Source: a virus (lineage: Duplodnaviria > Heunggongvirae > Uroviricota > Caudoviricetes). From it: a DNA stretch of 35,777 nucleotides. The position numbers and the translations under genes were made by a program. The notes under the pieces are model-generated. The model ran no database searches. It was not told the origin of the DNA and was given only the letters and a program-made list of their open reading frames with translations. Within the stretch, counting starts at the first letter, position 1, and each line of letters starts with the position of its first letter. The stretch is taken from IMG/VR virus record IMGVR_UViG_2778261389_000005, positions 1-35,777 of that record; one strand, given 5' to 3'. Shown piece by piece: positions 1 through 35,777 of the stretch.

Positions 1-1194
1 ATGATCACCGACACAAAGCTCAGGAAGGCGCTCGGCAAGAAAAGAGATGATATCGAGATTATTTCTGATTCGCACGGGCTCAACGCCAGAATCAGCCAGG
101 CCGGAAAAATATCATTTTTCTATCGGTATCGCTGGGCCGGTAAAGCGGTAAAACTCAATGTTGGTGATTATCCTGCAATGAGTATCACCCAGGCAAGAGA
201 GCGTCGCCAACAATTCAGAAACTGGTTAACTGAGGGACTGGATCCGCGAGAGCAGGTGAAGCTGGATAAGCAGACCCGACAGGAAGCGATGTCCGTTGCC
301 GAAGCGTTCAATTACTGGATTGAAAGGCACTGTATCGCTAACGGGCTAGTTAAAGTCGATTACTATCGCCAGGTGTTTGAGAAACATATCGCCGAACCGA
401 TGAAGAATGTCAAAGTCGATAACACAGCGAAAATGCACTGGATCAACGTCTTCGATTCTATAGAAAGCAGGGTGATGGCTCATTACATGCTTTCGCTGTG
501 CAAACGGGCGTTTAGGTTCTGCGTTAACAGAAGTGTGATCGCCTCAAACCCACTCGAGGGATTACTGCCATCTGATGTCGGGCAAAAGCCTAAAAAGAGA
601 ACTCGCAGGATGGACGATGACGATCTGCGCAAAATCTATCAGTGGTTGAAAAGCCATATGTCGATAGAGTCCGTTTTCCTGGTGAAATTTATTATGCTTA
701 CCGGATGCCGTACGGCTGAGATTCGACTTAGTGAGAGATCATGGTTTCGATTGGATGATAATGAGTGGGTCGTGCCTGCGGGCAGTTATAAAACTCGGGT
801 ACATATTAGAAGGGGACTCTCAGACGCCGCCGTTAACCTGGTCAGAAATCACCTCAAGAAAATAAACACCAATCACCTGGTGACTTCACAACGTAAAATT
901 GATGGCGGGATCAAAGATTCGCCCGTTCATTCACCTGTGGCATCCAATTACGCCCGTTCTATTTGGAATGGAACAGGTATGGCAGAGTGGTCGCTTCATG
1001 ATATGAGGCGGACGATAGCCACAAATCTCTCTGAGTTAGGTTGCCCGCCGCACGTAATTGAAAAGCTGCTCGGGCATCAGATGGTGGGGGTTATGGCGCA
1101 TTACAACCTTCATGACTATATCGATGATCAGAAACACTGGCTCCGCGTTTGGCAGAGCCATCTTGAAGAGATCATCGGAGAGCCCTTCAGTTAA
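1..1194 (+). CDS. int: Tyrosine-type phage integrase (P4-like family)
   Basis: 397 aa; N-terminal region typical of P4-type integrases; C-terminal region with conserved R, H and Y residues (HDMRRT, LGH, MAHY) consistent with the tyrosine recombinase catalytic domain. Confidence 0.85.
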
Positions 1195-1433
1195 TTTATC
1201 TTCTTTTTATCCTCCCACTCTTTGATTGACTCAGAGCGCCAGCGGTTAGGGTTGCCGGGCCAGTCAGGGGGTGGGAACGGGCATACGAAGCCCCGAGGCA
1301 TTGTGTCTGCACTTTGCCATGACCAAAGGGTTTTGCGTGAAATTTTGTAGCGACTGGTCAGGTCTGACGTTACCAAAATATCATCCATAGCTCTCTCCAG
1401 TTGCCCGTTCGGGCCATTCAAAATCTTTTTCAA
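1191..1433 (-). CDS. xis: Excisionase-like DNA-binding protein (Xis/AlpA-like)
   Basis: 80 aa; W- and P-rich FPPP segment resembling lambda Xis; convergent with int, stop codons overlap. Confidence 0.6.
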
Positions 1434-1672
1434 CCAACCTGCCCGGGCAGGGAGCGGAGACGGCGCATGCCTGTCATCGCCGTGGCCACGTAGCTCGCCT
1501 TTCGGTTCACCACCTCCACCCAGACTTTCACGCCTTCAACCTTCACCGTATAAGTCTCTTTCATCTTGCTTCGCCCATAGTCGCCATATGTTTGCAAGTG
1601 AGCTGCCAGCGCGATGTCGCATGCTTGGCGAGCTAAAGGTGATTGCTTACTTCCTCGATTGATCAGTCGCAT
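1430..1672 (-). CDS. Hypothetical small protein
   Basis: 80-aa ORF overlapping xis start by 4 nt, same strand as the early-left operon. Confidence 0.4.
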   Translation of the reverse strand: MRLINRGSKQSPLARQACDIALAAHLQTYGDYGRSKMKETYTVKVEGVKVWVEVVNRKASYVATAMTGMRRLRSLPGQVG

Positions 1673-1710
1673 ATAATCTCCTTGAGGGAGGGTTACCCCT
1701 CCCGGTCTCG

Positions 1711-2832
1711 TCAGGCCACGTATTCCGGTTTCATATCCGCCAGGGTGATGCTGAACTTATCGTGCAGCTCATCGCCCAAGTGACGTTTGGCTGACGCCAG
1801 CACGCGCTCGACTTCCTCGAAGCGCTCGGCACCATCCGGTTCGCCGGGCTGCGGCAGGGAGTTGATTGCTGCCTCGACCCGGTTATACGCATCCACCAAG
1901 TGGTAACGCTTCACGGCCTTATTTTTCAGCTCGGTATACAGTGCAGAGCCCAAGGTGTTCTTGGCGCTTTCGATGTCGGCCCGAACTGCTTTGGCGTTAT
2001 CCACGTCCTGCGTCGCTTCAATACGATCCCGGAACTCATCGGCCATAGCGTCAATGTTTGCCGCCGATTCCTGCGCGCTGTGCGTTGTTGTTACGCTGTC
2101 ACTTTTGATATCAGACAGGCTTACGCGCTGGGCGGGGGCCGGGTTAATCTCCTTCTCGGTGCGCTGCTCCACTTCATCAGGTGTGTACACGCCCAGAACA
2201 ACTGCTGGGCAGTACAGGCGCGCCCAGTATTTGAGGGCCAGATACGCGATCTGCTGCTTCGGATTCGAAATCCACAGCGGAGAGTTACGCGTAATCACAC
2301 TGGAGAGGAACACCGGTTCGCCCCAGGTGATTTCGCTTTCGCCGCGAATGACGGCACCCACACGAACCGACAGGCCTTGCTCGTCGGCGCTGGTCCAGCC
2401 GCGTACCATTTCTTTCTTGTCGTACGTCCCGCCGCCTTTTGCTGGCTTCTTCACTATCTCTTCGCGGCTGCTGGCGCATTTCGACCAGTCACCCTCGTAC
2501 TCATAATGGAAGCGGCCCACAATGGCGTTAGAGCTGGAGATCACCGCGTTCACCAGTTGCGCTTCGTACCCCAGCACGCCGTTGACCAGGTGCGTTTTCT
2601 GCGCCACCGCGTACGGGTTCATGCCCCACTGCATAGCCTGCATGATGATGGCCATGCAGTCAGCTGGGTTGCCGCGAAGATGTTCAGGGACCGTTACGGC
2701 GGCCTGCGCCATCAAACCGGCAACTGCCTGCAGCTGGGTTAACGCCTGCACATTGAAGATGGCGTTGCTGGCAGAGATAGTGTTTGGAGCCTGCTGCTCC
2801 GCATTTACGATATTCATGTTTTCCATCGTCAT
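1711..2832 (-). CDS. RecT/Red-beta family single-strand annealing protein
   Basis: 373 aa; segment IIMQAMQWGMNPYAVAQKTHLVNG resembles the conserved core of lambda Bet and RecT; immediately downstream of the exonuclease gene. Confidence 0.75.
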   Translation of the reverse strand: MTMENMNIVNAEQQAPNTISASNAIFNVQALTQLQAVAGLMAQAAVTVPEHLRGNPADCMAIIMQAMQWGMNPYAVAQKTHLVNGVLGYEAQLVNAVISSSNAIVGRFHYEYEGDWSKCASSREEIVKKPAKGGGTYDKKEMVRGWTSADEQGLSVRVGAVIRGESEITWGEPVFLSSVITRNSPLWISNPKQQIAYLALKYWARLYCPAVVLGVYTPDEVEQRTEKEINPAPAQRVSLSDIKSDSVTTTHSAQESAANIDAMADEFRDRIEATQDVDNAKAVRADIESAKNTLGSALYTELKNKAVKRYHLVDAYNRVEAAINSLPQPGEPDGAERFEEVERVLASAKRHLGDELHDKFSITLADMKPEYVA

Positions 2833-2837
2833 TCCCC

Positions 2838-5501
2838 TTATGCCTGAGTACGCAGCGCTTCAAGGCGGCGCAGGTCGAAGTCGTTCAGTTCGTCGGTGTA
2901 GTCTTCGGTGATCGGCGCAGGCCAGCAGTTGGTGTCATAAGCCTTAGCCAGGGCGCGCATGGTTTTCTGATATTCCTCTCGGCCAAGCGCCAGCAGTTCC
3001 TCCGAAGCCTCAATGACCGCAACCCAGTGGTAACCCTCGTCTTTGTTAACGAAGATCCAGAAGAACTGATCAAAGTCAGCGACGCTGCAGTACATGCCCG
3101 CGCTGAGGTGGTAATCGCGGTCGATGATTTCCCGGTGCAGCTTGGCGCGCAGGCCTTCCTGCTTAACGCGGCCCATGCTGATCGTTTTCAGGTCAACGCC
3201 GATACGAACGCCGTTTATTTCAACCTCAAGGTCCGGGCGTACACGGACTTCAAGGCCAGTTTCGTCGTCCATACCGAAGTAACTGGTTTCGACTGAACGG
3301 GAAGGGTGGCGCAGTAGTTTTCCGGCCGATTCATGGTTAAGCAGGGCCTGCTGAATTGCCGTGGCCAGCGCCAACTGCTCACTGGACAGGATGGTTTTCC
3401 CGGCAACGCTATCTCGCCATTCCTGCTCGAACTCATCAGCGAAAATGGCATCCGGATTCACCGCGCGGATCGCCGCCTGCAGTTCCTCTTTCTTGCCTGT
3501 GAGCTTCAGTTGCTCGGCCTTTGGCTTATCCGCATTAAATTCGCGGATGAACGCCTTCATGGAGTCGGTAGTGGTAAATGCTCCCTCCGGAACGCCCGGG
3601 AACACCGCGAACTCTTCGTGAAGCTTTTCCGGTTCCAGTGCCATCGTGTGAGACAGGCTACCGAACGTCAGCGCCTCGCTGCTCTCGCGACGGATTGTCT
3701 TGGTCACGTGGCGACCGTGATAGAACATCAGGCTAACGCGCGCATCTTTCAACTGGGTGCTGCTGATCCCGTTCGCTGCGTGGTAAATGTTGTTCGGCAG
3801 GCCTTCATAGCGGCCCGGTTCGAAATAGGCAGGGTATTCCGGCGTGCTGGCGATTTCCTCCGGTGCTTCGGTGGTCATTTCCGGCTGTGAGTCGTTCGCC
3901 AGCTCCGGCGCCACGGCAGCCAGAACCTCAGCCGGGGTCAGGGAAGCTGTTTGCGGATCAGCTGCATCAGAGCTTTCGCCTGGTGGAACCGTGTTACCAG
4001 TTTCTCCTTCCGCCGGGTCAGTCTCTTCCATCTGCACATCGCTGGTGGTCTCCTCTGTAACCGGTGAACGGTCATCTGTTTGTGGTTGTTTTTCGCTCAT
4101 CAGGCCATCAATGGAGAACATGCCGCCGCCGAGGTTAGCGACCTGAGGCTGGCTATCAGTGGAGGTTGCTTCAATGTTTGCTGGGTGAAGCCTTTCATCA
4201 GCAGCGCGCTGGCGCATCAGATCCACAACAGAAAGCGCAGGTTCAGGTCGTTTTTGTTCACCGGCGTTCAACTCGCCATGAAACTCTTCCAACACTTCGT
4301 CAACCTTCTGCCATGCCGCATCTACCATTTCCTGGGTAACTACTTCCTGCTTATGCTCGCTATTGCCATAAATAGGCAGCAACTCAGTCGCAGCATTAAA
4401 TTCAGCCGTCATCGTCTGGTTTACGAACTCCAGATGAGCAACCGGCGTTAGGTGGATATTCTCAGGCGCGATGCGCACCAGGTTGAAGATGGCCGCGCGG
4501 TTAACAGCCAGAACGCCGGGCTGGTTGCGCAGGATTTTGCTCCATGATTTCCATGGTTCTTCTTTGTTCGCGACAATCTCCTTGGCGCGGCGGTGGATGC
4601 TGCCCGGGATTTCCAGATGGTTGAAGTCCATAGGCAGAAGGGCACATGCAATCTCTAAATCGAGAGTGTCAAGGGTATGGTATGCATCAGGTCCACGGTC
4701 AGTGACATAACCGCCGTTGGCATTGGTTCCGGAATCAGTACGCTGAACACTACTGATGTGATTACCGGCAGCCCATTCACGCGCCAGGATGCCACGGTCA
4801 ATGTAATCAGTCGCCGCCCACATTCTGGTGAAACGGAGTACCAGCGCGAGTTCGTGACGCTTGTCCTGGCTGAACACTTTGCGAATGGCATCGGTGTAGC
4901 GCCACAGGTCTTTGGTGTCGTAACCCTTCACTTCCGGGCAGTTCTCAGCAGCTAACAGCAAGTTCTGGACGTAACTGTTATCAGTGTCCATCTCCAGCGC
5001 GCCGATAGCTTCGTACTCTTCGCGGGTTACGTGGTGGCGCAGTTCGTCGGCGGTGAACTGGGAAAGCAGTTGCTTACGAAACGGCATCTGCACTACCGGG
5101 TAGAGGGTTGAGTCGTCGTCGTGTTCGTCCAGCGTGATGCCAGCGGTTTCTGGCAGCGTTGACTCAGTAGTTATGTGACTATCAACGGTCTGAGCCGTTT
5201 TCTCGTCAGAGTTTTCAGCTGTGACTTTTGGCAGCCAGGTGCGGTCATCGTTCTGCAGTTCGTAGCGTTCGCACCAGGTGTAATCCACTGCGCCTTCTTC
5301 CGGCAGGTCGTCATATACCGGGAAATCGGTGCGGATTGGTTTGGCATAATCTTTACCGCGGCCAGTTTCTTCAATTCCGGCTTCTTCCAGTGCCACATCG
5401 AGTTGGAGATTGGCGCGCGCTACACTTTTCGCAGTGAACCAAATCACTGCATCTTTCTTGCCAGACTTCTGACTGGCTTTTATCAGATGGAAAAATTCCA
5501 T
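2838..5501 (-). CDS. RecE-like exodeoxyribonuclease VIII
   Basis: 887 aa; long acidic low-complexity N-terminal region and a C-terminal domain with PD-(D/E)XK-like motifs (RPDLEV, GVDLKT); paired with the annealing protein. Confidence 0.65.
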   Translation of the reverse strand: MEFFHLIKASQKSGKKDAVIWFTAKSVARANLQLDVALEEAGIEETGRGKDYAKPIRTDFPVYDDLPEEGAVDYTWCERYELQNDDRTWLPKVTAENSDEKTAQTVDSHITTESTLPETAGITLDEHDDDSTLYPVVQMPFRKQLLSQFTADELRHHVTREEYEAIGALEMDTDNSYVQNLLLAAENCPEVKGYDTKDLWRYTDAIRKVFSQDKRHELALVLRFTRMWAATDYIDRGILAREWAAGNHISSVQRTDSGTNANGGYVTDRGPDAYHTLDTLDLEIACALLPMDFNHLEIPGSIHRRAKEIVANKEEPWKSWSKILRNQPGVLAVNRAAIFNLVRIAPENIHLTPVAHLEFVNQTMTAEFNAATELLPIYGNSEHKQEVVTQEMVDAAWQKVDEVLEEFHGELNAGEQKRPEPALSVVDLMRQRAADERLHPANIEATSTDSQPQVANLGGGMFSIDGLMSEKQPQTDDRSPVTEETTSDVQMEETDPAEGETGNTVPPGESSDAADPQTASLTPAEVLAAVAPELANDSQPEMTTEAPEEIASTPEYPAYFEPGRYEGLPNNIYHAANGISSTQLKDARVSLMFYHGRHVTKTIRRESSEALTFGSLSHTMALEPEKLHEEFAVFPGVPEGAFTTTDSMKAFIREFNADKPKAEQLKLTGKKEELQAAIRAVNPDAIFADEFEQEWRDSVAGKTILSSEQLALATAIQQALLNHESAGKLLRHPSRSVETSYFGMDDETGLEVRVRPDLEVEINGVRIGVDLKTISMGRVKQEGLRAKLHREIIDRDYHLSAGMYCSVADFDQFFWIFVNKDEGYHWVAVIEASEELLALGREEYQKTMRALAKAYDTNCWPAPITEDYTDELNDFDLRRLEALRTQA

Positions 5502-5641
5502 GTGAGATCCTCATTTTTGGGTGTTAGAATCCCCGGACCATTGATAGCGCCCATTGGGTTAACTTTGGTTTTAATGTTGTTTCCGGTGTAACTTTGGTCG
5601 GTGAGGCCGGACATGGCGGGCCCACTTCGGTGGGCTTTCGC

Positions 5642-5929
5642 TTAACTGACGGCTACGATCGCCTCATTCATAAAATCTTGCTTGTATGTACGGTAGGTTC
5701 CCCAGCCGGCGTAATCGCTATCGCTGATTTTTAGTGCCAGCAAGCTGATCTCCTCAATGGCGCAGTGCGGGCAATCAAACTTGCCAAGCACATAGCCACC
5801 GTCGAGAATGACTGTTGTTTCACCGTTTGTAGTTGAGTGAATAACGCCTGATACTTTCTTATCGCAGTTGAATGCAGCCACTTCTTTATTCACTGCTTTC
5901 AGGTTCATTTCGATTTTTACGATTTCCAT
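5642..5929 (-). CDS. Hypothetical early protein
   Basis: 95-aa ORF with GGAG ribosome-binding site 7 nt upstream of ATG. Confidence 0.5.
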   Translation of the reverse strand: MEIVKIEMNLKAVNKEVAAFNCDKKVSGVIHSTTNGETTVILDGGYVLGKFDCPHCAIEEISLLALKISDSDYAGWGTYRTYKQDFMNEAIVAVS

Positions 5930-6014
5930 AAAATCTCCAGTTGTTAAATTAAGGGTGTAAGAAGCCGCGCCAAATTAATGGCGAATTTTTCATTTCATAT
6001 TTCAGGACTGCTAT

Positions 6015-6173
6015 TTAACTTTCGTGCGCCATCTGGTCGTATTCAGCGCATTGCTTAGAGCAATATTCTTTTTCTTTCTGTGCCAGTTGCGAACCGTTGA
6101 GATAGAGCAAGGTGCTCTTTACTTCTGCGCCTTCTTCAACAGGCTTGTGGCAATAACCACATTCTTTTTTCAT
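6015..6173 (-). CDS. Small cysteine-rich protein (possible zinc ribbon), 52 aa
   Basis: Hand-translated as MKKECGYCHKPVEEGAEVKSTLLYLNGSQLAQKEKEYCSKQCAEYDQMAHES; AAGGA RBS 8 nt upstream; below the 60-aa ORF-track cutoff. Confidence 0.4.
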   Translation of the reverse strand: MKKECGYCHKPVEEGAEVKSTLLYLNGSQLAQKEKEYCSKQCAEYDQMAHES

Positions 6174-6206
6174 CACCTGTCCTTAAAGTGTTTTGGCAAC
6201 TCTCCG

Positions 6207-6413
6207 TTAATGGCTGAGGCCATTCCCCAGACCGTTCAGATAAACTTCAACCAGCAAATCCTTGGTGTAAGTCATTTCTACGCCGCGATGCAGATACAAA
6301 CGTCCGCGAGCGTTAGCTGATGCCGTCCAGGTTGAGTCTTTGTGTTTGACGAGCATCCCCGGCTGAACTGCGCCGCGGTTTACCGTCTGTGTACCGTAGT
6401 GCTGATGAACCAT
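6207..6413 (-). CDS. Hypothetical small protein
   Basis: 68-aa ORF; GGAG 4 nt upstream of ATG; same operon orientation. Confidence 0.4.
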   Translation of the reverse strand: MVHQHYGTQTVNRGAVQPGMLVKHKDSTWTASANARGRLYLHRGVEMTYTKDLLVEVYLNGLGNGLSH

Positions 6414-6803
6414 GATGTTCTCCAGTTTTCTGAGTGAACTTCGCTAGTGGCGCCGTGATGCTGATCTTCACAGTTGAGCGTTTTAACTCTGCAGTTCACC
6501 ACCGCGAAGCTCACTCTGTGCTTTGCCCTTGTCGCCAGGCTGGCGGAACGTTTCAAACCTACTGCGCGTTAATCTCACCACCTCATTCCGGTCTTCGTAT
6601 GCCCCGGACGGCTTCTTCGTGGGCGTCCTGCCTAGGTGGTTGTGTTGATGGAGTAAGTAAAACACCGCTTTACCATTAAGTCAAGTAATGCAGATTAAAA
6701 AGGTAAAGCATAGCTGTATGTTGGGCGAAATTTATCCAGATTAGAGATGATTGCATCAACTAAAAGTGTGTATGATGAAAAAAAACATCATTGAGGGTGG
6801 GAT

Positions 6804-6998
6804 ATGGAAAAGTTCTACGTGGGTTACAACGATGTATGTCAGGCGGTAGGTAGAGCGACGCTGAATCTGATATCACATGGAGACGCGCCCACTACTGAGG
6901 CGATCATTTCAATGCTGGAGTCGCTGGGGGATATTGAGCAGAACGATTTTTGGCGACAGGTGTTCAGGTTTGCTGCTGAGGAAGTGCGAAAAGGGTAG
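6804..6998 (+). CDS. Hypothetical small protein, opposite strand to surrounding early genes
   Basis: 64-aa ORF; GAGGGTGGG RBS before ATG; followed by hairpin at 7011-7028. Confidence 0.45.
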   Translation: MEKFYVGYNDVCQAVGRATLNLISHGDAPTTEAIISMLESLGDIEQNDFWRQVFRFAAEEVRKG

Positions 6999-7002
6999 GC
7001 AA

Positions 7003-7028
7003 AAGAAACCCCGGCGCGGTGGCCGGGT
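7003..7028. terminator. Bidirectional rho-independent terminator
   Basis: CCCGGC-GCGGTG-GCCGGG hairpin flanked by A-run upstream and T-rich tract downstream; lies between convergent ORFs. Confidence 0.5.
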
Positions 7029-7034
7029 TGGAGA

Positions 7035-7460
7035 TTATTTTCTAGATGATGTTGGGGACCAAGGTAACGTTATAGTATCTAACACTGTGTTTTTGAACAT
7101 ATTTTCAAAAACTGTTTTTGTACATACATATACATAATTTTCAAAAAACCAAGCATTTTCATTATAAAAATCCTCAGTTACTTCTTCATCGAGGTCACAC
7201 TCAAATGTTAGTGTCAAGGTAGCCTCTGCCTTGAACAATACATCCTCACCATCATCAAAATCTTTTTTATCGCGAGGGAAACCAGTTATCGATGGCTTAA
7301 CTTCAATAAAGAGCCAATTTCCATCTTCATCTTTTTGAGGAACAACGTGATGCTCAGAAAATTTTAAGCTATATTTTCCGCCTTCAGAATTATCACTGTC
7401 GTCGATAAAAAGGGAAGAACCCTCGAGATCAAATCCCTTAAAGCGAATTTTATCAAGCAT
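7035..7460 (-). CDS. Hypothetical acidic protein, third gene of hicAB operon
   Basis: 141 aa from ATG at 7458-7460, overlapping hicB stop by 1 nt (TGATG); ORF-track version starts at TTG 7496; followed by terminator; AT-rich. Confidence 0.45.
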   Translation of the reverse strand: MLDKIRFKGFDLEGSSLFIDDSDNSEGGKYSLKFSEHHVVPQKDEDGNWLFIEVKPSITGFPRDKKDFDDGEDVLFKAEATLTLTFECDLDEEVTEDFYNENAWFFENYVYVCTKTVFENMFKNTVLDTITLPWSPTSSRK

Positions 7461-7933
7461 CAATGTGGCACTCCGTTGTCTACTGAAACTTCCCAATAGG
7501 TCTCTTCTGTACGTCTACGGGATGAGAAGAAAGTAACTTCTCTAACATCCCTCGGTTTTTCAAAGTGGTAGTGAACCTCTTTTTTCCCATTAACTGACTC
7601 ACTGACAGCCTGTTTTACATAATCGTTTAAAGTCATATTCTTAGCTTTAGCAGCTAAATATGCTTTTTTATGCAGGGATTCACCTATCCGGATGTTAAAC
7701 GAACCACTCATTGTCTTATCTGGAGATTTTCCTATCTCTTCACAAGTGGAGAGGTAATCGTCCACGGCCTCCTCAAAGGCTGCACGGAGTTCTGCAACCG
7801 TTGCACCCTCATAAGTGACGAGATCATTTATACATTCGAGTTTTCCATGCATCACCCCATCTTCAAATGAAATGCTGGAGCTACCATAGTAACCTTTGTA
7901 TTTCATCAAGTTATTCATGATCATCAATCTCAT
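7460..7933 (-). CDS. hicB: HicB-family antitoxin
   Basis: Motif MKYKGYYGS...DG..HGKLECINDLVTYEG...EL..AFEEAVDDYL..CEE.G..P.K..SG.FN.R typical of HicB; likely true start at internal Met (7918 or 7906); about 40-aa C-terminal extension. Confidence 0.8.
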   Translation of the reverse strand: MRLMIMNNLMKYKGYYGSSSISFEDGVMHGKLECINDLVTYEGATVAELRAAFEEAVDDYLSTCEEIGKSPDKTMSGSFNIRIGESLHKKAYLAAKAKNMTLNDYVKQAVSESVNGKKEVHYHFEKPRDVREVTFFSSRRRTEETYWEVSVDNGVPH

Positions 7934-8165
7934 CTAACAGCTGTTTAACTTCTTCCAAGACGTACCTTTTGAGGGTGTTTTCAGGATGAGGCTCATGAAA
8001 AATGACCAATCTATCAACACGTTGGTTGTAAAATTTACGGCCAGAACCTCGTTTAGCATTCAAAAGCTTGAAGCCATACTGGTTCATGAGAGTAACGAAC
8101 TCATCCCAAGTAAAATTTTTGGGTAAGCCGTCTAACTTTGACTTTAGCTTTTCCTTTCTTCCCAC
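7911..8165 (-). CDS. hicA: HicA-family toxin (YcfA-like fold), non-canonical
   Basis: 84 aa, GTG start; aligns to HicA pattern (GF.L...RGS..KF....V..HEPHP) but with GSGR in place of the usual GSHH; overlaps hicB. Confidence 0.7.
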   Translation of the reverse strand: MGRKEKLKSKLDGLPKNFTWDEFVTLMNQYGFKLLNAKRGSGRKFYNQRVDRLVIFHEPHPENTLKRYVLEEVKQLLDEIDDHE

Positions 8166-8192
8166 GAAGGATACATCCTCTGTTAAAGGTAG

Positions 8193-8213
8193 TGCAACTG
8201 AAATCTAGTTGCA
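8193..8213. promoter_or_regulatory. Palindrome TGCAACT-N7-AGTTGCA upstream of hicA, candidate operator
   Basis: Perfect 7-bp inverted repeat 28 nt upstream of the hicA start. Confidence 0.35.
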
Positions 8214-8325
8214 AGCTATGCTATCTATAGACAAAATGTTTCATTGTTATATCAGAAGATACCCGATCTGTTTCACCTTCAACTACTATAATTTGTTATA
8301 AGCTATCAACCGGTGGAACTGCGAA

Positions 8326-8424
8326 TTAGCCGCTGGGTGTTGCGTATCCATCGATGATAAACCATGCCATAAACCCCATAGCTACGATGAACACCAAGAT
8401 CGGAAACACTATACCAATTCTCAT
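8326..8424 (-). CDS. Small hydrophobic peptide (32 aa), possible membrane peptide
   Basis: Hand-translated MRIGIVFPILVFIVAMGFMAWFIIDGYATPSG; AGGGA RBS-like sequence upstream; single predicted transmembrane helix. Confidence 0.3.
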   Translation of the reverse strand: MRIGIVFPILVFIVAMGFMAWFIIDGYATPSG

Positions 8425-8469
8425 GATTTTATCCCTGTCTACCCATGCTTCCTGGGCACCAGCGGCTCG

Positions 8470-8862
8470 TTACTCGGCATCGCCCTTAATCCGCCGCCCC
8501 ATATATTTGGCGTACAGATCGTCGAGTTCCTTCAGGCGCAGTGATACCGCCTTAAGAACTCCACCCTGATCCTCTTCGGGGAGTTGACGGAAAAGGCGTA
8601 AAAGCTCTTGCTCATTACTTTTTAATCCATCATTGGGCCCTATATCCTGCCCCAAAACCCAGGCTAAATTCACACCAAGCGCATCAGCTAGCTTAAGTGC
8701 GGAGTTTTTCCCAATAGTTCCCCTTACAAACCAGTTGTTAACCGACTGGGATGTTACGCCACAAATTCTGGCCAGATCTGCTTTTGAGAGATGTTTACTA
8801 TTCGTGATCTCATTGAGTCGTCTGACCTGTGGGTTATCTGATTCGTGTGTATTTTTTCTCAT
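8470..8862 (-). CDS. DicA-like HTH (XRE) repressor, paralog 2
   Basis: N-terminal HTH (LSKADLARICGVTSQSVNNW) and C-terminal LRLFRQLPEEDQ...LRLKELDDLYAKYM; about half identical to the upstream gene; alternative GTG start at 8877. Confidence 0.7.
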   Translation of the reverse strand: MRKNTHESDNPQVRRLNEITNSKHLSKADLARICGVTSQSVNNWFVRGTIGKNSALKLADALGVNLAWVLGQDIGPNDGLKSNEQELLRLFRQLPEEDQGGVLKAVSLRLKELDDLYAKYMGRRIKGDAE

Positions 8863-8881
8863 GTACAAGAGTATCACTTAG

Positions 8882-9265
8882 CTAATCAGCATCGCCCCTG
8901 ATTCTGCGATTCATGTACTTGGCATATAGTTCATCGAGTTCCTTCAGACGCAGGGAGAAGATCCTTATCATATTCTGCTGTTCTTCTTCCGGTAACTGTC
9001 TGTAGAGCTCCAGAATACGTTGTTCATCAGGCTTAAGACCATCCTTCTCTCCAACATCCTCACCAAGTAGCCAGGGGACGGACACCCCTGCAGCGTCAGC
9101 AACCGCTAATGCAGAACTTTTGCTGATTCTTCCTGTTTTGAACCAACTGGAAACAGCTTGCTTACTGACGCCAGCAACCCTGGCCATCTCTGTTTTAGAG
9201 AAACCTTTCCTGTTCAGTTCTGTAAGCCTGGAAATCAGCTCATTTGTCATTGTTTTTTCGCTCAT
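8882..9265 (-). CDS. DicA-like HTH (XRE) repressor, paralog 1, probable CI analogue
   Basis: 127 aa; HTH plus LPEEEQ C-terminal module resembling DicA; divergent from cro-like gene across operator region. Confidence 0.75.
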   Translation of the reverse strand: MSEKTMTNELISRLTELNRKGFSKTEMARVAGVSKQAVSSWFKTGRISKSSALAVADAAGVSVPWLLGEDVGEKDGLKPDEQRILELYRQLPEEEQQNMIRIFSLRLKELDELYAKYMNRRIRGDAD

Positions 9266-9363
9266 TTCATTAGTGTAAATGATCGCTTTACTGTCAGGTA
9301 GGCATTCATGGTTTGACTTTTATAGTAAAATGATGCTTTACTTTTGCCATCTAAGGAGGTCCT
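9266..9363. promoter_or_regulatory. Immunity-region divergent promoter/operator with two related palindromic sites
   Basis: GTAAA-TGATCGC-TTTAC at 9275-9291 and GTAAA-ATGATGC-TTTAC at 9325-9341; TTGACT -35-like hexamer at 9313-9318. Confidence 0.5.
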
Positions 9364-9588
9364 ATGACTGGTATTGAGAAAGCTATTCAAAAGTTCGGCA
9401 CAGGTGCGGCACTCGGAAGAGCGCTTGGATTTTCAAAAATGACAATTTCCAACTGGAAAAAAACTGGCATTCCGCCCGATCACATTCTCTCTGTTTTTGA
9501 GCTTACGGGGGTCACACCGCATGAGTTGCGGCCTGACTTATATCCAAATCCAACCGATGCCTTACCAGTGCAAGAAACGAGGACGTAA
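9364..9588 (+). CDS. Cro/YdaS-like HTH regulator
   Basis: 74 aa; HTH and GVTPHELRPDLYP segment resembling Rac prophage YdaS; AGGAGG RBS. Confidence 0.7.
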   Translation: MTGIEKAIQKFGTGAALGRALGFSKMTISNWKKTGIPPDHILSVFELTGVTPHELRPDLYPNPTDALPVQETRT

Positions 9589-9590
9589 AC

Positions 9591-10130
9591 GTGCAATCAC
9601 TATCACTTCATCAAAATAGCGGATATCAACCGGCTGCGATGATAAATCGCAATCAACCTGTCTCGGTAGATAAACATGACCAGATCCGCGATGCCGTTCG
9701 TGCGTGGGCGGGTGTAGATGGTCAGGATGTCGTTTCTGCTCTGATCATCGAAGAGTACCAGGCTCAAGGGGGAGACGAGATCACTTTCCCTGATGACCTC
9801 AGCCGACAGCGTCAGAAGCTTTTCCGCTTCCTGGATAACCATTTCAACAGCGAACGGTACCGTGAGAACGTTCGCCAGCTGACTCCGGCAATCCTGGCGG
9901 TCCTGCCGATTGAATACCGCAACCGTCTGCTACCAGAAGACAACGTTATGGCCCGCCTGGCTCGGCTGGAGAAAGAAACCAGCGAAGCGAAGATTGCCGT
10001 CGCAATGGATGCGCCACGCCATCAAAAGCTGAAAGAGTTGAGCGAGGGGATCGTGGAGATGTATCGCGTTGACCCTGGGTTAACCGGTCCACTGATGGAG
10101 ATGGTGCAGATGATGCTGGGGGCTATATGA
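9591..10130 (+). CDS. YdaT-like protein (cII-position regulator/toxin-like)
   Basis: 179 aa; LTPAILAVLPIEYRNRLL resembles Rac YdaT; immediately follows the cro-like gene. Confidence 0.6.
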   Translation: MQSLSLHQNSGYQPAAMINRNQPVSVDKHDQIRDAVRAWAGVDGQDVVSALIIEEYQAQGGDEITFPDDLSRQRQKLFRFLDNHFNSERYRENVRQLTPAILAVLPIEYRNRLLPEDNVMARLARLEKETSEAKIAVAMDAPRHQKLKELSEGIVEMYRVDPGLTGPLMEMVQMMLGAI

Positions 10131-10214
10131 CCGGTTCAAAAATGGCGAAAGCCGCGGTGCGCGAACACCAACGGCTTTCAGGTGCAAAAACAGTGCGTAA
10201 TTGCGGAGAACAGT

Positions 10215-11123
10215 ATGTCAAACACCGCTGAAATAATCAATTTCCCAAATAAAACCGAACAACCGGGAGGTCGTATGGCCGACCTGTCGAACGGGTATAC
10301 CAAGGTCGCTAACGAGATCCAACAGCTTAAGCCTCGCCTGAGACTGTCAGGCCGGGAATGGCAATGTTTTGAGGCGGTGATCTGGCTTACCTACGGCTGG
10401 AACAAGAAACAGGACCGCGTGACAAATACGGTTATTGCCGAGCTTACGGGCCTGAGCGATACGCATGTATCGGACGCGCTTAAGTCTCTCGCAGAACGCA
10501 AAATCATCTTTTCACAGAAGCAGGGCATGATGAAAATCGTCGGTGTAAACACTGACCTTTCAGCATGGATTTTAGACAAACCGGAAACGGGAAGAAAATT
10601 CCCGAAAACGGGAAAATCCTTCCCGAAATCAGGAATAACCTTCCCGAAAACGGTAGACACCCAATACAAAAACAAGAACAGTATTAAAAGATCTTCGTCC
10701 GAGAATTCTGACGAATCCTCTGACGCACGTCTGAAGAAATTTTTATCAACTCATCCTGAAGCTGCGGTCTACACACCATCCGGTGCGAAGTGGGGCTCTG
10801 CTGAAGACCTCGAGACAGCTAAGTGGATTTCCTCCAGGGTGAAGCTGATTAACCCAACCTGCAAAGCCCCGGACATGACCTCCTGGTCTAACACTGTTCG
10901 CCTGATGCGCCAGATAGACAACCGGTCGCACCAGGACATCTGCGCGCTGTATGACTGGGCTAGCAAACACCACTTCTGGCAGACCAACATCCTGAGTCCC
11001 GAAAGCCTGCGTAAGCAGTGGGACAAGCTGACAATGCAGCGTAACGCCGGAGGTGAGCAGCGCGCTGTCAAGCCAGATCTGGACTTCAACAACACTGACT
11101 GGGCCTATGGGGTGATCCGATGA
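10215..11123 (+). CDS. O: Replication initiator protein, lambda O-like
   Basis: N-terminus MSNTAEIINFP...ADLSNGY...LTYGWNK parallels lambda O; iteron-encoded PKTGKSFPKSG segment; ORF-track start 10182 is upstream. Confidence 0.8.
   Translation: MSNTAEIINFPNKTEQPGGRMADLSNGYTKVANEIQQLKPRLRLSGREWQCFEAVIWLTYGWNKKQDRVTNTVIAELTGLSDTHVSDALKSLAERKIIFSQKQGMMKIVGVNTDLSAWILDKPETGRKFPKTGKSFPKSGITFPKTVDTQYKNKNSIKRSSSENSDESSDARLKKFLSTHPEAAVYTPSGAKWGSAEDLETAKWISSRVKLINPTCKAPDMTSWSNTVRLMRQIDNRSHQDICALYDWASKHHFWQTNILSPESLRKQWDKLTMQRNAGGEQRAVKPDLDFNNTDWAYGVIR
10578..10700. repeat. Putative replication origin: four about 20-bp iterons plus AT-rich tract inside O gene
   Basis: Repeats CCGGAAACGGGAAG, TCCCGAAAACGGGAAA, TCCCGAAATCAGGAAT, TCCCGAAAACGGTAGA at 21-bp period, each with internal dyad symmetry, then A-rich sequence. 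Confidence 0.6.
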
Positions 11124-11809
11124 AATCTCTTGCAGAGCAGATGCGTAACCACGACCGCGAGCAGATGAGCCGCATGGCCCATAACCTGCCAGAGCAGTAC
11201 CAGGAGTGCGCGCCGGTCGAGCAGGTGGCGCAGGTATTCAACAAGCTGTTCAACGAGCTGCGCGCCGCGTTCCCGGCCAGCATGGCGAACTTCCGCACCC
11301 AGGAAGACCTGAACGAATTCCGCCGTCAGTGGCTGCTGGCGTTTCAGGAGAACGGGATCCACACCATGGCTCAGGTCGATGCCGGCATGCGCATTGCCCG
11401 CCGCCAGGAGCGCCCATTCCTGCCGTCGCCGGGCCAGTTCGTCGCCTGGTGCAAGCAGAGCGGCGGCGCGCTGGGCGTCAACGTTGACCAGGTGATCGCC
11501 GAATACTGGGACTGGCGTAACCGCTCGTTCGAATTCATCTCCAGCGAGCAATTTCCATGGTCGCAGCCGGTCATGTACCACATTTGCGTAGAATTGCGCC
11601 ACCGCAGCACCGAGCGCCAGTTAACGCATGGTGAACTGGCACGCGAGGCAGGCGATCTGCTGGACATGTGGGAAAGGCGCGTCACCGAGGGTAAGCCAGT
11701 GCCGCCGGTACGCCGGGCTATTGCCGCACCAGCTGCCGAGCAAGGGCCGACGCCGATCCAGCTGCTGCTGGCCAAGTACAACCGCAACAAGTCGAACGGG
11801 ATGGTGTGA
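11120..11809 (+). CDS. P: Replication protein P (helicase loader), lambda P-like
   Basis: Near colinear similarity to lambda P (MKSLAEQMRNHDREQMSRMAHNLPEQY..., RPFLPSPGQFVAWC); ATGA overlap with O. Confidence 0.85.
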   Translation: MKSLAEQMRNHDREQMSRMAHNLPEQYQECAPVEQVAQVFNKLFNELRAAFPASMANFRTQEDLNEFRRQWLLAFQENGIHTMAQVDAGMRIARRQERPFLPSPGQFVAWCKQSGGALGVNVDQVIAEYWDWRNRSFEFISSEQFPWSQPVMYHICVELRHRSTERQLTHGELAREAGDLLDMWERRVTEGKPVPPVRRAIAAPAAEQGPTPIQLLLAKYNRNKSNGMV

Positions 11810-11810
11810 C

Positions 11811-12155
11811 ATGAACATAACAATCCGTGAGCAGGTGCTGGCAGCCCTGCGCAACAACCCAGGGTTGAACAACGTCAAACTGGCAGGGCTTATCGGCATG
11901 GACACCAAAAAGATATCCGGAACGGTGAGCACGCTGCTGGCAGACGGCCTGATCCGCTGCGAAGGAAAATACGGCCAGCGCCTTTACAGCCTGACCAGCT
12001 ACGGAATGCGCTTCGCCCCTGACACGATACCTGGCATGAAGCAGGGTAAGTCGAAGTTAATTCAGCGGACGGACACAAACGTGATCTGCCAGGAGTGCCG
12101 CAACAGCGCGGCGATGAGAAGGGTATTGATGGTTTGGGGGAGGGTAGGGGTATGA
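11811..12155 (+). CDS. Hypothetical protein, possible winged-helix
   Basis: 114 aa from ATG at 11811, just after P stop; ORF-track version 11628 starts inside P. Confidence 0.45.
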   Translation: MNITIREQVLAALRNNPGLNNVKLAGLIGMDTKKISGTVSTLLADGLIRCEGKYGQRLYSLTSYGMRFAPDTIPGMKQGKSKLIQRTDTNVICQECRNSAAMRRVLMVWGRVGV

Positions 12156-12349
12156 AAATCGAAGATATCAAAAACGTTGCGGTGTTCTTCAATATGAACG
12201 GCAAGACAGTAGCGTTACGAATGGATGCTGAGCAGAAGCGGATCGTCGCATTAATGGCGCTTAACACGGCTGATGCTCGGGCAGAACTGATTGAAGTGCC
12301 GCACATGACTTTACCAGCAGACCCAGCCATGGAGGAGGCCGCCCAATGA
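12152..12349 (+). CDS. Hypothetical small protein
   Basis: 65 aa from ATG 12152 with G-rich RBS; overlaps neighbours by 4 nt. Confidence 0.4.
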   Translation: MKIEDIKNVAVFFNMNGKTVALRMDAEQKRIVALMALNTADARAELIEVPHMTLPADPAMEEAAQ

Positions 12350-12891
12350 GCAACATCGACAAACGTGGATTACGGGAAGCAGCGGAGAAGGCGACGAAAG
12401 GCCGGTGGGCTGTTGAGTTCGACGATGAGATTTACTCCACTGACGGCGTGAACCATGAGCAAATAGCCATGGTATTCAGTGAAAACGAAGCGCGTGATGC
12501 TGCATTTATCGCCGCAGCCAACCCCGCCACCGTGCTGGCACTGCTGGATGAGCTGGAAGCCGCAGAGAAGCGCATAGCAGAACTGGAGGCGCGTTCATTC
12601 AATCCAGCAATTCTGGATGTGGTAGCCGAACGTCAGCGGCAACAGTCGGTTGAAGGATGGACTCCTGAACATGACAACGCATATCAAAATAGCGAATTAG
12701 CAGATGCAGCGGCTTGTTACGCAATTCATGCGCACAACCAAGGTTTCTCCACTCCAGCACATTGGCCGTGGTCGCCTGATTGGTGGAAGCAATCAGGAGC
12801 ACGCTGCGACTTGGTAAAAGCTGGCGCTCTTATTCTGGCAGAAATTGAACGCATTGACCGCGCCGCTGGCATTGGCGTGAAGGGGGAATGA
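12346..12891 (+). CDS. Hypothetical protein, possibly Ead/Ea22-like
   Basis: 181 aa; coiled-coil-like LLDELEAAEKRIAELE segment; recollection-based family guess. Confidence 0.45.
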   Translation: MSNIDKRGLREAAEKATKGRWAVEFDDEIYSTDGVNHEQIAMVFSENEARDAAFIAAANPATVLALLDELEAAEKRIAELEARSFNPAILDVVAERQRQQSVEGWTPEHDNAYQNSELADAAACYAIHAHNQGFSTPAHWPWSPDWWKQSGARCDLVKAGALILAEIERIDRAAGIGVKGE

Positions 12892-12892
12892 G

Positions 12893-13096
12893 ATGTCAAA
12901 GTCACCAATGAAACTCATGCTACGGGCATGGAACAAAGAGCTTAAAAATCCAGAATGGGGCATGGGCAATCGTAAACACCGCAAAGCTTGTGCTCGTGAT
13001 TTTGCCGGAGCCAGCATAGAAACCGATGCTGATATCCCTAACCAAGCCGAAGCAGATGACCGCCTGGCGGAAGAACTTACTTACTGGACGGACTAA
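12893..13096 (+). CDS. Hypothetical small protein
   Basis: 67-aa ORF with GGGGGAA RBS. Confidence 0.4.
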   Translation: MSKSPMKLMLRAWNKELKNPEWGMGNRKHRKACARDFAGASIETDADIPNQAEADDRLAEELTYWTD

Positions 13097-13099
13097 CCC

Positions 13100-13549
13100 A
13101 TGACAACTAACCACCCGGCGCACGGTCATGTATCACTCGATCGCCTGCACCAGATACGCGAAATACTCAGCAACGCAGCAGCACAAAGCGACGGCGGTAA
13201 TCTCGGCTACGCAATGGCTGATGCTGTGAAGGTGATTGATGGAGTTCTGGAGTCGATGGCCCGTGAGCAAGTACGCCGTGAGCATGCTACATGGTCACAG
13301 GCTACTTTCGGCGATGTCGGTCCAGTTGGTCCGCTGAAGCACCTTTCCAAAGAAGCGCTCGAGGCGGCAGCTGAACCAAGTGACCTTACCGAATGGGCTG
13401 ACATGCAATTCCTGTTATGGGATGCGCAACGTCGTGCCGGTATCAGTGATGAGCAGATTACCCTGGCGATGGTAGAAAAGTTGGCGGTTAACAAACAGCG
13501 CGAATGGCCTGAGCCGAAAGATGGTGAGCCGCGTCTGCACATCAAGTAG
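13100..13549 (+). CDS. DUF550-like protein (possible MazG-like nucleotide pyrophosphohydrolase domain)
   Basis: 149 aa; C-terminal ...EWADMQFLLWDAQRRAGISDEQ...REWPEPKDGEPRLHIK resembles DUF550 proteins of enterobacterial prophages. Confidence 0.5.
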   Translation: MTTNHPAHGHVSLDRLHQIREILSNAAAQSDGGNLGYAMADAVKVIDGVLESMAREQVRREHATWSQATFGDVGPVGPLKHLSKEALEAAAEPSDLTEWADMQFLLWDAQRRAGISDEQITLAMVEKLAVNKQREWPEPKDGEPRLHIK

Positions 13550-13602
13550 ACTCTTATGGATAATTGAACCCTAATTCATTATGAACATAATAAGGAGTCC
13601 TT

Positions 13603-13923
13603 ATGTCTTACATAATGCCTGAAAAAGGCCAAATGAATGAATATGGAATTGAGGCTTTCGGGATCCCGCTTACCAGTAGGCATGGAGTTGCGATGGAACT
13701 GTCTCAAATGCTACGTTTTTCTTACTATGTAGCTTCAGTTGGGCTTGTAAAATGTATTGAAAGTGTCTTCTATGATTCAGGCTCTTGCTGCTGTAATTTT
13801 GAATTTATTCCCGGGTTTAATGAGTATTCGGAGGAGGCAGAAAAAATTAGACAGTGCGCGCTACGTTCGATTGGGCAATTTGAATGGTTCGGTATGATTG
13901 AACACGGCGACATCAACGGCTAA
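13603..13923 (+). CDS. Hypothetical protein in AT-rich island
   Basis: 106 aa; AAGGAG RBS; cysteine cluster SGSCCCNF; low GC relative to flanks; own terminator. Confidence 0.5.
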   Translation: MSYIMPEKGQMNEYGIEAFGIPLTSRHGVAMELSQMLRFSYYVASVGLVKCIESVFYDSGSCCCNFEFIPGFNEYSEEAEKIRQCALRSIGQFEWFGMIEHGDING

Positions 13924-13952
13924 GTGTTTAACTCCAATAGCAAACGAATAAA

Positions 13953-13976
13953 AGCCTCTAAGTTAGAGGTTTTTTA
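13953..13976 (+). terminator. Rho-independent terminator
   Basis: CCTCTAA-GT-TAGAGG hairpin followed by TTTTTT. Confidence 0.55.
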
Positions 13977-14000
13977 TGTCTGAAAGGTAGCATTACCAAG

Positions 14001-14150
14001 TCTATGGTTGCCTAGCTCAGTCAGGCTTGTATTTGGTTGCTTAGCAATCAACTCATGCGACATGAGCGGGATCTTTCTAATCATCATTTTCGGTAAATGA
14101 TTTTGGTTGCTTGGTTGACAAAATCGAGAAAATGCGAAAATATATGGTTT
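14001..14150 (+). promoter_or_regulatory. Promoter/operator region of accessory operon with repeated TGGTTGC motif
   Basis: TGGTTGC at 14005, 14034, 14104 plus TGGTTGA overlapping -35 TTGACA (14115-14120); palindrome TCATG-CGA-CATGA at 14053-14065; AT-rich -10-like sequence near 14139-14146. Confidence 0.4.
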
Positions 14151-14178
14151 ACGAATTCCAAAAAAAGCGAAACTTGAA

Positions 14179-14829
14179 ATGAGCGACAACCAGTTAGCAC
14201 CTTGTTGGGAATTTCAGCCTTACCTTGCTGAAAGCAATGTTCGTCAGTTGTTAGCGGAAATTGCTAATGTACTCGAGCAATTGTACTACCACAAACACAC
14301 ACTGGACAGTAACTGGTCCGAAGGTGTAAGGGCTTATGATTGGGTCAGAAATCATTTGATTCAAAGTGAAGGGACACTGCCGGGTCTGGAAATGGTTTCG
14401 AAGGGACTGGATTATGTGGTTGCGTTAAATAAAGTGCCGCTGCAGTTCTCCAAAGATTGCATTAATAACCCGAAGAAGAAGCATCGCCTTCTTCGAAATA
14501 GGGTGGAGCATGAGCAACTTTCATTGTTCGGTGAAACTGAAGCCGAGCAAGATATTACATGGCGGATCATCGCCGAACCATTTTTATCCGATGAAGAAGA
14601 TGGCGAGCTGGAATCAACATTGCCTCGCTGGGAAGTGGCTTTAGTTGGGTTTAACGCATATGGTGCCCAGATCAGTATGGTTTCACACCAATCTACTGCT
14701 TCAGCGCCGCTTATGTCTCTTGATACCAACACTCTTCCGGATGAAGCTGAGATTGGCAAAGCCTCTCTTCGCCGCCGTAAAAAAGATCAAGATTTGGATG
14801 TGAGCAGTAATGGAACATCAAGTGAATGA
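14179..14829 (+). CDS. Uncharacterised protein, partner of HTH-peptidase; candidate toxin/effector
   Basis: 216 aa, no domain recognised by eye; 3' end overlaps the next gene by 20 nt; acidic and basic C-terminal tail. Confidence 0.55.
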   Translation: MSDNQLAPCWEFQPYLAESNVRQLLAEIANVLEQLYYHKHTLDSNWSEGVRAYDWVRNHLIQSEGTLPGLEMVSKGLDYVVALNKVPLQFSKDCINNPKKKHRLLRNRVEHEQLSLFGETEAEQDITWRIIAEPFLSDEEDGELESTLPRWEVALVGFNAYGAQISMVSHQSTASAPLMSLDTNTLPDEAEIGKASLRRRKKDQDLDVSSNGTSSE

Positions 14830-15913
14830 CTTTGCTGAGTATCGTGGGGATAAGCTCAAATTAGCCAGAATGGCTGTTGGGCTCTCCTGCGAAGAGTTAG
14901 CGGAGAAAATTGGTAAAACAAAACAATTCGTTAGCAAATTGGAAAAAGGGTTTAAACCATCAGAACAGTTGTTAGAATTAATCTCATCTGCGCTGATGAT
15001 TAAATCTGATTTCCTATTTACTGAACGAAAATATGCTTTAGAAAGCGATGTTTGCCATTTTCGGAGTAAAAAATCGAGAACCCAAACATTAACCAATAGT
15101 GTTCTGGCAAGGGCGGAGATTCTTAACATTATAATCTCTGCCGTTGAGGGAGAAATCGAGTTTCCTGATGTTTTCATACCTGAGCACCCCGGTGCTGAAT
15201 TGCTGACTCCAAATGATATTGAACGTGTAGCGGAAGACTGCAGAAGAGCATGGAACTTAGGGCTGGGACCTATATCCTCAATGGTCAAACTGGCTGAGAG
15301 TTTGGGGGTTATTGTTGCTCATGTGACAGGAGTGGATGACCGCGTAGATGCTTTTACTGTTCATAACAACAGGCCAGTAATCATCCGAAATAACGTCAAA
15401 AAGAGTATATGCAGATTCCGATCAGATTTAGGTCACGAATTGGGGCACTTGGTTATGCACGAAGGTATAACCACAGGAGATAAAGTGACTGAATCGCAAG
15501 CGGATCGTTTTTCAAGCGCGTTGCTAGTTCCTCGATTGTCCTTTATTAAAGAGTTTCCCCGTATACGAGGAAGACAGTTCGATTGGAACGCCCTAGTTGA
15601 GTTTAAGCTTCGGTGGAAGATTAGTCTTAAAATGTGCATTTACCGAGCAACAACTCTAGGCCTGCTGACGCAGGAGCAGGCAAGAACAGGTTATATGCAT
15701 TTGAACTCTAAAGGATATACGAAAGTTGAACCAGGAGATGAATTTATTCGCCCGGAAGAACCGAGTATGTTAGCTGAGGCGATTGAAATGCTGGATGATG
15801 CAACATGGATGAGCATTCTCATGAAAACTGGTTTAAGCCAGGAGTTGGTTAGGGAGTTATTCTCGGTAAACCGCCCACTGTCAAATCCAAGAAATCTACT
15901 TCAACTGGTTTGA
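14810..15913 (+). CDS. HTH-XRE regulator fused to ImmA/IrrE-family zinc metallopeptidase
   Basis: N-terminal HTH (LKLARMAVGLSCEELAEKIGKTKQFVSKLEKG) and HEXXH motif (HELGHLVMHE) in a COG2856-like domain; 367 aa. Confidence 0.8.
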   Translation: MEHQVNDFAEYRGDKLKLARMAVGLSCEELAEKIGKTKQFVSKLEKGFKPSEQLLELISSALMIKSDFLFTERKYALESDVCHFRSKKSRTQTLTNSVLARAEILNIIISAVEGEIEFPDVFIPEHPGAELLTPNDIERVAEDCRRAWNLGLGPISSMVKLAESLGVIVAHVTGVDDRVDAFTVHNNRPVIIRNNVKKSICRFRSDLGHELGHLVMHEGITTGDKVTESQADRFSSALLVPRLSFIKEFPRIRGRQFDWNALVEFKLRWKISLKMCIYRATTLGLLTQEQARTGYMHLNSKGYTKVEPGDEFIRPEEPSMLAEAIEMLDDATWMSILMKTGLSQELVRELFSVNRPLSNPRNLLQLV

Positions 15914-15928
15914 CTCAAAGCTTGTAAT

Positions 15929-15952
15929 AAACCCGCTATATGCGGGTTTTTT
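15929..15952 (+). terminator. Rho-independent terminator
   Basis: CCCGC-TATAT-GCGGG hairpin followed by TTTTTT. Confidence 0.6.
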
Positions 15953-16076
15953 CTTTCTGGTAGCGCGCTGTGGTAACGCTGTGCCTCCAGCGCTCGCTGA
16001 GGCGCTGGTGCGTGCTAATTTGCCGGAGCTTTGTCAGCAGAAACAAATAGCGGCGTAATAAAACATTGCTAATTCA

Positions 16077-16103
16077 ACCCGCTACGGCGGGTTTTCTTTT
16101 TTT
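16077..16103 (+). terminator. Rho-independent terminator, second copy
   Basis: ACCCGC-TACG-GCGGGT hairpin followed by TTTTCTTTTTTT; similar to terminator at 15929. Confidence 0.6.
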
Positions 16104-16165
16104 AATACTGACAGAAAATTAACAATTTGTGCTCTTAAAACGTTGATCATTTCCGCGCATAGGTA

Positions 16166-16183
16166 TACTGTATAAAAACACAG
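16166..16183. promoter_or_regulatory. LexA (SOS) box upstream of dinI
   Basis: CTGTATAAAAACACAG matches CTGT-N8-ACAG consensus, about 20 nt before the dinI start. Confidence 0.6.
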
Positions 16184-16203
16184 TAAATGCAATGGGGGCC
16201 ATT

Positions 16204-16437
16204 ATGAAAGTTGAATTAACCATTGATCGCATGAAAGAACTTCCTAAAGGCGCAGTACCAGCACTGGAGAAAGAACTGCTTAAGCGCCTGAATGATCACT
16301 ATGACAATTGCAGGCTCACAATCCGCCGTGCCGGGGCCGATGGGTTAAGTGTTTTTGGTGGTGACAAGGACGATAAAAAGAAAATTGAATCAATCCTCCA
16401 GGATACCTGGGAAAGCGCTGACGACTGGTTTTATTAG
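16204..16437 (+). CDS. dinI: DinI-family DNA damage-inducible protein
   Basis: MKVELTIDR...AVPALEKEL...LSVFGGDKDDKKKIESILQDTWESADDWF closely parallels E. coli DinI; alternative ATG at 16192. Confidence 0.8.
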   Translation: MKVELTIDRMKELPKGAVPALEKELLKRLNDHYDNCRLTIRRAGADGLSVFGGDKDDKKKIESILQDTWESADDWFY

Positions 16438-16554
16438 AATTGCGCTTAAGGCTGGCGCGCATTTTTCAGAATACCGCAATTTGCGTAACCCTCTGATGCT
16501 GCTGCCGACAATCTTTAATCGCGTCTGTTAGTCGCTCGAAGGGAGAACATAAAT

Positions 16555-16803
16555 GTGAGTGATTCAGCTTTGCAAACGTCAGAAGACAACTGGTATGACA
16601 TTGTAAGAAGGTCTGACGGCTGCGTGGTGTTTAGCTTTCCTTCATCGGGCAGGCATCTAATTTATCGCGTCAATGGCATGGTTTCTATGCGGCCTTTGCT
16701 GGATGATGAAGAGGTCTTTACTCCTAATGGTTTTATGCAGTTTATTCACCGTCTCGGCTACCGGGTAACCCCACCTTCTGATAATATGAAATCAACGGTC
16801 TGA
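16555..16803 (+). CDS. Hypothetical protein
   Basis: 82 aa, GTG start with GGGAGAA RBS. Confidence 0.45.
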   Translation: MSDSALQTSEDNWYDIVRRSDGCVVFSFPSSGRHLIYRVNGMVSMRPLLDDEEVFTPNGFMQFIHRLGYRVTPPSDNMKSTV

Positions 16804-16837
16804 ACAACCGTAACCTACTGCGCCACGGAGAGAAACC

Positions 16838-17437
16838 ATGGCGCACGAACTACAACTCATCAAGCATTCCTCAGGAATCCTGATCCCCGCTACGCCGGAG
16901 ACCAGTGATTTACTGCAATCAAAAATCAAACTCGGCTCCGTACTGGTGGCTGAGTTCCGGCAGGTACGCAACCCGGCCTTTCACCGTCGTTTCTTCGCGT
17001 TACTCAATCTCGGTTTCGAATACTGGGAACCCACCGGCGGGGCAATCTCCTCCAACGAACGCAAGCTGGTAACCGGCTATGCCAAGTTCCTTGCCTCATT
17101 CGCGGGAAGTGAAGCAGCACTCCTGGATGCTGCTGAGCAATATCTGGACCGCATCGCCGATAAGCGCGCCGGTAGTATCAGCATCTGCAAATCCTATGAC
17201 GCATATCGTGCATGGGTGATCATCGAGTCTGGCCACTACGACGCCATACAGCTTCCCGACGGCACCCTTCGCAAACACCCCCGCAGCATTGCCTTTGCCA
17301 ACATGGACGAAACCGAGTTCCAGCAGCTGTACAAAGCCGCGCTCGATGTTCTGTGGCGCTGGGTATTGTCCCGGGCATTCAAGGACCAGCGTGAAGCGGA
17401 AAACGCCGCATCGCAGCTCATGAGCTTTGCGGGGTGA
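16838..17437 (+). CDS. DUF1367-like nin-region protein
   Basis: 199 aa; N-terminus MAHELQLIKHSSGILIPATPE resembles YbcN/DUF1367 proteins of lambdoid prophages. Confidence 0.5.
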   Translation: MAHELQLIKHSSGILIPATPETSDLLQSKIKLGSVLVAEFRQVRNPAFHRRFFALLNLGFEYWEPTGGAISSNERKLVTGYAKFLASFAGSEAALLDAAEQYLDRIADKRAGSISICKSYDAYRAWVIIESGHYDAIQLPDGTLRKHPRSIAFANMDETEFQQLYKAALDVLWRWVLSRAFKDQREAENAASQLMSFAG

Positions 17438-17643
17438 TGGCGATGAAATATTCCTGGTTCCACCATCACGAATGCACAACCGATCAGGCCGACGAGCTGG
17501 TGGCCAGTTACCGTCGTCGTGGCGCCACGGTAGAACGTAGCCTGAATCGCGACAACATCACCTGGACTATCAGCGCAAAATTGCCTGAATGCGAGCATCC
17601 GGCGCGTACACCAAGAACCTTTCGACAAAAGGTCTGGGGGTGA
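17434..17643 (+). CDS. Hypothetical small protein
   Basis: 69 aa, overlaps neighbours by 4 nt; His/Cys-rich. Confidence 0.4.
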   Translation: MMAMKYSWFHHHECTTDQADELVASYRRRGATVERSLNRDNITWTISAKLPECEHPARTPRTFRQKVWG

Positions 17644-17645
17644 TT

Positions 17646-18257
17646 ATGGCTAAGTTACCGCGCCGGAAGTGCGCCAACAAGGAATGCCGCCAGTGGTTCA
17701 ATCCAGTACGCGACACGCAGACCGTCTGCGGTTATGAGTGCGCCAGCGCCGTCGGGAAAGAGCAGACCAGAAAAGCCCGGGAGGCTGCACAACGCAAAGA
17801 GTCTGCCAAGCAGCGCGCCACTGAGAAGAAAGAACGTGCAGCCTGGCGCCAGCGTAAAGCTGCAGTTAAGCCGCTGAAGCACTGGATTGACCTGACGCAG
17901 CGTGCCGTAAATGACATTTGCCGCGAGACGGAGTTGGCGGAGGGGCGGGGCTGTATTTCCTGCGGAACTAAAACGGCGTTCGCCTGGCATGCTGGCCATT
18001 ATCGGACTACGGCAGCCGCTGGGCATCTGCGCTTCACTCGCTTCAACATCCATCTTCAGTGTGATGTCTGCAACGTCTACAAATCCGGGAATATCGAAGC
18101 ATACCGAGCCGCGCTGGTGGAACGTTATGGCGAAGAGCTGGTACTAGCGCTCGAGAACAATAACGCTCCGCATCGTTGGACTATTGAAGAACTGAAGGAA
18201 ATCAGACTGACCGCGCTGGCTGACCTGCGCGCGCTGAAAAAGCAGGAGGCAGCATGA
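17646..18257 (+). CDS. ninG: NinG/Rap recombination-associated protein
   Basis: MAKLPRRKCANKECRQWF...CISCGT...WHAGHYRTTAAA..LRF...HLQCDVCN matches lambda NinG; ORF-track start 17589 is upstream. Confidence 0.85.
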   Translation: MAKLPRRKCANKECRQWFNPVRDTQTVCGYECASAVGKEQTRKAREAAQRKESAKQRATEKKERAAWRQRKAAVKPLKHWIDLTQRAVNDICRETELAEGRGCISCGTKTAFAWHAGHYRTTAAAGHLRFTRFNIHLQCDVCNVYKSGNIEAYRAALVERYGEELVLALENNNAPHRWTIEELKEIRLTALADLRALKKQEAA

Positions 18258-18391
18258 CATTCGAATCCTATTTTGCCGATCACCTCCGCGTTCGTTGGCA
18301 ACGATTGCGCTTATACCACTTTCCGGGCTCCGTGCTGACGGATTACCGAATACTGAAGAACTACATCAAAACCATAGGCGGTGCAGTATGA
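18254..18391 (+). CDS. Small ORF between ninG and Q (45 aa)
   Basis: ATG overlaps ninG stop (ATGA) with strong AGGAGG RBS; stop overlaps Q start (ATGA). Confidence 0.3.
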   Translation: MTFESYFADHLRVRWQRLRLYHFPGSVLTDYRILKNYIKTIGGAV

Positions 18392-19077
18392 ATACTCAAT
18401 TTCTCGAATACGTGCGCCAGCAGTTGATGGTGGCCACCGCCGATTTAAGTGGTGCGACGAAAGGGCAGTTGATGGCGTGGCTTGAAAACGCGCAGTTCGA
18501 TACGGGAACGTTTAAACGTAAAAAGCCTCGAGTGCTGGATGAAGTGACCGGGGAAATGATTACGCTGGATAACCCGCCAATACCGGGCAAGCAGTCGCAT
18601 ACCAAGGGTTCGCATATTCCCCTGGTGCAGCCGGTTGAATACTCCAGCGCATCGTGGCGCCGCGCACTGATGTCACTCGAAGAACACCAGAAAGCGTGGC
18701 TGCTATGGAACTATAGCGAGAACGTGCGCTGGTGCTATCAGGTGGAAATCACTCAATGGGCGTGGGCAGAGTTCCGGGAGCAGCTCGGCGCGAAGAAGGT
18801 AGCCGGCAAAACGATGGAGCGCCTGAAGAAGCTTGTCTGGCTCGCGGCTCAGGACGTGAAAGCAGAGCTGGCAGGGCGTGAGACGTACGAATATCAGGCG
18901 CTGGCGTCGCTGGTTGGCGTAACGCCAAAAAACTGGTCAGAGACCTTTACTGACCGCTGGGTTGAGATGCGCAGCATCTTCCTGCGACTGGATAGCGGGG
19001 CTTTATTGCAGGTTACGCGATCACGTTCACAACAAAAGGCGACAAATTTAGACTCAAGTCTTGCAAAACTGGATTGA
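18388..19077 (+). CDS. Putative late-gene antiterminator (Q-like), assigned mainly by position
   Basis: 229 aa from ATG 18388; located after ninG and directly upstream of a promoter, terminators and lysis genes; sequence family not recognised with certainty. Confidence 0.5.
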   Translation: MNTQFLEYVRQQLMVATADLSGATKGQLMAWLENAQFDTGTFKRKKPRVLDEVTGEMITLDNPPIPGKQSHTKGSHIPLVQPVEYSSASWRRALMSLEEHQKAWLLWNYSENVRWCYQVEITQWAWAEFREQLGAKKVAGKTMERLKKLVWLAAQDVKAELAGRETYEYQALASLVGVTPKNWSETFTDRWVEMRSIFLRLDSGALLQVTRSRSQQKATNLDSSLAKLD

Positions 19078-19089
19078 AACGCATATATT
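19061..19089 (+). promoter_or_regulatory. Putative late promoter (PR'-like)
   Basis: -35 TTGCAA (19061-19066), 17-nt spacer, -10 TATATT (19084-19089), at the 3' end of the Q-like gene. Confidence 0.45.
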
Positions 19090-19143
19090 TCATGTAAATC
19101 TGATATCGTCGCCATAGCTTCGTAGGTCGACAAAGAATTAAGA

Positions 19144-19174
19144 GCCTCGCCATCGTGCGGGGCTTTTTTATTTG
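19144..19174 (+). terminator. Rho-independent terminator (tR'-like)
   Basis: GCCTCGC-CATCGT-GCGGGGC hairpin followed by TTTTTTATTTG. Confidence 0.55.
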
Positions 19175-19248
19175 CGGTACGCAGCACACAGAACCCACTA
19201 CCTGGGACCCTTCGGCCAGAGAGCCGACATTGCCTTACCCTCACATTG

Positions 19249-19275
19249 CCAGCCTGTCGCTGGCTTTTTTATTTG
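19249..19275 (+). terminator. Second rho-independent terminator
   Basis: GCCAGC-CTGTC-GCTGGC hairpin followed by TTTTTTATTTG. Confidence 0.5.
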
Positions 19276-19346
19276 CGATGTCCGGTCGTTGTTTCCTGGC
19301 ATCCTTCCACTCTACACAAACAGCACCCCGTTCCTTCGGAGGTGAT

Positions 19347-19664
19347 ATGGCAAAGCGTATGAATGACGACCACAAAATTGTAGGCCTGTCCTGGTTAGTC
19401 CTGCTCGGCATTGCATGCTGGGGCGGTTTAGTTCGCTACCTGATCGACGTAAAGCAGAATAAAGCGAAATGGAGCTGGATAAACGCGCTGGCACAGATCG
19501 CTGTCTCCGGCTTTACCGGTTTGATTGGCGGGTTGATAAGCGTGGAGAGTGGGTTGAGTTTTCACATGATCCTTGTCACGTCCGGCATTAGCGGGGCGAT
19601 GGGTTCAGTGGCTCTGACCTATTTCTGGGAACGCTTGACGGGGATGAAGAATGCAAACCAGTGA
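19347..19664 (+). CDS. Holin (three predicted transmembrane segments)
   Basis: 105 aa from ATG 19347 with GGAGGTGAT RBS; three hydrophobic helices; directly upstream of lysozyme. Confidence 0.7.
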   Translation: MAKRMNDDHKIVGLSWLVLLGIACWGGLVRYLIDVKQNKAKWSWINALAQIAVSGFTGLIGGLISVESGLSFHMILVTSGISGAMGSVALTYFWERLTGMKNANQ

Positions 19665-20091
19665 TAAAGGCATTGCCCTGATCAAAGAGTTCGAAGGTTG
19701 CAAGCTCACTGCCTATCAGGACAGCGTCGGCGTTTGGACGATCGGTTATGGCTGGACTCAGCCCGTCGACGGGAAACCAATCCGTGCCGGGATGACAATT
19801 AAGCAGGAAACGGCAGAACGCCTGCTGAAGACAGGAATGGTCAGTTACGAAAGTGACGTGTCACGACTGGTTAAAGTTGGCCTGACTCAGGGGCAATTCG
19901 ATGCCCTGGTGTCGTTCACGTATAACCTCGGTGCGCGGTCATTGTCGACATCGACTCTCCTGCGAAAACTCAACGCCGGAGATTACGCTGGTGCAGCCGA
20001 TGAGTTCCTGCGCTGGAATAAAGCTGGTGGGAAGGTGCTGAATGGGCTGACACGTCGGCGGGAGGCAGAGCGAGCTCTGTTCCTGTCATGA
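19651..20091 (+). CDS. Phage lysozyme (endolysin, glycoside hydrolase family 24-like)
   Basis: [30 protein letters not shown] motif typical of T4/P22-type lysozymes. Confidence 0.9.
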
Positions 20092-20558
20092 TTAGCGCAC
20101 TGGTTAAGCGTTACTGGCTGCAGTTGCTGGTGCTGGCGTTAATCGGCGCACTGGCTTTCTTCGTGAACCACTACCGCGACAACGCCATCACTTACAGAGA
20201 CCAGCGCGATAAGGCCACTGAGAAACTCCTCCTGGCGACCGCCACCATTAAAGACATGCAGACCCGCCAGCGTGATGTCGCTGCACTGGATGCCAAATAC
20301 ACCGGAGAACTGGCTGATGCGAAAGAAACCATTGAGCGTCTGCATAGCGATGTCATTGCTGGCCGTAAGCGGCTGCAGCTCAACGCAAACTGTCCCGCGA
20401 ACGGAACGACCAGCACCGGCGGCCTGGGCGATGTTACCGGCCCCCGACTTACTGACTCCGCTGAACGGGATTATTTCACCCTCAGAGAGCGAATCGTCAC
20501 AGTGACGAAACAGGTTGGATATTTGCAGGAATACATCAAAGAGCAGTGCTTAAATTGA
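20088..20558 (+). CDS. Rz-like i-spanin
   Basis: 156 aa with N-terminal transmembrane segment and coiled-coil body; follows lysozyme; contains embedded +1-frame ORF. Confidence 0.8.
20317..20505 (+). CDS. Rz1-like o-spanin lipoprotein embedded in Rz
   Basis: [22 protein letters not shown]: signal peptide with lipobox LAVSGC, proline-rich mature part; entirely within Rz in another frame. Confidence 0.75.
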
Positions 20559-20590
20559 TGTTAAATTAACCTTTTACATACGGAGGGGTT

Positions 20591-20995
20591 ATGCAAATAG
20601 ATCAAGAATACCTTAAAGGTTTGCTCGAGGCTTTCGAGGCATCGGATTCACCTGATACCGATATTATTCGATTAAAGGATTTAGGGTTCAATTGTGAAAC
20701 TGACACATTTGTGTTTCATATGCGTTTGCTTGAGGATAGAGGGCTGATTATCAGGAGTGATGGAGAGCCCGGCTTTGGTGCTATTCAGTCTTTAGACGGA
20801 ATGACTCACTGGGCTGTAATGCCCTTGCGATTGACCGCGATGGGGCATGACTTCTTGGATGCTCTCCGTAACAAAGAGGTTTGGGCAACATTAAAAACCG
20901 GATTCAAAGATGCCAGTATGGGCACGCTGATGACAGTTTCGAAGGAGCTGTTTAACCGAGCTCTAGCTAAGCAACTTGATAAAATGTTCGACTAA
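20591..20995 (+). CDS. Hypothetical protein
   Basis: 134-aa ORF with GGAGGGG RBS, followed by terminator. Confidence 0.5.
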   Translation: MQIDQEYLKGLLEAFEASDSPDTDIIRLKDLGFNCETDTFVFHMRLLEDRGLIIRSDGEPGFGAIQSLDGMTHWAVMPLRLTAMGHDFLDALRNKEVWATLKTGFKDASMGTLMTVSKELFNRALAKQLDKMFD

Positions 20996-21018
20996 CCGCC
21001 TACGGGCGGTTTTTTATT
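20996..21018 (+). terminator. Rho-independent terminator
   Basis: CCGCC-TACG-GGCGG hairpin followed by TTTTTTATT. Confidence 0.55.
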
Positions 21019-21071
21019 GTCAACTTTATGAGCAAACTGATCTTAATTACTGTAACTAGGTGGTCAATGAT

Positions 21072-21710
21072 ATGGCAACGCTTAAGGACCTTTCCAGTCA
21101 GTTAAGACAGCTGCAGAAGCAAATACCGTTTGCGACTGCCCAGGCTATGACTAAAGTGGTTCGCCAGATAGAAGCGGCCCAAAAAACAGCATTTGAGCGG
21201 AATCTGGATAATCCAACACCTTTTACAGTTAAATCGGTTGGGTCAGTTGGTGCCAGGAAAAACAGCCTTCGTGCGAAGGTGTTTGTTCGTGATACTGCTG
21301 CTGGTTACCTTGAACCCTTCGAGTTCGGCGGAGAGCACAAGCTTAATGGTAGTGCTTTGCTTAACCCGAAAGACATAAAGCTTAATAAATACGGCAACCT
21401 GCCGCGTAATAAGCTCTCTCAGCTCAAAGCAAAGGAAAATGTATTCGTAGGTGAGGTGGATGGCGTTAACGCTGTCTGGCAGCGTAAGAAACCGATGAAA
21501 GCTAAGAAGCGACGGGCCAAGCGCTCCGCTAATGGGACGCGAAGACCGAAACGTAAACAGCGTTCTCCAAAGCTTTTGATCCGGTTTGGTGATGCGCTAC
21601 CTGTGACTCCAGTGCTGGGGTATATGGATAGGGCCCGTACCATGGCGAACGCACTGCTACCGTCTGCTTTAAATCAGGCGATAGCAGAAGCCATCAGGAC
21701 GGCAAAATAA
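21072..21710 (+). CDS. Hypothetical protein with highly basic segment
   Basis: 212 aa from ATG 21072 (AGGTGG RBS); KKPMKAKKRRAKRSANGTRRPKRKQRSPK stretch. Confidence 0.45.
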   Translation: MATLKDLSSQLRQLQKQIPFATAQAMTKVVRQIEAAQKTAFERNLDNPTPFTVKSVGSVGARKNSLRAKVFVRDTAAGYLEPFEFGGEHKLNGSALLNPKDIKLNKYGNLPRNKLSQLKAKENVFVGEVDGVNAVWQRKKPMKAKKRRAKRSANGTRRPKRKQRSPKLLIRFGDALPVTPVLGYMDRARTMANALLPSALNQAIAEAIRTAK

Positions 21711-21720
21711 AAGCAGTAAC

Positions 21721-22224
21721 TTATAAGTTAATTTCGCAAGCTTTTATGAAGCTGTTTACTGCAGTTGTCGATCCAGAAACATTGGCTGACATGGAATGCT
21801 GGTTTCCGCCATCCTTTGTTTGCACACCAACTAACACTTTGGATTTCGCCCCCTGAAGCTGCTTAAGCACTGTTTTTAGTTGGTCCGCGTCATCCGATTG
21901 AATCTGGAGGCTCTGAACATTACGTCTTGAAAGGGTAGCATCGAGCTTCACTGCGGTATTCCCGTCGACCTTCATTATCAGGTCCATTGGTACCTCTGAT
22001 AGTGATTCGGTGCTTTTATCCATTTCAACGTATGCCGCCGATAGCTTTTCTTTAGTGCAGTCAAACACAATGGCGCCATTGTCGGATGAAACCTCGCCAA
22101 GCATCATTGCTTTCTTACCACCAGAGAAAAGGTCATCTTCAGTATTAGTTACCCACTGGGCATGAGCAATTGGTGATGCCAGCACTGCGGCTACGAAAGT
22201 TATTTTGATTATATTGTTACCCAT
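21721..22224 (-). CDS. Secreted protein of unknown function (signal peptide), opposite-strand accessory gene
   Basis: 167 aa from ATG 22224 with AAGGAG RBS; N-terminus MGNNIIKITFVAAVLASPIAHA-Q resembles a Sec signal peptide. Confidence 0.55.
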   Translation of the reverse strand: MGNNIIKITFVAAVLASPIAHAQWVTNTEDDLFSGGKKAMMLGEVSSDNGAIVFDCTKEKLSAAYVEMDKSTESLSEVPMDLIMKVDGNTAVKLDATLSRRNVQSLQIQSDDADQLKTVLKQLQGAKSKVLVGVQTKDGGNQHSMSANVSGSTTAVNSFIKACEINL

Positions 22225-22367
22225 TACATTCTCCTTGTATTGAATAGGAATAATCATAGTCGGAGCGAATGGTCGAAGCCATTAAAAAAATGGGTCCTTC
22301 CTGAGACTTTTGTAAGGTACGGGCATTGCGCGCCGCGGTGTTTTCCTAGCTACAACTTTCAGATTTG

Positions 22368-22515
22368 TGTCCCATGTCCCACCTCTGGCGATCATTACGG
22401 ACACCTCGCCAGCTCTGGCTATTCCAGTTTATTCCAGTGGGACATTCTGGTGGGACATGGCAAAAATGTCCCAGGCGAATGTCCCACCCCAGAAAATGTC
22501 CCAGGTGATGTCCCA
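22368..22515. repeat. Array of TGTCCCA / TGGGACA repeats upstream of the small terminase gene (cosB-like candidate)
   Basis: Direct copies at 22368, 22375, 22467, 22480, 22497, 22509 and inverted copies at 22438, 22451; last copy overlaps the start codon. Confidence 0.5.
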
Positions 22516-23084
22516 TGACCACGATGAACCAGAGTCAGTACGCACAACATTCAGGTGTGGATCGCAAAACAATTGGTCGGTGGATTAAAGCCGGGCGCTT
22601 CATTGTGATGGACGGAGACCTGATTGACGTAGAGGCCAGCGATGCGGCATTGAAGAAAAACCGCGATGGCAAAGACCCGCGCGCCTCGAACGCGAAGAAA
22701 AAGAAAACTCCCGTCGTTAGCGATAACGATGATGACGGTGATGAAATCAATAAAACTGTCCGCCAGATAATGCTCACTGAAGGAGCAGATCTTTCGAGAG
22801 AGGAAGCGGGACGTATCCGCGAGAATTACATGGCCCTGCAGGCAAAGCTGCAGTATGAAAAAGACAGCGGCCAGCTTATTGAGCTGACAGCAGCCGAGGA
22901 GGTTTTATTCAACGCCTTTCGCCAACAGCGTGATGCCTGGCTTAACTGGCCGTCCAGGGTGGCGCCGCTAATGGCTGCTGATCTGGATGTACCGGCGGAC
23001 AGGATGACAGAGGTGCTGATTGAACATGTCCACAAACACATCTCAGTCCTCGGAGAGCCAGAGTTTAACCCGGCAGAAGATTGA
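22515..23084 (+). CDS. Terminase small subunit (Nu1-like, HTH)
   Basis: N-terminal HTH (QYAQHSGVDRKTIGRWIKAG); position immediately upstream of large terminase. Confidence 0.6.
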   Translation: MTTMNQSQYAQHSGVDRKTIGRWIKAGRFIVMDGDLIDVEASDAALKKNRDGKDPRASNAKKKKTPVVSDNDDDGDEINKTVRQIMLTEGADLSREEAGRIRENYMALQAKLQYEKDSGQLIELTAAEEVLFNAFRQQRDAWLNWPSRVAPLMAADLDVPADRMTEVLIEHVHKHISVLGEPEFNPAED

Positions 23085-25149
23085 GCGTCTTGAATTAAGC
23101 GTCCGCAAAGGCTGGACACCCCCGCCGCGTATCAGTGTGCCGCAGTGGGCAGATGACTATCGTAAGCTGGCAAAAGAGGCTGGGAGCACTTCGGGAAACT
23201 GGGAAACATCGACGGTAGAAATTGCCCGCGGACCGATGCTTGCCGCGACGGAGTCCGGGGTTCATATCATCACTGTAATGTGCTGTACCCAGTTGATGAA
23301 GACAGCACTGCTGGAAAACCTTTTTGGCTATTTTGCCCACCTCGATCCTTGTCCGATACTGCTGCTGCAGCCGAAAGAAGAAGCCGCTGAACAGTTTTCG
23401 AAAGAGCGTATTAGCCCGCTGGTAAGGGTGACGCCGGTACTGCGTAAAATCATCGGTGATTCGAAACAGAAAAGCTCGAAAGAAACCATTCTTTACAAGG
23501 CATTCACTGGCGGATTTCTGGCGCTGGCGGGTGCTGGTAGCCCTGATAACCTTGCGCGTCGTCCGATTCGTGTCCTGCTGGCGGATGAAGTGGACAAGTA
23601 CCCGATAACCCGCGAAGGCGATCCAATTGCGCTGGCCGAAGAGCGTACAGCGACATTTGGCCTGACCTGGCTGTCTGTACGCGCCTGTTCGCCGACGGTG
23701 GAGGATGAGAGCCGCATTGCTGACAGCTACGCCGACTCCGATCAGCGCCGGGCATCTGTGGTTTGCCCGCACTGTGGCCACCGCCAGTTCCCCGACTTTT
23801 TCAAACACGTTCAGTGGCCGAAAGAGGGAGATAAACACCTGACTAAATCGGCGATGCTCTATTGCGAATGCTGTGGTAGTGGCTGGTCCGAAGGACAGCG
23901 CCTCAGAGCTCTGCACACTATTCGATGGCATCAGACGCGCCCATTTGAGTGCTGCGGGGAGCGGCACTCACCGCTGATGGATTATGACCTTGCCTGGCGG
24001 GCGGCAGACGAGGGCAGCGTTGAAAAGGTCTGGCAATGGTCAGAGTCGGAACGGCATGCGGTCTATCGCGCAATCTGCCCCTCCTGTGGAAAGGAGGCAG
24101 TCGATAACCACCACGCGGGGTACCAGGCATCCAAGCTTTTCAGCCCCTGGCAAAAAGATAAGCCGTCGGATATTGCGAAAAAATATATCGATGCGAAGGG
24201 CGATCCGGATAAGGAACAGGCGTGGTGGAATACCCAGATGGGGCTTCCGCACCGACCTAATCATGGGAAACAGCTCCCTGTTGATGTTCTGCTGGCGCGC
24301 CGGGAAATATTTCCGGCCGTCGTTCCGGACGGGGTGGCATTGTTAACAGCTGGAGTTGATACCCAGGACGATCGCTTCGAAATTACGATCACCGGCTGGG
24401 GGAGAGATGAAGAATCGTGGTCGGTCGCGCATGACGTTATTTATGGTGACCTTGAGACGGAAGAACCCTGGAAGCGACTGGATGCATACCTGAAACAGAT
24501 CTGGCGACGTGGTGACGGGCGCGGCCTGAATATCATGGCAACGTGCATGGACTCCGGTGGCCACCATACGCAGAAGGTATACGAATTCGCCAAAGAGCGT
24601 CTTGGCCGTCGTGTCTGGGCAATTAAGGGGGAGTCTGCACAGGGAGGTAAACGCAATCCTGTCTGGCCGACCAAACGACCATCATCGAAAAGCAAAGCCA
24701 GTTTCCGCCCTGTCATTCTGGGGGTTAACTCAGCGAAAGACGTGATACGCGGTCGCCTGCATCTTGAGCCACCCAAACCTGGCGCCGCCGCTGCGGGTTA
24801 TATGCATTTTCCTGACGATCGCGATCTCGGGTACTTCAATCAGCTGCTGGCGGAGCGACTGGTTTACAAAGTCATTTCCGGGCAGCGGTACAGTATCTGG
24901 GAAGCAATACCAGGACGAGCTAACGAAGCGCTTGACTGCCTCGTTTACAGCTATGCCGCGCTGTGCGGTCTCAAACATATGGGGTTAAAACTCAACGTCC
25001 GGGCCGCCAACCTCGAAGCCGATCCGGATAAGTTCCTGCCAGCGCCAGTTGGACAGGAAGAAAAAATCAATTACGAGCTGCCGGGTGCGGTTATTGAAGA
25101 ACCAGCGCCGGTCAAACGTAAGCGAATATCGCAACTCCTGCCGAAATAA
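23020..25149 (+). CDS. Terminase large subunit (lambda gpA family)
   Basis: 709 aa; colinear motifs with lambda gpA including ATPase region and C-terminal NEALDC; start overlaps small subunit gene. Confidence 0.9.
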   Translation: MNMSTNTSQSSESQSLTRQKIERLELSVRKGWTPPPRISVPQWADDYRKLAKEAGSTSGNWETSTVEIARGPMLAATESGVHIITVMCCTQLMKTALLENLFGYFAHLDPCPILLLQPKEEAAEQFSKERISPLVRVTPVLRKIIGDSKQKSSKETILYKAFTGGFLALAGAGSPDNLARRPIRVLLADEVDKYPITREGDPIALAEERTATFGLTWLSVRACSPTVEDESRIADSYADSDQRRASVVCPHCGHRQFPDFFKHVQWPKEGDKHLTKSAMLYCECCGSGWSEGQRLRALHTIRWHQTRPFECCGERHSPLMDYDLAWRAADEGSVEKVWQWSESERHAVYRAICPSCGKEAVDNHHAGYQASKLFSPWQKDKPSDIAKKYIDAKGDPDKEQAWWNTQMGLPHRPNHGKQLPVDVLLARREIFPAVVPDGVALLTAGVDTQDDRFEITITGWGRDEESWSVAHDVIYGDLETEEPWKRLDAYLKQIWRRGDGRGLNIMATCMDSGGHHTQKVYEFAKERLGRRVWAIKGESAQGGKRNPVWPTKRPSSKSKASFRPVILGVNSAKDVIRGRLHLEPPKPGAAAAGYMHFPDDRDLGYFNQLLAERLVYKVISGQRYSIWEAIPGRANEALDCLVYSYAALCGLKHMGLKLNVRAANLEADPDKFLPAPVGQEEKINYELPGAVIEEPAPVKRKRISQLLPK

Positions 25150-25157
25150 GGAAAATC

Positions 25158-25421
25158 ATGTTCAACCGGAACACCAGCCTGCTTGCCGGCGCAATGACTG
25201 ACGATCAGCTCAGGGATGCGCTTGCGAAAGCTCAGCAGGCGTACATTGATTTAGCAACCGGGAGCCACGGTGTTTCGTTTTCCTATACGCAGGGAGACGG
25301 GACGCGATCAGTGTCCTATCAGCAAAGCACCCTGGCTGATCTGCTGGCCCTGATTCAACTTCTGCAGGCGCAACTGGGGATTATCTCTCGTCCCCGGAAA
25401 CCAGCGAGGTTTAGATTCTGA
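25158..25421 (+). CDS. Head-tail joining protein (gpW family)
   Basis: 87 aa; size, position and C-terminal RPRKPARF resemble lambda W. Confidence 0.7.
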   Translation: MFNRNTSLLAGAMTDDQLRDALAKAQQAYIDLATGSHGVSFSYTQGDGTRSVSYQQSTLADLLALIQLLQAQLGIISRPRKPARFRF

Positions 25422-27058
25422 TGAATAAAGTACAGATACTGGGCTCTGATGGGCAGCCGTTGCGACAGCAGCGTCCCTCTATGCTGGTGGGGGGGAGCCG
25501 CGTACCTTATGACGCAGCTGACTCTTTCAGCGATCAACTGGCGAACTGGCAACCCGCGCTGTGGTCCCCGGACAATGAAATTAACATTTACCGGGATCGC
25601 ATCGTGTCCCGCGCACGCGATCTGGTCCGTAATGACGGCTGGGCAAACGGTGCGGTCACACGTCTGCTGGATAATGCGGTTGGTGCCAACTTCCGCCCCA
25701 TCATGAAACCCGATTACCGTGTTCTCAGAATGATCACCGGAAACAAGGCGTTTGATGCGTCCTGGGCGGAAGAGTACGGAAAAGCACTGGACGGGCACTG
25801 GCGGACCTGGAGTAACGATCCTGGCCGGTATTGTGATGTTGAACGAAAACTCACCGTGTCGCAGATGTTACGCCTGGGACTTCGTCATAAGCTTATTGAC
25901 GGGGATGCTCTGGCCATTCTCCAGTACAGAACTGACAGGCTTGGTCCCGGAAGAGGGCGTTACGCCACCACGGTACAGATTGTCGATCCTGACCGCCTCA
26001 GTAATCCTCAGCAGAATTTCGATATGCCAAATGTCCGTGGTGGCGTTGAAATTGATGCGGACGGTGCGCCGGTTGCTTACCACATCAGGGAGGCCCATAT
26101 CGGTGACTGGTGGAGCGGGGCTAAAACCATGACGTGGCAGCGTATCCCGCGTGAAACTGACTGGGGCCGCCCGCATGTGGTTCACGATTTTGATCATGAG
26201 CGTGGCGCGCAGCACCGCGGTAACGGCATCCTGACTCCGGTTATTCAGCGTCTGAAAATGCTGGTGAAGTATGACCAGAGTGAGCTTGAGGCAGCAATTC
26301 TTAATGCCATATTTGCCGCTTACATTGAGTCACCCTATGACCCTGCGATGGTTCAGTCTGCCCTGGGCGAGACCTATGACGAGTCGGAGTTAGGCACTTA
26401 TCAGGACGGGCGTGTTGAGTTCCATAACGATCGGCGTCTGACACTTCAGAATGGTGCCCGAATGCCCATTCTTTATCCTGGTGAGAAAATCACGACGGTT
26501 AACGCGGCGCGGCCCTACAGCAATTTTGAAGTCTTCGAATCTGCTGTTCTCCGTAATTTTTCTTCAGGAACAGGGTTGTCCCCACAGCAGGTCACCCAGG
26601 ACTGGTCTGACGTTAACTACAGTTCTGCACGCTCCTCGTTGCTGGAGGCATGGAAAACACTGACTCGCCGCCGGGACGATTTTTCTACCGGCTTCGCTCA
26701 GCCCATTCTCACCGCCTTTGTTGAAGAAGTTCACGACAATGAGGATTTACCCCTGCCCGCAGGCGCACCTGATTTTGTTGACGCCAGAGCCGCGTATTCT
26801 CGCGCGCGCTGGATGGGGCCAGGGCGCGGCTGGGTGGATCCGGTTGCAGAGAAAAAAGGCGCCATTCTTGGTCTGGATGCCGGACTTTCCACCCTCGAGA
26901 TTGAGGTGGGTGAAAACGTCGGTGAAGACTGGGAAGAAGTGCTTGATCAGCGCCAGAGAGAAATTGAGTCATGTCTTAAACGCGGATTACCGCTTCCGAG
27001 CTGGGCACAGGCTGACCAGTTTGCGAGCCAGACCATTACCGATCCGGAGGAAAAGTGA
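25421..27058 (+). CDS. Portal protein (lambda gpB family)
   Basis: 545 aa between gpW and the protease; start overlaps gpW stop. Confidence 0.85.
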   Translation: MNKVQILGSDGQPLRQQRPSMLVGGSRVPYDAADSFSDQLANWQPALWSPDNEINIYRDRIVSRARDLVRNDGWANGAVTRLLDNAVGANFRPIMKPDYRVLRMITGNKAFDASWAEEYGKALDGHWRTWSNDPGRYCDVERKLTVSQMLRLGLRHKLIDGDALAILQYRTDRLGPGRGRYATTVQIVDPDRLSNPQQNFDMPNVRGGVEIDADGAPVAYHIREAHIGDWWSGAKTMTWQRIPRETDWGRPHVVHDFDHERGAQHRGNGILTPVIQRLKMLVKYDQSELEAAILNAIFAAYIESPYDPAMVQSALGETYDESELGTYQDGRVEFHNDRRLTLQNGARMPILYPGEKITTVNAARPYSNFEVFESAVLRNFSSGTGLSPQQVTQDWSDVNYSSARSSLLEAWKTLTRRRDDFSTGFAQPILTAFVEEVHDNEDLPLPAGAPDFVDARAAYSRARWMGPGRGWVDPVAEKKGAILGLDAGLSTLEIEVGENVGEDWEEVLDQRQREIESCLKRGLPLPSWAQADQFASQTITDPEEK

Positions 27059-27921
27059 ATCTACCCCATCTGGCCCAGCGATTATTTAACACCCCGCTGG
27101 CGCTGCACCCGAGTAAAGCCGAAGTCATCATGGCATCCGTAATGGACCGATTTGGTATCAGTAAAATCGAATCTTCTCTTGCCATGGAGGATGACTGGTA
27201 CGGATATGACGATAACCGGGGACGTGAATCCCGTAGTGATCCGGGTTATGACAATGTGCTGGGTGTCGCCGTCATCCCGATATGCGGAACGCTGGTGCAA
27301 AAACTGGGCAGTCTGCGTCCGTACAGTGGAATGACAGGGTATGACGGCATTCGTCAGGCGTTTCTTACTGCGATGGAAGATCCCGACATTTCGGGCATTT
27401 GCCTGGATATCGACTCACCCGGCGGCGAGGTCGCTGGATGCTTCGATCTGGTTGATGTCATTTACGGCTCCCGGGGGAAAAAGCCTATCCATGCCATTCT
27501 GACGGAAAGCGCTTATTCCGCTGCGTATGCCATTGCCAGTGCAGCGGACCGGATTTCTGTTCCGCGCACCGGCGGAGTGGGTTCTGTGGGTGTGATCACC
27601 ATGCACCTTGACTGGACGCAGCGGATTAAAGATGACGGTCTTAAAGTTACGATCATCACCTATGGATCCCGCAAGGCTGAAGGTTCGCCGCTGAGAGAGT
27701 TGTCAGATGAAGCGCTGGCCGCCATCCAGCAGGACATTAACACCATGGGCGAATTGTTTGTGAACACTGTTGCCAGAAACCGGGGGATTAGCGCAAAGGT
27801 TATAAAAAGTACCCAGGCCGCCTGTTTTATGGCTGCTGATGGCGTTGAAATTGGACTGGCTGATGAGGTGTGTCCTCCTGACGCTGCGTTCAAAAACTTA
27901 CTTGAAAAAACAGGAGCCTGA
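27055..27921 (+). CDS. Head maturation protease (S49/ClpP-like, lambda gpC-like)
   Basis: GTG start with GGAGG RBS; peptidase S49 motifs (DIDSPGGEVAG, SAAYAIASAAD). Confidence 0.85.
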   Translation: MNLPHLAQRLFNTPLALHPSKAEVIMASVMDRFGISKIESSLAMEDDWYGYDDNRGRESRSDPGYDNVLGVAVIPICGTLVQKLGSLRPYSGMTGYDGIRQAFLTAMEDPDISGICLDIDSPGGEVAGCFDLVDVIYGSRGKKPIHAILTESAYSAAYAIASAADRISVPRTGGVGSVGVITMHLDWTQRIKDDGLKVTIITYGSRKAEGSPLRELSDEALAAIQQDINTMGELFVNTVARNRGISAKVIKSTQAACFMAADGVEIGLADEVCPPDAAFKNLLEKTGA

Positions 27922-27922
27922 A

Positions 27923-28513
27923 ATGGCAAAGAAAAAGACGTTTAGTTTTGCTCACCTCATTGGTCTTGGCCCTTCCGCTTCTGAGGAAGAAGAGGATAAA
28001 AAAGCCAAAAAAGCGAAAGCCCGTCGCGCGGAAGAGGACGAGCGCGAAGATGATGCCGATGATGATGAGCGCGACGACGACGCGGAAGAAGACGAACGCG
28101 ACGATGATGCTGAAGATGACGGCGATGATCCGGATGCGTCAGAAGATGATGATTCTGAAGACGACGGCGACGACGATCGCAAAGAGAGTAAGGCGGTAAA
28201 AAATGCACGCGCTGCTGAGCGTAAACGCTGCGCCCGTATTTTCGGCAGTAAGCATGCAGCTGCGAATCCTTCACTGGCCGCGTCACTGGCTTTCAATACC
28301 GGGATGAGTTCTGCGGCAGCAATTAATGTCCTAGCCTCTTCGGCTCCGGCCGCAGCCGCATCTCAGCCATCCCGTAAACGCTCTCTCGATCAGCGTATGC
28401 AGGAAAGCCACCAGGTCCGGCTTAATCCGGATAGCGGACAGAAAGAGACCGGAAAGTCTGCGCTGGTAAGTAAAATGACCGGCCTCTACAACTCCACAAG
28501 AGGAGAGAAATAA
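27923..28513 (+). CDS. Putative head scaffolding protein with acidic repeat region
   Basis: 196 aa from ATG 27923 (GGAG RBS); long Asp/Glu low-complexity repeat then Ala-rich C-terminus; between protease and decoration gene. Confidence 0.55.
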   Translation: MAKKKTFSFAHLIGLGPSASEEEEDKKAKKAKARRAEEDEREDDADDDERDDDAEEDERDDDAEDDGDDPDASEDDDSEDDGDDDRKESKAVKNARAAERKRCARIFGSKHAAANPSLAASLAFNTGMSSAAAINVLASSAPAAAASQPSRKRSLDQRMQESHQVRLNPDSGQKETGKSALVSKMTGLYNSTRGEK

Positions 28514-28917
28514 TGGATCAGTTTGGTCAGAATGCGTTTGCGCCTGGCATGAAGAGCGCGCTGTTTGTTCCGGATCAGCTTGTCGCTGGCACGCTCCAGC
28601 TGGTGACTGACACCGGGATCATTACGGGCGGTGCCTTTAAGCGTGGTACTGTCCTGGGCCTGGTGGCTGCCAGCGGGAAATACACGCAATGTGTGAAAAC
28701 GGCTGAAGATGGCAGTCAGTTACCCGTTGCTATTCTGGTTGATGATGTTGATGCATCGTCTTCCGATCAGAACGGCGGCCTGTATCTGATGGGGGAATTC
28801 AACCAGCACCGAATTATTTTTGATAACTCCTGGACGACCGCTGACCTGAAAAAAGCGCTCCGACCGCTGGCTATCTTCCTGAAAGACAGTGACCAGGCAC
28901 CTGTAACCACCTCCTGA
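28513..28917 (+). CDS. Head decoration protein (gpD-like)
   Basis: 134 aa immediately upstream of major capsid gene; pattern similar to lambda D. Confidence 0.6.
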   Translation: MDQFGQNAFAPGMKSALFVPDQLVAGTLQLVTDTGIITGGAFKRGTVLGLVAASGKYTQCVKTAEDGSQLPVAILVDDVDASSSDQNGGLYLMGEFNQHRIIFDNSWTTADLKKALRPLAIFLKDSDQAPVTTS

Positions 28918-29014
28918 TTTCCCCCACGGCTCTCCTGACGAATGCTTTAACCGGCAGGGGCTGGCTCGTTTAAATTTTTTGCCAGCTGCGGCTGGCACTA
29001 TCAAGAGACTGAAT

Positions 29015-30064
29015 ATGGAAAATATTTTTGATACCAGCGTGCTGGTGCAGGTTGTTCCTAACCTGAAAACCAGTCAGAACTGGCTGCTCGATCGCTTCTT
29101 CCCGAATGTCGTGACTTACGAGACTGAAGAAGTGGCGATTGATGTTGATGTCGGCCTGCGTCGTATGGCGCCGTTCGTCTCCCCGCTGGTGGAAGGTAAG
29201 CTGGTCGAATCCCGTAAATACCAGACCAATACCTTCAAACCGGCATACATCAAAGATAAGCGCGCGCCGGACCTGCGCAAACCTATCCGCCGCCAGATTG
29301 GTGAGCGTATTGGCGGGGAATATACCGCTGCCGAGCGCGAAATGCTGAACCTTCAGTTTGAAATGACTGACCAGATTGACATGATCAACCGTCGTCTGGA
29401 ATGGATGGCGGCGAGTGCGCTGGTGTCTGGGACCGTAACCGTCGCCGGGGAGGGCTATGAAACTCAGGTGGTGGATTTCGGGCGTGCTTCGGATCTGACC
29501 ATCACTCTTAGCGGCTCGGATAAATGGCCACTGACCGTTGCAGCTGGCGCTACCAATACCCAGCCATCAGATGACATTGAAATCTGGCAGACTACTTTCC
29601 TGAAAGAGTCCGGCTCTGTCGCCACGGATCTGGTCTTTACGAATAAGTCATGGCGTGCATTCCGACTGGATACCACCATCAAGGATAACGCCATTACATT
29701 CCCGGCGCTGAGCCCGTTTGGTAACCAGATTAACGCCGGCCCACAGGTAATGAAGGGCGCAATTTATAAAGGGCGCTGGGGTAACTTTGACCTCTGGTTA
29801 TATAACGACTGGTTTATTGACCCGCTGGACAACGTCGAGAAGCCTATGATCCCCGATGGCGCTGTCATTATGAGTGGTGCCGATCTGATGGGTACCCGCG
29901 CATTTGGCGTTATCCTGGACCCGGCTTTCAACTACGGTCCGCTGGCTTATGCGCCAAAATCCTGGGTGAAAGAAGATCCAGCCCAGCGTCTTATCCTGAT
30001 GCAATCCTCCCCGCTGGTTATTCCGAGCCGGGTAAATGCATCCCTCTGCGCAACGGTGGTCTGA
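29015..30064 (+). CDS. Major capsid protein (lambda gpE family)
   Basis: 349 aa from ATG 29015; segments PFVSPLVEGKLVESRKYQTNTFKPAYIK and C-terminal MQSSPLVIPSRV parallel lambda E. Confidence 0.85.
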   Translation: MENIFDTSVLVQVVPNLKTSQNWLLDRFFPNVVTYETEEVAIDVDVGLRRMAPFVSPLVEGKLVESRKYQTNTFKPAYIKDKRAPDLRKPIRRQIGERIGGEYTAAEREMLNLQFEMTDQIDMINRRLEWMAASALVSGTVTVAGEGYETQVVDFGRASDLTITLSGSDKWPLTVAAGATNTQPSDDIEIWQTTFLKESGSVATDLVFTNKSWRAFRLDTTIKDNAITFPALSPFGNQINAGPQVMKGAIYKGRWGNFDLWLYNDWFIDPLDNVEKPMIPDGAVIMSGADLMGTRAFGVILDPAFNYGPLAYAPKSWVKEDPAQRLILMQSSPLVIPSRVNASLCATVV

Positions 30065-30065
30065 T

Positions 30066-30446
30066 ATGGCAAAACAACCTAATACCGGGCTGGCTGATGA
30101 TCTGAATGCAGAAGGATCTGCCAAAGACGGCCTGAGCGTTGACGACCTGAATGCTGGCGATAACACCCAGAAAAAACAGCCTTTGAGCAAAACAGATGAT
30201 GCCGAATTGTCTGTTGATGACGATGGTGGTGACGAAAAATCCGGAGACACTGAATCGCAGGAGTATGTGGTGTTGAAAGGGAATTGCATTCGTCATGACG
30301 GGGAGATGTACCGCGAAAATATGCGCATCCCTGTAACCGGCAAAGATGCTGAGCGTCTTCTGCAGTCCGGCGTTATTGCTGATGTTGATGTGCTTCGTAA
30401 GCGAGTTCTTGCTTCTCAGCCATCAGTTTCAGTTACGACAGGGTAA
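30066..30446 (+). CDS. Hypothetical head-associated protein
   Basis: 126 aa, acidic N-terminal half; follows capsid gene. Confidence 0.4.
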   Translation: MAKQPNTGLADDLNAEGSAKDGLSVDDLNAGDNTQKKQPLSKTDDAELSVDDDGGDEKSGDTESQEYVVLKGNCIRHDGEMYRENMRIPVTGKDAERLLQSGVIADVDVLRKRVLASQPSVSVTTG

Positions 30447-30450
30447 TGAC

Positions 30451-30810
30451 ATGGGCGTGGACTGGGATTCTCATCTTCTGAGTCCGCTGCATGATGTCTT
30501 TGGCGATGAGCACGAGTACCGTCCACGTAACGGTACTCCTTTTACAATTAACGGGATTTTTGACCGTGGTTATGCGCAGGTTGCTGAAAACCTTGATGGC
30601 GATTCAGAAATTAACACCTCCAGCCCGATGTTGGGTGTGCGCGATGCTGAATTTCGCAAGCTGGGTAAATCGCAACCTGCTGTATCTGACCGGGTATTTA
30701 TAAAGACGGTCGGTGGTCACATCATCAATCAGTTATTTGTTGTGTCAAACGTCGAACCCGACAGTCATGGCGGATCTCGTCTTGTCCTCAATGTGGTAAA
30801 ACCGCGATGA
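30451..30810 (+). CDS. Putative head-tail connector/head completion protein
   Basis: 119 aa; assigned by position between capsid and tail genes. Confidence 0.4.
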   Translation: MGVDWDSHLLSPLHDVFGDEHEYRPRNGTPFTINGIFDRGYAQVAENLDGDSEINTSSPMLGVRDAEFRKLGKSQPAVSDRVFIKTVGGHIINQLFVVSNVEPDSHGGSRLVLNVVKPR

Positions 30811-31352
30811 ATTCAGCAGCGATACGGCAAATGGTTGTCACTGCACTAACCGGGACAACCAGCGCGGGCGACCGCGTATTCTCTCCACGCGACTGGTCAA
30901 CTTCACCAGATATGTATCCTGTGTTGTTGGTTCAGACGCCTTTTGAACAGAAAAAATCACAGGGGCGTAATACCCCTGCTTTTACCACCCTCACCACTGT
31001 CAGGATCACTGGGCGCGTTCAGGAGTATGACGGCGATACAGTGGATGATGGAGCCATGCGGGCAGAGCTGGCGCTTGAAAGCCTTCGCGAGCAGGTGGAG
31101 CGCGCGGTGATCAACAGCTACGAACTGACGCGGAATATTCAGAAATACGCGGAAGTTCGTTCAACCATCAATGTTGATTCAGAAGGAGAGGCCCATATGG
31201 GGCAGCTTCTTTTCGAGATCGACATAGAGCATTACCAGGGGCCGGAAGATTTTTATCCTGTCCAGTCGGTTCCCCTTGAGGGCATGGATATTGCGGTCGA
31301 CATGCCAGACGGCACAGTTAAACCGGGTATCAGCCTCAATCTTCAGGAGTAA
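30807..31352 (+). CDS. Putative neck/virion morphogenesis protein
   Basis: 181 aa; assigned by position. Confidence 0.35.
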   Translation: MNSAAIRQMVVTALTGTTSAGDRVFSPRDWSTSPDMYPVLLVQTPFEQKKSQGRNTPAFTTLTTVRITGRVQEYDGDTVDDGAMRAELALESLREQVERAVINSYELTRNIQKYAEVRSTINVDSEGEAHMGQLLFEIDIEHYQGPEDFYPVQSVPLEGMDIAVDMPDGTVKPGISLNLQE

Positions 31353-31355
31353 TCC

Positions 31356-31553
31356 ATGTTTGTTAAGCCGAACAACGGGCTCAGCGTTCGCTGCCCCGTC
31401 AAGGGCATCCCATTGCCTAAAGAGGGTGCTGAAGTACCTGACAATATTTTCTGGCGTCGCCGTCTGAGCGATGGGGACGTGATCCTCTCTAAAAAGGATG
31501 AGGGCGCGCCAGAGAAACAATCATTACCTAAAAAAGCGGGAGAAAATGAATGA
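31356..31553 (+). CDS. Small hypothetical protein preceding tail sheath gene
   Basis: 65 aa, ATGA overlap with sheath start. Confidence 0.4.
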   Translation: MFVKPNNGLSVRCPVKGIPLPKEGAEVPDNIFWRRRLSDGDVILSKKDEGAPEKQSLPKKAGENE

Positions 31554-33052
31554 CCGTACCTTTCGCTCGTGTTCCCGATAACCTGCGGGTAGGGCTTTTC
31601 TTCGTTGAGTTTGATAACTCAATGGCGAATAACGCCACTGCCACGCAGCGCACCCTGCTTATCGGTGGGATGCTCAGTACCGGCTCAACCCTCCCTGGTA
31701 TTCCGCAGCGAGTTTCCTCTTCGGATACCGTCGGTGAGCTGACAGGAAAAGGGGGAATTCTGCAGGCCATGATGGCGGCGTATCAGAAAAATGATACCGC
31801 AGCCGAAGTCTGGATCCTGCCGCTGGAGGAAGACTCCGATTCCATGGTGGCTGCAACCGGCACCATTAGAGTGAGCAGCGCACCGACGGCAACCGGAGTG
31901 ATCTCCCTTTATATTGCTGGTGAGCGCATTCAGTTGACCGTTGTAGCAACAGATACGGTGGCAGCGATCGCCACCTCTCTGGCCGCGGCGATTAACGCAA
32001 AAACCACGCTACCTGTAACCGCCAGTGCGACTACGGATACCGTAACCCTGACCGCGAAGAATCTTGGTGCTACGGGTAATGGGATCGACATTCGCCTGAA
32101 CTTCCTCGGCTTACCTGGAGGCGAGTCCACACCTGCAGGCCTGGAACTGACGATTACTGCTATGTCTAACGGAGTCGGGGCTCCGGATATTACCGGCGAG
32201 CTGGCAAACCTGCAGGATCGGACATTCGATTTCATCATCAACCCTTACGACGATACAACCTCGTTGAATGTGATGAAGGAGTTCCTGTCAGACACTGGCG
32301 GTCGCTGGGCATGGGACAAGCAGCTTTATGGCCATTCCTTTGGTACCACCACCGGGACTTACGCCCAGCTCGGTACCAAAGGTGAGCTGCGCAATAACCA
32401 GCATGAGACCCTGCTGGGCGTAAATAAATCGCCGTCCCCTTCCTGGGCATGGTCTGCAGCTTACACCGGCGCAGCTGCGGTGAGTCTGCGTAATGACCCC
32501 GGCCGCCCGCTACAGTCGCTCGCTGTTCAGGGGGTGCTTGCGCCAGAACTGCAGGATCGCTTTGAGCTGACCGAGCGTAACAATCTGCTGTACAGCGGCA
32601 TTTCGACATTTACGGTCGATGACGATGGCACGGTGCGCATTGAAAACCTGATCACCACCTACCAGAAAAACAGCTATGGCGATGCAGATGACAGTTATCT
32701 GGAAGTGGAGACGCTGTTCAGCCTGATGTTTGTGACCCGCTACCTGCGCACAGCGGTGACCAGCAAGTTTGGCCGTATGAAGCTTGCTGCGGATGGAACC
32801 CGATTTGCACCTGGCGCGGCGATCGTCACGCCAAACATTATCAAGGCCGATCAGATTGCCGAGTACCAGACTCTGGTATGGAACGGTTATGCGCAGGATG
32901 CGGAGGCATTCGCAAAAAATATCATCGTCGAGCAGAACGCCAAAAATCCGAACCGCGTCGATGTGCTGTGGCCGGGAACCCTCATGAACCAGTTGCGCAT
33001 TTTCGCGCTGCTCAATCAGTTCCGCACTCGGGCTGAATCAACAGGAGCTTAA
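31550..33052 (+). CDS. Tail sheath protein (contractile tail)
   Basis: 500 aa, size and position upstream of tube and frameshifted chaperone genes as in P2/Mu-type tails. Confidence 0.6.
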   Translation: MTVPFARVPDNLRVGLFFVEFDNSMANNATATQRTLLIGGMLSTGSTLPGIPQRVSSSDTVGELTGKGGILQAMMAAYQKNDTAAEVWILPLEEDSDSMVAATGTIRVSSAPTATGVISLYIAGERIQLTVVATDTVAAIATSLAAAINAKTTLPVTASATTDTVTLTAKNLGATGNGIDIRLNFLGLPGGESTPAGLELTITAMSNGVGAPDITGELANLQDRTFDFIINPYDDTTSLNVMKEFLSDTGGRWAWDKQLYGHSFGTTTGTYAQLGTKGELRNNQHETLLGVNKSPSPSWAWSAAYTGAAAVSLRNDPGRPLQSLAVQGVLAPELQDRFELTERNNLLYSGISTFTVDDDGTVRIENLITTYQKNSYGDADDSYLEVETLFSLMFVTRYLRTAVTSKFGRMKLAADGTRFAPGAAIVTPNIIKADQIAEYQTLVWNGYAQDAEAFAKNIIVEQNAKNPNRVDVLWPGTLMNQLRIFALLNQFRTRAESTGA

Positions 33053-33055
33053 ACG

Positions 33056-33427
33056 ATGGCAGGTGATACTACTAACCGCCTGGCGGGAACCGCCTATGTC
33101 ACTGTTAACGGTGTGACGGTAATGGTGGAGGGCTCGTTTAAATACCAGGCTGCCACCGTAAACCGTACCACCCTGACAGGGATGGATGGTGTGCACGGAT
33201 ATAAGGAAAAACCTGTGGCGCCATACATTTCTGCCCGACTGCGTGACAGTGGCGGAACGAATGTGCAGGGCTTTAACCAGCAGACGAACGTCAACGTGAT
33301 CGCCGAGCTGGCTAACGGGAAAACTATCATTGGCCGTTCACTCTGGACGGTCAACGTCCAGGAAGTGGAAAGCGAAGATGCAGTATTTGATGTTCGCTGG
33401 GAAGGCCGCGACGTAACGGAGAACTAA
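33056..33427 (+). CDS. Tail tube protein
   Basis: 123 aa directly after sheath gene. Confidence 0.55.
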   Translation: MAGDTTNRLAGTAYVTVNGVTVMVEGSFKYQAATVNRTTLTGMDGVHGYKEKPVAPYISARLRDSGGTNVQGFNQQTNVNVIAELANGKTIIGRSLWTVNVQEVESEDAVFDVRWEGRDVTEN

Positions 33428-33428
33428 G

Positions 33429-33707
33429 ATGGCTGAGATTGAACGCGTTAAAACCATTCCATTAACCGTAGCGCTGGATGATGCTGCGGAGAAGACCACT
33501 TATACGCAGCTGGAGCTGAAAGCACCCACGCTAAGCCAGGCTGAGCAGTTTTACGAGAAACAGGCTGCGTCAACGTCGCTCGCGGCGATGCGCCTGCTTA
33601 TTGCGCTGGTTTCCGGTACGCGTGAAAGCGTACTGCAGCCGATGGATTTTCTCGACTTCCGTAAGTGTGAGGAGTATCTGCTCAGTTTTTTGACCTGGAA
33701 GCCCTGA
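33429..33707 (+). CDS. Tail assembly chaperone (P2 gpE-like)
   Basis: 92 aa ending just after slippery heptamer T TTT TTG (33686-33692). Confidence 0.6.
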   Translation: MAEIERVKTIPLTVALDDAAEKTTYTQLELKAPTLSQAEQFYEKQAASTSLAAMRLLIALVSGTRESVLQPMDFLDFRKCEEYLLSFLTWKP

Positions 33708-33856
33708 CAACCTGGCAGGAAATGGCCGCTGACGTCACCTTCTATTTCCGCTGGTCTGAGGACAGGGCGTGGGGAATGACCCGCGCCCGGCTGAAATGGT
33801 GGGTGTCGCAGGCATTCCGGATAAACAAGCTTAGGAAACCTGAAGACGATGAGTAA
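33429..33856 (+). CDS. Frameshift-extended tail assembly chaperone (E+E'-like), predicted -1 frameshift
   Basis: -1 frame after TTTTTTG stays open for about 55 codons (DLEALTTWQEMAADVTFYFRWSED...) to TAA at 33854-33856, overlapping tape-measure start. Confidence 0.5.

Positions 33857-35777: not shown

Follow-up and report, generated by a model that had tools for sequence, protein, structure and literature searches.

[quoted passage not shown] The published chaperone-addiction (ChAD) tails of their antitoxins are variable C-terminal extensions of about 45 aa that contain aromatic and basic SecB-binding motifs, and in the HicAB-type TAC of Methylomonas methanica, which was validated in E. coli, the ChAD comprises residues 119-159 of HicB (PMC5105189). 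A more recent study described HigBAC of E. coli NT1F31, a TAC of a lambdoid prophage found in the variable locus downstream of cI, the place occupied by rexAB in lambda; the system is anti-phage and is set off by the lambda tail protein gpV, a ligand of its chaperone HigC that competes with the ChAD tail through aromatic residues (bioRxiv 10.1101/2024.02.24.581848). Among HicA toxins, the histidine of the G-S-H motif is needed for toxicity or RNase activity in the proteins from B. pseudomallei, Y. pestis, S. pneumoniae and E. coli (PMC11594946). Neither Gerdes's 2024 survey of HicA contexts nor a 2024 review of HicAB systems (PMC11594946) mentions chaperones, and the searchable literature contained no paper describing the cassette analysed here, nor any experiment on its toxicity, chaperone dependence or role in phage defence.

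We analysed a window of 35,777 nucleotides (positions 1 to 35,777 of the IMG/VR virus record IMGVR_UViG_2778261389_000005), to which all coordinates refer. Our analysis suggests that the minus-strand block at 8165-7035 is very probably a self-contained, autoregulated HicA-HicB-HicC TAC cassette, carried as a moron by a lambdoid Rac-like prophage and working by a mechanism that we propose below. It reads as a TAC module because the third gene encodes a predicted SecB-like chaperone and HicB ends in an extension that is probably a ChAD tail. The initial annotation had regarded a three-gene hic module as a non-standard arrangement, a view that gives way to the established TACs with HicAB-type examples (PMC5105189) and to a 2025 GenBank record for phage mEp234 (PV340539.1) that already labels the three genes HicA toxin, HicB antitoxin and "HicC chaperone". 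The kind of module is thus already known, and the cassette is an uncharacterised addition to it, with a chaperone clade unseen by sequence profiles and a HicA without the canonical histidine.

The block contains three co-directional genes in the order toxin, antitoxin, chaperone, encoding a HicA-like protein of 84 aa, a HicB of 148-157 aa and an acidic protein of 141 aa. The junctions overlap, and on our reading of the sequence one promoter/operator upstream and one terminator serve all three genes, in agreement with the single, translationally coupled operon proposed initially. At the second junction, the TGA of hicB (7462-7460) and the ATG of the third ORF (7460-7458) have one base in common, as can be read directly in the string TGATG noted before; the same 1-nt stop/start overlap is seen in four of the related loci (L003, L004, L010 and L026). 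The block is AT-rich, as previously described, with 35-42% GC compared to 46-55% in the flanks. Plus-strand ORFs within it were considered as genes and rejected for want of any support. The operon is closed by an intrinsic terminator at 7010..7027 (minus strand), with six GC pairs, a 6-nt loop and the T-run tail GTTTCTTTTG; its hairpin starts 7 nt past the stop of the third gene, which bears out the claim that this gene ends at a terminator, and the same terminator is annotated in EF120460.1. A 64-aa ORF on the plus strand (6804-6998; hypothetical in RefSeq) is convergent with the third gene and stops 12 nt short of the shared hairpin.

The cassette lies between HTH repressor genes (8470-9265) on one side and recE/recT on the other, the position between phage repressors and recombination genes that had been assigned to it. 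The two repressor-like genes, at 8470-8877 and 8882-9265 (both minus strand), are tandem paralogs with 55% identity over 121 residues, and a 32-aa ORF between them and hicA (8326-8424, minus strand) is annotated in RefSeq as a YoaK-family small membrane protein. On the recombination side, a minus-strand ORF of 887 aa (2838-5501) encodes a RecE-family exonuclease, and in the matching genome RecT lies further to the left; together, these mark the element as a Rac-like lambdoid prophage. A prophage of E. coli WEM25 carries an identical hic cassette; this matching prophage is integrated near kch/cls and has only one such HTH repressor-like gene. The cassette is also 99.9% identical to that of phages mEp234, HK106 and mEp506, in which it is placed between cI and N, that is, in the rex position. 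Location downstream of a cI-type repressor is observed in mEp234 and in four further loci of our comparison (L007, L008, L022 and L023). The locus equivalent to rexAB is shared with HigBAC of E. coli NT1F31, while the toxin-antitoxin pair differs, being HigB/HigA there and HicA/HicB here. Among other settings, the three-gene type adjoins hok/gef, DUF968 and rusA in an E. coli locus (L024, 1374-4477), and in Vibrio it is found in an integrase-AlpA-VapE island resembling a phage satellite (L026, 216-4489).

Upstream of hicA, a candidate promoter was derived from conservation across loci (8186..8214, minus strand), with a -35 element TTGCAA at 8214..8209, a 17-nt spacer and a -10 element TACCTT at 8191..8186. 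A strict consensus promoter scan called no minus-strand promoter, this candidate site included; the layout of -35 element, 17 nt and TAnnnT is repeated in most of the divergent loci compared. An inverted-repeat search found the palindrome TGCAACT-N7-AGTTGCA at 8193..8213, presumably the site of the RHH protein HicB. This operator overlaps the candidate promoter, the -35-like TTGCAA lying within one arm and the TAnnnT hexamer following the other. Of the related loci with DNA upstream of hicA, all 18 contain a single copy of the core GCAACT-N7-AGTTGC, at a constant distance from the gene; five further loci, two-gene relatives among them, have it too, although the surrounding DNA is otherwise unalignable between loci. 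We infer a putative promoter that HicB would repress through the palindrome. A promoter of its own, repressed by HicB, would mean that expression of the cassette in the lysogen does not depend on phage promoters. A Shine-Dalgarno sequence, AGAGGA (8176..8181, minus strand), is located 10 nt before the GTG of hicA, and close relatives keep aGAGGAtgtatcc.

The third gene, hicC (7035..7460, minus strand), encodes a predicted SecB-like chaperone of the SecB^TA type. Its product is acidic, as first described, with a pI of 4.36 and 30 D+E residues versus 15 K+R. The ORF had been proposed as a translationally coupled gene, and that it is a real gene is borne out by 60 clusters of the family in an exhaustive profile search (proteins of 130-155 aa) and by a dN/dS of 0.08-0.10 against relatives; given a ratio of about 0.1, we rejected an untranslated or chance ORF. 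The initial annotation considered the protein to be of unknown function, which is also how it is described in PHROG 19522, and RefSeq and older records list the gene as hypothetical. An AlphaFold model predicted from a 10-sequence alignment (pLDDT 79, pTM 0.73) shows a β-sheet followed by a long helix, and the top 18 Foldseek matches to this model are all SecB or SecB-like (TM 0.54-0.74), the best being the TAC chaperone of M. tuberculosis bound to a ChAD peptide. By predicted structure, then, the protein has a SecB fold closest to the M. tuberculosis TAC chaperone. Sequence comparison offers no such link. Searches with the single sequence and with profiles of 10 and 48 sequences returned nothing usable from Pfam, NCBIfam, PADLOC or the PDB sequences; the Pfam SecB profile (PF02556) does not recognise the protein and matches none of 48 members of the family; PADLOC has no model that matches the cassette. 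A comparison with E. coli SecB by hhalign was not significant (E 0.3), with the register that the structure would predict. The chaperone assignment consequently rests on the predicted structure. In this the cassette departs from the M. methanica system (strain MC09; HicA Metme_2813, HicB Metme_2812 and SecB^TA), where a HicAB pair is likewise followed by a SecB-type chaperone gene (PMC5105189): that chaperone was recognised as a SecB homologue and shares 53% identity with the chaperone of Vibrio MqsRAC, whereas HicC is missed by Pfam SecB. The M. tuberculosis TAC (HigB1-HigA1-SecB^TA, Rv1955-1957, PDB 5MTW), despite its structural likeness, shows a sequence identity of only 13-14%, belongs to another toxin-antitoxin family and has a chromosomal, stress-linked context in place of the prophage moron seen here.

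HicB, encoded at 7460..7933 (minus strand), is as recognisable as the initial annotation stated. Pfam HicB (PF05534) scores 66.9 bits against a cutoff of 21, the protein falls in PHROG 9151, it has 590 homologues, and its N-terminal HicB domain is followed by an RHH domain with weak Arc-like and RelB/DinJ RHH matches; the palindrome overlapping the promoter upstream of the operon, its putative operator, fits the family as well. The longest ORF is 157 aa (start at 7933), and shorter readings begin with an ATG at 7918 (152 aa) or at 7906 (148 aa, the GenBank annotation). Judging from relatives, which begin with M-x(2-4)-L-[KS]-Y-K, the start is likely to be the ATG at 7918 or 7906. The Pfam match spans residues 60-109 of the 157-aa reading and about 43-48 residues follow the RHH domain, close to the 40 or so extra residues first reported. 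The last 43 codons, NGKKEVHYHFEKPRDVREVTFFSSRRRTEETYWEVSVDNGVPH (7463..7591, minus strand), form the putative ChAD tail, which has aromatic and basic patches. The tail varies among relatives, keeping E-[IVF]-H-x-H-[FL], a patch of aromatic plus basic residues, a later Trp or Tyr and a C-terminal His. This composition agrees with the published description of ChAD tails, including the aromatic and basic motifs of the M. tuberculosis ChAD (PMC5105189), and a similar architecture is found in M. methanica, whose HicB of about 159 aa has a ChAD tail of about 40 aa (PMC5105189). On sequence grounds, the extension is a probable ChAD tail. In a comparison of this locus with eight others (L003, L004, L007, L010, L011, L022, L024 and L026), every chaperone-linked HicB has an invariant terminal His (codon 7463-7465 here) and E-[IVF]-H-x-H-[FL] just after the RHH domain; two short HicBs have neither. 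The terminal histidine could be a degron or an anchor for the chaperone. It is absent from the C-terminus of M. methanica HicB (…ALEKQYA), a sequence deduced from a published primer.

The co-occurrence of tail and chaperone in the relatives points in the same direction. A gene of the third-gene family follows every long HicB that we looked up (146-180 aa; loci from E. coli, Enterobacter, Pantoea and Vibrio as well as metagenomic ones), while the relatives with short HicBs (124 and 132 aa; n=2) have no tail and no third gene, so that the C-terminal extension is absent from two-gene homologues. These two-gene hicAB relatives (L028, 1716-2399, and L030, 1736-2375, on metagenomic and MAG contigs) keep a HicA with GSRR and H-x-P-H-P and the GCAACT-N7-AGTTGC operator. 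Conversely, in the loci examined the third-gene family was found only adjoining HicAB. The HicA-HicB-HicC order is kept down to HicC identities of 21-25%, and the triad is present in ten IMG/VR viral contigs; a genome scan with an alignment of close third proteins returned a single Pantoea locus.

The hicA-like toxin gene (7911..8165, minus strand; GTG start) encodes 84 aa, with GSGR at 40-43 and H-E-P-H-P at 57-61. It belongs to the HicA family (Pfam PF07927) by a HicA_toxin score of 32.1 bits, above the curated cutoff of 27, and by a dsRBD-like alpha-beta-beta-beta-alpha fold. Phmmer and profile searches of PDB sequences with this protein found no HicA, and in an hhalign comparison with E. 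coli HicA the alignment was confined to the first helix and strand. A consensus-like probe was therefore used to draw sequences of solved HicA toxins from the PDB, and a MAFFT alignment was built from these and five divergent subfamily members. Residues 40-43 align with the GSH(H) of the solved toxins, in keeping with the substitution of GSGR for GSHH noted at the outset, and Gly42 is placed opposite His24 of B. pseudomallei HicA and His28 of Y. pestis HicA3; the H24A change is visible in the sequence of PDB entry 4c26. The catalytic histidine of the GSH motif (His24 in B. pseudomallei, His28 in Y. pestis, His23 in E. coli and His36 in S. pneumoniae) is hence missing from this HicA. The column holds Gly here and Arg in more distant subfamily members, the next residue being Arg or Val, and the resulting motif GS[GR][RV] is invariant across relatives, as is H-x-P-H-P. 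In the latter, a two-residue H-x insertion before the conserved P-H-P creates a subfamily-specific invariant His57. Compared to the canonical two-gene HicAB systems (E. coli, Y. pestis HicA3B3, B. pseudomallei and S. pneumoniae), the HicA fold is common to both, and so are the N-terminal and DNA-binding domains of HicB and operator-based autoregulation, putative here. However, canonical HicA proteins have about 58-66 aa and the catalytic GSH histidine, whereas the protein here has 84 aa, an extra N-terminal helix, GSGR and the H-x inserted before PHP; the canonical systems also lack the HicB tail and the third gene.

Does this HicA remain a toxin? Absence of a histidine that is required in four studied HicA toxins means that RNase activity is not assured, and the initial annotation had suggested that the protein may be inactive. 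We consider inactivity unlikely, as many lineages, two-gene forms included, have retained this HicA type together with a HicB antitoxin and the conserved operator. In a model of the protein (pLDDT 70), strands 42-47 and 52-57 form a hairpin, and if they pair in register, residue 57 would lie opposite residue 42 on the neighbouring strand. On our reading, HicA is probably still an RNase, with a rearranged active site. Because the same type of HicA also occurs in two-gene operons, its unusual active site is older than the chaperone and not tied to it.

Combining these observations with the published systems, we propose the following mechanism by analogy. HicB would repress the operon through the palindrome and mask HicA, and its ChAD tail would cause it to fold poorly or turn over unless held by HicC. 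If HicC were drawn off by another client, for which a structural protein of an infecting phage is the most plausible candidate given the case of HigC and lambda gpV, HicB would fail and HicA would be freed. The freed toxin may then cut or block RNA and arrest translation, so that the infection would be aborted and the lysogen population protected. Between E. coli and Pantoea, identity is 85% for HicA, 64% for HicB and 57% for HicC, making HicA the most conserved of the three; such a gradient is as expected if the chaperone and the tail are a fast-evolving sensor.

A less probable reading, though the strongest of the alternatives, is that the cassette serves chiefly to maintain the prophage in its lineage rather than to sense phages, as an addiction or stabilisation module acting by post-segregational killing or by stress-responsive growth arrest, with the chaperone tuning antitoxin stability only. 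TACs entered the literature as stress-responsive TA systems (PMC3581621, PMC5105189), autoregulation via a conserved operator is classical TA behaviour, and the searchable literature documents no defence phenotype for this cassette. Against this are its presence in the rexAB-equivalent defence slot, the site of a HigBAC TAC with demonstrated defence activity, its recurrence at other hot spots of mobile elements (beside integrases and in the AlpA-VapE island), and the faster evolution of chaperone and tail relative to the toxin; moreover, the addiction and anti-phage roles are compatible with each other. Much further from the evidence, in our estimate, is a degenerate module or regulatory remnant in which HicA is catalytically dead, HicB is a transcription factor only and the third protein has an unrelated role. 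The missing histidine, essential in BpsHicA, YpHicA3, StpHicA and EcHicA, would speak for it, but GS[GR][RV] and H-x-P-H-P are invariant across relatives and, of the three proteins, HicA varies least. This HicA type is, in addition, always paired with HicB and the operator, in two- and three-gene forms and on many hundreds of contigs, a constancy that would be hard to maintain without toxicity.

It is equally improbable to our minds that the third protein is SecB-shaped without being the chaperone of HicB, binding HicA directly instead, as an adaptor or a second antitoxin, or serving as a decoy for the host SecB/SecA pathway. Its sequence shows no similarity to SecB, and SecB-fold proteins of unknown function do exist (2o2a, 2hng). 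The distribution of the gene is nevertheless at odds with such roles: it tracks the HicB tail and not the HicA type, which occurs without the third gene when HicB is short, and the best structural match is a TAC chaperone bound to its own ChAD peptide. The TAC cassette is our preferred reading. A bolder extension of it, which we offer as a speculation that may well prove wrong, is that the locus represents a widespread mobile HicABC clade combining three novelties: a SecB-fold sensor diverged beyond sequence recognition; a HicA whose catalytic histidine has moved from the GSH strand to the inserted His of H-x-P-H-P on the neighbouring strand; and an abortive infection system of the rex locus, sensing a structural protein of a superinfecting phage by competition with the HicB tail, in which the invariant terminal His serves as an anchor or degron.

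If the assignment holds, PHROG 19522, a "hypothetical protein" family, becomes a predicted SecB-like TAC chaperone, adjoining HicAB in mEp234, HK106, mEp506 and many enterobacterial and Vibrio prophages and islands, a TAC type that current profile databases (Pfam SecB, PADLOC) miss. A HicA subfamily without the supposedly essential histidine provides a clean test of how HicA toxins catalyse or block RNA. Finally, the cassette becomes a candidate for a prophage-borne defence system; the lambdoid phages that have it in their rex slot are well studied, and in them hunting for its trigger by means of escape mutants would be straightforward.

Follow-up and report, generated by a model that had tools for sequence, protein, structure and literature searches.

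Characterised HicA RNases carry a histidine at the start of the β2 strand, in the motif G-S-H, and this residue has been described as the sole conserved catalytic residue of HicA; its mutation (His24 in B. pseudomallei, His28 in Y. pestis, His36 in S. pneumoniae and His24 in N. gonorrhoeae) abolishes toxicity or RNase activity (PMC11594946, PMC6159526, PMC12297915). A subfamily of overlapping hicAB genes has been described on IncX4 plasmids, and the HicA of the IncX4 plasmid p14EC007a was toxic in E. coli K-12 and was fully neutralised by its HicB (PMC11878559). In the toxin-antitoxin-chaperone (TAC) systems, a SecB-like chaperone acts on the C-terminal extension of a HigA, MqsA or HicB antitoxin, and the Methylomonas HicAB-SecB system has been validated experimentally (PMC5105189). 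Along with HigBA and MqsRA, HicAB makes up the three toxin-antitoxin families with known SecB-like partners. CmdTAC and HigBAC have been described as antiphage defences.

Our literature search found no report of a HicA lacking the β2 histidine, nor of a large HicA subfamily that lacks it and carries a reciprocal histidine on β3; the catalytic residues were not discussed in Gerdes 2024. The locus analysed here is already known as HicA, and one record names the toxin, the antitoxin and the chaperone. What appears to be new is that its HicA belongs to a subfamily without the β2 histidine, in which a histidine at the end of β3 is found reciprocally.

Features of the hicA locus

The window, which is the whole stretch of DNA analysed, comprised 35,777 nucleotides of a tailed-phage record of the class Caudoviricetes (IMGVR_UViG_2778261389_000005). 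The features of the locus and the codons of the residues discussed below are collected in Table 1.

Table 1. Positions in the window of the hicA operon, its motif codons and the elements around it.
Feature	Position	Strand	Description and basis
Cassette of 1.5 kb	6997..8509	.	Terminator, hicC, hicB, hicA and a small YoaK-like ORF; 99.7% identical to mEp234, with differing flanks; blastn
Intrinsic-terminator-like hairpin and T run	7010..7027	minus	Closes the operon; same position as Timm in mEp234 (EF120460)
hicC	7035..7460	minus	141-aa SecB-like chaperone by predicted fold; third gene of the operon
hicB	7460..7906	minus	Antitoxin of the RHH type; PF05534, 1.5e-18; longest ORF starts at 7933; annotated HicB
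hicA	7911..8165	minus	84-aa ORF with a GTG start; putative toxin of the long-HicA subfamily
Codons of H57-E58-P59-H60-P61	7983..7997	minus	H57 at the end of β3; H60 is the "PHP" histidine common to canonical HicA
Codon of H57	7995-7997	minus	Proposed relocated catalytic histidine; covariation and model
Codons of RGSGRKF (R39-G40-S41-G42-R43-K44-F45)	8031..8051	minus	Sequence
Codons of G40-S41-G42	8040-8048	minus	Sequence
Codon of G42	8040-8042	minus	Position of the canonical catalytic histidine, start of β2; alignments and model
Perfect inverted repeat TGCAACT-N7-AGTTGCA	8193..8213	.	28-48 nt upstream of the hicA start

The HicA homologue and its predicted structure

The translation of hicA was MGRKEKLKSKLDGLPKNFTWDEFVTLMNQYGFKLLNAKRGSGRKFYNQRVDRLVIFHEPHPENTLKRYVLEEVKQLLDEIDDHE. 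With Pfam PF07927 (HicA_toxin; gathering cut-off 27) this protein scored 32.1 bits (E = 1.2e-07), the match aligning residues 20-73 to positions 1-52 of the 58 positions of the profile, and PF07927 was present in all listed homologues. The product was also matched by PHROG 8887, annotated "toxin" (2.7e-34), and the same gene is annotated as HicA in mEp234/HK106 and in RefSeq. COG1724 is the other name of the HicA toxin family alongside PF07927. No NCBIfam model captured the protein and PADLOC returned nothing for it; searches of PDB sequences with the single sequence or with a narrow profile retrieved no HicA, and a broader family profile was needed.

AlphaFold2, run on the family alignment, gave a model with a mean pLDDT of 93 that contained the dsRBD-like α1-β1-β2-β3-α2 topology (α1 20-29, β1 32-35, β2 42-47, β3 52-57 and α2 67-83) together with an extra N-terminal helix formed by residues 3-12. 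When the model was compared with the PDB using Foldseek, the top four matches were all HicA toxins (5yrz_B, 6g26_E, 6g26_F and 4p78_C), with TM scores of 0.64-0.74 normalised to target length; the rmsd was 3.9 Å for 4p78_C and 2.1-2.4 Å for the others. Our results showed that the product of the ORF is a HicA homologue with the HicA fold, and the protein would presumably be an RNase.

Absence of the histidine from the β2 strand

The original prediction was that the region of this protein aligning to the conserved GSHH of HicA toxins reads RGSGRKF and that, should this alignment be right, the catalytic histidine is absent. This was confirmed by three independent profile alignments, all of which put Gly42 on the position of B. 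pseudomallei His24. In an hmmsearch with a family profile of 125 members against the PDB HicA chains 6g26/4c26, the family GS-[R/G] fell on GS-A, where A is the residue of the B. pseudomallei H24A mutant, and the family PHP fell on the PHP of B. pseudomallei HicA (E about 0.07). Using hhalign, the family profile was aligned with the canonical 60-aa HicA of pHNSHP45, which itself aligned confidently with the solved HicA structures; G40-S41-G42 fell on S-S-H and PHP on PHP with a probability of 39%, these profile-to-PDB and hhalign alignments being individually weak and mutually consistent. The range of the Pfam match also placed Gly42 at the position of the catalytic histidine. The conserved glycine of the β1-β2 turn (equivalent to Gly22) was present as G40, aligned with the G/S of the canonical G-S-H.

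No histidine was placed at the catalytic position by any of these alignments, and the observation stands. The only histidines of the protein are H57, H60 and H83; since residues 1-56 contain none, neither the β1-β2 turn nor β2 could receive one in any alignment. A shifted alignment that hid a β2 histidine was thereby ruled out. The β2 histidine is absent from this HicA.

A histidine at position 42 or at position 57

In 16 homologues, down to 63% identity, G40, S41, R43, F45 and the whole of H57-E58-P59-H60-P61 were invariant, and G42 (at least 90% conserved) and K44 were nearly so; the motif residues of HicA thus appear to be under purifying selection. When 1.84 billion cluster representatives were searched exhaustively with HMMER, 824 relatives were obtained at E ≤ 1e-3 (50%-identity clusters), nearly all of about 85 aa and matched from residue 1, which indicates that the N-terminal extension is common to them. 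At 90% identity, more than 5,000 clusters were retrieved when the family profile was used in a word-indexed search. The motif statistics were taken from 152 full-length 50%-identity representatives, covering the best 150 of the 824 relatives; a count of 153 representatives includes one truncated fragment in addition.

Among these 152, the residue after G-S at position 42 was Arg in 86 and Gly, Ala or His in 16 each. Since this residue is usually Arg, the HicA of this locus is in the majority state of its subfamily, which has no β2 histidine. The state of position 42 was strongly tied to that of position 57. In the same representatives (best 150 of 824), 136 of the 152 had His57 and another residue at 42, 14 had His42 and another residue (A, V, Y, C, P or T) at 57, two had histidine at both positions, and none lacked it at both, a state that may exist deeper in the family. 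Histidine at the two positions was thus mutually exclusive in 150 of the 152 (Fisher p = 7e-17, uncorrected for phylogeny), and when 119 more sequences were included the counts became 256, 14, 1 and 0 for His57 only, His42 only, both and neither, respectively. "His at 42" and "His at 57" were correlated at -0.93, likewise uncorrected for phylogeny, while "His at 42" showed a correlation near zero with every column other than 57. By mutual information with average-product correction (MI-APC), columns 42 and 57 were reciprocal top partners and formed the sixth-ranked pair of the whole protein, and the pair 44-55, in the same hairpin register, was among the top twelve.

The sequences of the His42 type did not form one clade, and their nearest neighbours were mostly of the His57 type. 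A neighbor-joining tree gave about 10 parsimony changes between the two states, a number that is indicative only, as proteins of 84 residues resolve poorly. The two sequences with both histidines look like intermediates. Statistically, the subfamily requires one histidine, at either 42 or 57, and the simplest interpretation is that either strand can provide this one histidine, which in the HicA of this locus would be His57.

The absence of the canonical catalytic histidine, together with the lack of any NCBIfam or PADLOC model capturing the protein, could also mean that it is a degenerate and inactive pseudo-toxin, which is being lost or is kept only as a partner or co-repressor of HicB. We regard this as highly improbable. 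The residues of the motif do not vary among homologues as distant as 63% identity, and a β2 strand without histidine is the majority state of a large conserved subfamily. No member with neither histidine occurred among the 152 (best 150 of 824), nor among the 119 added. The suggestion of a degenerate toxin made in the original prediction is accordingly not borne out by the family. Its other suggestion, an altered chemistry, is supported only in the sense that the histidine would have moved to the facing position on β3; the evidence favours a chemistry that is still based on histidine.

A deeper change of mechanism was also considered, in which the protein would, for example, bind stoichiometrically to the ribosome or to RNA and cleave nothing, or would act on another substrate, so that the β2 histidine became dispensable. 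The dsRBD-like fold is an RNA-binding fold, and the long HicAs have, at residues 3-12, an additional N-terminal helix not present in canonical HicAs; both would suit such a change. Against it, one histidine is needed at either of two adjacent positions (none of the 152 representatives, best 150 of 824, had neither), as conserved histidine-dependent catalysis would predict and its loss would not, and the protein keeps the G-S turn by which the canonical site is supported, so that we consider a changed mechanism quite improbable.

Predicted position of His57 in the β2/β3 hairpin

In the predicted structure, β2 and β3 formed hairpin arms of equal length with a four-residue loop between them, and position 42 therefore lies opposite position 57. 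In an antiparallel sheet, cross-strand neighbours face the same side. His57 would thus adjoin position 42 across the hairpin, a pairing deduced from the equal length of the modelled strands and the covariation rather than from a distance in the model. With this pairing, the imidazole of His57 would lie on the same face of the sheet, beside the canonical location of the catalytic group, and His57, at the C-terminal end of β3 in the motif H-[K/E/R]-P-H-P, would take the role of the catalytic histidine in RNA cleavage. From the sequence pattern we infer that His57 is catalytic.

His60 of the PHP motif was present in 149 of the 152 representatives (best 150 of 824), whichever of the positions 42 and 57 held histidine, and its gonococcal equivalent, His40, has been described as a spatial neighbour of the catalytic His24 (PMC12297915). 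There was also strong covariation between columns 43 and 58. An active toxin in which catalysis is carried out by His60, or by the basic residues Arg43/Lys44, with His57 having only a structural role, would be compatible with these observations. However, since His60 occurs in both states, it leaves the reciprocal pattern of 42 and 57 unexplained; its correlation with "His at 42" was -0.11 as against -0.93 for His57. In the gonococcal toxin the H40A mutation left toxicity intact whereas H24A abolished it (PMC12297915). In addition, a tyrosine occupies the position equivalent to His60 in Y. pestis HicA3 (PYP) and in PDB chain 9svk. His60 is unlikely to be the substitute catalytic histidine, and we consider this alternative as a whole improbable.

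Comparison with canonical and plasmid-borne HicA toxins

The HicA of this locus has the same Pfam family and fold as the canonical HicA proteins (B. pseudomallei 4C26/6G26, Y. pestis HicA3 4P78, S. pneumoniae 5YRZ, N. gonorrhoeae and pHNSHP45). Both have a G-S turn ahead of β2 and a P-H-P following β3, and at the level of the locus they share the gene order hicA-hicB and the RHH type of HicB. They differ in two histidine positions: Gly42 stands in place of His24/His28/His36, and β3 carries His57 where the canonical proteins have Thr or Pro. The protein also has the extra N-terminal helix, an extension of about 18 residues, and its β2-β3 loop is longer by two residues.

Relatives are also encoded on plasmids. 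A tblastn search of a plasmid collection found 622 records, mostly IncX4 plasmids of about 33 kb and IncI2 plasmids of about 60 kb from E. coli or Salmonella, encoding an 82-aa HicA that is 35% identical to the query over residues 1-79 of the latter. The motifs of the IncX4 protein, QGSRVRF...ILMHRPHPE, are of the His57 type, and there is a 4-nt overlap between its gene and hicB. From the plasmid type and this gene overlap, the p14EC007a HicA reported to be toxic is taken to be the IncX4 sequence analysed here; the other subfamily of the same study (PMC11878559), from pHNSHP45, is by its sequence a canonical HicA with S-S-H.

The system of the IncX4/IncI2 mcr-1 plasmids, named HicA-O-B, resembles the present one in belonging to the long-HicA subfamily with the same type of motif (GSR...MHRPHP). 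It differs in that the IncX4 system is bipartite, without a SecB-like third gene, and plasmid-borne, whereas the present system is tripartite and prophage-borne. The IncX4 HicB has 115 aa and no long C-terminal tail, in contrast to the tailed HicB found here, and position 42 of the IncX4 HicA is Arg, which is the family consensus, instead of Gly.

The antitoxin and the SecB-like third gene

PHROG 9151 (HicB-like antitoxin) matched HicB with a profile that ended at residue 124 of the 157-aa ORF; the tail of HicB extends about 45 residues past the Pfam HicB/RHH region and 33 past the PHROG profile. By analogy with the TAC antitoxins, this C-terminal tail is a candidate chaperone-addiction segment. 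The ChAD sequences of such antitoxins are not conserved between systems (PMC5105189).

The start of hicC and the end of hicB share 1 nt. Its product had no sequence match in Pfam, PADLOC or the PDB, and its assignment as SecB-like therefore rests on the predicted fold. The AlphaFold2 model of HicC had a pLDDT of 79, and the best Foldseek match was 5mtw, the SecB-like TAC chaperone Rv1957 of M. tuberculosis (TM 0.67-0.74), followed by SecB from E. coli and H. influenzae (1qyn/1ozb/1fx3). In a 2025 record (PV340539.1) the gene is labelled "HicC chaperone".

With the SecB-like fold of HicC, the locus has the composition of a toxin-antitoxin-chaperone cassette. Like the TAC systems HigB1-HigA1-SecB(TA) of M. 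tuberculosis and HicA-HicB-SecB(TA) of Methylomonas methanica (PMC5105189, PMC6377645), it encodes a toxin, an extended antitoxin and a SecB-like chaperone. It differs in that its chaperone has no sequence similarity to SecB detectable in Pfam or PDB searches, the likeness lying in the predicted fold. Fold and architecture suggest that HicB would depend on the chaperone HicC. No sigma-70 consensus promoter was called on the minus strand upstream of hicA, and the perfect inverted repeat found there is, from its sequence, a candidate HicB operator and promoter region.

The gene context was further compared in 73 related viral loci, which were found with HEPHP as the search pattern and were used for gene context only, not for the motif statistics. 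The hicB gene followed hicA immediately in all 73 of them, and a hicC homologue followed hicB in 37, which comprise essentially every locus whose HicA shares about 49% identity or more with the query. Since hicC is present in 37 of the 73 loci, the toxin of the His57 type occurs in both two-gene and three-gene systems. The constant retention of the adjacent antitoxin, with a SecB-like gene in about half of the loci, and the reported toxicity of the plasmid homologue with the same motif (PMC11878559) also speak against an inactive pseudo-toxin. By the example of this homologue and the conservation of the genes, HicA would be toxic and would be neutralised by HicB.

The hicABC cassette in prophages

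The 901 bp around hicA were 100% identical to the immunity regions of three lambdoid phages (mEp234, HK106 and mEp506), and six prophages in E. coli chromosomes matched them at 99.9-100%. Outside the shared block given in Table 1, the window differed from mEp234 and looked Rac-like, having other repressor genes and, at 9364-10130, genes of the YdaS/YdaT type. The shared block and its differing flanks show that hicABC is a mobile cassette located downstream of a repressor gene. We found no paper describing the hicABC cassette of mEp234/HK106 in our literature search.

In mEp234, the cassette sits between cI and the annotated Timm terminator. In lambda, the same position between cI and Timm is occupied by rexA-rexB, as part of the cI-rex operon. 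The proteins of rexAB are unrelated to those of the cassette and the mechanism is different, being that of a toxin, an antitoxin and a chaperone in the present case. The position between cI and Timm in mEp234 implies expression in the lysogen, and hicABC, lying downstream of the repressor genes, is probably expressed there; the example of other TAC systems makes a role in prophage addiction or in abortive infection plausible. Taken as a whole, hicA is probably part of a functional three-gene toxin-antitoxin-chaperone cassette that can be swapped among lambdoid and Rac-like prophage immunity regions.

Implications for the HicA family

The explanation that we favour, and hold to be rather likely, is that hicA encodes an active toxin of the HicA type whose essential histidine has moved from β2 to β3 (His57), within a tripartite module in which HicB restrains the toxin and HicC provides stability. 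The toxin would be held in check by the HicB encoded immediately downstream, and the long-tailed HicB would probably be stabilised by the SecB-like HicC. Lying downstream of the repressor genes in the prophage immunity region, the cassette would be expressed in the lysogen and could serve there as an addiction or abortive-infection module. That the whole subfamily, with its thousands of members including those of the IncX4 mcr-1 plasmids and of the prophage TAC cassettes, uses a catalytic histidine on β3, having switched several times independently through rare intermediates with two histidines, seems to us somewhat more probable than the opposite.

Whether a HicA is active is usually decided from its β2 histidine alone. 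Should His57 be the working residue, many proteins annotated as HicA but without the histidine of G-S-H would be active toxins, including the variant that is widespread on colistin-resistance plasmids, and the rule that a HicA without the β2 histidine is inactive would be wrong. Mutagenesis controls, inactive-toxin constructs and inhibitor design for this subfamily should then target His57 on β3. The subfamily would also represent a natural case of an active-site residue hopping across a β-hairpin in a minimal, single-residue RNase.

Organization of the hicABC operon

The product of hicC, the third gene of the operon, found no match in sequence searches of Pfam, PADLOC, and the PDB. Its predicted fold was SecB-like, with the toxin-antitoxin-chaperone (TAC) chaperone Rv1957 of M. 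tuberculosis as the top match, and on this predicted fold hicAB is counted as part of a three-gene TAC cassette. The perfect inverted repeat upstream of hicA may serve as the operator for HicB. In its vicinity, promoter calling on the minus strand gave no match to the sigma-70 consensus.

Features of the hicABC cassette and the adjoining immunity region
Feature	Position	Strand	Remarks
hicC, third gene of operon	7035-7460	-	"Hypothetical" in RefSeq; SecB-like by predicted fold
Inverted repeat TGCAACT-N7-AGTTGCA, perfect	8193-8213	not applicable	28-48 nt upstream of hicA GTG
32-codon ORF, YoaK-family small membrane protein	8326-8424	-	RefSeq annotation
Repressor-like HTH gene, tandem (Phage_CI_repr/HTH_3)	8470-8877	-	Domain match
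Repressor-like HTH gene, tandem (Phage_CI_repr/HTH_3)	8882-9265	-	Domain match
YdaS-like gene	9364-9588	+	PF15943
YdaT-like gene	9591-10130	+	PF06254

Relatives of HicA

Histidine was present at both position 42, the canonical catalytic site, and position 57 in only two family members, P0061 and P0105, among 152 full-length representatives, with the best 150 of 824 matches covered. Both proteins carried PHN after β3 in place of PHP, and they may represent intermediates of a histidine switch between the two positions.

The hexulose-6-phosphate synthase or isomerase labels in some public records, which affected close as well as distant relatives of the HicA in the window, look like a misannotation of HicA-like proteins that has been propagated. 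Labels of this kind were seen on the HicA relative of a Rahnella aceris plasmid (NC_015062.1, 104664-104903) and on another family member, P0294.

Immunity region and apparent transfer of the cassette

The two repressor-like genes shared 55% identity over their full length, and a related prophage of E. coli WEM25 had a single repressor-like gene at the position of this pair. The pair may have arisen by tandem duplication, or the immunity region may be a hybrid. With the YdaS-like and YdaT-like genes divergent from the repressor genes, the layout is that of a Rac-prophage-type immunity region, and it adjoins the hicABC cassette.

The 1.5-kb block at 6997-8509, containing the terminator, hicC, hicB, hicA, and a small ORF, was 99.7% identical to that of the lambdoid phage mEp234; the 32-codon ORF lies between the repressor and hicA within this common cassette. 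Both flanks were unlike those of mEp234, being Rac-like repressor/YdaS/YdaT in the window and lambda-like cI/cro/N in mEp234, and the right edge of the cassette fell within the repressor gene, at its 3' end. The hicABC cassette thus seems to have been transferred as one unit among prophage immunity regions.

Follow-up and report, generated by a model that had tools for sequence, protein, structure and literature searches.

Does a reading frame of only 32 codons, placed between hicA and the repressor genes of a prophage, encode a protein, and if so, of which kind? The frame lies in the window, i.e., the whole analyzed stretch of 35,777 nt from a Caudoviricetes virus (IMG/VR record IMGVR_UViG_2778261389_000005). 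A preliminary description had proposed an unannotated hydrophobic peptide that is reminiscent of type I toxins or small membrane regulators. The 32-aa frame was present at 8326-8424 and is read from the minus strand, with the ATG at 8424..8422 and the stop codon TAA at 8328..8326. Translation of 8424..8326 yielded MRIGIVFPILVFIVAMGFMAWFIIDGYATPSG, identical to the peptide given in that description. The placement between hicA and a tandem of HTH repressor genes was confirmed as well. The following features define the locus:

8882..9265, minus strand: rep1, repressor of 127 aa, paralogue of rep2 and first gene of the leftward lysogenic operon (Pfam HTH_3, Phage_CI_repr)
8470..8862, minus strand: rep2, repressor of 130 aa with a DicA/CI-like HTH, directly upstream of the yoaK-like ORF (Pfam HTH_3, Phage_CI_repr; weak NCBIfam DicA match)
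8432..8436, minus strand: Shine-Dalgarno-like AGGGA, 7 nt before the ATG (sequence and anti-SD duplex energy)
8326..8424, minus strand: yoaK-like CDS, 32 codons plus TAA (ORF list, NCBIfam NF033821 match, RefSeq WP_024191667.1)
7911..8165, minus strand: hicA toxin gene, variable cargo downstream of the yoaK-like ORF (Pfam HicA_toxin)
7460..7933, minus strand: hicB antitoxin gene (Pfam HicB)
7035..7460, minus strand: 141-aa ORF after hicB, labelled 'HicC chaperone' in PV340539 (phrog_19522, function unknown)

On the minus strand, rep1 and rep2 are thus followed by the yoaK-like ORF, a gap of 160 nt, hicA, hicB, the 141-aa ORF and a terminator-like site. rep1 is divergent from a YdaS/Cro-like gene at 9364..9588. 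The rep1/rep2 pair is also divergent from a YdaT-like gene; the same pair is found in phage mEp237, and some related prophages (L016, L018) possess only one of the two repressors. The 141-aa ORF encodes an acidic protein, and PV340539, from which its label derives, is a 2025 record of mEp234. For this ORF (7035..7460), no Pfam or NCBIfam family match was obtained, and the only PHROGs match was phrog_19522. Literature searches on HicC with HicA and HicB, and on mEp234 with HicA, found no paper. The start of hicA is called inconsistently: a GTG giving 84 aa is used in the phage records and in most assemblies, and a 58-aa 'hypothetical protein' is called in the E. coli chromosome PCP06171 (3512-3688 of that locus, L001), where the hicB call is also shorter.

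A 32-codon ORF is by itself weak evidence for a gene; the 4 kb around the yoaK-like ORF (6500-10500) are overlapped by 70 ORFs of 20 aa or more. It is the homology and the conserved reading frame that raise this ORF above chance. The RBS-like sequence mentioned in the preliminary description was seen as AGGGA 7 nt before the ATG, and its duplex with the anti-SD sequence was predicted at -4.9 kcal/mol. The strength of this Shine-Dalgarno sequence is modest, given that 17% of 20-mers drawn at random from the window do as well. Among the 54 distinct 20-mers upstream of homologous ORFs, 69% reached -4 kcal/mol or better, as compared to 24% of the background.

In hydrophobicity, the peptide ranks first among the window's 79 ATG-ORFs of 28-40 aa; its Kyte-Doolittle mean over 19 residues peaks at 2.64 (residues 6-24). 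AlphaFold2, run from the single sequence, returned one helix spanning residues 3-28 (mean pLDDT 87). Both predictions agree with the single transmembrane helix that had been proposed. The peptide consists of an N-terminal Met-Arg, the hydrophobic helix and a conserved C-terminal G-Y-A-x-P tail, and by the positive-inside rule its topology would be N-in/C-out. In an alignment of six sequences, it carries Asp at position 25, where the other five have Gly, and it also carries M16, G17 and M19. Given these four residues, the window peptide could have diverged functionally.

The identity of the peptide was revealed by the NCBIfam model NF033821, 'YoaK family small membrane protein', which matched with 54.9 bits against a cut-off of 32 (E 4.9e-15) and aligned peptide residues 1-31 to profile positions 1-31 of 32. 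YoaK is known as a 32-aa small inner-membrane protein of Enterobacteriaceae, and in a scan of one genome per species the family was almost confined to Enterobacteriaceae. The precomputed Pfam label on the same gene was PF28021:YoaK; a search of the local Pfam copy with the peptide gave no match, and neither did a PHROGs search. In a representative protein library, 13 matches at E<1e-3 were found, all of them YoaK-like and many with mis-called extensions. A sequence search of the PDB with the family profile found no solved structure containing a YoaK-like chain. Chromosomally tagged YoaK of E. coli K-12 was detectable in stationary phase and was termed uncharacterised (bioRxiv 10.1101/511675). 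In RseP cleavage assays, tagged forms of K-12 YoaK were inconsistent RseP substrates at best.

Positions 7400-9700 of the window are 100% identical to the E. coli chromosome PCP06171, where PGAP annotates the identical ORF as WP_024191667.1 of the YoaK family; five other complete E. coli genomes carrying the identical ORF have the same annotation. The records of phages mEp234, HK106 and mEp506 contain the identical ORF between cI and hicA and give it no CDS feature. The earlier term 'unannotated' is thus correct for these three phage records and incorrect for the RefSeq E. coli genomes. Genes of this kind are overlooked by older ORF callers. The window ORF is almost certainly a real gene of the YoaK family. 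Gene and family are already catalogued, and the gene is neither a novel element nor a toxin. Of the two classes suggested previously, small membrane regulator is the most plausible one; the family (NF033821) is not a new one.

Conservation of the frame was analyzed at the level of DNA. A pattern scan of viral contigs yielded 52 loci with full-length homologues, which encode 27 distinct peptides and all start with ATG. These homologues occur in at least eight unrelated upstream contexts, each with an SD-like motif. Among 48 distinct DNA sequences of the mobile clade (described below), the length was constant at 31-32 codons. Pooled pS and pN of these 48 sequences were 0.70 and 0.11, respectively (pN/pS of 0.155), and the entropies at codon positions 1, 2 and 3 were 0.37, 0.20 and 1.34. 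For 34 sequences of the chromosomal clade, pN/pS was 0.068. An alignment of six sequences, including YoaK of E. coli, contained 16 invariant columns (M1 R2 G4 I5 F7 P8 F12 I13 A15 F18 W21 F22 G26 Y27 A28 P30). Loss of the frame in homologous regions, named in the preliminary description as an argument against the gene, was looked for; frame, ATG and length were kept in all 48 distinct homologous DNAs. Judged by these substitution patterns, the yoaK-like ORF is a true coding gene under purifying selection.

How does the window gene relate to the yoaK of the E. coli chromosome? Two clades were distinguished. First, the chromosomal clade has DgcP upstream and YeaQ downstream and is marked by the motif ...IFIT/SAVVFLAWFF.GGYAAPGA. 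Second, the mobile or paralogue clade, with the motif ...AFP..VFIVAVAFLAWFI..GGYATPG, comprises the window gene and its viral counterparts, together with copies in Kosakonia, Scandinavium, Phytobacter, Pluralibacter and Klebsiella plasmids; its members outside viruses occupy various other places. The window peptide is 73-80% identical to members of this second clade and 59-63% identical to E. coli YoaK. Like the window peptide, K-12 YoaK has 32 aa and one hydrophobic helix, matches the same NF033821 model and shares the 16 invariant residues; it differs in that the two genes have a pS of 0.87, i.e., synonymous sites are near saturation. This saturation explains why a blastn search with 171 bases did not reach chromosomal yoaK. 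The genomic settings differ as well: chromosomal yoaK is flanked by dgcP and yoaJ/yeaQ, whereas the window gene is located in a prophage immunity region, between a repressor gene and hicA, and the gene order dgcP-yoaK-(yoaJ)/yeaQ was not found around it. The window gene is, therefore, a paralogue and not an orthologue of the chromosomal yoaK of the dgcP-yoaK-yoaJ locus. Chromosomal yoaK was present in 5417 and the prophage copy in 6 of 5426 complete E. coli genomes, from which it follows that lysogens carry both copies.

One group of apparent phage-borne copies was rejected. Proviruses L073-L100 of IMG/VR (about 38 kb) are P2-like, with integrase and C/Cox-like genes, and their called boundary lies exactly at the stop codon of a dgcP-linked host yoaK. 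The yoaK of these records is host DNA included by a boundary artefact, not a phage gene, and the records were excluded from the viral loci. In chromosomes of Kosakonia and Enterobacter (L101, L107, L113, L114), a conserved trio was observed, composed of a 77-aa ORF of conserved sequence, a yoaK-like gene of the second clade and a gene for a 310-aa membrane protein. In some of these genomes, an ORF judged by eye to be EAL-domain-like lies about 1 kb upstream, and canonical yoaK likewise sits after a diguanylate cyclase gene, dgcP. A link between the yoaK family and c-di-GMP enzymes is possible.

Next to its family, the gene is characterized by its position. In 38 of the 52 viral-contig loci, a repressor gene was found directly upstream on the same strand, a fraction that overstates the number of independent observations since many of the loci are near-identical prophages. 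Safer measures of independence are the clusters of repressors and cargo. The upstream repressors comprised 22 DicA-like proteins of about 130-170 aa in 3 sequence clusters and 16 HTH+S24 proteins of the CI/LexA-like type in 6 clusters, the S24/CI-like assignment having been checked with Pfam on four representatives. The ORFs downstream formed 17 clusters, including HicAB, HigB, an AAA_31 ParA-like ATPase, an SDH-type protease, NYN and M78. In 30 loci, repressor and yoaK-like gene are 12-51 nt apart; in the other 8, the distance is 118-172 nt, and these longer gaps contain a further tiny hydrophobic ORF or the fossil of a repressor. In 21 viral loci, a yoaK-like ORF begins 16-17 nt after a rep2 homologue. 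In the Klebsiella phage ST974-OXA48phi18.2 (L006), a rep2 homologue is followed after 17 nt by the yoaK-like ORF, and hicAB is absent. The remaining 14 loci lack an adjacent repressor: 13 belong to another element type, in which small hydrophobic ORFs and cargo such as HigBA, NYN or M78 again adjoin the gene, and the last (L063) is a copy linked to dgcP on a chromosome. A literature search did not find this repressor-linked placement of yoaK-like genes in prophages, and the yoaK-like ORF is not a subject of the papers that mention mEp234, HK106 or mEp506. The repeated position behind prophage repressors is the sole unusual feature of the gene.

In ST974-OXA48phi18.2, the yoaK-like ORF (2980-3099) is annotated from an upstream start codon as a 39-aa 'CI transcriptional regulator', and the actual repressor carries the label 'putative repressor Cro'; both labels look wrong. 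Further tiny hydrophobic ORFs were seen beside yoaK-like genes behind repressors (MREYLIVGVVTLLSVVAIVLMVA, MKESSRFALIVIALLLCVLFVVQAIVLLVK, MSDLVIPILITLLIIGLVGIVLRLDKIFFKRRSGRDDFE), about 60-130 nt upstream of the yoaK-like gene in L022-L024, L044, L048 and L051, and also in L060/L061 and in L006 (3207-3326, plus strand). These may be additional unannotated micropeptide genes.

The junction between repressor and yoaK-like gene bears traces of earlier arrangements. In the window, such a trace lies between the rep2 stop and the yoaK-like start:

8439..8454, minus strand: fossil of an S24-type cI 3' end, CAGGAAGCATGGGTAG (cf. ...YRKHG-stop; comparison with L028, L068, L027, L059)

In these four loci, an S24 repressor gene actually ends with this sequence. 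In mEp234 (about 4020-4110 of locus L002), the phage's own cI is followed by a fossil of the rep2 end, MGRRIKGDAE-stop, and then by the same S24 fossil. Repressor fossils were also observed downstream of yoaK-like ORFs (L027, L059, L060, L068, L069, L072). Across E. coli prophages and mEp234/HK106, the 100% identical yoaK-hicABC block is preceded by four or more distinct sets of repressors. The fossils record repeated swaps of the immunity module, and the junction is clearly a recombination hotspot.

Expression of the gene was considered from its surroundings. The ATG follows the rep2 stop by 45 nt; in most homologues, the distance to the upstream stop is 12-17 nt. Two sites are relevant to the transcription of the region:

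8193..8213, no strand assigned: perfect palindrome TGCAACT-N7-AGTTGCA, located within the 160-nt gap and about 30 nt ahead of hicA (repeat search)
7010..7027, minus strand: Timm-like site, the only terminator-like site on this strand between the start of the repressor operon and the end of the cargo (terminator scan)

The scan of the minus strand detected no terminator-like site between 9265 and 7027, and the equivalent of the 7010..7027 site is annotated as Timm in EF120460. A promoter scan of the minus strand from 6900 to 9500 flagged no promoter-like site; this simple scan flagged no minus-strand promoter at all and, hence, does not prove that promoters are absent. The palindrome suggests a candidate operator for HicB and, with it, a separate control region for hicAB. 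The yoaK-like ORF is probably expressed from the repressor operon, as far as the arrangement of genes and signals can tell; short gaps and the lack of predicted signals between the genes are the sole basis for proposing co-transcription with the repressors.

A comparable arrangement is found in phage lambda, where rexAB lies behind cI and is expressed in lysogens; RexB, with about 144 aa, is a multi-pass protein and acts together with RexA. With respect to the repressor, the yoaK-like gene is placed and oriented like rexA-rexB in the cI-rexA-rexB order, ahead of a Timm-like terminator, and because of this position it is expected to be active in the prophage state. RexB differs in that there is no sequence similarity, and in that the yoaK-like product is a 32-aa single helix without a fixed partner gene. 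In comparable size, a single transmembrane helix and sORFs that were missed by pipelines, the peptide resembles AcrZ, MgrB, MgtS, SgrT and CydX, but there is no homology to them. These five proteins act by binding larger membrane proteins.

Taken together, the reading favored here, with somewhat better than even confidence, is that of a mobile prophage paralogue of YoaK, a small membrane protein made from the repressor transcript in lysogens and acting on a membrane partner of the host. As a distal cistron, the gene would share the lysogenic transcript of the repressors, and translation from its own modest Shine-Dalgarno sequence would provide a continuous low level of peptide in lysogens. There, the helix might bind a larger inner-membrane protein of the host, plausibly the partner of the host's own YoaK. 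The likely benefit would be an effect of the lysogenic-conversion or superinfection-exclusion type. By analogy with the systems named above, a lysogen-specific role through partner binding or exclusion is suggested only tentatively.

Among the alternatives, a function tied to the downstream cargo fares best, and it is still improbable. Here, the peptide would serve any cargo located behind it as a common membrane partner or effector, as RexB does for RexA, with the cargo sensing infection and the peptide acting in the membrane. The consistent location between the repressor and a slot of variable, defence-like cargo, i.e., the position of rexAB, is in line with this idea. However, HicAB and HigB are self-contained and not known to need a membrane partner, and hicA seems to be controlled separately, from a region that contains the palindrome. 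Moreover, some loci have no same-strand ORF of at least 45 aa starting within 400 nt downstream, or have genes on the opposite strand there, and chromosomal members of the family occur in unrelated contexts. A generic membrane effector for variable cargo is, thus, unlikely.

The type I toxin reading of the preliminary description, in which the peptide would depolarise the membrane and an antisense or overlapping small RNA would restrain its translation, is very improbable. The peptide is small, very hydrophobic and single-helical, features that are not specific to type I toxins, and it adjoins another toxin-antitoxin system. In addition, a lone TATAAT on the plus strand (about 8286-8291) could in principle drive an antisense RNA. 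On the other hand, the only family matched is YoaK, and no known toxin family was matched in NCBIfam, Pfam or PHROGs. The chromosomal homologue is a core gene (5417/5426 E. coli genomes) whose tagged product is readily detected in K-12. The start lies only 45 nt past the preceding stop (12-17 nt for most homologues), so that a long structured leader is lacking, and the downstream flank that an antisense RNA would need is not conserved among homologues. An Rfam search of 6900-9500 at E<=1 gave no match. On the plus strand, the scan showed no promoter-like site between 7641 and 8943, and neither a promoter-like nor a terminator-like site near 8200-8450. The peptide shares with Hok/Gef, Ldr, Ibs, ShoB and TisB that these are small hydrophobic membrane peptides; it differs from them by the absence of a match to these families, of an Rfam antitoxin match and of its own promoter and long leader. 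A type I toxin is, accordingly, not supported. As to the TATAAT sequence itself, it is a perfect hexamer without a recognisable -35 element and would be read antisense through the yoaK-like ORF; other yoaK-like loci do not conserve it.

It is equally improbable that the peptide is a dedicated fourth component or regulator of a HicA-HicB-'HicC' module. The yoaK-like ORF and hicABC do move as one 100% identical block in E. coli prophages, mEp234, HK106 and mEp506, but hicB was found downstream of a yoaK-like ORF in only one of the 52 viral loci (L021, the same module as in the window), and the other loci contain different cargo. Membership in the HicABC module was ruled out by this co-occurrence.

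Finally, there is hardly a chance that the ORF is incidental, the stretch being kept as a DNA boundary sequence for module swapping or as a short upstream frame for translational coupling: repressor 3' end fossils on both sides of the ORF in many loci and boundary sequences annotated in the mEp234 immunity-region record speak for it, but conservation is at the protein level (pS of 0.70 versus pN of 0.11, third positions nearly saturated, 16 invariant residues in six clade representatives) and DNA so divergent is a poor substrate for homologous recombination, so that a 'linker' conserved as DNA was ruled out by the pN/pS of 0.155.

Returning to the prophage YoaK paralogue and its proposed expression in lysogens, the modest added value lies in the context: a paralogue of a host micropeptide is placed behind varied repressors at a recombination hotspot with defence and toxin-antitoxin cargo. 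A conserved sORF that PGAP now annotates is still lacking from phage records and from PHROGs. As a speculation with rather low odds, YoaK-like micropeptides might be a widespread, overlooked class of lysogen-expressed prophage products in Enterobacteriaceae, absent from most phage annotations and encoded as the first cistron after unrelated repressors and ahead of swappable defence or toxin-antitoxin cargo, with the phage copy mimicking host YoaK or competing with it at an inner-membrane partner. As outcomes of such mimicry, the entry of superinfecting DNA might be blocked, or a membrane process of the host might be rewired. If true, this mimicry would provide a handle on the long-unknown function of YoaK itself.

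What the first reader, a model, noticed from the sequence alone, without database searches (positions are those of the whole stretch)
8470..9265. Two tandem paralogous DicA-like repressor genes in the immunity region
Two about 127-aa proteins share the same architecture and a nearly identical C-terminal module (LRLKELDxLYAKYM.RRI.GDA) but differ in the HTH recognition region. This suggests a duplicated repressor with diverged DNA specificity, possibly dual immunity or a regulator controlling the adjacent hic module. Most lambdoid immunity regions have a single repressor.
Basis: seen in the sequence. Interest (0 to 1): 0.55.

Follow-up and report, generated by a model that had tools for sequence, protein, structure and literature searches.

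The report
Prophage carrying two heteroimmune repressors
This E. coli prophage encodes, in one operon, its own Gifsy-type immunity repressor and a second, intact repressor of a different immunity type that has no binding sites in its own genome. The second repressor most likely makes the lysogen immune to a rival group of phages as well.

Summary
Two adjacent minus-strand genes, A (9265-8882, 127 aa) and B (8862-8470, 130 aa), are 55% identical, with different recognition helices and a near-identical C-terminal tail.

They are not a local duplication. They belong to two old clades of the Gifsy-type, non-cleavable, antirepressor-controlled repressor family (Lemire 2011). A is 89% identical to the GfhR-type repressor. 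B belongs to the clade of GfoR, whose gene I identified exactly from the published primers.

A-type operators (GTAAAGC-N5-TTTAC) sit at OR and OL of the window. B-type operators (TAAAC-N5-GTTTA) are always present four times in phages where B is the sole repressor. They are absent from the window and from the whole genome of phage mEp237, which carries the same pair.

In every distinct tandem locus examined, from E. coli and Salmonella, the order is A then B. B is intact and under purifying selection, and three different A specificities precede it.

One LexA-controlled antirepressor, identical to that of a B-only prophage, probably lifts both repressors.

Best reading: A runs the prophage and B is an orphan repressor giving cross-immunity. 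That function is inferred, not shown. I judge it a new variant of a known kind, of moderate interest.

The parts
8882..9265 (-). Repressor A, 127 aa. Proximal, primary immunity repressor of the GfhR (Gifsy-3 / Gifsy-1 SL1344) type.
   Evidence: ORF. Pfam HTH_3 and Phage_CI_repr. 89% identical, with an identical HTH, to the S. Typhimurium repressor that is followed by parA. Its operator type is found at OR and OL. An in-frame stop upstream fixes the start at 9265.
8470..8862 (-). Repressor B, 130 aa. Distal, orphan repressor of the GfoR clade.
   Evidence: ORF. 62% identical to GfoR overall and 70% in the N-terminal domain. The GfoR gene was identified by both published primers. B falls in the B clade of the tree. 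It is under purifying selection.
8863..8881 (-). 19-nt junction between A and B, with no operator and no clear Shine-Dalgarno sequence.
   Evidence: The junction is identical in the window, mEp237, L115, L125 and L010, and near-identical in Salmonella L118.
9274..9292 (.). OR operator, A-type (GTAAAGCGATCATTTAC), next to the start of A.
   Evidence: Pattern search. A-type PWM score 23.8.
9324..9342 (.). OR operator, A-type (GTAAAGCATCATTTTAC), overlapping the PR-like -10 region that faces cro.
   Evidence: score 26.4. Inverted repeat AGTAAA/TTTACT.
6656..6674 (.). OL operator, A-type.
   Evidence: score 23.0. The aligned OL regions of relatives carry operators that match their own proximal repressor.
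6703..6719 (.). Second, weaker OL operator, A-type with 2 mismatches.
9364..9588 (+). Cro analogue (YdaS family). Its N-terminal HTH belongs to the A-type immunity cassette.
   Evidence: Pfam YdaS_toxin and P22_Cro. Near-identical to the cro of the Salmonella GfhR-type phage. YdaS was shown to be a Cro analogue in PMC8630535.
9591..10130 (+). CII analogue (YdaT family).
   Evidence: Pfam YdaT_toxin. YdaT was argued to be a CII analogue in PMC8630535.
8326..8424 (-). YoaK-family small membrane protein, a cargo gene downstream of B.
   Evidence: RefSeq annotation of a 99%-identical prophage. It also follows a single-copy B gene in L120.
7460..8165 (-). hicA (8165-7911) and hicB (7933-7460) toxin-antitoxin cargo.
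   Evidence: Pfam HicA_toxin and HicB. The same cassette lies behind a lambda-type CI in HK106 and mEp234.
7010..7027 (-). Terminator-like hairpin that ends the leftward immunity operon before OL.
16168..16183 (+). LexA box CTGTATAAAAACACAG in front of dinI.
   Evidence: The same 19-mer stands upstream of dinI in mEp237, PCP06171 and WEM25.
16204..16437 (+). dinI homologue.
   Evidence: Annotated as a DinI family protein in relatives.
16555..16803 (+). GfoA/GfhA-type antirepressor, 82 aa, GTG start.
   Evidence: 91% identical to the Salmonella ORF between dinI and the DUF1367 gene, whose N-terminus matches cloning primer pp866. It fits the published description of a small non-ATG ORF after dinI. 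It is 100% identical to the ORF in the B-only prophage of WEM25.

Best explanation
The locus is the immunity region of a Gifsy/Rac-like lambdoid prophage that uses non-cleavable repressors inactivated by a LexA-controlled antirepressor.

Gene A is the prophage's own immunity repressor. As a dimer it binds GTAAAGC-N5-TTTAC operators at OR (9274-9342) and OL (6656-6719). This shuts off the cro/cII-like rightward operon and the leftward early operon.

Gene B lies 19 nt downstream and is probably co-transcribed from the PRM-like promoter. It is an intact repressor of a different immunity type (GfoR clade, operator TAAAC-N5-GTTTA). Its operators are absent from its own phage. It therefore most likely acts in trans: it represses incoming, or co-resident, phages of the B immunity group and gives the lysogen a second immunity.

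On DNA damage, LexA cleavage turns on dinI and the 82-aa antirepressor. The antirepressor probably inactivates both A and B.

Shown here: homology, operator content, gene order, conservation and the recombination history. Inferred: expression of B, its DNA binding, cross-immunity, and antirepressor sensitivity.
For: Family and induction module:
- A is 89% identical, with an identical HTH, to the S. Typhimurium repressor that is followed by parA.
- The GfoR gene was identified from both published primers, and B lies in its clade.
- A LexA box, dinI and an 82-aa GTG ORF lie at 16168-16803. The ORF is 91% identical to the Salmonella gfoA/gfhA-position ORF.

A is the primary repressor:
- A-type operators are found at OR (two sites) and OL in the window and in mEp237.
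- The OR and OL operators co-vary with the proximal repressor in the window, mEp237, AR_0118, SEN34, L115 and WEM25.

B is an orphan:
- 13 single-copy B loci from 13 genome records assigned to different species all carry two TAAAC-N5-GTTTA sites in OR.
- B-only phages (L120, WEM25, the GfoR phage) have four sites scoring 23-28 with the B-type PWM.
- The whole 44-kb mEp237 genome has no site scoring 8 or more. The window's best site scores 13.4.
- No hybrid A/B operators were found.

B is maintained:
- B is intact in every tandem locus examined.
- omega is 0.02-0.19. For the window against L118, the N-terminal domain gives dN 0.054 and dS 0.85.
- No decayed copies were found in 135 loci.
- The same A-B unit occurs with different cargo and with three different A specificities.

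Shared antirepressor:
- The window's antirepressor is 100% identical to the one in a prophage controlled by B alone.
- Lemire et al. showed that GfoA and GfhA each inactivate both GfoR and GfhR, and that the two phages are heteroimmune.
Against: - No experiment bears on B in the tandem context.
- B has no recognisable Shine-Dalgarno sequence or promoter of its own, so its expression level is unknown.
- The arrangement is rare: 4 of 5426 complete E. coli genomes, 3 of the 80 best IMG/VR loci, and 0 of 25 species representatives. A strong advantage might be expected to spread further.
- Most tandem B copies have T instead of S at the N-cap of the recognition helix, which could mean a shifted specificity.
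- One weak B-like site lies upstream of hicA (8226-8244, score 13.4, about 4% of simulated windows reach it).
- The shared C-terminal hairpin could allow A-B heterodimers, which would complicate a simple two-immunities model.
Confidence: 0.6

Rival explanations
1. B tunes the prophage's own switch rather than excluding other phages. It could soak up the shared antirepressor and raise the SOS threshold for induction. It could also form A-B heterodimers through the conserved C-terminal helical hairpin and lower the pool of active A dimers.
For: The C-terminal module is near-identical in A and B and across the family. The AF2 model shows a helical hairpin at residues 79-126 after a flexible linker, an architecture like SinR or DdrO, though the fold matches are weak. 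One antirepressor type serves both clades. GfoR is a dimer and forms an A2B2 complex with GfoA.
Against: This role needs no intact DNA-binding domain. Yet the HTH half of B is the more conserved half among tandem copies (N-terminal domain dN 0.04-0.05 against C-terminal domain dN 0.27-0.29), and it keeps the base-contacting residues of stand-alone B repressors. No hybrid operators exist. Titration would be a side effect of any second repressor, so it can coexist with cross-immunity.
Confidence: 0.15
2. B is a selectively neutral relic. When an A-type immunity cassette replaced OR and cro of an imm-B phage, or when the hicAB cargo block was captured, the old repressor gene was carried along and does nothing useful.
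For: WEM25 carries the same backbone with B alone. The window differs by replacement of 8871-9503 and of the OL operators. HK106 and mEp234 captured the hicAB block with only about 40 nt of the B 3' end, which shows that such recombination happens. The arrangement is rare.
Against: B is full length in every distinct tandem locus examined, from E. coli and Salmonella, at up to about 30% protein divergence. omega is 0.02-0.19. No truncated or frameshifted copies were found in 135 loci. The A-B unit persists while the downstream cargo and the A specificity change. Caveat: some B bodies have been exchanged with single-copy B genes (L010), so part of the constraint signal may have been acquired while B served as a primary repressor.
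Confidence: 0.15
3. B is a dedicated regulator of the adjacent cargo (yoaK, hicAB).
For: A weak B-like site, TATAGACAAAATGTTTCAT, lies at 8226-8244 between yoaK and hicA. About 4% of simulated windows reach its score. B lies directly upstream of this cargo.
Against: The site scores 13.4, against at least 20.4 for every true site. The same cassette, including this site and the 8193-8213 palindrome, sits behind a lambda-type CI with no B gene in HK106 and mEp234. Tandem A-B units in mEp237, L115, L118 and SEN34 have no hicAB at all.
Confidence: 0.05

Closest known systems
GfoR and GfhR repressors with GfoA/GfhA antirepressors of Salmonella Gifsy-1 and Gifsy-3 (Lemire, Figueroa-Bossi and Bossi 2011, PMC3121763)
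   Same: The protein family is the same: about 130 aa, an HTH plus a short helical C-terminal domain, and no peptidase domain. A matches the GfhR type with the same operators and the same cro. B lies in the GfoR clade. The LexA box, dinI and small non-ATG antirepressor ORF are arranged the same way. The published finding that one antirepressor hits both heteroimmune repressors is the precedent for a shared off-switch.
   Different: In the Gifsy phages each prophage has one repressor, followed by parA. The two types meet only in polylysogens. Here both types are fused into one operon of one phage, and the second has no operators in cis. The paper does not mention tandem or paralogous repressors.
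Lambda rexAB, and other genes co-transcribed with cI from PRM
   Same: The position is the same (between cI and OL, expressed in the lysogen). The presumed role is the same: protecting the lysogen against other phages.
   Different: RexAB is an abortive-infection system. B would act as a plain repressor of the invader's early promoters, so immunity is specific to one immunity group and does not kill the cell.
P22 dual immunity (immC c2 repressor plus immI mnt/arc/ant)
   Same: A temperate phage has more than one repressor gene, and an antirepressor takes part in its immunity.
   Different: In P22 the second region controls the phage's own antirepressor, and the two regions are far apart. Here the second repressor is a paralogue of the first, lies adjacent to it, and appears to have no target in its own genome.
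CP-933P PaaR2-YdaS-YdaT immunity region, and Rac/Qin RacR and DicA
   Same: All are lambdoid immunity regions with a short CI analogue divergent from YdaS (Cro-like) and YdaT (CII-like). The repressor gene start is leaderless-like, and toxin-antitoxin cargo lies in the PRM operon.
   Different: PaaR2, DicA and RacR are only distant relatives: 25.6% identity to Rac DicA. Those loci have a single repressor.

Membership tests
Gifsy-type non-cleavable, antirepressor-controlled repressors (GfoR/GfhR) | Short CI-like HTH protein without a LexA/S24 self-cleavage domain | tested here: met
   A is 127 aa and B is 130 aa. Pfam finds only HTH_3 and Phage_CI_repr. The AF2 model has an HTH at 2-67 and a helical hairpin at 79-126.
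Gifsy-type non-cleavable, antirepressor-controlled repressors (GfoR/GfhR) | Sequence homology to the characterised GfoR and GfhR proteins | tested here: met
   The GfoR gene was recovered with both published primers. B is 62% identical to it. A is 89% identical to the S. Typhimurium repressor followed by parA at the Gifsy-1 position. I inferred that this protein is GfhR from the paper's description and did not match it to a deposited GfhR sequence.
Gifsy-type non-cleavable, antirepressor-controlled repressors (GfoR/GfhR) | Divergent from a cro-like gene, with cognate operators at OR and OL of the same phage | tested here: met
   This is met for A only: two operators at OR and one or two at OL. 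It is not met for B, which has no cognate operator in the window or in the whole mEp237 genome. B is a family member by sequence but not in its regulatory context.
Gifsy-type non-cleavable, antirepressor-controlled repressors (GfoR/GfhR) | A LexA-controlled small antirepressor gene outside the immunity region, downstream of dinI | tested here: met
   The LexA box lies at 16168-16183, dinI at 16204-16437, and an 82-aa GTG ORF at 16555-16803. The ORF is 91% identical to the Salmonella ORF whose N-terminus matches primer pp866.
Gifsy-type non-cleavable, antirepressor-controlled repressors (GfoR/GfhR) | The repressor is bound by the antirepressor, released from DNA, and not cleaved on induction | not testable with these tools
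   The only support is indirect. An identical antirepressor occurs in a B-only prophage and in A+B prophages. Cross-reactivity of GfoA and GfhA is published.
Lambda CI / LexA-type self-cleaving repressors | C-terminal S24 peptidase domain with the Ala-Gly cleavage site and Ser-Lys dyad | tested here: not met
   There is no Peptidase_S24 hit. The proteins end after a two-helix hairpin.
DicA/RacR cryptic-prophage repressors | Close sequence similarity to DicA or RacR | tested here: inconclusive
   tblastn against the Rac dicA record gives 25.6% identity, E=3e-5. Lemire et al. place DicA and RacR in the same broad group. The relation is distant, not orthology.

The most novel reading that the evidence does not exclude
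Immunity stacking is a heritable phage strategy. When a temperate phage acquires a new immunity cassette, it keeps its old repressor as an orphan gene in the PRM operon. Its own promoters then escape repression by its former kin. Its lysogens still repress those kin, and one shared antirepressor lifts both immunities together on SOS. The conserved A-junction-B backbone, combined with at least three different A specificities, would then be a platform for swapping primary immunity while keeping a fixed second immunity.
Probability: 0.5. Interest if true: 0.65.

Novelty: new variant of a known kind. Interest (0 to 1): 0.55.

Why it matters
If B works as proposed, repressor-based superinfection immunity is not limited to a phage's own immunity group. 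A prophage can carry a second, orphan repressor and exclude a rival group at almost no cost.

That would explain asymmetric cross-immunity among lambdoid and Gifsy-like phages. It would add a simple item to the list of prophage-encoded defences. It also shows a concrete route by which immunity modules turn over: a cassette is captured upstream of the old repressor.

It extends the prophage crosstalk found in Salmonella, where one antirepressor controls heteroimmune repressors, from polylysogens to a single genome.

It is directly testable, because mEp237 is an isolated, sequenced phage of E. coli K-12 that carries the same pair. On the practical side, current annotation calls both genes 'helix-turn-helix domain-containing protein' and mis-starts gene A in many records.

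Tried and rejected
- **Pseudogene or chance similarity:** rejected.
- **Recent in-situ duplication or gene conversion between the copies:** rejected. A and B fall in separate old clades. The C-terminal half of a single-copy B (L120) looks closer to A than the window's own B does, judged by eye; I did not score it.
- **B-type operators in cis:** the pattern search at up to 1 mismatch found none in the window. The PWM scan found none scoring 8 or more in the whole mEp237 genome, and only a 13.4 site near hicA in the window.
- **Hybrid A-half/B-half operators for a heterodimer:** none found.
- **B as hic regulator:** rejected on comparative grounds.
- **The 8193-8213 palindrome as a repressor site:** it belongs to the mobile hicAB cassette that also occurs in lambda-CI-type phages. 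It is more likely a HicB site; I did not test this.
- **Solved structures:** the sequence search finds only the 434-repressor HTH. Foldseek matches to SinR, DdrO and others are weak (E above 0.01), so they support the architecture only.
- **Literature searches for a described precedent or for mEp237 immunity data** found nothing relevant. Two of them (47, 74) were spoiled by term matching. The library lacks most subscription-journal papers, so absence of a precedent is not proven.
- **The promoter scan** did not pick out a convincing PRM or an internal promoter for B.
- **Not done:** a dimer or heterodimer structure prediction, and a search for B-type sites in host chromosomes.

Full report
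**1. Observation**

Two co-oriented minus-strand ORFs fill 8470-9265. A runs 9265..8882 and is 127 aa. An in-frame stop upstream fixes its start, whereas many database records extend the orthologue to 155 aa across the operator region. B runs 8862..8470 and is 130 aa from the ATG that aligns with the start of all single-copy relatives. The mechanical ORF list starts it at GTG 8877.

A and B are 55% identical and 77% similar, E=1e-50. The HTH halves are 47.5% identical and the C-terminal halves 63%. Both proteins hit only HTH_3 and Phage_CI_repr.

**2. Setting**

The window is a lambdoid prophage of E. coli inserted next to kch, as shown by the 99% identical prophage in strain PCP06171. To the right of A lie a YdaS-family Cro analogue (9364-9588), a YdaT-family CII analogue (9591-10130) and O/P-type replication genes. 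YdaS and YdaT were shown experimentally to be Cro and CII analogues, not toxins (PMC8630535). To the left of B lie yoaK, hicA, hicB, a 153-aa ORF and a terminator-like hairpin at 7027-7010. The leftward early genes follow: kil-like, ydaE, recE and recT.

The same A-B pair, 97% identical, is in the isolated coliphage mEp237 as gp39 and gp38. There the depositors called gp39 'prophage repressor' and gp38 'hypothetical protein'.

**3. Family**

Lemire et al. (PMC3121763) showed that Gifsy prophage repressors are short and are not cleaved. They are inactivated by small antirepressors encoded after a dinI homologue under LexA control. GfoR (Gifsy-1 of strain 14028) and GfhR (Gifsy-3, and Gifsy-1 of SL1344) recognise different operators, and the phages are heteroimmune. 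GfoA and GfhA each inactivate both repressors.

I recovered the GfoR gene exactly. The 5' primer le144 and the 3' primer le145 both match a 131-aa gene in ten IMG/VR prophage contigs. B is 62% identical to GfoR, and 70% in the HTH half.

A is 89% identical, with an identical helix-turn-helix, to the S. Typhimurium repressor that lies at the Gifsy-1 position and is followed by parA, as the paper describes for gfhR. Its cro and its OR sequence are nearly the same as in the window. That this Salmonella protein is GfhR is my inference from the paper's description. I did not match it against a deposited GfhR sequence.

The window also holds the induction module. It consists of a perfect LexA box (16168-16183), dinI (16204-16437) and an 82-aa ORF with a GTG start (16555-16803). 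This ORF is 91% identical to the Salmonella ORF in the same place, whose N-terminus matches cloning primer pp866.

**4. Which repressor runs the prophage**

In loci whose repressor has A's recognition helix, OR holds two GTAAAGC-N5-TTTAC sites. A PWM built from them finds exactly OR (two sites, scores 26.4 and 23.8) and OL (23.0, plus a weaker neighbour) in the window. It finds the same three places in mEp237.

In 13 single-copy B loci, from 13 genome records assigned to different species, OR always holds two TAAAC-N5-GTTTA sites. In phages where B is the only repressor (L120, E. coli WEM25, the GfoR phage), the B-type PWM finds four sites scoring 23-28, two at OR and two at OL. The same PWM finds nothing at 8 or above in the complete 44-kb mEp237 genome. 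In the window it finds only a 13.4 site at 8226-8244.

An alignment of the OL regions shows the same layout in every phage. The operators always match the proximal repressor: A-type in the window and mEp237, B-type in WEM25, and a third type in AR_0118. SEN34 and L115 carry a fourth type at both OR and OL.

A is therefore the prophage's own immunity repressor. B has no cognate site in cis. Hybrid A-half/B-half sites are absent too.

**5. Origin**

E. coli WEM25 carries the same prophage backbone (recE ... hicB, hicA, yoaK) with B alone next to its own cro. Against WEM25, the window is collinear from 6202 to 8870 and again from 9504 onward. The segment 8871-9503 (A, OR and the 5' part of cro) replaces 243 bp of B-type OR and cro, and the OL operators are also exchanged.

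The pair is therefore a product of cassette recombination between heteroimmune phages, not a local duplication. A neighbour-joining tree of 94 distinct sequences gives two deep clades. In every tandem locus the upstream gene is in the A clade and the downstream gene in the B clade.

The junction GAT TAG-19 nt-ATG is identical in the window, mEp237, L115, AR_0118 and L010, and near-identical in Salmonella L118. In front of it, the N-terminal half of A comes in three specificities (SKQAVSS, TPQSVNG, TPQAVNG), each with matching cro and operators. L012, L137 and SEN34 have the same order with diverged junctions. The cargo behind B differs from locus to locus.

**6. Is B alive?**

B is full length in every tandem locus. 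Between tandem copies, omega is 0.02 (L115 against L118) to 0.19. For the window against Salmonella L118, the HTH half gives dN 0.054 and dS 0.85. No truncated B remnants were found in 135 loci.

One caveat applies. Some B bodies have been exchanged with single-copy B genes (L010). Part of the constraint may therefore date from service as a primary repressor.

B lacks an obvious Shine-Dalgarno sequence or promoter. Single-copy B genes start about 8 nt after a TAGAAT -10 box. By analogy with cI and paaR2, they are probably leaderless. How B is translated inside the A-B transcript is unknown.

**7. Structure**

An AF2 model of A has mean pLDDT 83.5. It shows a five-helix HTH (2-67), a less confident linker, and a helical hairpin (79-126). 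PDB matches are to 434, P22 c2 and SinR HTH domains. Full-length matches to SinR and DdrO are weak.

The C-terminal hairpin is conserved across the whole family. It is a reasonable candidate for the dimer interface and perhaps the antirepressor interface, but this is inference.

**8. Shared off-switch**

The window's antirepressor is 100% identical to that of the B-only WEM25 prophage. The LexA box 19-mer is the same in the window, mEp237, PCP06171 and WEM25. Together with the published cross-reactivity, this makes it likely that one antirepressor lifts both A and B.

**9. Frequency**

The tandem junction occurs in 4 of 5426 complete E. coli genomes, and single B in 11. Tandem pairs occur in 3 of the 80 best IMG/VR loci, a set biased towards A, and in 0 of 25 species-representative genomes. 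Among isolated phages only mEp237 and SEN34 have two copies.

**10. Verdict**

The best-supported reading is a two-repressor immunity operon. A runs the switch. B is an orphan, heteroimmune repressor kept for cross-immunity against the B immunity group, and both answer to one SOS-controlled antirepressor.

The family is known. The tandem, orphan arrangement was not found in the literature I could search. I rate it a new variant of a known kind, of moderate interest, and directly testable with mEp237.

Noticed in passing
window 14179-15913 (+): Two overlapping genes in the nin region match the PADLOC Rosmer anti-phage system: RmrT (216 aa, E=2e-26) and RmrA (367 aa, HTH plus M78 peptidase, E=2e-106). 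The closely related prophage in PCP06171 lacks this insert.
   Followed up: partly
window 16168-16803 (+): A complete Gifsy-type SOS induction module is present: a LexA box, dinI and an 82-aa antirepressor with a GTG start. PHROGs files the antirepressor family (phrog_340) under 'unknown function', and RefSeq calls it 'hypothetical protein'.
   Followed up: yes
window 8470-8509; L136 (HK106) 3570-3610: Homology between the window and phages HK106 and mEp234 runs through the hicAB-yoaK cassette and stops about 40 nt inside the 3' end of B. Those lambda-CI-type phages therefore carry a short relic of a B-type repressor gene downstream of their cI, which suggests the cassette came from an imm-B phage.
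   Followed up: partly
window 8193-8213 and 8226-8244: A perfect palindrome, TGCAACT-N7-AGTTGCA, lies upstream of hicA and may be a HicB operator. Next to it is a weak B-like site (score 13.4). Both travel with the hicAB cassette into phages that have no B gene.
   Followed up: partly
window 9266-9319; L001 4797-4880; L007 6001-6084: Gene A orthologues are annotated as 155-156 aa in mEp237 and in most Salmonella records, which extends them across the operators. The window has an in-frame stop there, so the conserved ATG giving 127 aa is the likely true start, and the longer annotations are probably wrong.
   Followed up: partly
window 9364-10130 (+): The genes that Pfam labels 'YdaS toxin' and 'YdaT toxin' occupy the cro and cII positions. 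The C-terminal part of the cro analogue (TGVTPHELRPDLYPNP) is conserved across heteroimmune phages and served as a recombination boundary of the immunity cassette.
   Followed up: partly
L125 (E. coli AR_0118) 3367-3468 and 918-990: A third proximal-repressor type (recognition helix TPQAVNG) uses asymmetric operators, TAAAT-N5-GTTTA, that differ by one base from B-type sites. In that prophage B might bind its neighbour's operators weakly (B-type PWM scores 12.2 and 9.5).
   Followed up: no
window 7035-7496 (-) and 6804-6998 (+): A 153-aa ORF (phrog_19522, unknown function) always follows hicB in this cassette. PV340539 labels the third gene of the cassette 'HicC', but I did not check that this ORF is that gene. 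A 64-aa plus-strand ORF between it and OL is annotated as hypothetical in relatives.
   Followed up: no

Follow-up and report, generated by a model that had tools for sequence, protein, structure and literature searches.

A probable lysis–lysogeny immunity switch of GfhR (Gifsy-3) type with YdaS- and YdaT-family proteins in the Cro and CII positions of a lambdoid prophage

Closest described systems

Immunity regions with small repressors are described for the Gifsy prophages of Salmonella, in which the repressors are not cleaved and a LexA-controlled operon has the order dinI, antirepressor, irsA, its antirepressor gene starting with GTG (PMC3121763). Gifsy-3 of ATCC14028 and Gifsy-1 of SL1344 use the pair GfhR and GfhA, the gfhR promoter being located between two in-frame AUGs of the long form of the repressor (PMC3121763). 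In prophage CP-933P of E. coli O157:H7, PaaR2, YdaS and YdaT act as CI, Cro and CII, respectively (PMC8630535), and YdaS and YdaT are published as functional equivalents of Cro and CII (PMC5917428, PMC8630535, PMC9986795, PMC11879457), with the YdaT box activating a reverse promoter (PMC9986795, PMC11879457).

The window analysed here, namely the whole stretch of 35,777 nucleotides of IMG/VR record IMGVR_UViG_2778261389_000005, contains an immunity region of this already known kind, ordinary for a lambda-like prophage. We are confident in reading it as a lysis–lysogeny switch of the GfhR (Gifsy-3) immunity type, belonging to a lambdoid prophage whose left arm is Rac/Gifsy-like, and with its CII slot occupied by a YdaT-type protein. 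The assignment relies on which gene families are present, on the sites and how well they are conserved, on promoter architecture and gene order, and on the near-identity to phage mEp237 and to Salmonella GfhR-type loci; from the Gifsy, CP-933P and Rac experiments we infer all the binding and regulatory events that would take place in it. Relatives were gathered from the protein database and from IMG/VR, the latter contributing 80 loci whose repressors share at least 80% identity with that of the window (rep1), while a rep1 search of genome contigs gave 2 loci.

Phage mEp237 (JQ182730 / NC_019704) shares 96.5% nucleotide identity with the window from a second repressor gene (rep2) through rep1, OR, cro and the YdaT-type gene up to the start of O. 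It also has the three exact operators, the YdaT-box candidate and an antirepressor ORF 97.6% identical to that of the window, and differs in carrying other cargo between rep2 and PL, in a 49-bp operator spacing and in having a long repressor ORF annotated. Its record labels the genes as repressor, "prophage anti-repressor" (cro), CII and "hypothetical protein" (rep2).

Salmonella GfhR-type loci have 155-aa repressors that are 87–90% identical to rep1. One of them (L010) has the OR sites GTAAATGATTGCTTTAC and GTAAAATGACGCTTTAC, an exact OL site and a cro product 97% identical to that of the window, and the Gifsy layout of terminators, LexA box, dinI, GTG-start ORF of 82 aa and DUF1367 gene at the irsA position is also found in the window. 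As to differences, the CII of these loci is classical (PF05269) and not, as in the window, of YdaT type; their repressor is followed by parA, and that of the window by rep2, YoaK and HicAB; and they encode a long GfhR* form (the 155 aa mentioned above) that the window cannot encode.

CP-933P (PMC8630535, PMC9986795) shares with the window a small leftward HTH repressor gene, predicted to be leaderless in the latter, an intergenic region of 97–98 bp, a YdaS-family Cro, a YdaT-family CII with a similar recognition helix, OR-type operators also at PL, and cargo presumably co-transcribed behind the repressor. Nonetheless, its operators are four 18-bp palindromes with half-site GTTTAGTAA, as against two strong sites in the window, its cargo is the paaA2-parE2 toxin-antitoxin pair, and it is defective. 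Rac of E. coli K-12 resembles the window in its left arm (kil, a YdaE-like gene, recE and recT), in its YdaS and YdaT, and in a YdaT box at the start of ydaT; it differs in that RacR is unrelated to rep1 beyond the HTH, in that its replication genes are YdaU/YdaV instead of O/P, and in being cryptic. Lambda has in common with the window divergent PRM and PR promoters with shared operators, a distant OL at PL, a leaderless repressor mRNA (probable in the window) and a CII slot after cro, while the window differs in having no palindrome at the OR2 position, no S24 domain in its repressor and a predicted induction by antirepressor.

Repressor, operators and induction

The repressor gene and the sites assigned to it, operators and promoters being predicted, are:

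8882–9265, minus strand: rep1, predicted primary immunity repressor, 127 aa, with an HTH and a conserved C-terminal domain
9272–9277, minus strand: −10 of the leftward repressor promoter, TACACT
9275–9291, unstranded: operator site 1, OR3-like, filling the spacer of the maintenance promoter and overlapping its −10
9313–9342, plus strand: PR, with TTGACT (9313–9318), an 18-nt spacer and TTTACT (9337–9342)
9325–9341, unstranded: operator site 2, OR1-like, in the PR spacer, its right arm being part of the −10
6656–6684, minus strand: PL, with TTGACT (6684–6679), a 17-nt spacer and TTTACT (6661–6656)
6657–6673, unstranded: OL1, third exact operator, within the leftward early promoter (spacer and −10)
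6703–6719, unstranded: OL2, degenerate, with 2 mismatches, 46 bp from OL1

Rep1 matches only HTH_3 and Phage_CI_repr in Pfam. Since no peptidase S24 or self-cleavage domain is matched and a length of 127 aa leaves no room for one, rep1 is not of the lambda CI type and, judged by its sequence, is a small non-cleavable repressor of the Gifsy GfhR type. An S. Typhimurium prophage with parA downstream of its repressor gene, located beside rseC/rseB (the Gifsy-1 site), encodes a repressor sharing 88% identity with rep1. The parA gene downstream of the repressor matches the strain list of Lemire 2011 (PMC3121763). Altogether, the parA context, the rseC/rseB neighbourhood and the 155-aa long form point to this Salmonella homologue being GfhR itself. 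When rep1 was searched against the PDB, spurious poly-ubiquitin matches (to a short low-complexity stretch) and one weak immunity-repressor match were returned, and were discarded.

The 98-bp gap between the starts of the leftward HTH gene (9265) and the rightward gene (9364) contains two exact GTAAA-N7-TTTAC palindromes, GTAAATGATCGCTTTAC at site 1 and GTAAAATGATGCTTTAC at site 2, which the preliminary description had pointed out and proposed as operators. Their occurrence is far beyond chance, allowing one mismatch giving 6 matches in the window versus 0.73 expected from shuffles (0 of 100 shuffles reached 6), while the exact matches are just three, the two OR sites and OL1. Two exact OR sites at fixed positions, starting 75 and 26 bp before the start codon of the repressor gene, are found in 79 of the 80 IMG/VR loci, upstream DNA being missing from the record of the remaining one; an exact OL site is located at the leftward early promoter in 76 of the 80, 0.9–2.9 kb beyond the repressor gene, and the OL2 site is kept across the family and exact in some members. 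Position and conservation thus support the operator reading. In the window the OR sites are centred about −18 and −68 from the repressor start, close to the positions of lambda OR3 and OR1 relative to PRM. Relatives with another recognition helix also have two palindromes in the same positions, with other half-sites (TAAAC-N5-GTTTA; TAAG-N7-CTTA). A conserved TAGGCA block (9299–9304) lies between the two OR sites.

Regarding promoters, TTGAC and TTTACT of PR are invariant across 54 distinct related intergenic sequences, with the flanking bases varying, and PL displays the same architecture, the −10 of each being partly formed by an operator arm. Predicted PL would drive kil (6207–6413), the YdaE-like gene, recE and recT. 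The −10 of the repressor promoter, which reads TACAAT in most relatives, sits 6 nt before the ATG at 9265, so the rep1 mRNA is probably leaderless, by analogy with paaR2 and lambda cI (PMC8630535); no −35 is recognisable in this PRM-like promoter. Its location is consistent with that of the gfhR promoter between the two AUGs (PMC3121763). PR, PL and PRM all remained uncalled by a promoter scan tool because its rules demand A at position 2 of the −10; they were read by eye and are backed by conservation. Searching the immunity region against Rfam returned no family, and the fold of the conserved leader RNA downstream of PL showed no stability above shuffles (z = −0.14).

In lysogeny, rep1 would bind the 17-bp palindromes; on site 2 and OL1, inside the PR and PL cores, it would keep both early operons off, and site 1, in the spacer and −10 of its own promoter, would allow negative autoregulation at high repressor in addition to shut-off by Cro. 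In lytic growth, the YdaS-family Cro is expected to occupy the same operators. The slot between the repressor and PL, in which lambda carries rexAB, would serve for cargo, here rep2, YoaK, HicAB and a 153-aa ORF.

Considering that rep1 is devoid of a protease domain, induction would not proceed through its self-cleavage, and antirepression is the most likely route. The following features are relevant to it:

16168–16183, plus strand: LexA box CTGTATAAAAACACAG, overlapping a TATACT −10 and preceded by two terminator hairpins
16204–16437, plus strand: dinI (phrog_189 DinI, E 1e-26; "DinI family protein" by PGAP in the near-identical prophage of strain PCP06171)
16555–16803, plus strand: predicted antirepressor of GfoA/GfhA type, 82 aa, GTG start, between dinI and the DUF1367 gene
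16838–17437, plus strand: DUF1367 gene at the irsA position, third of the LexA-controlled unit (PF07105, 305 bits)

The 82-aa ORF is predicted to encode the antirepressor from its position and GTG start, both as in Gifsy (PMC3121763), from its 93% identity to the ORF in the same position of the S. Typhimurium GfhR-type prophage, and from its presence in nearly the same phage records as repressors of rep1 and rep2 types; the order dinI, 82-aa ORF, DUF1367 is kept in related loci L009 and L010. Upon DNA damage, LexA would leave the box before dinI, the antirepressor would be made, and the repressor would be stripped off its DNA. This operon, the left operator and the second repressor gene had been omitted from the preliminary description. 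An HTH/ImmA-like metalloprotease gene (14810–15913) was considered as inducer of the switch and rejected, as its product is RmrA, a member of a Rosmer-type defence pair, and the PCP06171 prophage lacks the gene. Likewise, two YdaT-box-like sites beside the antirepressor gene (16778–16795 and 16905–16922), read as CII-type antisense control, were dropped as unsupported, the one at 16905 being absent, at up to one mismatch, from mEp237 and from the Salmonella locus.

One might ask whether the module is still a switch, or a fossil of a defective Rac-like prophage that merely silences the remaining early genes (kil, recET), in line with many E. coli lambdoid prophages being cryptic. The OR sites are 49 bp apart in the IMG/VR relatives, and only 1 of the 79 has the 50-bp spacing of the window, which makes the PR spacer 18 nt long and closes the long GfhR* reading frame. 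Nonetheless, we consider a fossil unlikely, since (i) the regulatory genes are all intact, (ii) rep1 shows dN/dS values of 0.02–0.12 versus its relatives, i.e., strong purifying selection, (iii) the identical 127-aa rep1 sequence is recorded on 27 contigs, and (iv) the window also encodes an integrase, RecET, O, P and Q, to which the PCP06171 prophage adds lysis and terminase genes. Moreover, the mechanism of the switch would be unchanged even in a defective prophage.

The second repressor gene

Behind rep1 lies a paralogue:

8470–8862, minus strand: rep2, HTH repressor, 130 aa from ATG, 19 bp downstream of rep1, the ORF reaching a GTG at 8877

Rep2, presumably co-transcribed with rep1, is 55% identical to it, and a highly conserved C-terminal domain, probably the target of the antirepressor, is common to both. 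The recognition helix of rep2 matches that of phages having a rep2-type sole repressor and TAAAC-N5-GTTTA operators: in 79 of 80 other loci a rep2-type protein is the sole repressor, always with such operators, none of which is present in the window. Three tandem rep2 copies from different phages differ by 27–38% in protein sequence and keep the recognition helix (dN ~0.2, dS saturated).

Adjacency to rep1, probable co-transcription and the C-terminal domain in common would fit the two repressors acting jointly, either as a heterodimer or with both needed for full repression, which would make rep2 a part of the switch instead of cargo; a tandem repressor pair is also found in Salmonella phage SEN34. 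Such joint action is, however, improbable, because a second repressor copy occurs in only 3 of the 80 rep1-type loci, yet the same operators are kept in all of these loci, because rep2-type proteins are so regularly the sole repressor, with an operator that the window lacks, and because strain AR_0118 has this same rep2 behind a repressor whose DNA-binding domain is different.

Our tentative reading, which we put forward as a real possibility short of a probability, is instead that rep2 is an orphan, a repressor from a different immunity group that travels as cargo and is expressed together with rep1. If so, rep2 may provide the lysogen with immunity to heteroimmune phages that have TAAAC-N5-GTTTA operators; it may also be a decoy that soaks up antirepressor, thereby setting the induction threshold or tying the lifting of both immunities to SOS. 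Phages of the rep2 immunity type were not detected, at megablast sensitivity, in 5,426 complete E. coli genomes, and rep2 itself was found in only 3 of them, a rarity that counts against a role of rep2 in E. coli. The closest precedent for rep2 would be mycobacteriophage Mcgavigan, which has a Bxb1-like extra repressor, of foreign type, beside its own (PMC12700041); both the phage group and the protein family are different.

The Cro and CII positions

Rightward transcription from PR would enter two genes, the second with a candidate site at its start:

9364–9588, plus strand: Cro analogue of the YdaS family, 74 aa; PF15943 (YdaS_toxin) with 45.8 bits, cut-off 30
9591–10130, plus strand: CII analogue of the YdaT family, 179 aa from GTG; PF06254 (YdaT_toxin) with 89.5 bits, cut-off 21
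9639–9656, unstranded: candidate YdaT box ATGATA-N6-AATCAA, differing from the Rac box at one position, overlapping an in-frame ATG of the YdaT-like gene

The rightward operon, divergent from the repressor gene, opens with a gene encoding a protein that, in addition to its Pfam match, scores 35.6 for the NCBIfam carph-isopro domain (just below the cut-off of 38), resembles the Cro structure 3bd1 from a Xylella prophage (E 4e-6), and is 28% identical over 61 aa to YdaS of Rac in E. coli K-12 (BLASTP, E 1e-5). The second gene has an alternative start at 9639 that would give 163 aa. Its product belongs to phrog_163, "CII-like transcriptional activator" (E 4e-58, the match beginning at residue 17), is 34% identical over 116 aa to Rac YdaT (BLASTP, E 2e-15), and matches 8bt1 (E 7e-6) and 3c4r (E 1e-4) in the PDB; the 8bt1 chain is titled "YdaT_toxin domain-containing protein" and was read as CP-933P YdaT from PMC9986795. 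Aligned recognition helices are QKLFRFLD in the window, QKIFRWLD in 8bt1 and NIYHRWLK in Rac, so the conserved arginine, Arg60 in CP-933P and R57 in Rac (PMC9986795, PMC11879457), is present in the window protein. The preliminary description was therefore right in placing YdaS- and YdaT-like genes at the cro and cii positions. As compared with lambda CII, the protein in this slot has an unrelated fold (a POU-like HTH tetramer, PMC9986795) and would read an inverted, not a direct, repeat.

For establishment of lysogeny, the YdaT-family protein, as a CII equivalent, would probably bind the ATGATA-N6-AATCAA box, located at the beginning of the gene encoding it, and then activate a leftward promoter, with transcription running into rep1. 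The box was found by a search with the consensus (A/T)TGATT-N6-AATCAA, which, as positive control, also picked up the Rac box at the ATG of ydaT, and we infer from this likeness that it belongs to the YdaT-like protein. At that spot it is a lone site with one mismatch, and comparable ones are also found in other parts of the window; although 5 relatives all keep TGATA and ATCA, the stretch is protein-coding and the spacing is not constant.

Of the 80 loci, which have the same cro, 57 carry a YdaT-type gene in the CII slot and 20 carry a classical CII (PF05269) there, and Cro is 95–99% identical in loci with one or the other. Because the same Cro pairs with either, YdaS and YdaT are not an obligate toxin pair but fillers of the Cro and CII slots, and the loci are direct evidence that the two kinds of CII, YdaT-type and classical, can be exchanged for each other behind one cro.

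The idea of a RacR/YdaS/YdaT-type switch, as first proposed, hence stands for the YdaS and YdaT families, and fails for the repressor, which aligns with RacR over only 12 of 27 residues, in the HTH, and is of the GfhR type instead. It also fails for the supposed toxic character: a toxic switch in place of a classical cI/cro/cII is a false opposition, given the published equivalence of YdaS and YdaT to Cro and CII and the phrog_163 assignment. That the module is an atypical toxin-antitoxin or addiction system of toxins and repressor, and not a lysis–lysogeny decision, may be suggested by the "toxin" labels of both Pfam families, by the killing or filamentation of cells when Rac was deprived of RacR or when YdaS/YdaT were expressed (PMC5700377, PMC5700373, PMC11879457), and by the reported addictiveness of the CP-933P immunity region (PMC8630535), but it is highly improbable in view of the repressor not being RacR-like, the 20 loci in which cro is paired with a classical CII, the canonical place of the module beside O and P, the 96.5% identity to the deposited phage mEp237, and an earlier study that, as cited in PMC5917428 and PMC9986795, saw no evidence of a YdaS/YdaT toxin-antitoxin pair. 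Toxicity on over-expression would not discriminate between the two readings, since over-production makes lambda CII toxic as well (PMC5917428).

The main value of the immunity-switch reading is thus a correction: what databases call "toxin YdaS" and "toxin YdaT" are in this locus clearly a lambdoid phage's Cro and CII regulators, and the proper annotation is that of an immunity region with LexA-controlled antirepressor induction, not of a toxin system. The comparative data additionally provide a clean operator and promoter map of a widespread immunity group, with two OR sites 49–50 bp apart and an OL of one strong and one weak site. Finally, rep2 is the only lead with some discovery value, as it may represent natural heterotypic immunity or antirepressor buffering in enterobacterial phages.

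Repressor, relatives and the predicted LexA-controlled operon

The immunity region is arranged around a divergent gap, with the primary repressor gene (rep1) on its left and a lambda-like rightward operon on its right.

Features of the immunity region
8882-9265, -, rep1, helix-turn-helix (HTH) gene, 127 aa, left of the divergent gap
9266-9363, divergent intergenic gap, 98 bp, between rep1 and the rightward operon
9364-9588, +, 74-aa gene, YdaS family, cro position, first in the rightward operon
9591-10130, +, 179-aa gene, YdaT family, cII position, second in the rightward operon
10182-11123, +, lambda-type replication gene O, rightward operon
11120-11809, +, lambda-type replication gene P, rightward operon

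Over positions 8470-10300 the window shares 96.5% identity with Enterobacteria phage mEp237, an E. coli phage deposited as a complete genome, where the corresponding genes are labelled prophage repressor, CII and, for cro, 'anti-repressor'. The whole 2-kb stretch is also found in 2 complete E. coli genomes at 97-99% identity, and the prophage of one of them, PCP06171, combines a Rac/Gifsy-like left arm (int, recT, recE, a YdaE-like gene, kil) with a lambda-like right arm (O, P, Q, lysis genes, terminase).

Rep1 matches only HTH_3 and Phage_CI_repr in Pfam and has no protease domain, and its closest relatives are hundreds of 155-aa Salmonella enterica proteins, 87-90% identical to it. One S. 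Typhimurium locus, in a prophage adjoining rseC/rseB, contains both operators of the window plus a third exact site past the repressor, parA after the repressor gene, a cro 97% identical to that of the window and, farther right, dinI, then an 82-aa ORF, then a DUF1367 gene, features matching what Lemire et al. 2011 describe for the Gifsy prophages (PMC3121763). In that work, GfoR and GfhR, the Gifsy repressors, are small proteins that stay uncleaved during induction, the gfhR promoter lies between two in-frame AUGs of the gene, and parA adjoins gfhR and gfoR in the strain constructs; the 155-aa and 127-aa forms encountered here fit such a double start. Gifsy induction requires a LexA-controlled operon comprising dinI, then a small gene for the antirepressor that begins at a non-canonical codon, then irsA; in front of the operon lie a LexA box and, before the box, terminator-like hairpins (PMC3121763). 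The window displays exactly the described order.

Predicted LexA-controlled antirepressor operon
15929-15949 and 16076-16093, terminator hairpins, before the LexA box
16168-16183, LexA box CTGTATAAAAACACAG, overlapping a TATACT -10
16204-16437, +, dinI
16555-16803, +, 82-aa ORF, GTG start, antirepressor position, 93% identical to the Salmonella ORF
16838-17437, +, DUF1367 gene

In the phage collection, the 82-aa ORF and repressors of the types of rep1 and of the second repressor, rep2, occur in nearly the same set of records.

Operators and promoters

The two related sites announced for the divergent gap are indeed present, as GTAAATGATCGCTTTAC (site 1, 9275-9291) and GTAAAATGATGCTTTAC (site 2, 9325-9341). 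A pattern search of the 35.8 kb found 3 exact GTAAA-N7-TTTAC sites, the third (6657-6673) unlisted in the preliminary description, and 6 matches with at most one mismatch, against 0.73 expected from shuffles. Among 80 IMG/VR loci with a repressor 80-98% identical to rep1, two exact sites begin 75 and 26 bp upstream of the repressor start codon, 49 bp apart, in 79, the 80th being without the DNA upstream of the repressor; a further exact site lies 0.9-2.9 kb past the repressor gene in 76 of the 80, at a distance varying with the intervening cargo. In a comparison of 54 distinct intergenic sequences, no variation was seen in the half-sites, in a TTGAC block or in TTTACT, and operator centres and flanks vary.

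Predicted promoters and weaker site
TTGACT 9313-9318, 18-nt spacer, TTTACT 9337-9342, +, predicted PR, read from sequence
TTGACT 6684-6679, 17-nt spacer, TTTACT 6661-6656, -, predicted PL, read from sequence
6703-6719, weaker site, 2 mismatches, 46 bp upstream of the 6657-6673 site
9277-9272, -, predicted repressor -10 TACACT, best candidate, TACAAT in most relatives

Site 2 fills the spacer of the predicted PR, its right arm being part of the -10, and the 6657-6673 site lies in the predicted PL in the same register; the weaker site is conserved in position across relatives and exact in some. Site 1 covers the spacer and -10 of the predicted repressor promoter. Sites 1 and 2, centred at -18 and -68, are close to the positions of lambda OR3 and OR1 relative to PRM, and the OR2 position of the window has no palindrome but instead a conserved TAGGCA block. 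Since the predicted repressor -10 stands only 6 nt before the rep1 ATG, without a Shine-Dalgarno sequence, a leaderless rep1 mRNA would be implied, an arrangement demonstrated for paaR2 and familiar from lambda cI (PMC8630535).

Some further features accompany these promoters. The TAGGCA block (9299-9304), which separates the two OR sites and is conserved across the 54 distinct related sequences, occupies -34 to -39 relative to the start of the repressor and is too distant from the -10 for a normal -35. The window has one extra base in 9319-9324, between the PR -35 and site 2 (operator spacing of 50 bp, where 78 of the 79 viral loci have 49 bp), so that the PR spacer is 18 nt and an upstream in-frame ORF, which in mEp237 and Salmonella encodes the long GfhR* form, is closed. 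Just downstream of PL, a leader (about 6600-6636, -; AGGCAGGACGCCCACGAAG.AGCCGTCCGGGGCATAC) is strongly conserved in the family amid variable genes, with ordinary RNA stability (z = -0.14) and no Rfam match.

Relatives with a different recognition helix retain two palindromes at unchanged positions, with other half-sites.

Half-sites in relatives
TAAAC-N5-GTTTA, Klebsiella phage ST974-OXA48phi18.2 and 79 IMG/VR loci
(A/T)TAAG-N7-CTTA(T/A), Salmonella phage SEN34
GTAAA-N7-TTTA(C/T), phage PHB10

Half-sites co-vary with the repressor protein, the pattern expected of operators in a diversifying immunity family. Separately, the E. coli AR_0118 locus (L172, 2913-3296) encodes a hybrid repressor with an N-terminal HTH domain of PHB10 type and a C-terminal half identical to that of rep1, showing a recombination joint inside the gene at the point where the specificity domain meets the conserved C-terminal domain.

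The genes at the cro and cII positions

The proposed resemblance of the rightward genes to YdaS and YdaT is well founded, both scoring above Pfam cut-offs. The 74-aa protein matches YdaS (PF15943, 45.8 bits) and is similar to the solved prophage Cro structure 3bd1, and the 179-aa protein matches YdaT (PF06254, 89.5 bits), PDB chains 8bt1 and 3c4r, and PHROG 163, 'CII-like transcriptional activator' (E 4e-58). Identities to their K-12 Rac counterparts are 34% over 116 aa for YdaT (E 2e-15) and 28% over 61 aa for YdaS, while similarity of rep1 to K-12 RacR is confined to 27 HTH residues. Thus, a Rac type can be assigned to the rightward pair but not to the repressor, and the label 'Rac-like' suits only the left arm and the families of the cro and cII genes.

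The further reading as a RacR/YdaS/YdaT toxic switch is unsupported. The slot after cro holds a YdaT-type gene in 57 of the 80 rep1-type loci (39-99% identical to that of the window) and a classical CII (PF05269) in 20, and a Cro 95-99% identical to that of the window is found beside either, so YdaS and YdaT form no obligate pair. YdaT occupies the CII position, in agreement with Jobling's critique (PMC5917428), with studies of CP-933P, where PaaR2, YdaS and YdaT act like CI, Cro and CII (PMC8630535, PMC9986795), and with those of Rac.

Rac YdaT binds ATGATT-N6-AATCAA at its own start codon, and the reverse promoter thereby activated feeds racR (PMC11879457). A box scan, which recovered that Rac box as positive control, found ATGATA-N6-AATCAA in the window (9639-9656), overlapping the in-frame ATG from which the PHROG match starts. 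It is a candidate YdaT box only, because it is a single site with one mismatch, inside coding sequence, and its spacing differs in relatives. In the window protein the recognition helix reads QKLFRFLD, much like QKIFRWLD in CP-933P YdaT, conserved arginine included. Two inverted repeats resembling the YdaT box, CTGATA-N6-AATCAA (16778-16795) and GTGATT-N6-AATCAA (16905-16922), flank the predicted antirepressor gene at its 3' end, the latter repeat probably due to chance, since it is absent from mEp237 and the Salmonella locus at up to one mismatch.

The second repressor and the cargo slot

Between rep1 and PL, the window carries a second repressor gene and several other genes, whereas Salmonella relatives have parA in this slot and mEp237 has other genes between rep2 and PL.

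Genes between rep1 and PL
8470-8862, -, rep2, 19 bases after rep1, 55% identical to rep1
about 8326-8424, -, YoaK-like small membrane ORF, cargo between rep2 and PL
7911-8165, -, HicA, cargo between rep2 and PL
7460-7933, -, HicB, cargo between rep2 and PL
7035-7496, -, 153-aa phrog_19522 ORF, cargo between rep2 and PL

The C-terminal halves of rep2 and rep1 are nearly identical. A second copy of the rep2 kind accompanies only 3 of the 80 rep1-type loci; these three tandem copies diverge by 27-38% at the protein level, with the recognition helix kept, dN about 0.2 and dS saturated. Of 5,426 complete E. coli genomes, only 3 carry rep2. Among 80 other loci, 79 have a rep2-type protein as their only repressor and so represent another immunity group, the protein lying beside its own cro and usually a YdaT-type gene, and operators there are always TAAAC-N5-GTTTA, which is absent from the window even allowing one mismatch. 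In E. coli AR_0118, an identical rep2 follows the hybrid PHB10/rep1 repressor. On these grounds, rep2 is best seen as cargo in the slot between repressor and PL. It may provide heterotypic immunity, for which a mycobacteriophage offers a precedent (PMC12700041), and may also buffer the antirepressor via the C-terminal domain shared with rep1. Either Gifsy antirepressor, GfoA or GfhA, inactivates both GfoR and GfhR despite the different operators these read (Lemire et al.; PMC3121763), which fits a conserved antirepressor-binding domain.

Elsewhere, a 64-aa ORF between PL and the cargo genes (6804-6998, +), followed by a G+C-rich hairpin (7010-7027), has only a weak match to a PHROG family of unknown function; Salmonella loci have a similarly placed 68-aa gene on the strand opposite the repressor. 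Matches to the Salmonella island sRNAs isrB (5543-5640, +, 38.2 bits, between recE and the YdaE-like ORF) and isrJ (19093-19166, +, 68.7 bits, just past the gene for antiterminator Q) exceed the Rfam gathering scores. A two-gene cassette in the nin region (14179-15913, +), missing from the near-identical PCP06171 prophage, matches a Rosmer-type defence pair.

Rosmer-type cassette
14179-14829, +, RmrT, PADLOC E 2e-26
14810-15913, +, RmrA, HTH and Peptidase_M78, PADLOC E 2e-106, terminator hairpin after

All binding and regulatory steps for the window are inferred from homologues. The finding is real but ordinary: the region belongs to a known immunity type that has been studied by experiment, and a deposited phage genome has a nearly identical one.

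Follow-up and report, generated by a model that had tools for sequence, protein, structure and literature searches.

A mosaic lambdoid phage or prophage with a probable phi80-type replication origin in its initiator gene

Our analysis of a viral DNA stretch of 35,777 nucleotides (the window; IMG/VR record IMGVR_UViG_2778261389_000005) makes it very probable that the repeats found inside its O-like gene belong to a phi80-type lambdoid replication origin, which a mosaic lambdoid phage or prophage carries in the gene for its initiator. A replication origin had been proposed here by an earlier, sequence-only reading, and its proposal is supported by the identity of the initiator with phi80 gp15, by the presence of Phage_rep_O and Phage_lambda_P genes, and by the binding sites annotated in the phi80 record JX871397; no argument from sequence against a phi80-type origin was found. 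That the element can act as an origin is suggested by its identity with phi80 together with its homology to lambda. Publications on lambdoid phages have covered the phi80 origin, and the arrangement in which an origin lies inside the gene for its own initiator, since the late 1970s. The observation is a correct reading of an already described origin rather than a discovery, and as a discovery it has little weight, with its sites annotated in GenBank and the whole feature near-identical to that of the reference phage phi80. Its use is in annotation, where it establishes that the element has a phi80-type replication module and designates 10578-10724 as a presumptive cis-acting site that should not be recoded.

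A typical lambdoid origin contains several, usually four, tandem iterons of about 16-19 bp with dyad symmetry. As shown in Table 1, the window holds four tandem TTCCCGAAAACGGGAA-like iterons, each with internal dyad symmetry, at a spacing of exactly 21 bp over 10578-10656, and the segment 10578-10661 can be stacked as four 21-bp units (AAACCGGAAACGGGAAGAAAA / TTCCCGAAAACGGGAAAATCC / TTCCCGAAATCAGGAATAACC / TTCCCGAAAACGGTAGACACC). A repeat search returned a family with 21, 21 spacing and inverted-repeat relations among its copies, while Tandem Repeats Finder reported 10581-10653 with a period of 21, 3.5 copies, 78% matches and a score of 90. When the 35.8-kb window was searched for the 16-mer TTCCCGAAAACGGGAA allowing up to three mismatches, three matches appeared, all inside the origin repeats, against an expectation of 0.31, and three were reached in 0 of 100 shuffles. 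In the second copy TTCCCG and CGGGAA arms enclose an AAAA centre; the first copy departs from TTCCCGAAAACGGGAA at four positions, every one of them in the left half, so that only its right half-site is kept. The four dyad repeats at 21-bp spacing claimed by the sequence-only reading were thus recovered by stacking, by the repeat search and by Tandem Repeats Finder, and they stand out against the shuffles. Since 21 bp correspond to two helical turns, the four dyads are aligned along one side of the helix. The unit equally equals seven codons, with a first codon position at 10599; the iterons translate as DKPETGRKFPKTGKSFPKSGITFPKTVDTQ, giving the in-frame peptide units KPETGRK-FPKTGKS-FPKSGIT-FPKTVDT, and the repetitive peptide linker described earlier was correctly seen.

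Table 1. Features of the predicted origin and of the genes around it (positions in the window).
Feature	Position	Strand	Sequence	Remarks
Initiator gene, lambda O homologue (phi80 gene 15), 302 aa	10215..11123	+		origin inside
N-terminal Phage_rep_O domain segment, presumed iteron-binding winged helix	10272..10568	+		Pfam, residues 31-129 of the 313-aa ORF
Iteron 1	10578..10593	.	AAACCGGAAACGGGAA	left half-site degenerate; in 21-bp register with the other copies
Iteron 2	10599..10614	.	TTCCCGAAAACGGGAA	perfect 6+6 dyad
Iteron 3	10620..10635	.	TTCCCGAAATCAGGAA	5/6 arm pairs kept
Iteron 4	10641..10656	.	TTCCCGAAAACGGTAG	right half-site degenerate
A-rich low-stability tract, presumed DNA unwinding element	10657..10692	.		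36 nt, 72% A+T, 58% A
Conserved right arm of the origin	10694..10724	.	TTCGTCCGAGAATTCTGACGAATCCTCTGAC	near-identical to lambda and Klebsiella phage L007
Helicase-loader gene, lambda P homologue	11120..11809	+		Pfam Phage_lambda_P (PF06992), E 1.9e-49

The assignment to phi80 comes from a nearly complete identity. The initiator protein is identical to phi80 gp15 at all 302 of 302 residues (100%), the next protein matches phi80 gp14 at 228 of 229, and at the DNA level the initiator gene shares 99.7-99.8% identity with gene 15 of phi80 and with the O genes of mEp237 and HK225, two phages that carry the same replication module as phi80. Gene 15 carries four 'protein_bind gp15' features in the phi80 record JX871397; brought to window coordinates with an offset of +7705 (from locus L001), they fall at 10579-10593, 10599-10614, 10620-10635 and 10641-10655 and coincide with the four repeats. 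When 10550-10730 was aligned with phi80 and mEp237, a single difference appeared, G to A at 10670, with all four iterons identical; compared with the phi80 origin in gene 15 (JX871397, X13065), the window therefore has the same iterons, the same spacing and the same right arm, and an A-rich tract that differs at this one position. The change is synonymous, turning the Lys codon AAG into AAA at its third position, it gives the A-rich tract one more A+T base, and an A at 10670 was absent from all 85 related sequences compared. Binding of gp15 to the iterons is predicted, on the strength of the JX871397 annotation and of the footprints obtained with lambda and Stx phages (PMC7466680). In the open full-text literature, we found no paper describing the phi80 iterons, but only work on lambda and Stx phages. 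The experimental basis for the phi80 origin is reportedly to be found in Grosschedl and Hobom, 1979, and Moore et al., 1979. Both of these papers are cited in PMC3349717.

A seven-residue unit rich in Pro, Gly and Lys, repeated in frame between two domains, could also be read in another way, namely that the repeats exist only to encode a flexible protein linker (FPKTGKS four times) and that the DNA itself has no cis function. The variation among relatives speaks to this. Scanning viral contigs with the N-terminal domain yielded 80 loci, only close relatives (94-100% amino acid identity in that domain), and the viral-contig loci and phage records together provided 51 distinct four-iteron haplotypes as the set for a substitution test. 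The iteron arms varied at 9 of 48 positions compared with 13 of 20 in the spacers (Fisher p = 4e-4), first and second codon positions of the spacers varied at 8 of 12 compared with 24 of 242, or 10%, in the N-terminal domain (Fisher p = 9e-6), and third codon positions of the arms varied at 6 of 16 compared with 79 of 121 in that domain (Fisher p = 0.05, borderline), p-values which are indicative only and come from a test of limited power, the relatives being close and phylogenetically non-independent. Since the arms are conserved while the spacers are free at coding positions, the constraint appears to track the DNA dyad and not codon position. A peptide repeat would not need dyad symmetry in the DNA; the spacer codons change amino acids freely, and the arms are fixed and less variable at their third positions; lambda encodes a non-repetitive peptide at the same place and yet has four dyad iterons, and phi80 annotates the repeats as gp15 binding sites. 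We therefore give a pure linker function almost no credence and retain the phi80-type origin, for which the FPKTGKS-like peptide would be a by-product, a tolerant inter-domain linker whose sequence is dictated by the DNA site. The number of iterons also varies among the IMG/VR relatives: locus L052 has five, by duplication of iteron 3, and locus L064 has two, by an in-frame deletion of 42 bp that fuses iterons 2 and 4. These variants look like products of unequal recombination between iterons. We consider it very improbable that such in-frame gain and loss of 21-bp units reflects a recurrent joint tuning of origin strength and linker length, or a crippling of prophage replication.

The position of the repeats within the gene conforms to the lambdoid plan. 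The initiator matches Pfam Phage_rep_O (PF04492) with an E value of 5.9e-25 in the part upstream of the repeats, this domain ends at nucleotide 10568 and the iterons begin at 10578, so that the origin separates the part of the gene coding for the N-terminal DNA-binding domain from the part coding for the C-terminal one. A weak HTH_Crp_2 match covers residues 79-113 of the 313-aa ORF. The initiator and loader genes form an O/P pair whose stop and start overlap at 11120-11123. As for the beginning of the initiator, ATG 10215, giving 302 aa, is most likely the start, because it is the one annotated in the phi80 and mEp237 records; for the same reason we rejected GTG 10182, which the mechanical ORF list had used to give 313 aa. 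Searching PDB sequences with the initiator retrieved no solved relative, the only match being a marginal one to an unrelated metal-dependent regulator (E 0.009), and Rfam had nothing in the origin region.

The tract that follows the fourth iteron has the composition and the stability expected of an unwinding element. It contains 21 A, 5 T, 7 C and 3 G, the GC content drops to 0.325 and the AT skew rises to +0.63. In a nearest-neighbour stability scan, the gene's ten least stable 40-mers had their starts at 10652-10661, to the right of iteron 4, and reached -45.8 kcal/mol compared with a gene mean of -55.6 (sd 3.5), which places them in the top 1.2% of the whole window; an easily melted AT-rich tract thus lies directly to the right of iteron 4, with its minimum at 10652-10700. 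The A-rich tract that the sequence-only reading had placed after the repeats is confirmed as the least stable DNA in the gene. Beyond it comes the right arm, which contains an imperfect inverted repeat around GAATTC with arms at 10694-10702 and 10707-10715, and which equals lambda TTCGTCAGAGAATTCTGGCGAATCCTCTGAC at 29 of 31 positions (counted by eye). Because this block, 10694-10724, matches the right arm of lambda ori, the origin is predicted to span about 10578-10724. Of the earlier extent, 10578-10700, the start stands but the end does not, as the right arm carries the origin about 25 bp further. Nowhere in the window is the 10-10.5 bp periodicity of AA dinucleotides stronger than across the iterons, which rank in the top 0.15% of 84-nt windows; this is a signature of phased A-tracts and of predicted intrinsic curvature as found in lambdoid origins. 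Such curvature is said to have been described for lambda ori by Zahn and Blattner. The second strongest 10.5-bp AA periodicity of the window is found at about 34381-34480, inside the long ORF 33849-35777.

The dyads were also considered as RNA hairpins, for instance intrinsic terminators or attenuators acting on leftward, minus-strand transcription, an idea that receives some encouragement from a scan for terminator-like sites, which picked the minus strand of iteron 2 (TTCCCGTTTTCGGGAA, then TTTTCTTCCC). However, the region contained 3 terminator-like sites compared with 2.1 (sd 1.6) in shuffles, which is not above chance, and iteron 2 was rejected as a terminator on that count. The stem has only six pairs, a scan of 9900-11300 revealed no leftward promoter-like site, and the presence of four copies at helical phasing beside a stability minimum would be left unexplained by a role in RNA. 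We regard a hairpin function as extremely unlikely.

Next to lambda, the window has the same plan executed with different iterons. Common to both are four CCC...GGG dyad iterons with an A-rich centre, as well as O and P homologues; the lambda iterons 1-4 (annotated at 39034-39118) occupy the same place in gene O as the window repeats, and they are followed by an A-rich stretch and then TTCGTCAGAGAATTCTGGCGAATCCTCTGAC, just as in the window the A-rich tract is followed by TTCGTCCGAGAATTCTGACGAATCCTCTGAC. The right arm, TTCGTC.GAGAATTCTG.CGAATCCTCTGAC, is near-identical in the two. In contrast, the iteron sequence is TCCCTCAAAACGAGGGA in lambda and TTCCCGAAAACGGGAA in the window, and the annotated starts of the lambda iterons are irregularly spaced by 20, 24 and 23 bp whereas the window keeps strictly to 21 bp. 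Lambda O and the window initiator share 39% identity over their full length, and the N-terminal domain is visibly more diverged, as would be expected for a different origin specificity. The comparison with the lambda iterons, which had been put forward earlier as a check, thus showed agreement in the position within the gene, in the kind of A-rich tract and in the conserved right arm.

In lambda and the Stx phages, the origin is made up of iterons and an AT-rich tract, both midway along O, and the O protein gives footprints on the iterons (PMC7466680); earlier work reported in the same paper found the minimal unwinding fragment to be two iterons plus the AT-rich tract. Ori-lambda has likewise been defined by ITN1-4 and a high-AT region (PMC3349717), and small in-frame deletions in ITN4 or in the AT-rich tract make it defective (PMC6022878). 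The Stx phages 933W and P27 follow the same plan as the window, the middle part of O holding the iterons and an AT-rich tract (PMC7466680), but Stx origins have six lambda-type iterons where the window has four of the phi80 type. The iteron origins of theta plasmids (pSC101, R6K, RK2, P1) likewise place tandem initiator-binding repeats beside an AT-rich unwinding element. These plasmid-type origins have direct, non-palindromic repeats outside the rep gene, with DnaA boxes nearby. Compared with them, the window repeats are dyads, presumably bound by dimers, they lie inside the initiator's own coding sequence, and the helicase would presumably be loaded by a P-type protein. The nearest TTATCCACA-like DnaA-box sites are more than 2.8 kb from the origin, and their number in the window equals that expected by chance. 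A plasmid-type iteron origin of the Rep or pi class was consequently rejected, the repeats being dyads within a gene and having no DnaA-box-like site within 2.8 kb.

Phi80 identity and lambda homology suggest how the element may work. Dimers of gp15 would bind the four iterons through the N-terminal domain and, all located on one face of intrinsically curved DNA, would assemble into an O-some, whose strain would open the adjacent A-rich tract. The C-terminal domain of gp15 would then recruit a gp14-DnaB complex, from which host chaperones would release DnaB for bidirectional theta replication, and rightward transcription through the region would probably assist.

Relatives that share a part of the gene indicate how the origin is divided between the domains of the initiator. 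DNA matches to PHB10 and to Hafnia phage Meifeng extend from the N-terminal domain over the iterons and the right arm, and end at about query position 540 (window about 10720), while DNA matches to Klebsiella phages begin at query position 502 (window 10683). The O protein of Klebsiella phage ST16-OXA48phi5.2 (L007) is 80% identical at the amino acid level from residue 152 on, but its N-terminal half is unrelated, and at L007 positions 1328-1478, inside the O gene, we found different iterons, (G/C)CGCACATGAA, with a 12-bp period and arranged in two clusters. These repeats are then followed by the same AACAAGAA...ATTAAAAGATCTTCGTCCGAGAATTCTGGCGAATCCTCTGAC as in the window. Since the C-terminal half and the right arm are shared with this Klebsiella O gene whereas the N-terminal domain and the repeats are unrelated, the iterons and the N-terminal DNA-binding domain appear to be inherited as one unit; the unwinding tract and right arm would form another with the C-terminal domain and the P-type gene. 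This division is the classical specificity arrangement. It was reportedly established with lambda-phi80 hybrid phages by Furth and colleagues in 1978, and the present sequences would add another demonstration of how the two halves of the origin segregate with the two parts of the replication module.

A further possibility is that the origin is of phi80 type by descent but silent, the window being a defective prophage that no longer replicates. The window is indeed a mosaic, its first 24 kb being 15% phi80-matching and 46% mEp237-matching, and related replication modules are present as prophages in 257 of 5426 complete E. coli genomes. On the other hand, the two replication genes are intact and practically the same as in phi80, mEp237 and HK225, all of them viable phages, the four iterons are unchanged, and the sole difference in the region enriches the unwinding tract by one A+T base. 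We thus hold a silent origin to be unlikely and favour one that would still be functional. Compared with phi80, the flanking immunity region of the window is different and resembles that of mEp237, with YdaS- and YdaT-like proteins at the cro and cII positions; a phi80 replication module beside a non-phi80 immunity region is ordinary lambdoid mosaicism.

Several features of the immunity region and of the remaining window were observed in passing. On the minus strand, 8470-8877 and 8882-9265 are tandem paralogous genes for short CI-like helix-turn-helix proteins that share 55% identity; each has matches to HTH_3 and Phage_CI_repr, and a peptidase S24 domain was not detected in either. The arrangement suggests a duplicated repressor that would not cleave itself. 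On the plus strand, the YdaS-like gene occupies 9364-9588 and the YdaT-like gene 9591-10130; their Pfam families are named as toxins, and mEp237 annotates the homologues as anti-repressor and CII. Between the cII-like and O-like genes, at about 10146-10180 on the minus strand, a strong hairpin (GAAAGCCG...CGGCUUUC) is followed by the U run GCCAUUUUUG, with a fold of -27.7 kcal/mol and a z-score of -2.45. It is placed where phi80 annotates M3 RNA, the homologue of lambda oop, but its sequence differs from that of phi80 and is shared with mEp237. Finally, two matches in the window exceeded the Rfam gathering score, isrJ at 19093-19166 (+, 68.7 bits) and isrB at 5543-5640 (+, 38.2 bits), both of which are Hfq-binding sRNAs according to the Rfam description.

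Follow-up and report, generated by a model that had tools for sequence, protein, structure and literature searches.

Among the closest known systems to the gene pair considered here is the experimentally verified RosmerTA of E. coli OLC-716, whose two genes form an operon headed by the toxin gene and which is carried on a P4-like satellite, defends against phages and could not be transformed in a form deleted for rmrA (Millman et al. 2022, bioRxiv 10.1101/2022.05.11.491447). RmrTA of Gordonia phage Kita, also a phage-borne Rosmer pair, defends against BASEL coliphages Bas54 and Bas59, a narrow anti-phage effect, and its toxin has a membrane-localised C-terminus and depolarises the membrane (Ernits et al. 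2023, PMC10440598). In Pectobacteriaceae, rmrA was essential by Tn-seq and clpX was essential only in Rosmer-carrying strains (10.64898/2025.12.09.693261). The Rosmer-family pair RipAB (Spr1630/Spr1629) of Streptococcus pneumoniae likewise needs ClpX and has an antitoxin of XRE plus ImmA-like architecture, and its cytoplasmic toxin RipA acts on DnaN, the sliding clamp, and has an input into competence (PMC12795458). An M78 peptidase is also paired with an XRE helix-turn-helix (HTH) in ImmA/ImmR of ICEBs1 and in CapP/CapH of CBASS. In these, however, the protease is a different protein from the repressor, and what they control is an element or system nearby; RmrA, in contrast, unites both in one protein and has a toxin of its own as partner.

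The window, by which we mean the whole stretch of 35,777 nt that was analysed, belongs to an E. coli lambdoid prophage integrated beside kch/cls. Two of its genes, situated in the nin region, probably constitute a RosmerTA-type two-gene toxin–antitoxin/abortive-infection cassette that forms an autonomous accessory block ("moron") of this prophage; carriage in a prophage had been proposed in the initial annotation and was borne out. Both open reading frames of that annotation were also reproduced in coordinates, strand and 20-nt overlap (ATGGAACATCAAGTGAATGA), which indicates a single operon. The features of the locus are as follows.

13603-13923, + strand: ORF106 (106 aa), an accessory gene in the same AT-rich island, matching phrog_29216 at 1.3e-75
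13950-13974, + strand: ORF106 terminator hairpin AAAAGCCTCTAA/TTAGAGGTTTTT (inverted repeat I2, 92% complementary; terminator scan), left bracket of the putative Rosmer cassette
14000-14045, + strand: two 17-nt direct repeats, GTCTATGGTTGCCTAGC / GTATTTGGTTGCTTAGC (repeat family D3), specific to the upstream spacer of this allele
14112-14139, + strand: conserved repeat 1, TGGTTGACAAAATCGAGAAAATGCGAAA (repeat family D1), with an invariant TTGACA at 14115-14120
14145-14172, + strand: conserved repeat 2, TGGTTTACGAATTCCAAAAAAAGCGAAA, 33 nt 3' of repeat 1 and ending 6 nt short of the rmrT start codon
14179-14829, + strand: rmrT (216 aa), putative Rosmer toxin gene of PADLOC subtype PDLC03929
14810-15913, + strand: rmrA (367 aa), putative Rosmer antitoxin/regulator gene
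15929-15949, + strand: intrinsic terminator 3' of rmrA, AAACCCGC-TATAT-GCGGGTTT plus T-run (terminator scan: 8 pairs, 5 of them GC)
15960-16093, + strand: remnant of a DNA methyltransferase gene, C-terminal part (15960-16058), followed by a separate terminator (16076-16093); outside the Rosmer system

Base composition set the island clearly apart from its surroundings, the GC content being 42.7% between 13550 and 15991 as opposed to 56.4% in the left flank and 54.8% in the right flank, in agreement with the higher AT content noted initially. Bracketing of the gene pair by terminators was likewise upheld, since a terminator scan found hairpin plus T-run sites at approximately 13950-13974, at 15929-15949 and at 16076-16093; seven terminator-like sites were present in the interval 13300-16500, compared with 2.9 ± 1.6 in shuffled sequences. 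No Rfam match near gathering scores indicated a structured RNA in the island. The interval 13560-16105 had originally been described by its gene pair, which stands, but ORF106 and the methyltransferase remnant within the same interval had been missed. The remnant, annotated as a pseudogene by RefSeq in a near-identical E. coli locus, is the scar of the slot occupied by the island, and homology to phage mEp237 picks up again at 15992.

ORF106 was located upstream of the cassette in all eight contexts with an identical toxin and was absent beside every diverged cassette examined; it was therefore rejected as an obligatory third component of the system. Its product matched none of the Pfam or PADLOC models. 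One homologue of ORF106 occurred without a Rosmer system (locus L028) and another beside a different Rosmer subtype (locus L029), where it was followed by the same hairpin as at 13950-13974. ORF106 thus recurs near two Rosmer subtypes.

Assignment of the two proteins was provided by PADLOC models. The product of the downstream gene matched RmrA model PDLC03943 best, at 1.6e-106, and 13 other RmrA models besides, while that of the upstream gene matched RmrT model PDLC03929 at 2.4e-26 (residues 7-207 on model positions 5-193 of 198). Together, these matches mark the pair as Rosmer of an already catalogued subtype, with no new effector, and no structural difference was noted between the pair and the PADLOC/DefenseFinder subtype formed by RmrT PDLC03929 and RmrA PDLC03943. 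Thus, the initial annotation was right to place the pair in the two-gene class that joins an HTH-M78 peptidase to a toxin, with Rosmer as its named example, whereas its view of the 216-aa protein as unassignable and possibly a novel effector has to be given up.

The domain structure of RmrA was as first read from the sequence, namely an XRE-type HTH fused to an M78/ImmA zinc peptidase. Pfam matches above gathering thresholds were obtained for HTH_3 at residues 16-62 (nt 14855-14995; 3.2e-09) and for Peptidase_M78 at residues 176-280 (nt 15335-15649; 1.3e-10). The HExxH motif was intact as HELGH at residues 209-213 (nt 15434-15448) and was followed by a downstream Glu within an E228-xx-AD-xF motif. 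Alignment with the experimentally verified RmrA of OLC-716, which is likewise HTH plus M78 and is 29% identical (E 3e-35), confirmed an intact catalytic site in that both HELGH and E..AD.F were conserved. Weaker matches were noted to PADLOC capP (2.2e-14) and capH (3e-05) and to NCBIfam antitox_spr1629 (6.8e-46), the last being below the equivalog cutoff (157 bits as opposed to 335).

An M78/ImmA domain could also belong to an anti-repressor protease that controls prophage induction by cleaving short HTH-only repressors, and two CI-like repressor genes in the window (8470-8877 and 8882-9265) indeed lack an S24 self-cleavage domain. We nevertheless give this reading of the 367-aa protein almost no credence. 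The ImmA/ImmR arrangement, in which the protease adjoins a separate HTH repressor of the element, was not found here: rmrA lies approximately 5.5 kb from the immunity region with its repressor genes (8470-9265), occupies variable slots unlinked to that region and encodes an HTH of its own. It is, moreover, always coupled to an RmrT gene, and the cassette travels among prophages with differing immunity regions (RacR-type at locus L003, another HTH repressor at locus L002) as well as non-prophage loci. An adjoining LexA-box/DinI operon offers an alternative anti-repressor route, and Gifsy-type anti-repression usually proceeds by way of such an operon. For the Rosmer reading, ImmA/ImmR and CapP/CapH may instead serve as a mechanistic analogy for protease-mediated removal of an HTH repressor.

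The toxin family was defined by an alignment of 60 members, all of which matched PDLC03929 (best, 3e-72). Other searches with RmrT were uninformative. Pfam matched other members only sporadically, with no hit common to two, and the window protein not at all; NCBIfam gave no match, and the best E value in a PDB profile search was 0.62. RmrT of the window (216 aa) was unrelated in sequence to the verified RmrT of OLC-716 (239 aa), homology between the two being rejected at a BLASTP E of 0.93 and an hhalign probability of 0.1. Remote homology between RmrT subtypes was rejected as well, since comparison of profile A4 with profile A6 (the L029-type toxin) gave an hhalign probability of 0.09, in view of which a 9/14 match between N-terminal helices was attributed to chance.

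RmrT is acidic (pI 4.9) with no transmembrane segment (maximum Kyte-Doolittle 19-residue mean, 0.84) and, unlike the Kita toxin, has no hydrophobic segment; it appears to be a soluble, cytoplasmic protein and not a membrane toxin. The AlphaFold2 model (pLDDT 84, pTM 0.75) consisted of an α/β core and a charged, disordered C-terminal tail, in which LP.EAEI…LRRR is conserved. The core appears to adopt an αβββαβ topology that weakly resembles the restriction-endonuclease fold, from which we would guess, with low confidence, that the target may be nucleic acid or nucleic-acid machinery. The catalytic D…(D/E)xK of PD-(D/E)xK enzymes on β2/β3 was not conserved in the 60-sequence alignment, D78 being variable and position 89 either Q or R; the only positions conserved in at least 90% of members were D43, G49, E110 and R129.

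That the 216-aa protein carries no recognisable catalytic motif would also accord with a reversal of roles, in which the HTH-peptidase is the toxic effector and the 216-aa protein restrains it or acts as a sensor. A precedent of sorts is PD-λ-2, in which the Xre-peptidase alone is toxic on overexpression and is rescued by the upstream gene (Vassallo et al. 2022, PMC9519451). That system, however, consists of three genes of which the first is HigB-like, as opposed to the two genes of the window. Deletion of rmrA from RosmerTA was unobtainable, rmrA was the essential gene in Tn-seq experiments, and the RmrA homologue RipB antagonises RipA (PMC12795458). Reversed roles are therefore considered very improbable, and the upstream gene is taken as the probable toxin gene in what follows.

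The region upstream of rmrT had been described as promoter-like with repeated TGGTTGC motifs, and three copies were indeed present within 106 nt (14005, 14034 and 14104). Across the window this heptamer occurred at chance level (5 observed, 6 expected), although its TGGTT core was locally enriched (5 copies in 191 nt compared with 0.33 expected; Poisson P = 2.5e-5). In diverged copies of the cassette, conservation began only at 14112, so that two of the three TGGTTGC copies fall outside the conserved regulatory region; on this ground TGGTTGC was rejected as an operator and the claim that it is a conserved regulatory motif did not hold. The D3 repeats at 14000-14045 were likewise not retained in copies of approximately 80% identity.

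The element that was conserved is a direct repeat of GGTT(G/T)AC…GCGAAA, 33 nt apart and overlapping the TTGACA −35 sequence, and it is probably the RmrA operator. All 12 upstream regions compared contained GTTGAC (17 copies as against 0.46 expected), and pairs or triplets at a spacing of 31-33 nt also occurred in distant members from Yersinia, Xenorhabdus and locus L014; neither GTTGAC nor CGAA of the repeat varied between E. coli, Yersinia and Xenorhabdus. Direct copies of GTTGAC also precede the different Rosmer subtype of L029, the RmrA of which is 34% identical, in contrast with the OLC-716 promoter, which is without GGTTGAC repeats and serves genes that do not overlap. Repeat 1 (14112-14139) would thus comprise the −35 element and candidate operator site 1, and repeat 2 (14145-14172) the second candidate operator site, spanning the start of the transcript and its leader. 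GTTGAC holds most of the −35 consensus, so its conservation may in part reflect promoter function and not repressor binding. A consensus promoter scan called no σ70 promoter at 14115 or elsewhere upstream of the toxin gene, and no convincing −10 hexamer was found; the case for a promoter here follows from the conservation of TTGACA.

A more speculative proposal, which we think rather doubtful, is that RmrT of the PDLC03929 type is a cytoplasmic effector with a degenerate restriction-endonuclease-like fold and a non-canonical site (D43, R51, E110, R129 and E133) that attacks nucleic acid or a replication or transcription factor, and that the GGTTGAC direct-repeat operator, together with the HTH of RmrA, makes up a conserved "chassis" for exchangeable, mutually unrelated toxins, as a comparison of the window with L029 suggests. 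If true, the mechanism of RmrT would be distinct from those of the membrane-depolarising and DnaN-targeting Rosmer toxins.

Comparison of copies that were approximately 80% identical revealed sharp edges at 14112 and 15913. The cassette unit is therefore the 1.8 kb between these positions, comprising a conserved 67-nt leader and the two genes. This subtype was present in 237 of 5,426 complete E. coli genomes (approximately 4%), including strain 83972 and ST1193 isolates, and at least 1,000 public contigs encoded an RmrT of identical sequence. In contrast, tblastn against INPHARED disclosed no homologue of RmrT in 50,697 sequenced phage records, so carriage appears limited to prophages and chromosomes. 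Besides the window, the gene for RmrA lay 3' of the toxin gene in 17 of 17 distinct toxin-family neighbourhoods examined. This adjacency was kept down to approximately 20% toxin identity in all contexts examined. Within Enterobacterales and outside them, rmrT and rmrA were inherited together, their reading frames either overlapping or abutting.

The position of the cassette varied widely. Prophages of Serratia, Xenorhabdus and Yersinia carried it in differing slots, and the slots noted were after hokD, between Q and the holin gene, before a DUF1367 gene (annotated NinB-like in mEp237), beside tail-fibre/invertase genes, and adjoining a NACHT gene or a large helicase gene. The cassette is thus mobile between prophage slots and defence islands.

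Such a distribution bears on whether the pair is a plain addiction or stabilisation module that retains the prophage in its lineage and imposes a conditional requirement for host ClpXP, with no genuine function against phages. The essentiality of rmrA by Tn-seq (10.64898/2025.12.09.693261) and the function of RipAB in competence and not in defence (PMC12795458) speak for such a module, as does the E. coli E101 prophage toxin–antitoxin module, which was found only via clpP essentiality (10.1101/2020.05.25.114553) and which later papers group with systems that have a zinc-peptidase antitoxin (Rosmer). We judge this explanation unlikely, since two Rosmer systems challenged with phages (OLC-716 and Kita) were both protective and since the cassette is found in classic prophage accessory/defence slots and elsewhere beside defence-type NACHT and helicase genes; addiction and defence can, moreover, coexist. 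The ClpP-dependent E101 module itself (toxin WP_001179380.1) could not be tied to the family of the window, its accessions differing from those of the window, the 80%-identical allele and OLC-716. The position of the T46S suppressor of E101 corresponds to W46 in the toxin family of the window.

Returning to the preferred reading of a RosmerTA-type cassette, the toxicity of rmrT and its neutralisation by rmrA are expected by analogy with other Rosmer subtypes, as is a function of the PDLC03929 subtype in defence or superinfection exclusion. The HTH of RmrA would bind the GGTT(G/T)AC…GCGAAA direct repeats, 33 nt or three helical turns apart, and since these cover the −35 element and transcript start, RmrA would auto-repress the operon. 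RmrA would also neutralise RmrT post-translationally, through binding, M78 proteolysis or both; related Rosmer systems require ClpX or ClpP for this step. When a sensitive phage infects the cell, the balance between RmrA and RmrT would be upset, perhaps because the HTH cleaves itself on receipt of a signal, for which CapH/CapP and ImmA/ImmR offer a parallel, or perhaps by loss of a labile antitoxin, and free RmrT would arrest the lysogen before the phage cycle is completed.

These findings add little to the catalogue of defence systems, in that Rosmer is established and the subtype is annotated automatically by existing defence HMMs. The PDLC03929 subtype was catalogued computationally, and no experimental test of it was found in the searchable literature; the locus of the window offers a tractable example, with a compact 1.8-kb native cassette, a clearly bounded promoter/operator and a soluble, uncharacterised toxin. 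More generally, "unknown" proteins encoded beside HTH-M78 genes should be screened with defence-system HMMs before they are called novel.

The two open reading frames at 14179-14829 and 14810-15913 were placed exactly by the initial annotation, both being on the + strand with an overlap of 20 nt. As had also been proposed, the 367-aa product of the second combines a helix-turn-helix with a zinc peptidase (HTH_3 at residues 16-62, Peptidase_M78 at residues 176-280, both above Pfam thresholds), and its catalytic site is intact, with HELGH at residues 209-213 and the downstream motif E228-xx-AD-xF. This protein matched the PADLOC RmrA model PDLC03943 (1.6e-106) and thirteen other RmrA models. The 216-aa product of the first, previously regarded as unassignable and perhaps a novel effector, matched RmrT model PDLC03929 over almost its whole length (2.4e-26) in the PADLOC scan. 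A toxin family with 90 representatives, almost all of them close to 200 aa in length, emerged when 1.84 billion cluster representatives were searched with a profile, and the same RmrT model was matched by all 60 of the 60 aligned members (best 3e-72). Given these matches, the pair, suspected earlier of being a defence or toxin-antitoxin system, is assigned to Rosmer (RosmerTA), as rmrT and rmrA of a catalogued subtype. Since both proteins are picked up by standard defence HMMs and identical sequences occur abundantly in public data, the finding is already known in kind and subtype. The literature that could be searched held no experiments on toxin activity, trigger or neutralisation mechanism for this subtype.

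The high AT content noted earlier was borne out by a GC content of 42.7% for 13550-15991 versus 56.4% and 54.8% for the flanks, as were the bracketing terminators, seen as hairpins with T-runs at about 13950-13974, 15929-15949 and 16076-16093. Terminator-like sites between 13300 and 16500 numbered 7, compared with 2.9 ± 1.6 in shuffles. Two further features, absent from the initial annotation, were found in the interval that it had marked:

13603-13923, + strand: ORF106 (phrog_29216), with a promoter-like site upstream and the terminator at 13950-13974 after it
15960-16058, + strand: DNA methyltransferase gene, C-terminal remnant only, with a separate terminator at 16076-16093

Homology with phage mEp237 restarts at 15992, beside this remnant, which suggests that the island displaced most of a nin-region methyltransferase gene. 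Directly upstream of the island is a DUF550/dATP-dGTP pyrophosphohydrolase gene (13100-13549); on the left, homology with other phages breaks at its stop codon. In eight of eight contexts of the identical toxin, this gene was present together with ORF106 and the cassette. ORF106, which encodes 106 aa directly upstream of the cassette, contains no known domain, and among 5.8 billion proteins its homologues form only 5 clusters. An 82%-identical homologue (1012-1332 of locus L029), with the same terminator hairpin after it, precedes a Rosmer system of another subtype (RmrT of PDLC03933 type, RmrA of PDLC03947 type); one of 85% identity (4001-4321 of locus L028) has no adjoining Rosmer. ORF106 could be a marker of a hotspot flank or a gene loosely linked in function.

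Carriage by a prophage was confirmed, the window being E. coli lambdoid prophage DNA integrated beside kch/cls. The AT-rich immunity region contains the following genes:

8470-8877 and 8882-9265, - strand: two short HTH genes of CI type in tandem, encoding 135 and 127 aa
7460-7933, - strand: HicB-family gene, just beyond this pair

Neither CI-like repressor has an S24 domain. This region differs from that of an otherwise near-identical E. coli locus, and the comparison shows the prophage to be a mosaic. A second AT-rich region after Q (20591-20995, 21060-21710 and 21721-22257 (-)), in which a DUF2513 gene is accompanied by two ORFs without Pfam or PADLOC assignment, may be another accessory-gene slot. 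A loose LexA-box pattern matched twice in the window (0.43 expected). One match, CTGTATAAAAACACAG at 16168-16183, precedes a DinI-family gene (16192-16437) by 9 nt, and after that gene comes an 82-aa ORF without known domain (16555-16803), an arrangement similar to the LexA-controlled dinI/anti-repressor induction module of the Gifsy type. The other, CTGTTCATAACAACAG at 15357-15372 inside rmrA, is probably due to chance.

The TGGTTGC motif, noted earlier in the promoter-like region, is not the conserved one; its count was at chance level window-wide, and two of the three upstream copies fall in allele-specific spacer. The conserved element of the leader is a direct repeat, 33 nt from start to start, of TGGTTGACAAAATCGAGAAAATGCGAAA (14112-14139) and TGGTTTACGAATTCCAAAAAAAGCGAAA (14145-14172); GTTGAC, CGAA, GGTT and GCGAAA are invariant across the E. 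coli, Yersinia and Xenorhabdus copies. GTTGAC was present in 12 of 12 toxin-locus upstream regions (160 nt each), with 17 copies versus 0.46 expected from the rest of the same loci. Its direct repeats are 31-33 nt apart in Yersinia, Xenorhabdus and the distant family member L014; loci of the E. coli type have GGTTTAC as the second copy. The same arrangement precedes the different subtype of L029, where the toxin is unrelated and RmrA is 34% identical to that of the window. We infer that the leader repeat is an operator for the RmrA HTH, overlapping a TTGACA −35 element, with the caveat that GTTGAC itself largely coincides with the −35 consensus. A consensus promoter scan called no promoter at the repeats, and a −10 element was not definable.

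Rosmer was defined by Millman et al. (bioRxiv 10.1101/2022.05.11.491447) as a zinc-peptidase antitoxin with a toxin of unknown function, and their verified system came from E. coli OLC-716. RmrA of that strain is 29% identical to RmrA of the window (E 3e-35) and shares its HELGH and E..AD.F motifs, whereas the RmrT proteins are unrelated. This agrees with a published account in which Rosmer combines one protease-type antitoxin with differing toxins (PMC10440598). Family membership and the intact peptidase site are shown at the sequence level; the steps of a mechanism were drawn from published work on Rosmer and by analogy with ImmA and CapP. The RmrA HTH would repress the operon and RmrA would neutralise RmrT post-translationally, probably with participation of ClpXP; clpX or clpP becomes essential where modules of this kind are present (Rosmer-related literature). 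Millman et al. could not obtain a ΔrmrA mutant. Two other readings, that polarity is reversed as in PD-λ-2 and that RmrA acts like ImmA to control induction of the prophage, are unlikely in view of the essentiality data for rmrA and the independence of the cassette from immunity regions. Phage infection would break neutralisation and the freed toxin would abort the infection; the main rival, a pure addiction module with no part in defence, is judged rather unlikely.

RmrT has no sequence relative in Pfam, NCBIfam or PDB. Its lack of a hydrophobic segment and pI of 4.9 set it apart from RmrT of Gordonia phage Kita, which depolarises the membrane, and we concluded that it is a soluble cytoplasmic effector. 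The AlphaFold model, built from a 60-sequence alignment, has a confident core (pLDDT 84, pTM 0.75) with predicted elements in the order α18-34, α51-62, β70-74, β80-83, β86-92, α108-115, β127-135, β150-158 and β164-171; beyond these, the C-terminal tail lacks regular structure. The scaffold is possibly degenerate endonuclease-like; near-invariant family positions are D43, G49, E110 and R129, and canonical endonuclease catalytic residues are not conserved. That the system couples a non-canonical endonuclease-fold toxin to a conserved operator/RmrA chassis is a tentative and rather doubtful reading.

The whole island was found nearly identical in 5 of 5,426 complete E. coli genomes and the cassette proper (14112-15913) in 237, including strain 83972 and ST1193 isolates, with 231 records at 80-90% identity. 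The identical toxin occurs on at least 1,000 public contigs, and relatives in its 90% cluster come from Klebsiella, Salmonella, Lelliottia and Enterobacter. Homology between the window allele and the approximately 80%-identical E. coli allele starts at 14112 (TGGTTGACA) and stops at, or no more than about 18 nt from, the rmrA stop codon, and therefore the mobile unit is a 67-nt leader plus the two genes. The cassette follows hokD in O55:H7-type prophages; in Serratia it separates Q from the holin gene, in Xenorhabdus it precedes a DUF1367 gene (NinB-like per the mEp237 annotation), and in Yersinia its neighbours are tail-fibre and invertase genes. At L026 (5049-6651) it immediately adjoins a NACHT/NB-ARC protein gene, and at the non-prophage locus L014/L015 (152-3738, 7957-8609) the same subtype has a DNA_pol_A-containing operon on one side and a 1,732-aa DEAD/UvrD helicase gene on the other; both surroundings look like defence-island neighbourhoods. 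In every case an RmrA-type gene followed the toxin gene, even at toxin identities of about 20%. The two genes are obligately paired, and the cassette is an autonomous, mobile unit with a conserved leader.

Follow-up and report, generated by a model that had tools for sequence, protein, structure and literature searches.

A probable Gifsy-type, LexA-repressed induction operon with dinI as its first gene in a lambdoid prophage

The closest described counterpart of the locus considered here is the LexA-controlled operon of the Gifsy prophages, in which a dinI homologue, an antirepressor gene, and irsA follow one another (Lemire, Figueroa-Bossi & Bossi, 2011, PLoS Genet, PMC3121763). In these prophages the LexA box adjoins the dinI homologue, terminator-like palindromes precede it, and the antirepressor gene has a non-canonical start codon (PMC3121763). 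The Gifsy antirepressor alone suffices for induction, binding the repressor and freeing it from DNA, and the repressors themselves are not cleaved (PMC3121763). When the LexA-box segment of Gifsy-2 was swapped for PBAD, induction depended on arabinose (PMC3121763), a result that also shows read-through from the dinI promoter into the antirepressor gene. Non-polar deletions of dinI or irsA had no significant effect on the induction of Gifsy-1 and Gifsy-3, and the original authors described the dinI–irsA region as conserved in prophages of Escherichia, Citrobacter, Klebsiella, and Enterobacter (PMC3121763). The Gifsy dinI homologues, whose box lies 19 bp from the ATG, are upregulated 4.6- to 23-fold by nalidixic acid (PMC8072944).

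Antirepressors under LexA control, acting against a non-cleavable repressor as proposed here, are also known from coliphage 186 (Tum), its relatives PSP3 and Fels-2, and N15 (AntC). Tum carries a DinI-like C-terminal half, so that the association of DinI with an antirepressor recurs (PMC3121763). Tum, however, is one fused polypeptide with the antirepressor at its N-terminus, whereas the present locus has two ORFs 117 nt apart with dinI first; it is analogous to the Tum-type fused antirepressor-DinI class in function and does not belong to it. The chromosomal dinI of E. coli and the dinI/DinR locus of Klebsiella are of the same family as the gene described below and share with it a LexA box placed over the promoter or transcription start and a conserved TWESADDWF helix. 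There, dinI is monocistronic and is followed by a real terminator, while here it precedes an antirepressor gene. In Klebsiella the 3′ end of dinI yields an sRNA, DinR, which represses ftsZ (PMC10907235).

The stretch of DNA analysed here (35,777 nucleotides, referred to as the window) represents a Gifsy/Rac-type lambdoid prophage. Its gene order begins with integrase, RecT, and RecE, followed by HicAB, two short leftward HTH repressor genes, and rightward genes of the ydaS/ydaT type; it continues with O and P, then cargo genes, the dinI region, NinG and Q, and the lysis and terminase genes. The genes for the HicA toxin (7911–8165) and HicB antitoxin (7460–7933), both on the minus strand, adjoin the immunity region. 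At the DNA level it is closest to E. coli KL53 (99.1%), followed by phage mEp237 (98.4%). The first-pass annotation had placed a dinI homologue in the nin region of a prophage, and this location is borne out, as the module lies between replication gene P (11120–11809) and NinG/Q (17589–19077), the nin-equivalent region. Its features are as follows.

16076–16093, plus strand: Rho-independent terminator-like hairpin (AACCCGCTACGGCGGGTT followed by a T run), from a terminator scan
16143–16171, plus strand: putative sigma-70 promoter, from inspection of the sequence and its counterparts in other loci
16166–16185, no strand assigned: LexA operator (SOS box), the 20-mer TACTGTATAAAAACACAGTA, from its palindrome, its heterology index, and its conservation
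16204–16437, plus strand: dinI homologue of 77 aa, first gene of the operon, from Pfam, a PDB match, and alignment
16438–16554, plus strand: spacer or leader of 117 nt between dinI and the antirepressor gene, from sequence and comparison
16555–16803, plus strand: GTG-started ORF of 82 aa, GfoA/GfhA antirepressor homologue, from its termini and a Salmonella ORF match
16838–17437, plus strand: irsA homologue (DUF1367), third gene of the module, from Pfam (DUF1367, 305 bits)

The order terminator, LexA box, dinI, small ORF with a non-ATG start, and irsA, outside the immunity region, is that of the Gifsy module. The same order is also present in Gifsy-1, Gifsy-2, mEp237 (98.4% DNA identity), and Salmonella phage SEN34 (85%), and in 53 of 5,426 complete E. 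coli genomes. On the strength of sequence, homology, architecture, and conservation, it is very probable that the LexA box and dinI stand at the head, as control region and leading gene, of a Gifsy-type prophage induction operon that LexA represses and that is made up of dinI, a gfoA/gfhA-type antirepressor gene, and irsA.

Compared with the E. coli consensus TACTGTATATATATACAGTA, 17 of the operator's 20 positions agree and the mismatches are confined to the variable AT-rich centre; the outer six positions of each arm are perfectly palindromic. Its inner 16-mer, CTGTATAAAAACACAG, occurs in a single copy in the window (16168–16183, plus strand) and in none of 100 shuffles. On a Lewis-type heterology index (HI), whose matrix was derived from 27 E. 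coli operators and is approximate, the 20-mer scores 2.08, ahead of 24 of the 27 operators in the training set (range 0.65–9.46). Not one of 200 window shuffles reached this value (best 5.96, median 11.9). The site has the CTGT-N8-ACAG form with an AT-rich centre, and its score, on this approximate matrix, lies inside the range of E. coli operators. The reverse complement of the operator is one position of 20 away from the Gifsy-1 (14028) box and two of 20 away from that of Gifsy-2 (Gifsy boxes from primers pp752/pp751 and the Gifsy-2 sequence), the asymmetric centre being in the opposite orientation here relative to Gifsy-1/Gifsy-3. When the upstream regions of 20 diverged loci were aligned, the CTGT and ACAG half-sites were invariant and the flanks varied, with at least two unrelated types of −35/−10 context around the half-sites. 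Together with the analogy to the Gifsy homologues, the sequence points to LexA binding at 16166–16185. An HI scan of the whole window yielded no further good LexA site. A second CTGT-N8-ACAG, TACTGTTCATAACAACAGGC, lies at 15355–15374 (core 15357–15372) inside the coding region of rmrA; its HI of 9.99 was equalled or bettered in 30 of 200 shuffles, and it is probably fortuitous as a LexA box.

The putative promoter has TTGATC as its −35 element (16143–16148), with either TATACT (16164–16169, 15-bp spacer) or TACTGT (16166–16171, 17-bp spacer) as candidate −10 element; both registers lie inside or against the LexA operator. A consensus promoter scan of 15700–17100 (at least 9 of 12 matches, 16–18-bp spacer) returned no sites, so the promoter was read by eye and from cross-locus comparison: a TTGA-type −35 together with GTATACTGT is also present in Gifsy-2 and in Citrobacter loci. 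The terminator-like hairpin upstream aligns with counterparts in the Citrobacter loci and Gifsy-2, and would be expected to insulate the SOS promoter from upstream transcription.

The DNA directly upstream of the terminator and LexA box is occupied by a Rosmer anti-phage defence pair (14179–15913), followed by a second terminator-like hairpin.

14179–14829: RmrT (PADLOC, E = 2.4e-26)
14810–15913: RmrA, with HTH and M78 peptidase (E = 1.6e-106)
15929–15949: second terminator-like hairpin, after rmrA, from the terminator scan
15960–16058: C-terminal remnant of a DNA methyltransferase, beside the Rosmer pair

In E. coli relatives, homology is lost at various positions shortly before the terminator, and the region with the Rosmer pair therefore has the appearance of a variable cargo slot.

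The open reading frame listed by the program for dinI starts at ATG 16192, and its stop codon is at 16435–16437. The start is better placed at ATG 16204, in view of a conserved Shine-Dalgarno sequence resembling GGAGG, the 20-locus alignment, and the annotations of mEp237 and E. coli. From this ATG the operator is 18 nt away when measured from the 20-mer and 20 nt away when measured from the 16-mer. The product matches the Pfam DinI family (PF06183) at 91.6 bits against a gathering cut-off of 24.2, with residues 14–76 spanning all 63 profile positions (1–63), and a phmmer search aligned residues 1–76 with residues 1–78 of E. coli DinI (PDB 1GHH/7YWA; E = 9.5e-18). The C-terminal ilqdTWESADDWF, a negatively charged helix implicated in RecA binding, is conserved. 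The first-pass annotation had described a good LexA box about 20 nt upstream of a DinI-like gene; the distance, the quality of the site as scored with the approximate matrix, and the family assignment were all upheld. The dN/dS of dinI is about 0.07–0.16, indicative of purifying selection, and DinI thus likely has some role. An effect on RecA or on SOS dynamics is possible by analogy with E. coli DinI, which binds RecA filaments.

The ORF that follows dinI belongs, on the evidence of its sequence, to the GfoA/GfhA antirepressor family; full GfoA and GfhA sequences were known here only through primer-derived termini and Salmonella homologues. Its N-terminus reads MSDSALQT as compared with MSNSALQK in GfoA (primer-derived), and its near-C-terminal HRLGYRVTPPSD corresponds to RRLGYRVTPPSD in GfoA (primers le117, le175, le163); the C-terminal ends are ...RRLGYRVTPPSDI for gfoA (primers) and ...HRLGYRVTPPSDNMKSTV for the window ORF. 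The commonest Salmonella GfoA-type ORF in IMG/VR, an 82-aa ORF started by TTG, matches it at 76 of 82 residues (about 93%), and the best matches of all are from Citrobacter (98%). The 5′ end of gfoA is given in the primer table as ATG-AGT-AAT-TCA-GCT-TTG-CAA-AAG (PMC3121763). An exact-pattern scan of IMG/VR with this sequence minus its first codon recovered 37 Salmonella-type loci (L033–L069), all of them TTG-started, and exact IMG/VR searches with the gfoA start written with GTG and with the primer-derived gfoA 3′ end gave no matches. The 3′ primer is one base off from the 37 loci, a mismatch that would be explained if gfoA of strain 14028 ended in ...PPSDI through a 1-nt difference. In the typical module, the antirepressor start is never ATG, being GTG here and in Citrobacter and Enterobacter and TTG in the 37 Salmonella-type loci. 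These non-ATG starts suggest selection for low translation of the inducer.

Pfam and PADLOC assigned the 82-aa ORF to no family, and its 37 relatives are all without a functional name or Pfam family. BLASTP against GftA of Gifsy-2 was not significant (E = 0.98), and profile comparison (hhalign) gave a weak match (52% probability, E = 1.5e-4); the identification hence rests on GfoA/GfhA. This agrees with the published account, in which GfoA and GfhA are only distantly related to GftA (PMC3121763). The antirepressor gene has a dN/dS of 0.03–0.31, again indicative of purifying selection. By analogy with the Gifsy homologues, the ORF is the likely effector of induction. The third gene, irsA, matched DUF1367 alone in Pfam and PADLOC, and its product is 83% identical to STM1020 of Gifsy-2.

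The candidate targets of the antirepressor are two short repressor-like genes in the immunity region.

8885–9265, minus strand: short HTH-only repressor of GfhR type, 127 aa, from Pfam and identity to P0071
8470–8862, minus strand: second short HTH repressor-like gene, 130 aa from ATG 8862, from paralogy

The 127-aa repressor contains only HTH_3 and Phage_CI_repr matches in Pfam, where no S24 peptidase (autocleavage) domain was found. It is 89% identical to the S. Typhimurium protein P0071, which agrees with the GfhR primers le110, le111, and le103 in its N-terminus (MTKVK.H), internal start (VMSDNTL), and C-terminus (AKYMSRRIKGEGA). GfhR is one of two repressors for which inactivation by GfoA/GfhA has been demonstrated (PMC3121763), and by this analogy the 8885–9265 product is probably the target of the antirepressor. 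The product of the second gene is 55% identical to the 127-aa repressor, has a GfoR-like N-terminus, and is 97% identical to gp38 of mEp237. Among about 30 related loci, tandem repressor paralogues were seen only here and in mEp237. The paralogue is a possible second target of the antirepressor, and the pair might confer dual immunity.

The locus most closely resembles Gifsy-1 and Gifsy-3 of S. Typhimurium ATCC14028 (dinI–gfoA/gfhA–irsA, with GfoR/GfhR as repressors). The gene order and the layout of terminator and box are alike, the box overlaps the promoter 18–19 nt before dinI, and the antirepressor start is non-ATG. The likeness extends to the proteins, with the antirepressor about 93% identical to the Salmonella GfoA type, the HTH-only repressor 89% identical to the GfhR match, and an irsA homologue at 83%. 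It differs from Gifsy-1 and Gifsy-3 in its host, which is probably E. coli or Citrobacter, in the GTG rather than TTG start of its antirepressor, and in having two tandem repressor paralogues and a Rosmer pair inserted just upstream. Gifsy-2 (dinI–gftA–irsA, with GtgR/GftR as repressor) has the same architecture, with DinI 66% and IrsA 83% identical and with about 90% identity over 113–145 nt in the 3′ end of dinI and the spacer; its antirepressor type, however, is only remotely related, and its repressor family differs too.

When one genome per species was scanned with an alignment of the antirepressor family, 28 loci were recovered from Citrobacter, Enterobacter, Leclercia, Silvania, Atlantibacter, and others. 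A strong LexA box (HI 0.2–6.7) was present upstream of the antirepressor gene in 27 of them; among random 200-nt control windows drawn from these loci, only 0.9% scored as well. The sole exception (L020) is a truncated contig. This 3,651-bp contig (JBEBQJ010000273.1) carries an enterobacterial GfoA-type antirepressor fragment and is binned as a Sphingobacterium MAG, probably through binning contamination. The box lies 16–20 nt before the dinI ATG in 19 loci. In six (L024–L027, L030, L031) dinI is missing, with the box lying 165–175 nt directly upstream of the antirepressor gene; since these loci keep the box and the antirepressor, the box is tied to the antirepressor, and dinI is optional. The dinI-less variants are from Leclercia, Silvania, and Pseudescherichia prophages and have a leader of a different type (at about 8800–9000 in those loci). 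The state of dinI also varies where it is present: its stop codon overlaps the antirepressor ATG in L023 (8747–9020), it is decayed in L032 (8651–8974), and it is shortened in L007. In 16 of the 28 loci, dinI-less ones among them, a repressor of the GfoR/GfhR family lies no more than 9 kb upstream. The constant feature is the LexA box with the antirepressor (and irsA), and dinI is a frequent first gene that is dispensable.

In a lysogen, host LexA bound at 16166–16185, over the −10 element, would keep the operon off, and the upstream terminator would block read-in from other prophage transcription. Upon DNA damage, activation of RecA and the ensuing self-cleavage of LexA would allow transcription of dinI, the antirepressor gene, and irsA. 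The 82-aa antirepressor would then bind the non-cleavable GfhR-type repressor (8885–9265), and maybe its paralogue, and strip it from its operators; the early operons would be switched on and the prophage induced. DinI, co-expressed, would be accessory and may tune SOS dynamics through RecA filaments, again by analogy with the E. coli protein. LexA binding, co-transcription, and the antirepressor–repressor interaction are all modelled on the experimentally studied Gifsy homologues. We infer the last of these because both partners are about 90% identical to characterised proteins, and co-transcription because the PBAD read-through in Gifsy-2 crosses a spacer that is 81% identical to the present one and has the same weak hairpin. 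The pairing with the resident repressor is likewise probable rather than certain, as antirepressor–repressor specificity varies among the Gifsy prophages.

The spacer itself invites a different emphasis. It is 81% identical to the Gifsy-2 spacer overall and 90% across the first 113 nt, and identity to Gifsy-1/2 reaches about 90% in the segment 16393–16554, which joins the final 45 nt of dinI to the spacer. It is only about 66% in the 5′ part of dinI, and the downstream antirepressor genes show no relationship at the nucleotide level. A weak terminator-like hairpin with a T run was found by the terminator scan at 16441–16459, after the dinI stop codon, and could limit read-through into the antirepressor gene; further on, a strong Shine-Dalgarno sequence (AGGGAG) precedes the invariant GTG start. 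Because the spacer is so well conserved although the downstream antirepressor genes differ at the DNA level, the dinI 3′ end and spacer could be read as a post-transcriptional element, acting through partial termination or as a DinR-like 3′ sRNA, which together with DinI as a RecA timer would tune the commitment from SOS to induction. If this were so, the dinI 3′ region would set the threshold for antirepressor synthesis. A permissive-threshold Rfam search of 15800–17000 gave only sub-threshold chance matches, with no sRNA family match at the dinI region and none within the spacer. The folding of the spacer RNA is no better than that of shuffles (z = 0.39), and the hairpin is not conserved in Enterobacter-type spacers, and a structured leader was dropped as the main explanation on these grounds. 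Queried with just the spacer in a distant search, the phage collection returned the same relatives only. We regard a post-transcriptional element as unlikely, and the conserved dinI 3′ end and spacer are most simply a mosaic recombination joint.

It could also be argued that dinI is a stand-alone, monocistronic, SOS-inducible moron whose product acts on RecA and so modulates induction or the SOS response, with the downstream ORFs unrelated to it. The assignment to the DinI family is solid, the gene is under purifying selection, and a terminator-like hairpin with a T run follows its stop codon, all of which this explanation would accommodate. Yet Gifsy-2 has the same hairpin and spacer, and there PBAD placed upstream of dinI gives antirepressor-dependent induction; non-polar dinI deletions leave the induction of Gifsy-1 and Gifsy-3 without significant change; and among the loci compared, dinI is absent from six that retain box and antirepressor and is decayed or shortened in two more (L032 and L007), and the hairpin itself is not conserved in Enterobacter-type spacers. 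A dinI moron of this kind is distinctly unlikely. The first-pass annotation had called the locus an SOS-box-controlled dinI, which is literally true as a label. As a description of the payload it did not stand, as it is the antirepressor gene at 16555–16803, just beyond the span then considered, that would couple SOS to induction. Its suggestion that DinI could modulate prophage induction runs counter to the only experiments done on the homologous system in Gifsy, as well as to the absence of dinI from 6 of the 28 loci.

Very improbable, in our estimation, is an operon that is indeed LexA-controlled but whose 82-aa ORF acts in trans on other prophages or is inactive, the prophage being induced by another route. 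Cross-talk and non-cognate pairings are on record from Lemire et al., with FsoA of Fels-1 acting on Gifsy-2 (PMC3121763), and the two different repressor paralogues in the window offer more than one candidate target. However, the resident repressor is 89% identical to the match of GfhR, a repressor that GfoA/GfhA inactivate (PMC3121763); it has no autocleavage domain, so that no alternative SOS input is visible; there is no other good LexA box in the window; and selection on the ORF is purifying. A chance match to the LexA consensus with no regulatory role, for which one might cite the 0.43 occurrences of CTGT-N8-ACAG expected per window and the second, apparently fortuitous copy at 15357, is effectively refuted by conservation, the box being fixed in its distance from the dinI ATG in 19 loci and its half-sites invariant in 20, and also by a score that no shuffle equalled and by the experimentally demonstrated LexA dependence of the homologous Gifsy sites (PMC3121763, PMC8072944).

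In summary, the Gifsy-type LexA-repressed induction operon remains the favoured reading of this locus. The system is already known, and the locus is a further enterobacterial instance of a described operon, with nothing new in principle. The link of the LexA box to the antirepressor and not to dinI corrects a natural but misleading view of such loci as an SOS-box-controlled dinI, and the 82-aa “hypothetical protein” should be named a GfoA-family antirepressor in annotations. The locus is a clear further case in which an enterobacterial lambdoid prophage, like many others, would sense SOS by means of a LexA-repressed antirepressor and not by repressor self-cleavage. Such a circuit would affect the response of the prophage to DNA-damaging antibiotics, along with that of the Rosmer defence genes it carries and of any other prophage in the same cell.

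Follow-up and report, generated by a model that had tools for sequence, protein, structure and literature searches.

An optional antisense cargo gene next to the terminase genes of a temperate enterobacterial phage, with a predicted periplasmic product

Why should a phage carry, on the strand opposite to its neighbouring late genes and just ahead of its terminase genes, a gene whose product appears to be secreted? The question is posed by a viral sequence of 35,777 nucleotides (IMG/VR record IMGVR_UViG_2778261389_000005), the whole of which is called the window below. The window is a mosaic of RecET, O/P-like replication genes, an antiterminator, lambda-like head genes and Mu/SfV-like contractile tail genes, and the phage is a temperate, enterobacterial one with lambda-like heads and a Mu/SfV-like contractile tail. 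Our answer, which we hold at a probability of about 0.85 as a structural and genetic description, is that the gene is a moron encoding an exported periplasmic protein; the best overall account, in which this description is blended with superinfection exclusion, falls a little short of even odds. The genes of the region are as follows.

19347-19664, plus strand: holin (LydA-type)
19651-20091, plus strand: lysozyme
20088-20558, plus strand: Rz
20591-20995, plus strand: DUF2513 gene
21060-21710, plus strand: phrog_1924 gene ("minor tail protein"; E 7e-63)
21721..22224, minus strand: moron coding sequence, 167 aa plus stop, for the precursor of the exported protein (phrog_19473; RefSeq WP_001472855.1)
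22515-23084, plus strand: terS, small terminase
23020-25149, plus strand: terL, large terminase

The original prediction had described a gene for a 167-aa protein, lying on the opposite strand to its late neighbours and between the lysis cassette and the terminase. Every neighbour is indeed on the plus strand and the gene order is right, but the DUF2513 and phrog_1924 genes separate the moron gene from Rz. In each of about 50 loci from IMG/VR and from genomes, the gene runs antisense, converging on phrog_1924 and diverging from terS; in another phage type it directly follows Rz.

The gene and its cargo slot

The minus-strand open reading frame that ends at 21721 offers a first ATG at 22257, which would give a product of 178 aa. 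This start was rejected as it lacks a Shine-Dalgarno sequence and falls within a conserved TATGAT element. The ATG at 22224 is preceded by a strong ribosome-binding site, AAGGAG (22236-22231), at a spacing of 6 nt, which makes the 167-aa form credible, and RefSeq annotates the same form in an E. coli prophage as a hypothetical protein (WP_001472855.1), so the predicted length stands. The protein is matched end to end by phrog_19473 (E 1.6e-99), to which PHROGs assigns no function. It has 33 homologue clusters in Enterobacterales at 48-99% identity, and a profile search of 1.84 billion representatives (a 50%-identity library) returned 272 clusters, mostly stand-alone proteins of about 165 aa. 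The identical protein occurs on at least 1000 contigs from E. coli, Citrobacter, Enterobacter and Kluyvera. Pairwise dN/dS values are about 0.06-0.09 (for example dN 0.114 and dS 1.48 between loci L036 and L009), and the gene is real and under purifying selection, with dN/dS about 0.08.

Its known occurrences are confined to prophages and IMG/VR contigs, in hosts of many genera that include non-clinical sources. Among 5426 complete E. coli genomes it is present in only 23, and the flanks are present in 59. The gene was not found among the sequenced phages of INPHARED by DNA search or tblastn, and literature searches for WP_001472855.1 and for IalB in prophages returned nothing relevant.

Alignment of occupied, empty and other-cargo loci delimits the insert that carries the gene, between the phrog_1924 stop codon and a cos-proximal block.

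21711..22290, minus strand: moron cassette, 580 bp

Homology with the empty sites resumes at window position 22291 (TGGGTCCTTCC...), and the junctions are exact. The state of the slot was surveyed in 80 viral contigs sharing the small terminase at 88-100% identity: 33 have the gene in it, 31 have nothing there and 12 have other cargo, and the gap between phrog_1924 and terS measures 806-857 bp when occupied by the gene versus 239-250 bp when empty. The other cargo, which is mostly antisense too, comprises a 95-aa phrog_8894 protein, a 90-aa phrog_36812 protein, a 237-aa signal-peptide protein, a 69-aa Cys-rich protein and a 117-aa protein. Citrobacter phage phiNP and Serratia phage BZS1, the nearest sequenced phages, have the slot without the gene, phiNP with only 170 bp there. 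The gene of the 237-aa cargo protein (L200 2033-2746; L206 2032-2745) lies on the late strand, and its product has a signal peptide of its own and no Pfam or PHROG match.

Exchange at this site is evident in the L036 and L009 pair, where portal, terL and terS are virtually identical (dS <=0.008) as against the dS of 1.48 in the moron gene; the mosaic boundary between the two loci is sharp and coincides with the cos region. The GC content of the moron gene is 44.6%, compared with 52.3% for terS, 55.4% for terL and 55.3% for portal. Set against the moron definition (Juhala/Hendrix, as summarised in PMC3594210), the gene is absent from the same site in close relatives and deviates in base composition. 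From its presence or absence at one site, its low GC and a conserved promoter-like element, we conclude that it is an optional, horizontally exchanged cargo cassette, that is, a moron.

Transcription signals and flanking DNA

The DNA upstream of the start codon contains four elements that are retained across alleles, here given in order from the start codon outwards.

22231..22236, minus strand: Shine-Dalgarno AAGGAG, spaced 6 nt from the ATG; every aligned allele has AAGGAG or AAGGGG here
22253..22258, minus strand: putative -10 element TATGAT; TATnAT is invariant in 9/9 diverged alleles while its flanks vary, and is also present in L045-type phages
22277..22282, minus strand: putative weak -35 element ATGGCT, with an 18-nt spacer; ATRGCW is kept at a fixed distance across alleles
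22284-22290, minus strand: T7 tract preceding the putative -35; a T-tract is kept across alleles

A scan with the sigma-70 consensus called no promoter upstream of the gene, the hexamer pair matching at 8/12 positions, below threshold, and the putative -35 at 3/6 positions of TTGACA. It is thus from conservation that we infer a promoter belonging to the gene itself. Downstream, the window allele has an intergenic space of 10 bp, in which neither a significant hairpin (z -0.2) nor a match in the terminator scan was found; in alleles L036, L039, L050 and L045 the stop codon is immediately followed by a GGGG..CCCC hairpin and its U-rich tail. A homologue in a tail module (L059) is accompanied by a strong intrinsic terminator (5717-5736) inside the tail operon. 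The family travels as classical morons (PMC3594210), and the signal set of the window copy is incomplete.

On the terminase side of the cassette, about 75 nt (22291-22365) do not vary between loci whose slot holds the gene, is empty or carries other cargo, and this block contains a GC-rich palindromic stretch, GCGCGCCGCGG. Beyond it, seven exact ATGTCCCA repeats in both orientations lie within 22374-22515, where chance would be expected to supply one per whole window. The interval 22291-22515 is probably the cos region. Loci with a different small terminase (L042 and L054; 57-61% identity) have GTTACC-type repeats instead, and because the repeat type differs along with terS, the repeats at 22374-22515 are consistent with candidate terS-binding (cosB-like) sites. 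Part of the block recurs in another setting: L045 5880-5930 resembles window 22291-22345, with about 55 nt in common (GGCGCGCAATGCCnGTnCCTTACAAAAGnTCnCAGGAAGGACCCATTTTTT), and lies directly upstream of L045's copy of the gene. The L045-type phages have a different packaging module (an HNH endonuclease and another terminase type). The shared segment contains a GGTCC..GGACC hairpin between A and T runs and may mark a recombination boundary or act as a bidirectional terminator.

Several features of the late-gene side were also observed. The phrog_1924 protein has a very basic C-terminal stretch, KKRRAKRSANGTRRPKRKQRSPK, and its gene is the last on the late strand before cos in phiNP, BZS1, Rhodobacter RcCronus-like phages and others; its mosaic history matches that of the moron gene and not that of the head genes. 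The DUF2513 gene has a low GC content (44.2%), is found in only some related loci and is followed by a terminator-like hairpin (20994-21011; AACCGCC-TACG-GGCGGTT and a T-run); it could be another moron, in this case on the late strand. Inside Rz, in another frame, a 77-aa reading frame (20272-20505, plus strand) with a lipobox-like LAVSGC motif probably encodes the Rz1 o-spanin, and the BZS1 annotation likewise has an embedded Rz1. Two Rfam small-RNA matches were noted. An isrJ match (19093-19166, plus strand; 68.7 bits versus a gathering score of 37) directly follows the antiterminator-like gene (18295-19077) and lies ahead of the holin gene, at the expected place of the lambdoid pR'-tR' short leader transcript. 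The other, to isrB, is in the early region (5543-5640, plus strand) and barely above its gathering score (38.2 bits versus 35).

The predicted exported product and its fold

A Sec/SPase I-type signal peptide and a soluble periplasmic protein are predicted from the sequence, the former by a heuristic analysis of n-, h- and c-regions rather than by SignalP.

22159..22224, minus strand: signal peptide, residues 1-22 (MGNNIIKITFVAAVLASPIAHA); SPase I cleavage predicted between AHA and QW, before Q23
21724..22158, minus strand: mature domain, 145 aa, 15.5 kDa, pI 4.95; beta-rich, with two helices

In the window protein the n-region bears K7, the core is hydrophobic and SPIAHA precedes QW in the cleavage region. 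An alignment of 95 family members has Ala at -1 in 79/95 and at -3 in 62/95, the -1 position lying two residues ahead of an invariant Trp, and the presequences have a median length of 21 and a median core Kyte-Doolittle value of 2.64. A lipobox was found in 0/95 members. The earlier claim of a signal peptide is thus borne out by this heuristic check, both in the n/h/c features and in the AxA motif conserved among the 95 members. Cysteine occurs at position 56 in 95/95 members and at position 163 in 94/95, with exactly two cysteines in 94/95; two conserved cysteines in an exported protein suggest a single structural disulfide, C56-C163. The most conserved segments are the first strand and its loop (WxTxxEDDLFSGGK), FDC56, RRN100-102, AKSK, the QTKDGGNQ loop and the C-terminal helix, and the variable ones are the loops 46-49 and 69-77 and the segment 103-118.

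AlphaFold2, run on an alignment of 22 sequences, gave a model of nine beta strands and two helices (pLDDT 84.7, pTM 0.77), in which the signal peptide alone is disordered (pLDDT <50), as expected. The predicted fold resembles that of Bartonella henselae IalB (PDB 3dtd; PF06776). A second likeness is to the N-terminal domain of PDB 8z5n chain A, a polar flagellar T-ring protein that is, by its length, probably MotY; the two have no sequence similarity, and the phage protein comes without the OmpA-like C-terminal domain and without a flagellar context. IalB and the phage protein are both Sec-exported envelope or periplasmic proteins of about 150 residues, by prediction in our case, and in both families a Trp opens the first strand and a V-D strand motif is present. 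The two nevertheless differ in sequence (13% identity) and in their cysteines, the invariant C36, C45, C106 and C111 of IalB contrasting with C56 and C163 here.

Sequence comparison places homology to IalB at the level of the possible. Neither the window protein nor any of the 95 scanned members reaches the gathering score of PF06776, and 3dtd was not among the results when PDB sequences were searched with the family-profile HMM. A longer relative, P0066, has a sub-threshold PF06776 match (E 0.002; 18.7 bits versus a cut-off of 22.1). IalB homology was also tried by hhalign of the family against a 3dtd-based alignment and not accepted: the signal peptides alone were aligned, at a probability of 30%, which with so shallow an IalB alignment (Neff 2.6) is a weak negative. 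Other searches gave little. With Pfam at E<=0.1 the window protein yields only a weak DUF7767 match (E 0.03), dismissed as it is absent in the other 94 members, and the Pfam scan of the 95 members gave no family match. NCBIfam held nothing relevant, PADLOC returned a noise-level match only, and no sequence similarity to known superinfection-exclusion or defence families was found in PADLOC or PHROGs. Foldseek against the PDB gave nothing significant (best TEAD and KirBac, TM-scores <0.35), and BFVD returned only uncharacterised T4-like phage proteins (KP15, RB16; TM about 0.5), which are functionally uninformative. On the evidence of the model, then, the protein is predicted to have an IalB/MotY-N-like fold within a distinct, undescribed family. 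Such a fold suggests a periplasmic, envelope-associated binding module and little more, since the molecular function of IalB domains is itself unknown (PMC7327166; 10.64898/2026.01.22.700529).

Relatives and possible functions

Homologues recur beside tape-measure genes, or one gene away from them, and the layouts are of at least three kinds. In prophages of Dryocola and related ones that share the tail type (L059, L068 and L069), the homologue is on the late strand, downstream of the tape-measure gene and ahead of the DNA-circularisation gene, in L061-L063 it is immediately upstream of the tape-measure gene (phrog_28), and in a Devosia locus (L006; 29% identity) it is convergent with the tape-measure gene. 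Single-protein scans for more distant viral contexts added nothing new.

Homologues are also found in chromosomal, non-phage contexts (L232 6001-6516 and L230 6001-6501), one of them between recA and alaS and the other, in Acidiphilium, with a peroxiredoxin gene, GtrA-type glycosyltransferase genes and motAB-like genes nearby. Such neighbourhoods suggest that the ancestral role was a housekeeping one in the envelope. The domain is present in two to four tandem copies in P0173 (655 aa), P0151 (474 aa), P0161 (331 aa) and P0097 (266 aa), proteins that look alphaproteobacterial as judged from composition only; P0097, with an N-terminal half of major capsid protein E and a C-terminal half of the moron-protein domain, is probably a chimeric call. 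With chromosomal members in housekeeping contexts in Alphaproteobacteria, and with these multi-repeat forms, the phage genes look like a captured bacterial periplasmic protein.

How might such a protein act? A weak sigma-70 promoter belonging to the cassette would drive its leftward transcription separately from that of the late operon, and on that account in lysogens. The precursor would be exported by Sec and cleaved after A22, C56 and C163 would pair, and the acidic 15.5-kDa protein would remain soluble in the periplasm and bind another envelope or periplasm-exposed component. The role that we favour, though tentatively, is that of a prophage-encoded superinfection-exclusion factor, which would interfere with an infecting phage as it crosses the periplasm or injects its DNA, for example by binding tail-tip or tape-measure proteins once these are ejected, or a periplasmic factor of the host that those need. 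Exclusion is favoured by the tape-measure-adjacent relatives, by a phage-centred spread over many host genera and by precedent. T4 Spackle and P1 Sim are periplasmic exclusion proteins with cleavable signal peptides and set a precedent for an infection block in the periplasm. Like the moron protein, as predicted, they are phage-encoded, Sec-exported and soluble in the periplasm, but no match to them in sequence or fold was found. A Spackle-like inhibition of a tape-measure lysozyme domain was considered and rejected, the adjacent tape-measure proteins having no such domain.

HK97 gp15 is a superinfection-exclusion moron encoded beside the tape-measure gene, and relatives of the moron gene occupy the very slot of HK97 gene 15 (PMC3594210). 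In both systems a cassette of deviating GC, putatively autonomous in ours, occurs in some relatives and is missing from others, the product is directed to the envelope and homologues exist in non-phage bacteria, but gp15, a member of the YebO family, is small and lies in the inner membrane, to be contrasted with a predicted soluble, beta-rich periplasmic protein, and no sequence similarity joins them. A more specific and rather improbable version of exclusion is that the family is a new one of soluble periplasmic exclusion factors that intercept the tape-measure/tail-tip complex of contractile-tailed temperate phages, or a host partner needed by it. The repeated adjacency of relatives to tape-measure genes would follow from such interception. 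There is, however, no covariation with the tape-measure allele: gene alleles at 98-100% identity accompany tape-measure proteins that are 58-100% identical. The chromosomal homologues of Alphaproteobacteria point to a general envelope role over a phage-specific one, and the tail-module homologues, being co-oriented with the late genes, may be produced in the lytic cycle as well; both points count against exclusion.

The position of the gene had also been likened to the bor locus of lambda. The likeness in place, antisense to the late operon and between the lysis genes and cos/terminase, holds as one of position only, and kinship to Bor does not. Lambda Bor is a 97-aa lipoprotein; the present product is 167 aa long, has an SPase-I-type site in place of a lipobox, is predicted to be soluble and has no Pfam Bor match, and two extra late-strand genes intervene between Rz and the moron gene. 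Both are optional cargo genes with an envelope-directed product, Bor being a small outer-membrane lipoprotein and a lysogenic-conversion product of lambda (PMC3594210).

This position lends some support to host-fitness or virulence conversion, in which the periplasmic protein would alter the envelope of the lysogen (serum or stress resistance, adhesion, invasion or cell-wall complexes) and which we consider possible but unlikely. The IalB-like predicted fold argues in the same direction, IalB-domain proteins being envelope proteins linked to invasion or polar growth (PMC7327166; 10.64898/2026.01.22.700529) for which a conversion role has been proposed, as do the homologues in housekeeping contexts such as recA-alaS, which suggest a general envelope function that a phage could co-opt. 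However, the protein is neither Bor nor a lipoprotein, its homology to IalB is not demonstrable by sequence and IalB offers no molecular function to borrow. The carriers, moreover, are mostly environmental or commensal isolates and few among complete E. coli genomes (23/5426), and conversion provides no obvious rationale for the repeated tape-measure adjacency. Late transcription is to be expected of the tail-operon homologues, co-oriented as they are with late genes, and this, with the nearness of the window gene to the lysis cassette, would suit a periplasmic helper of the lytic cycle that affects lysis timing, modulates the spanin or endolysin, or protects progeny from debris. Progeny protection is known from T5 Llp, which guards virions from inactivation on receptor-bearing cell debris. 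We nonetheless find a lytic helper quite improbable, given that in the window, as in about 50 related loci, the gene runs antisense to the late operon, that it is dispensable (the slot is empty in about 40% of close relatives, and phiNP is without the gene) and that the protein resembles no known lysis regulator. The window allele might, finally, be a functionless passenger, a captured bacterial periplasmic gene kept by linkage and poorly or not expressed. Its weak promoter match, its loss of the terminator hairpin present in other alleles and the nature of the slot, a cargo hotspot tolerating many unrelated inserts, would fit with this, but strong purifying selection (dN/dS about 0.08) across synonymously saturated alleles, the conserved -10-like element and Shine-Dalgarno sequence and the spread of an identical protein over at least 1000 contigs from several genera make it very unlikely.

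The moron description thus presents the locus as a typical uncharacterised moron, ordinary phage cargo rather than a surprise: the type of element is well known, and what is new is an uncharacterised family without a Pfam model. If expressed in lysogens, the gene would join the phage-borne genes by which the enterobacterial envelope is remodelled. The cos-adjacent slot is a well-defined natural cargo site, and its occupied, empty and otherwise loaded versions in near-identical phages are ready isogenic comparisons. With a phenotype, be it in exclusion or in envelope fitness, several hundred protein clusters would gain an annotation, and the role of the poorly understood IalB-like fold could become easier to guess; were the family indeed one of exclusion factors, this would be the first defined molecular activity for an IalB/MotY-N-like fold.
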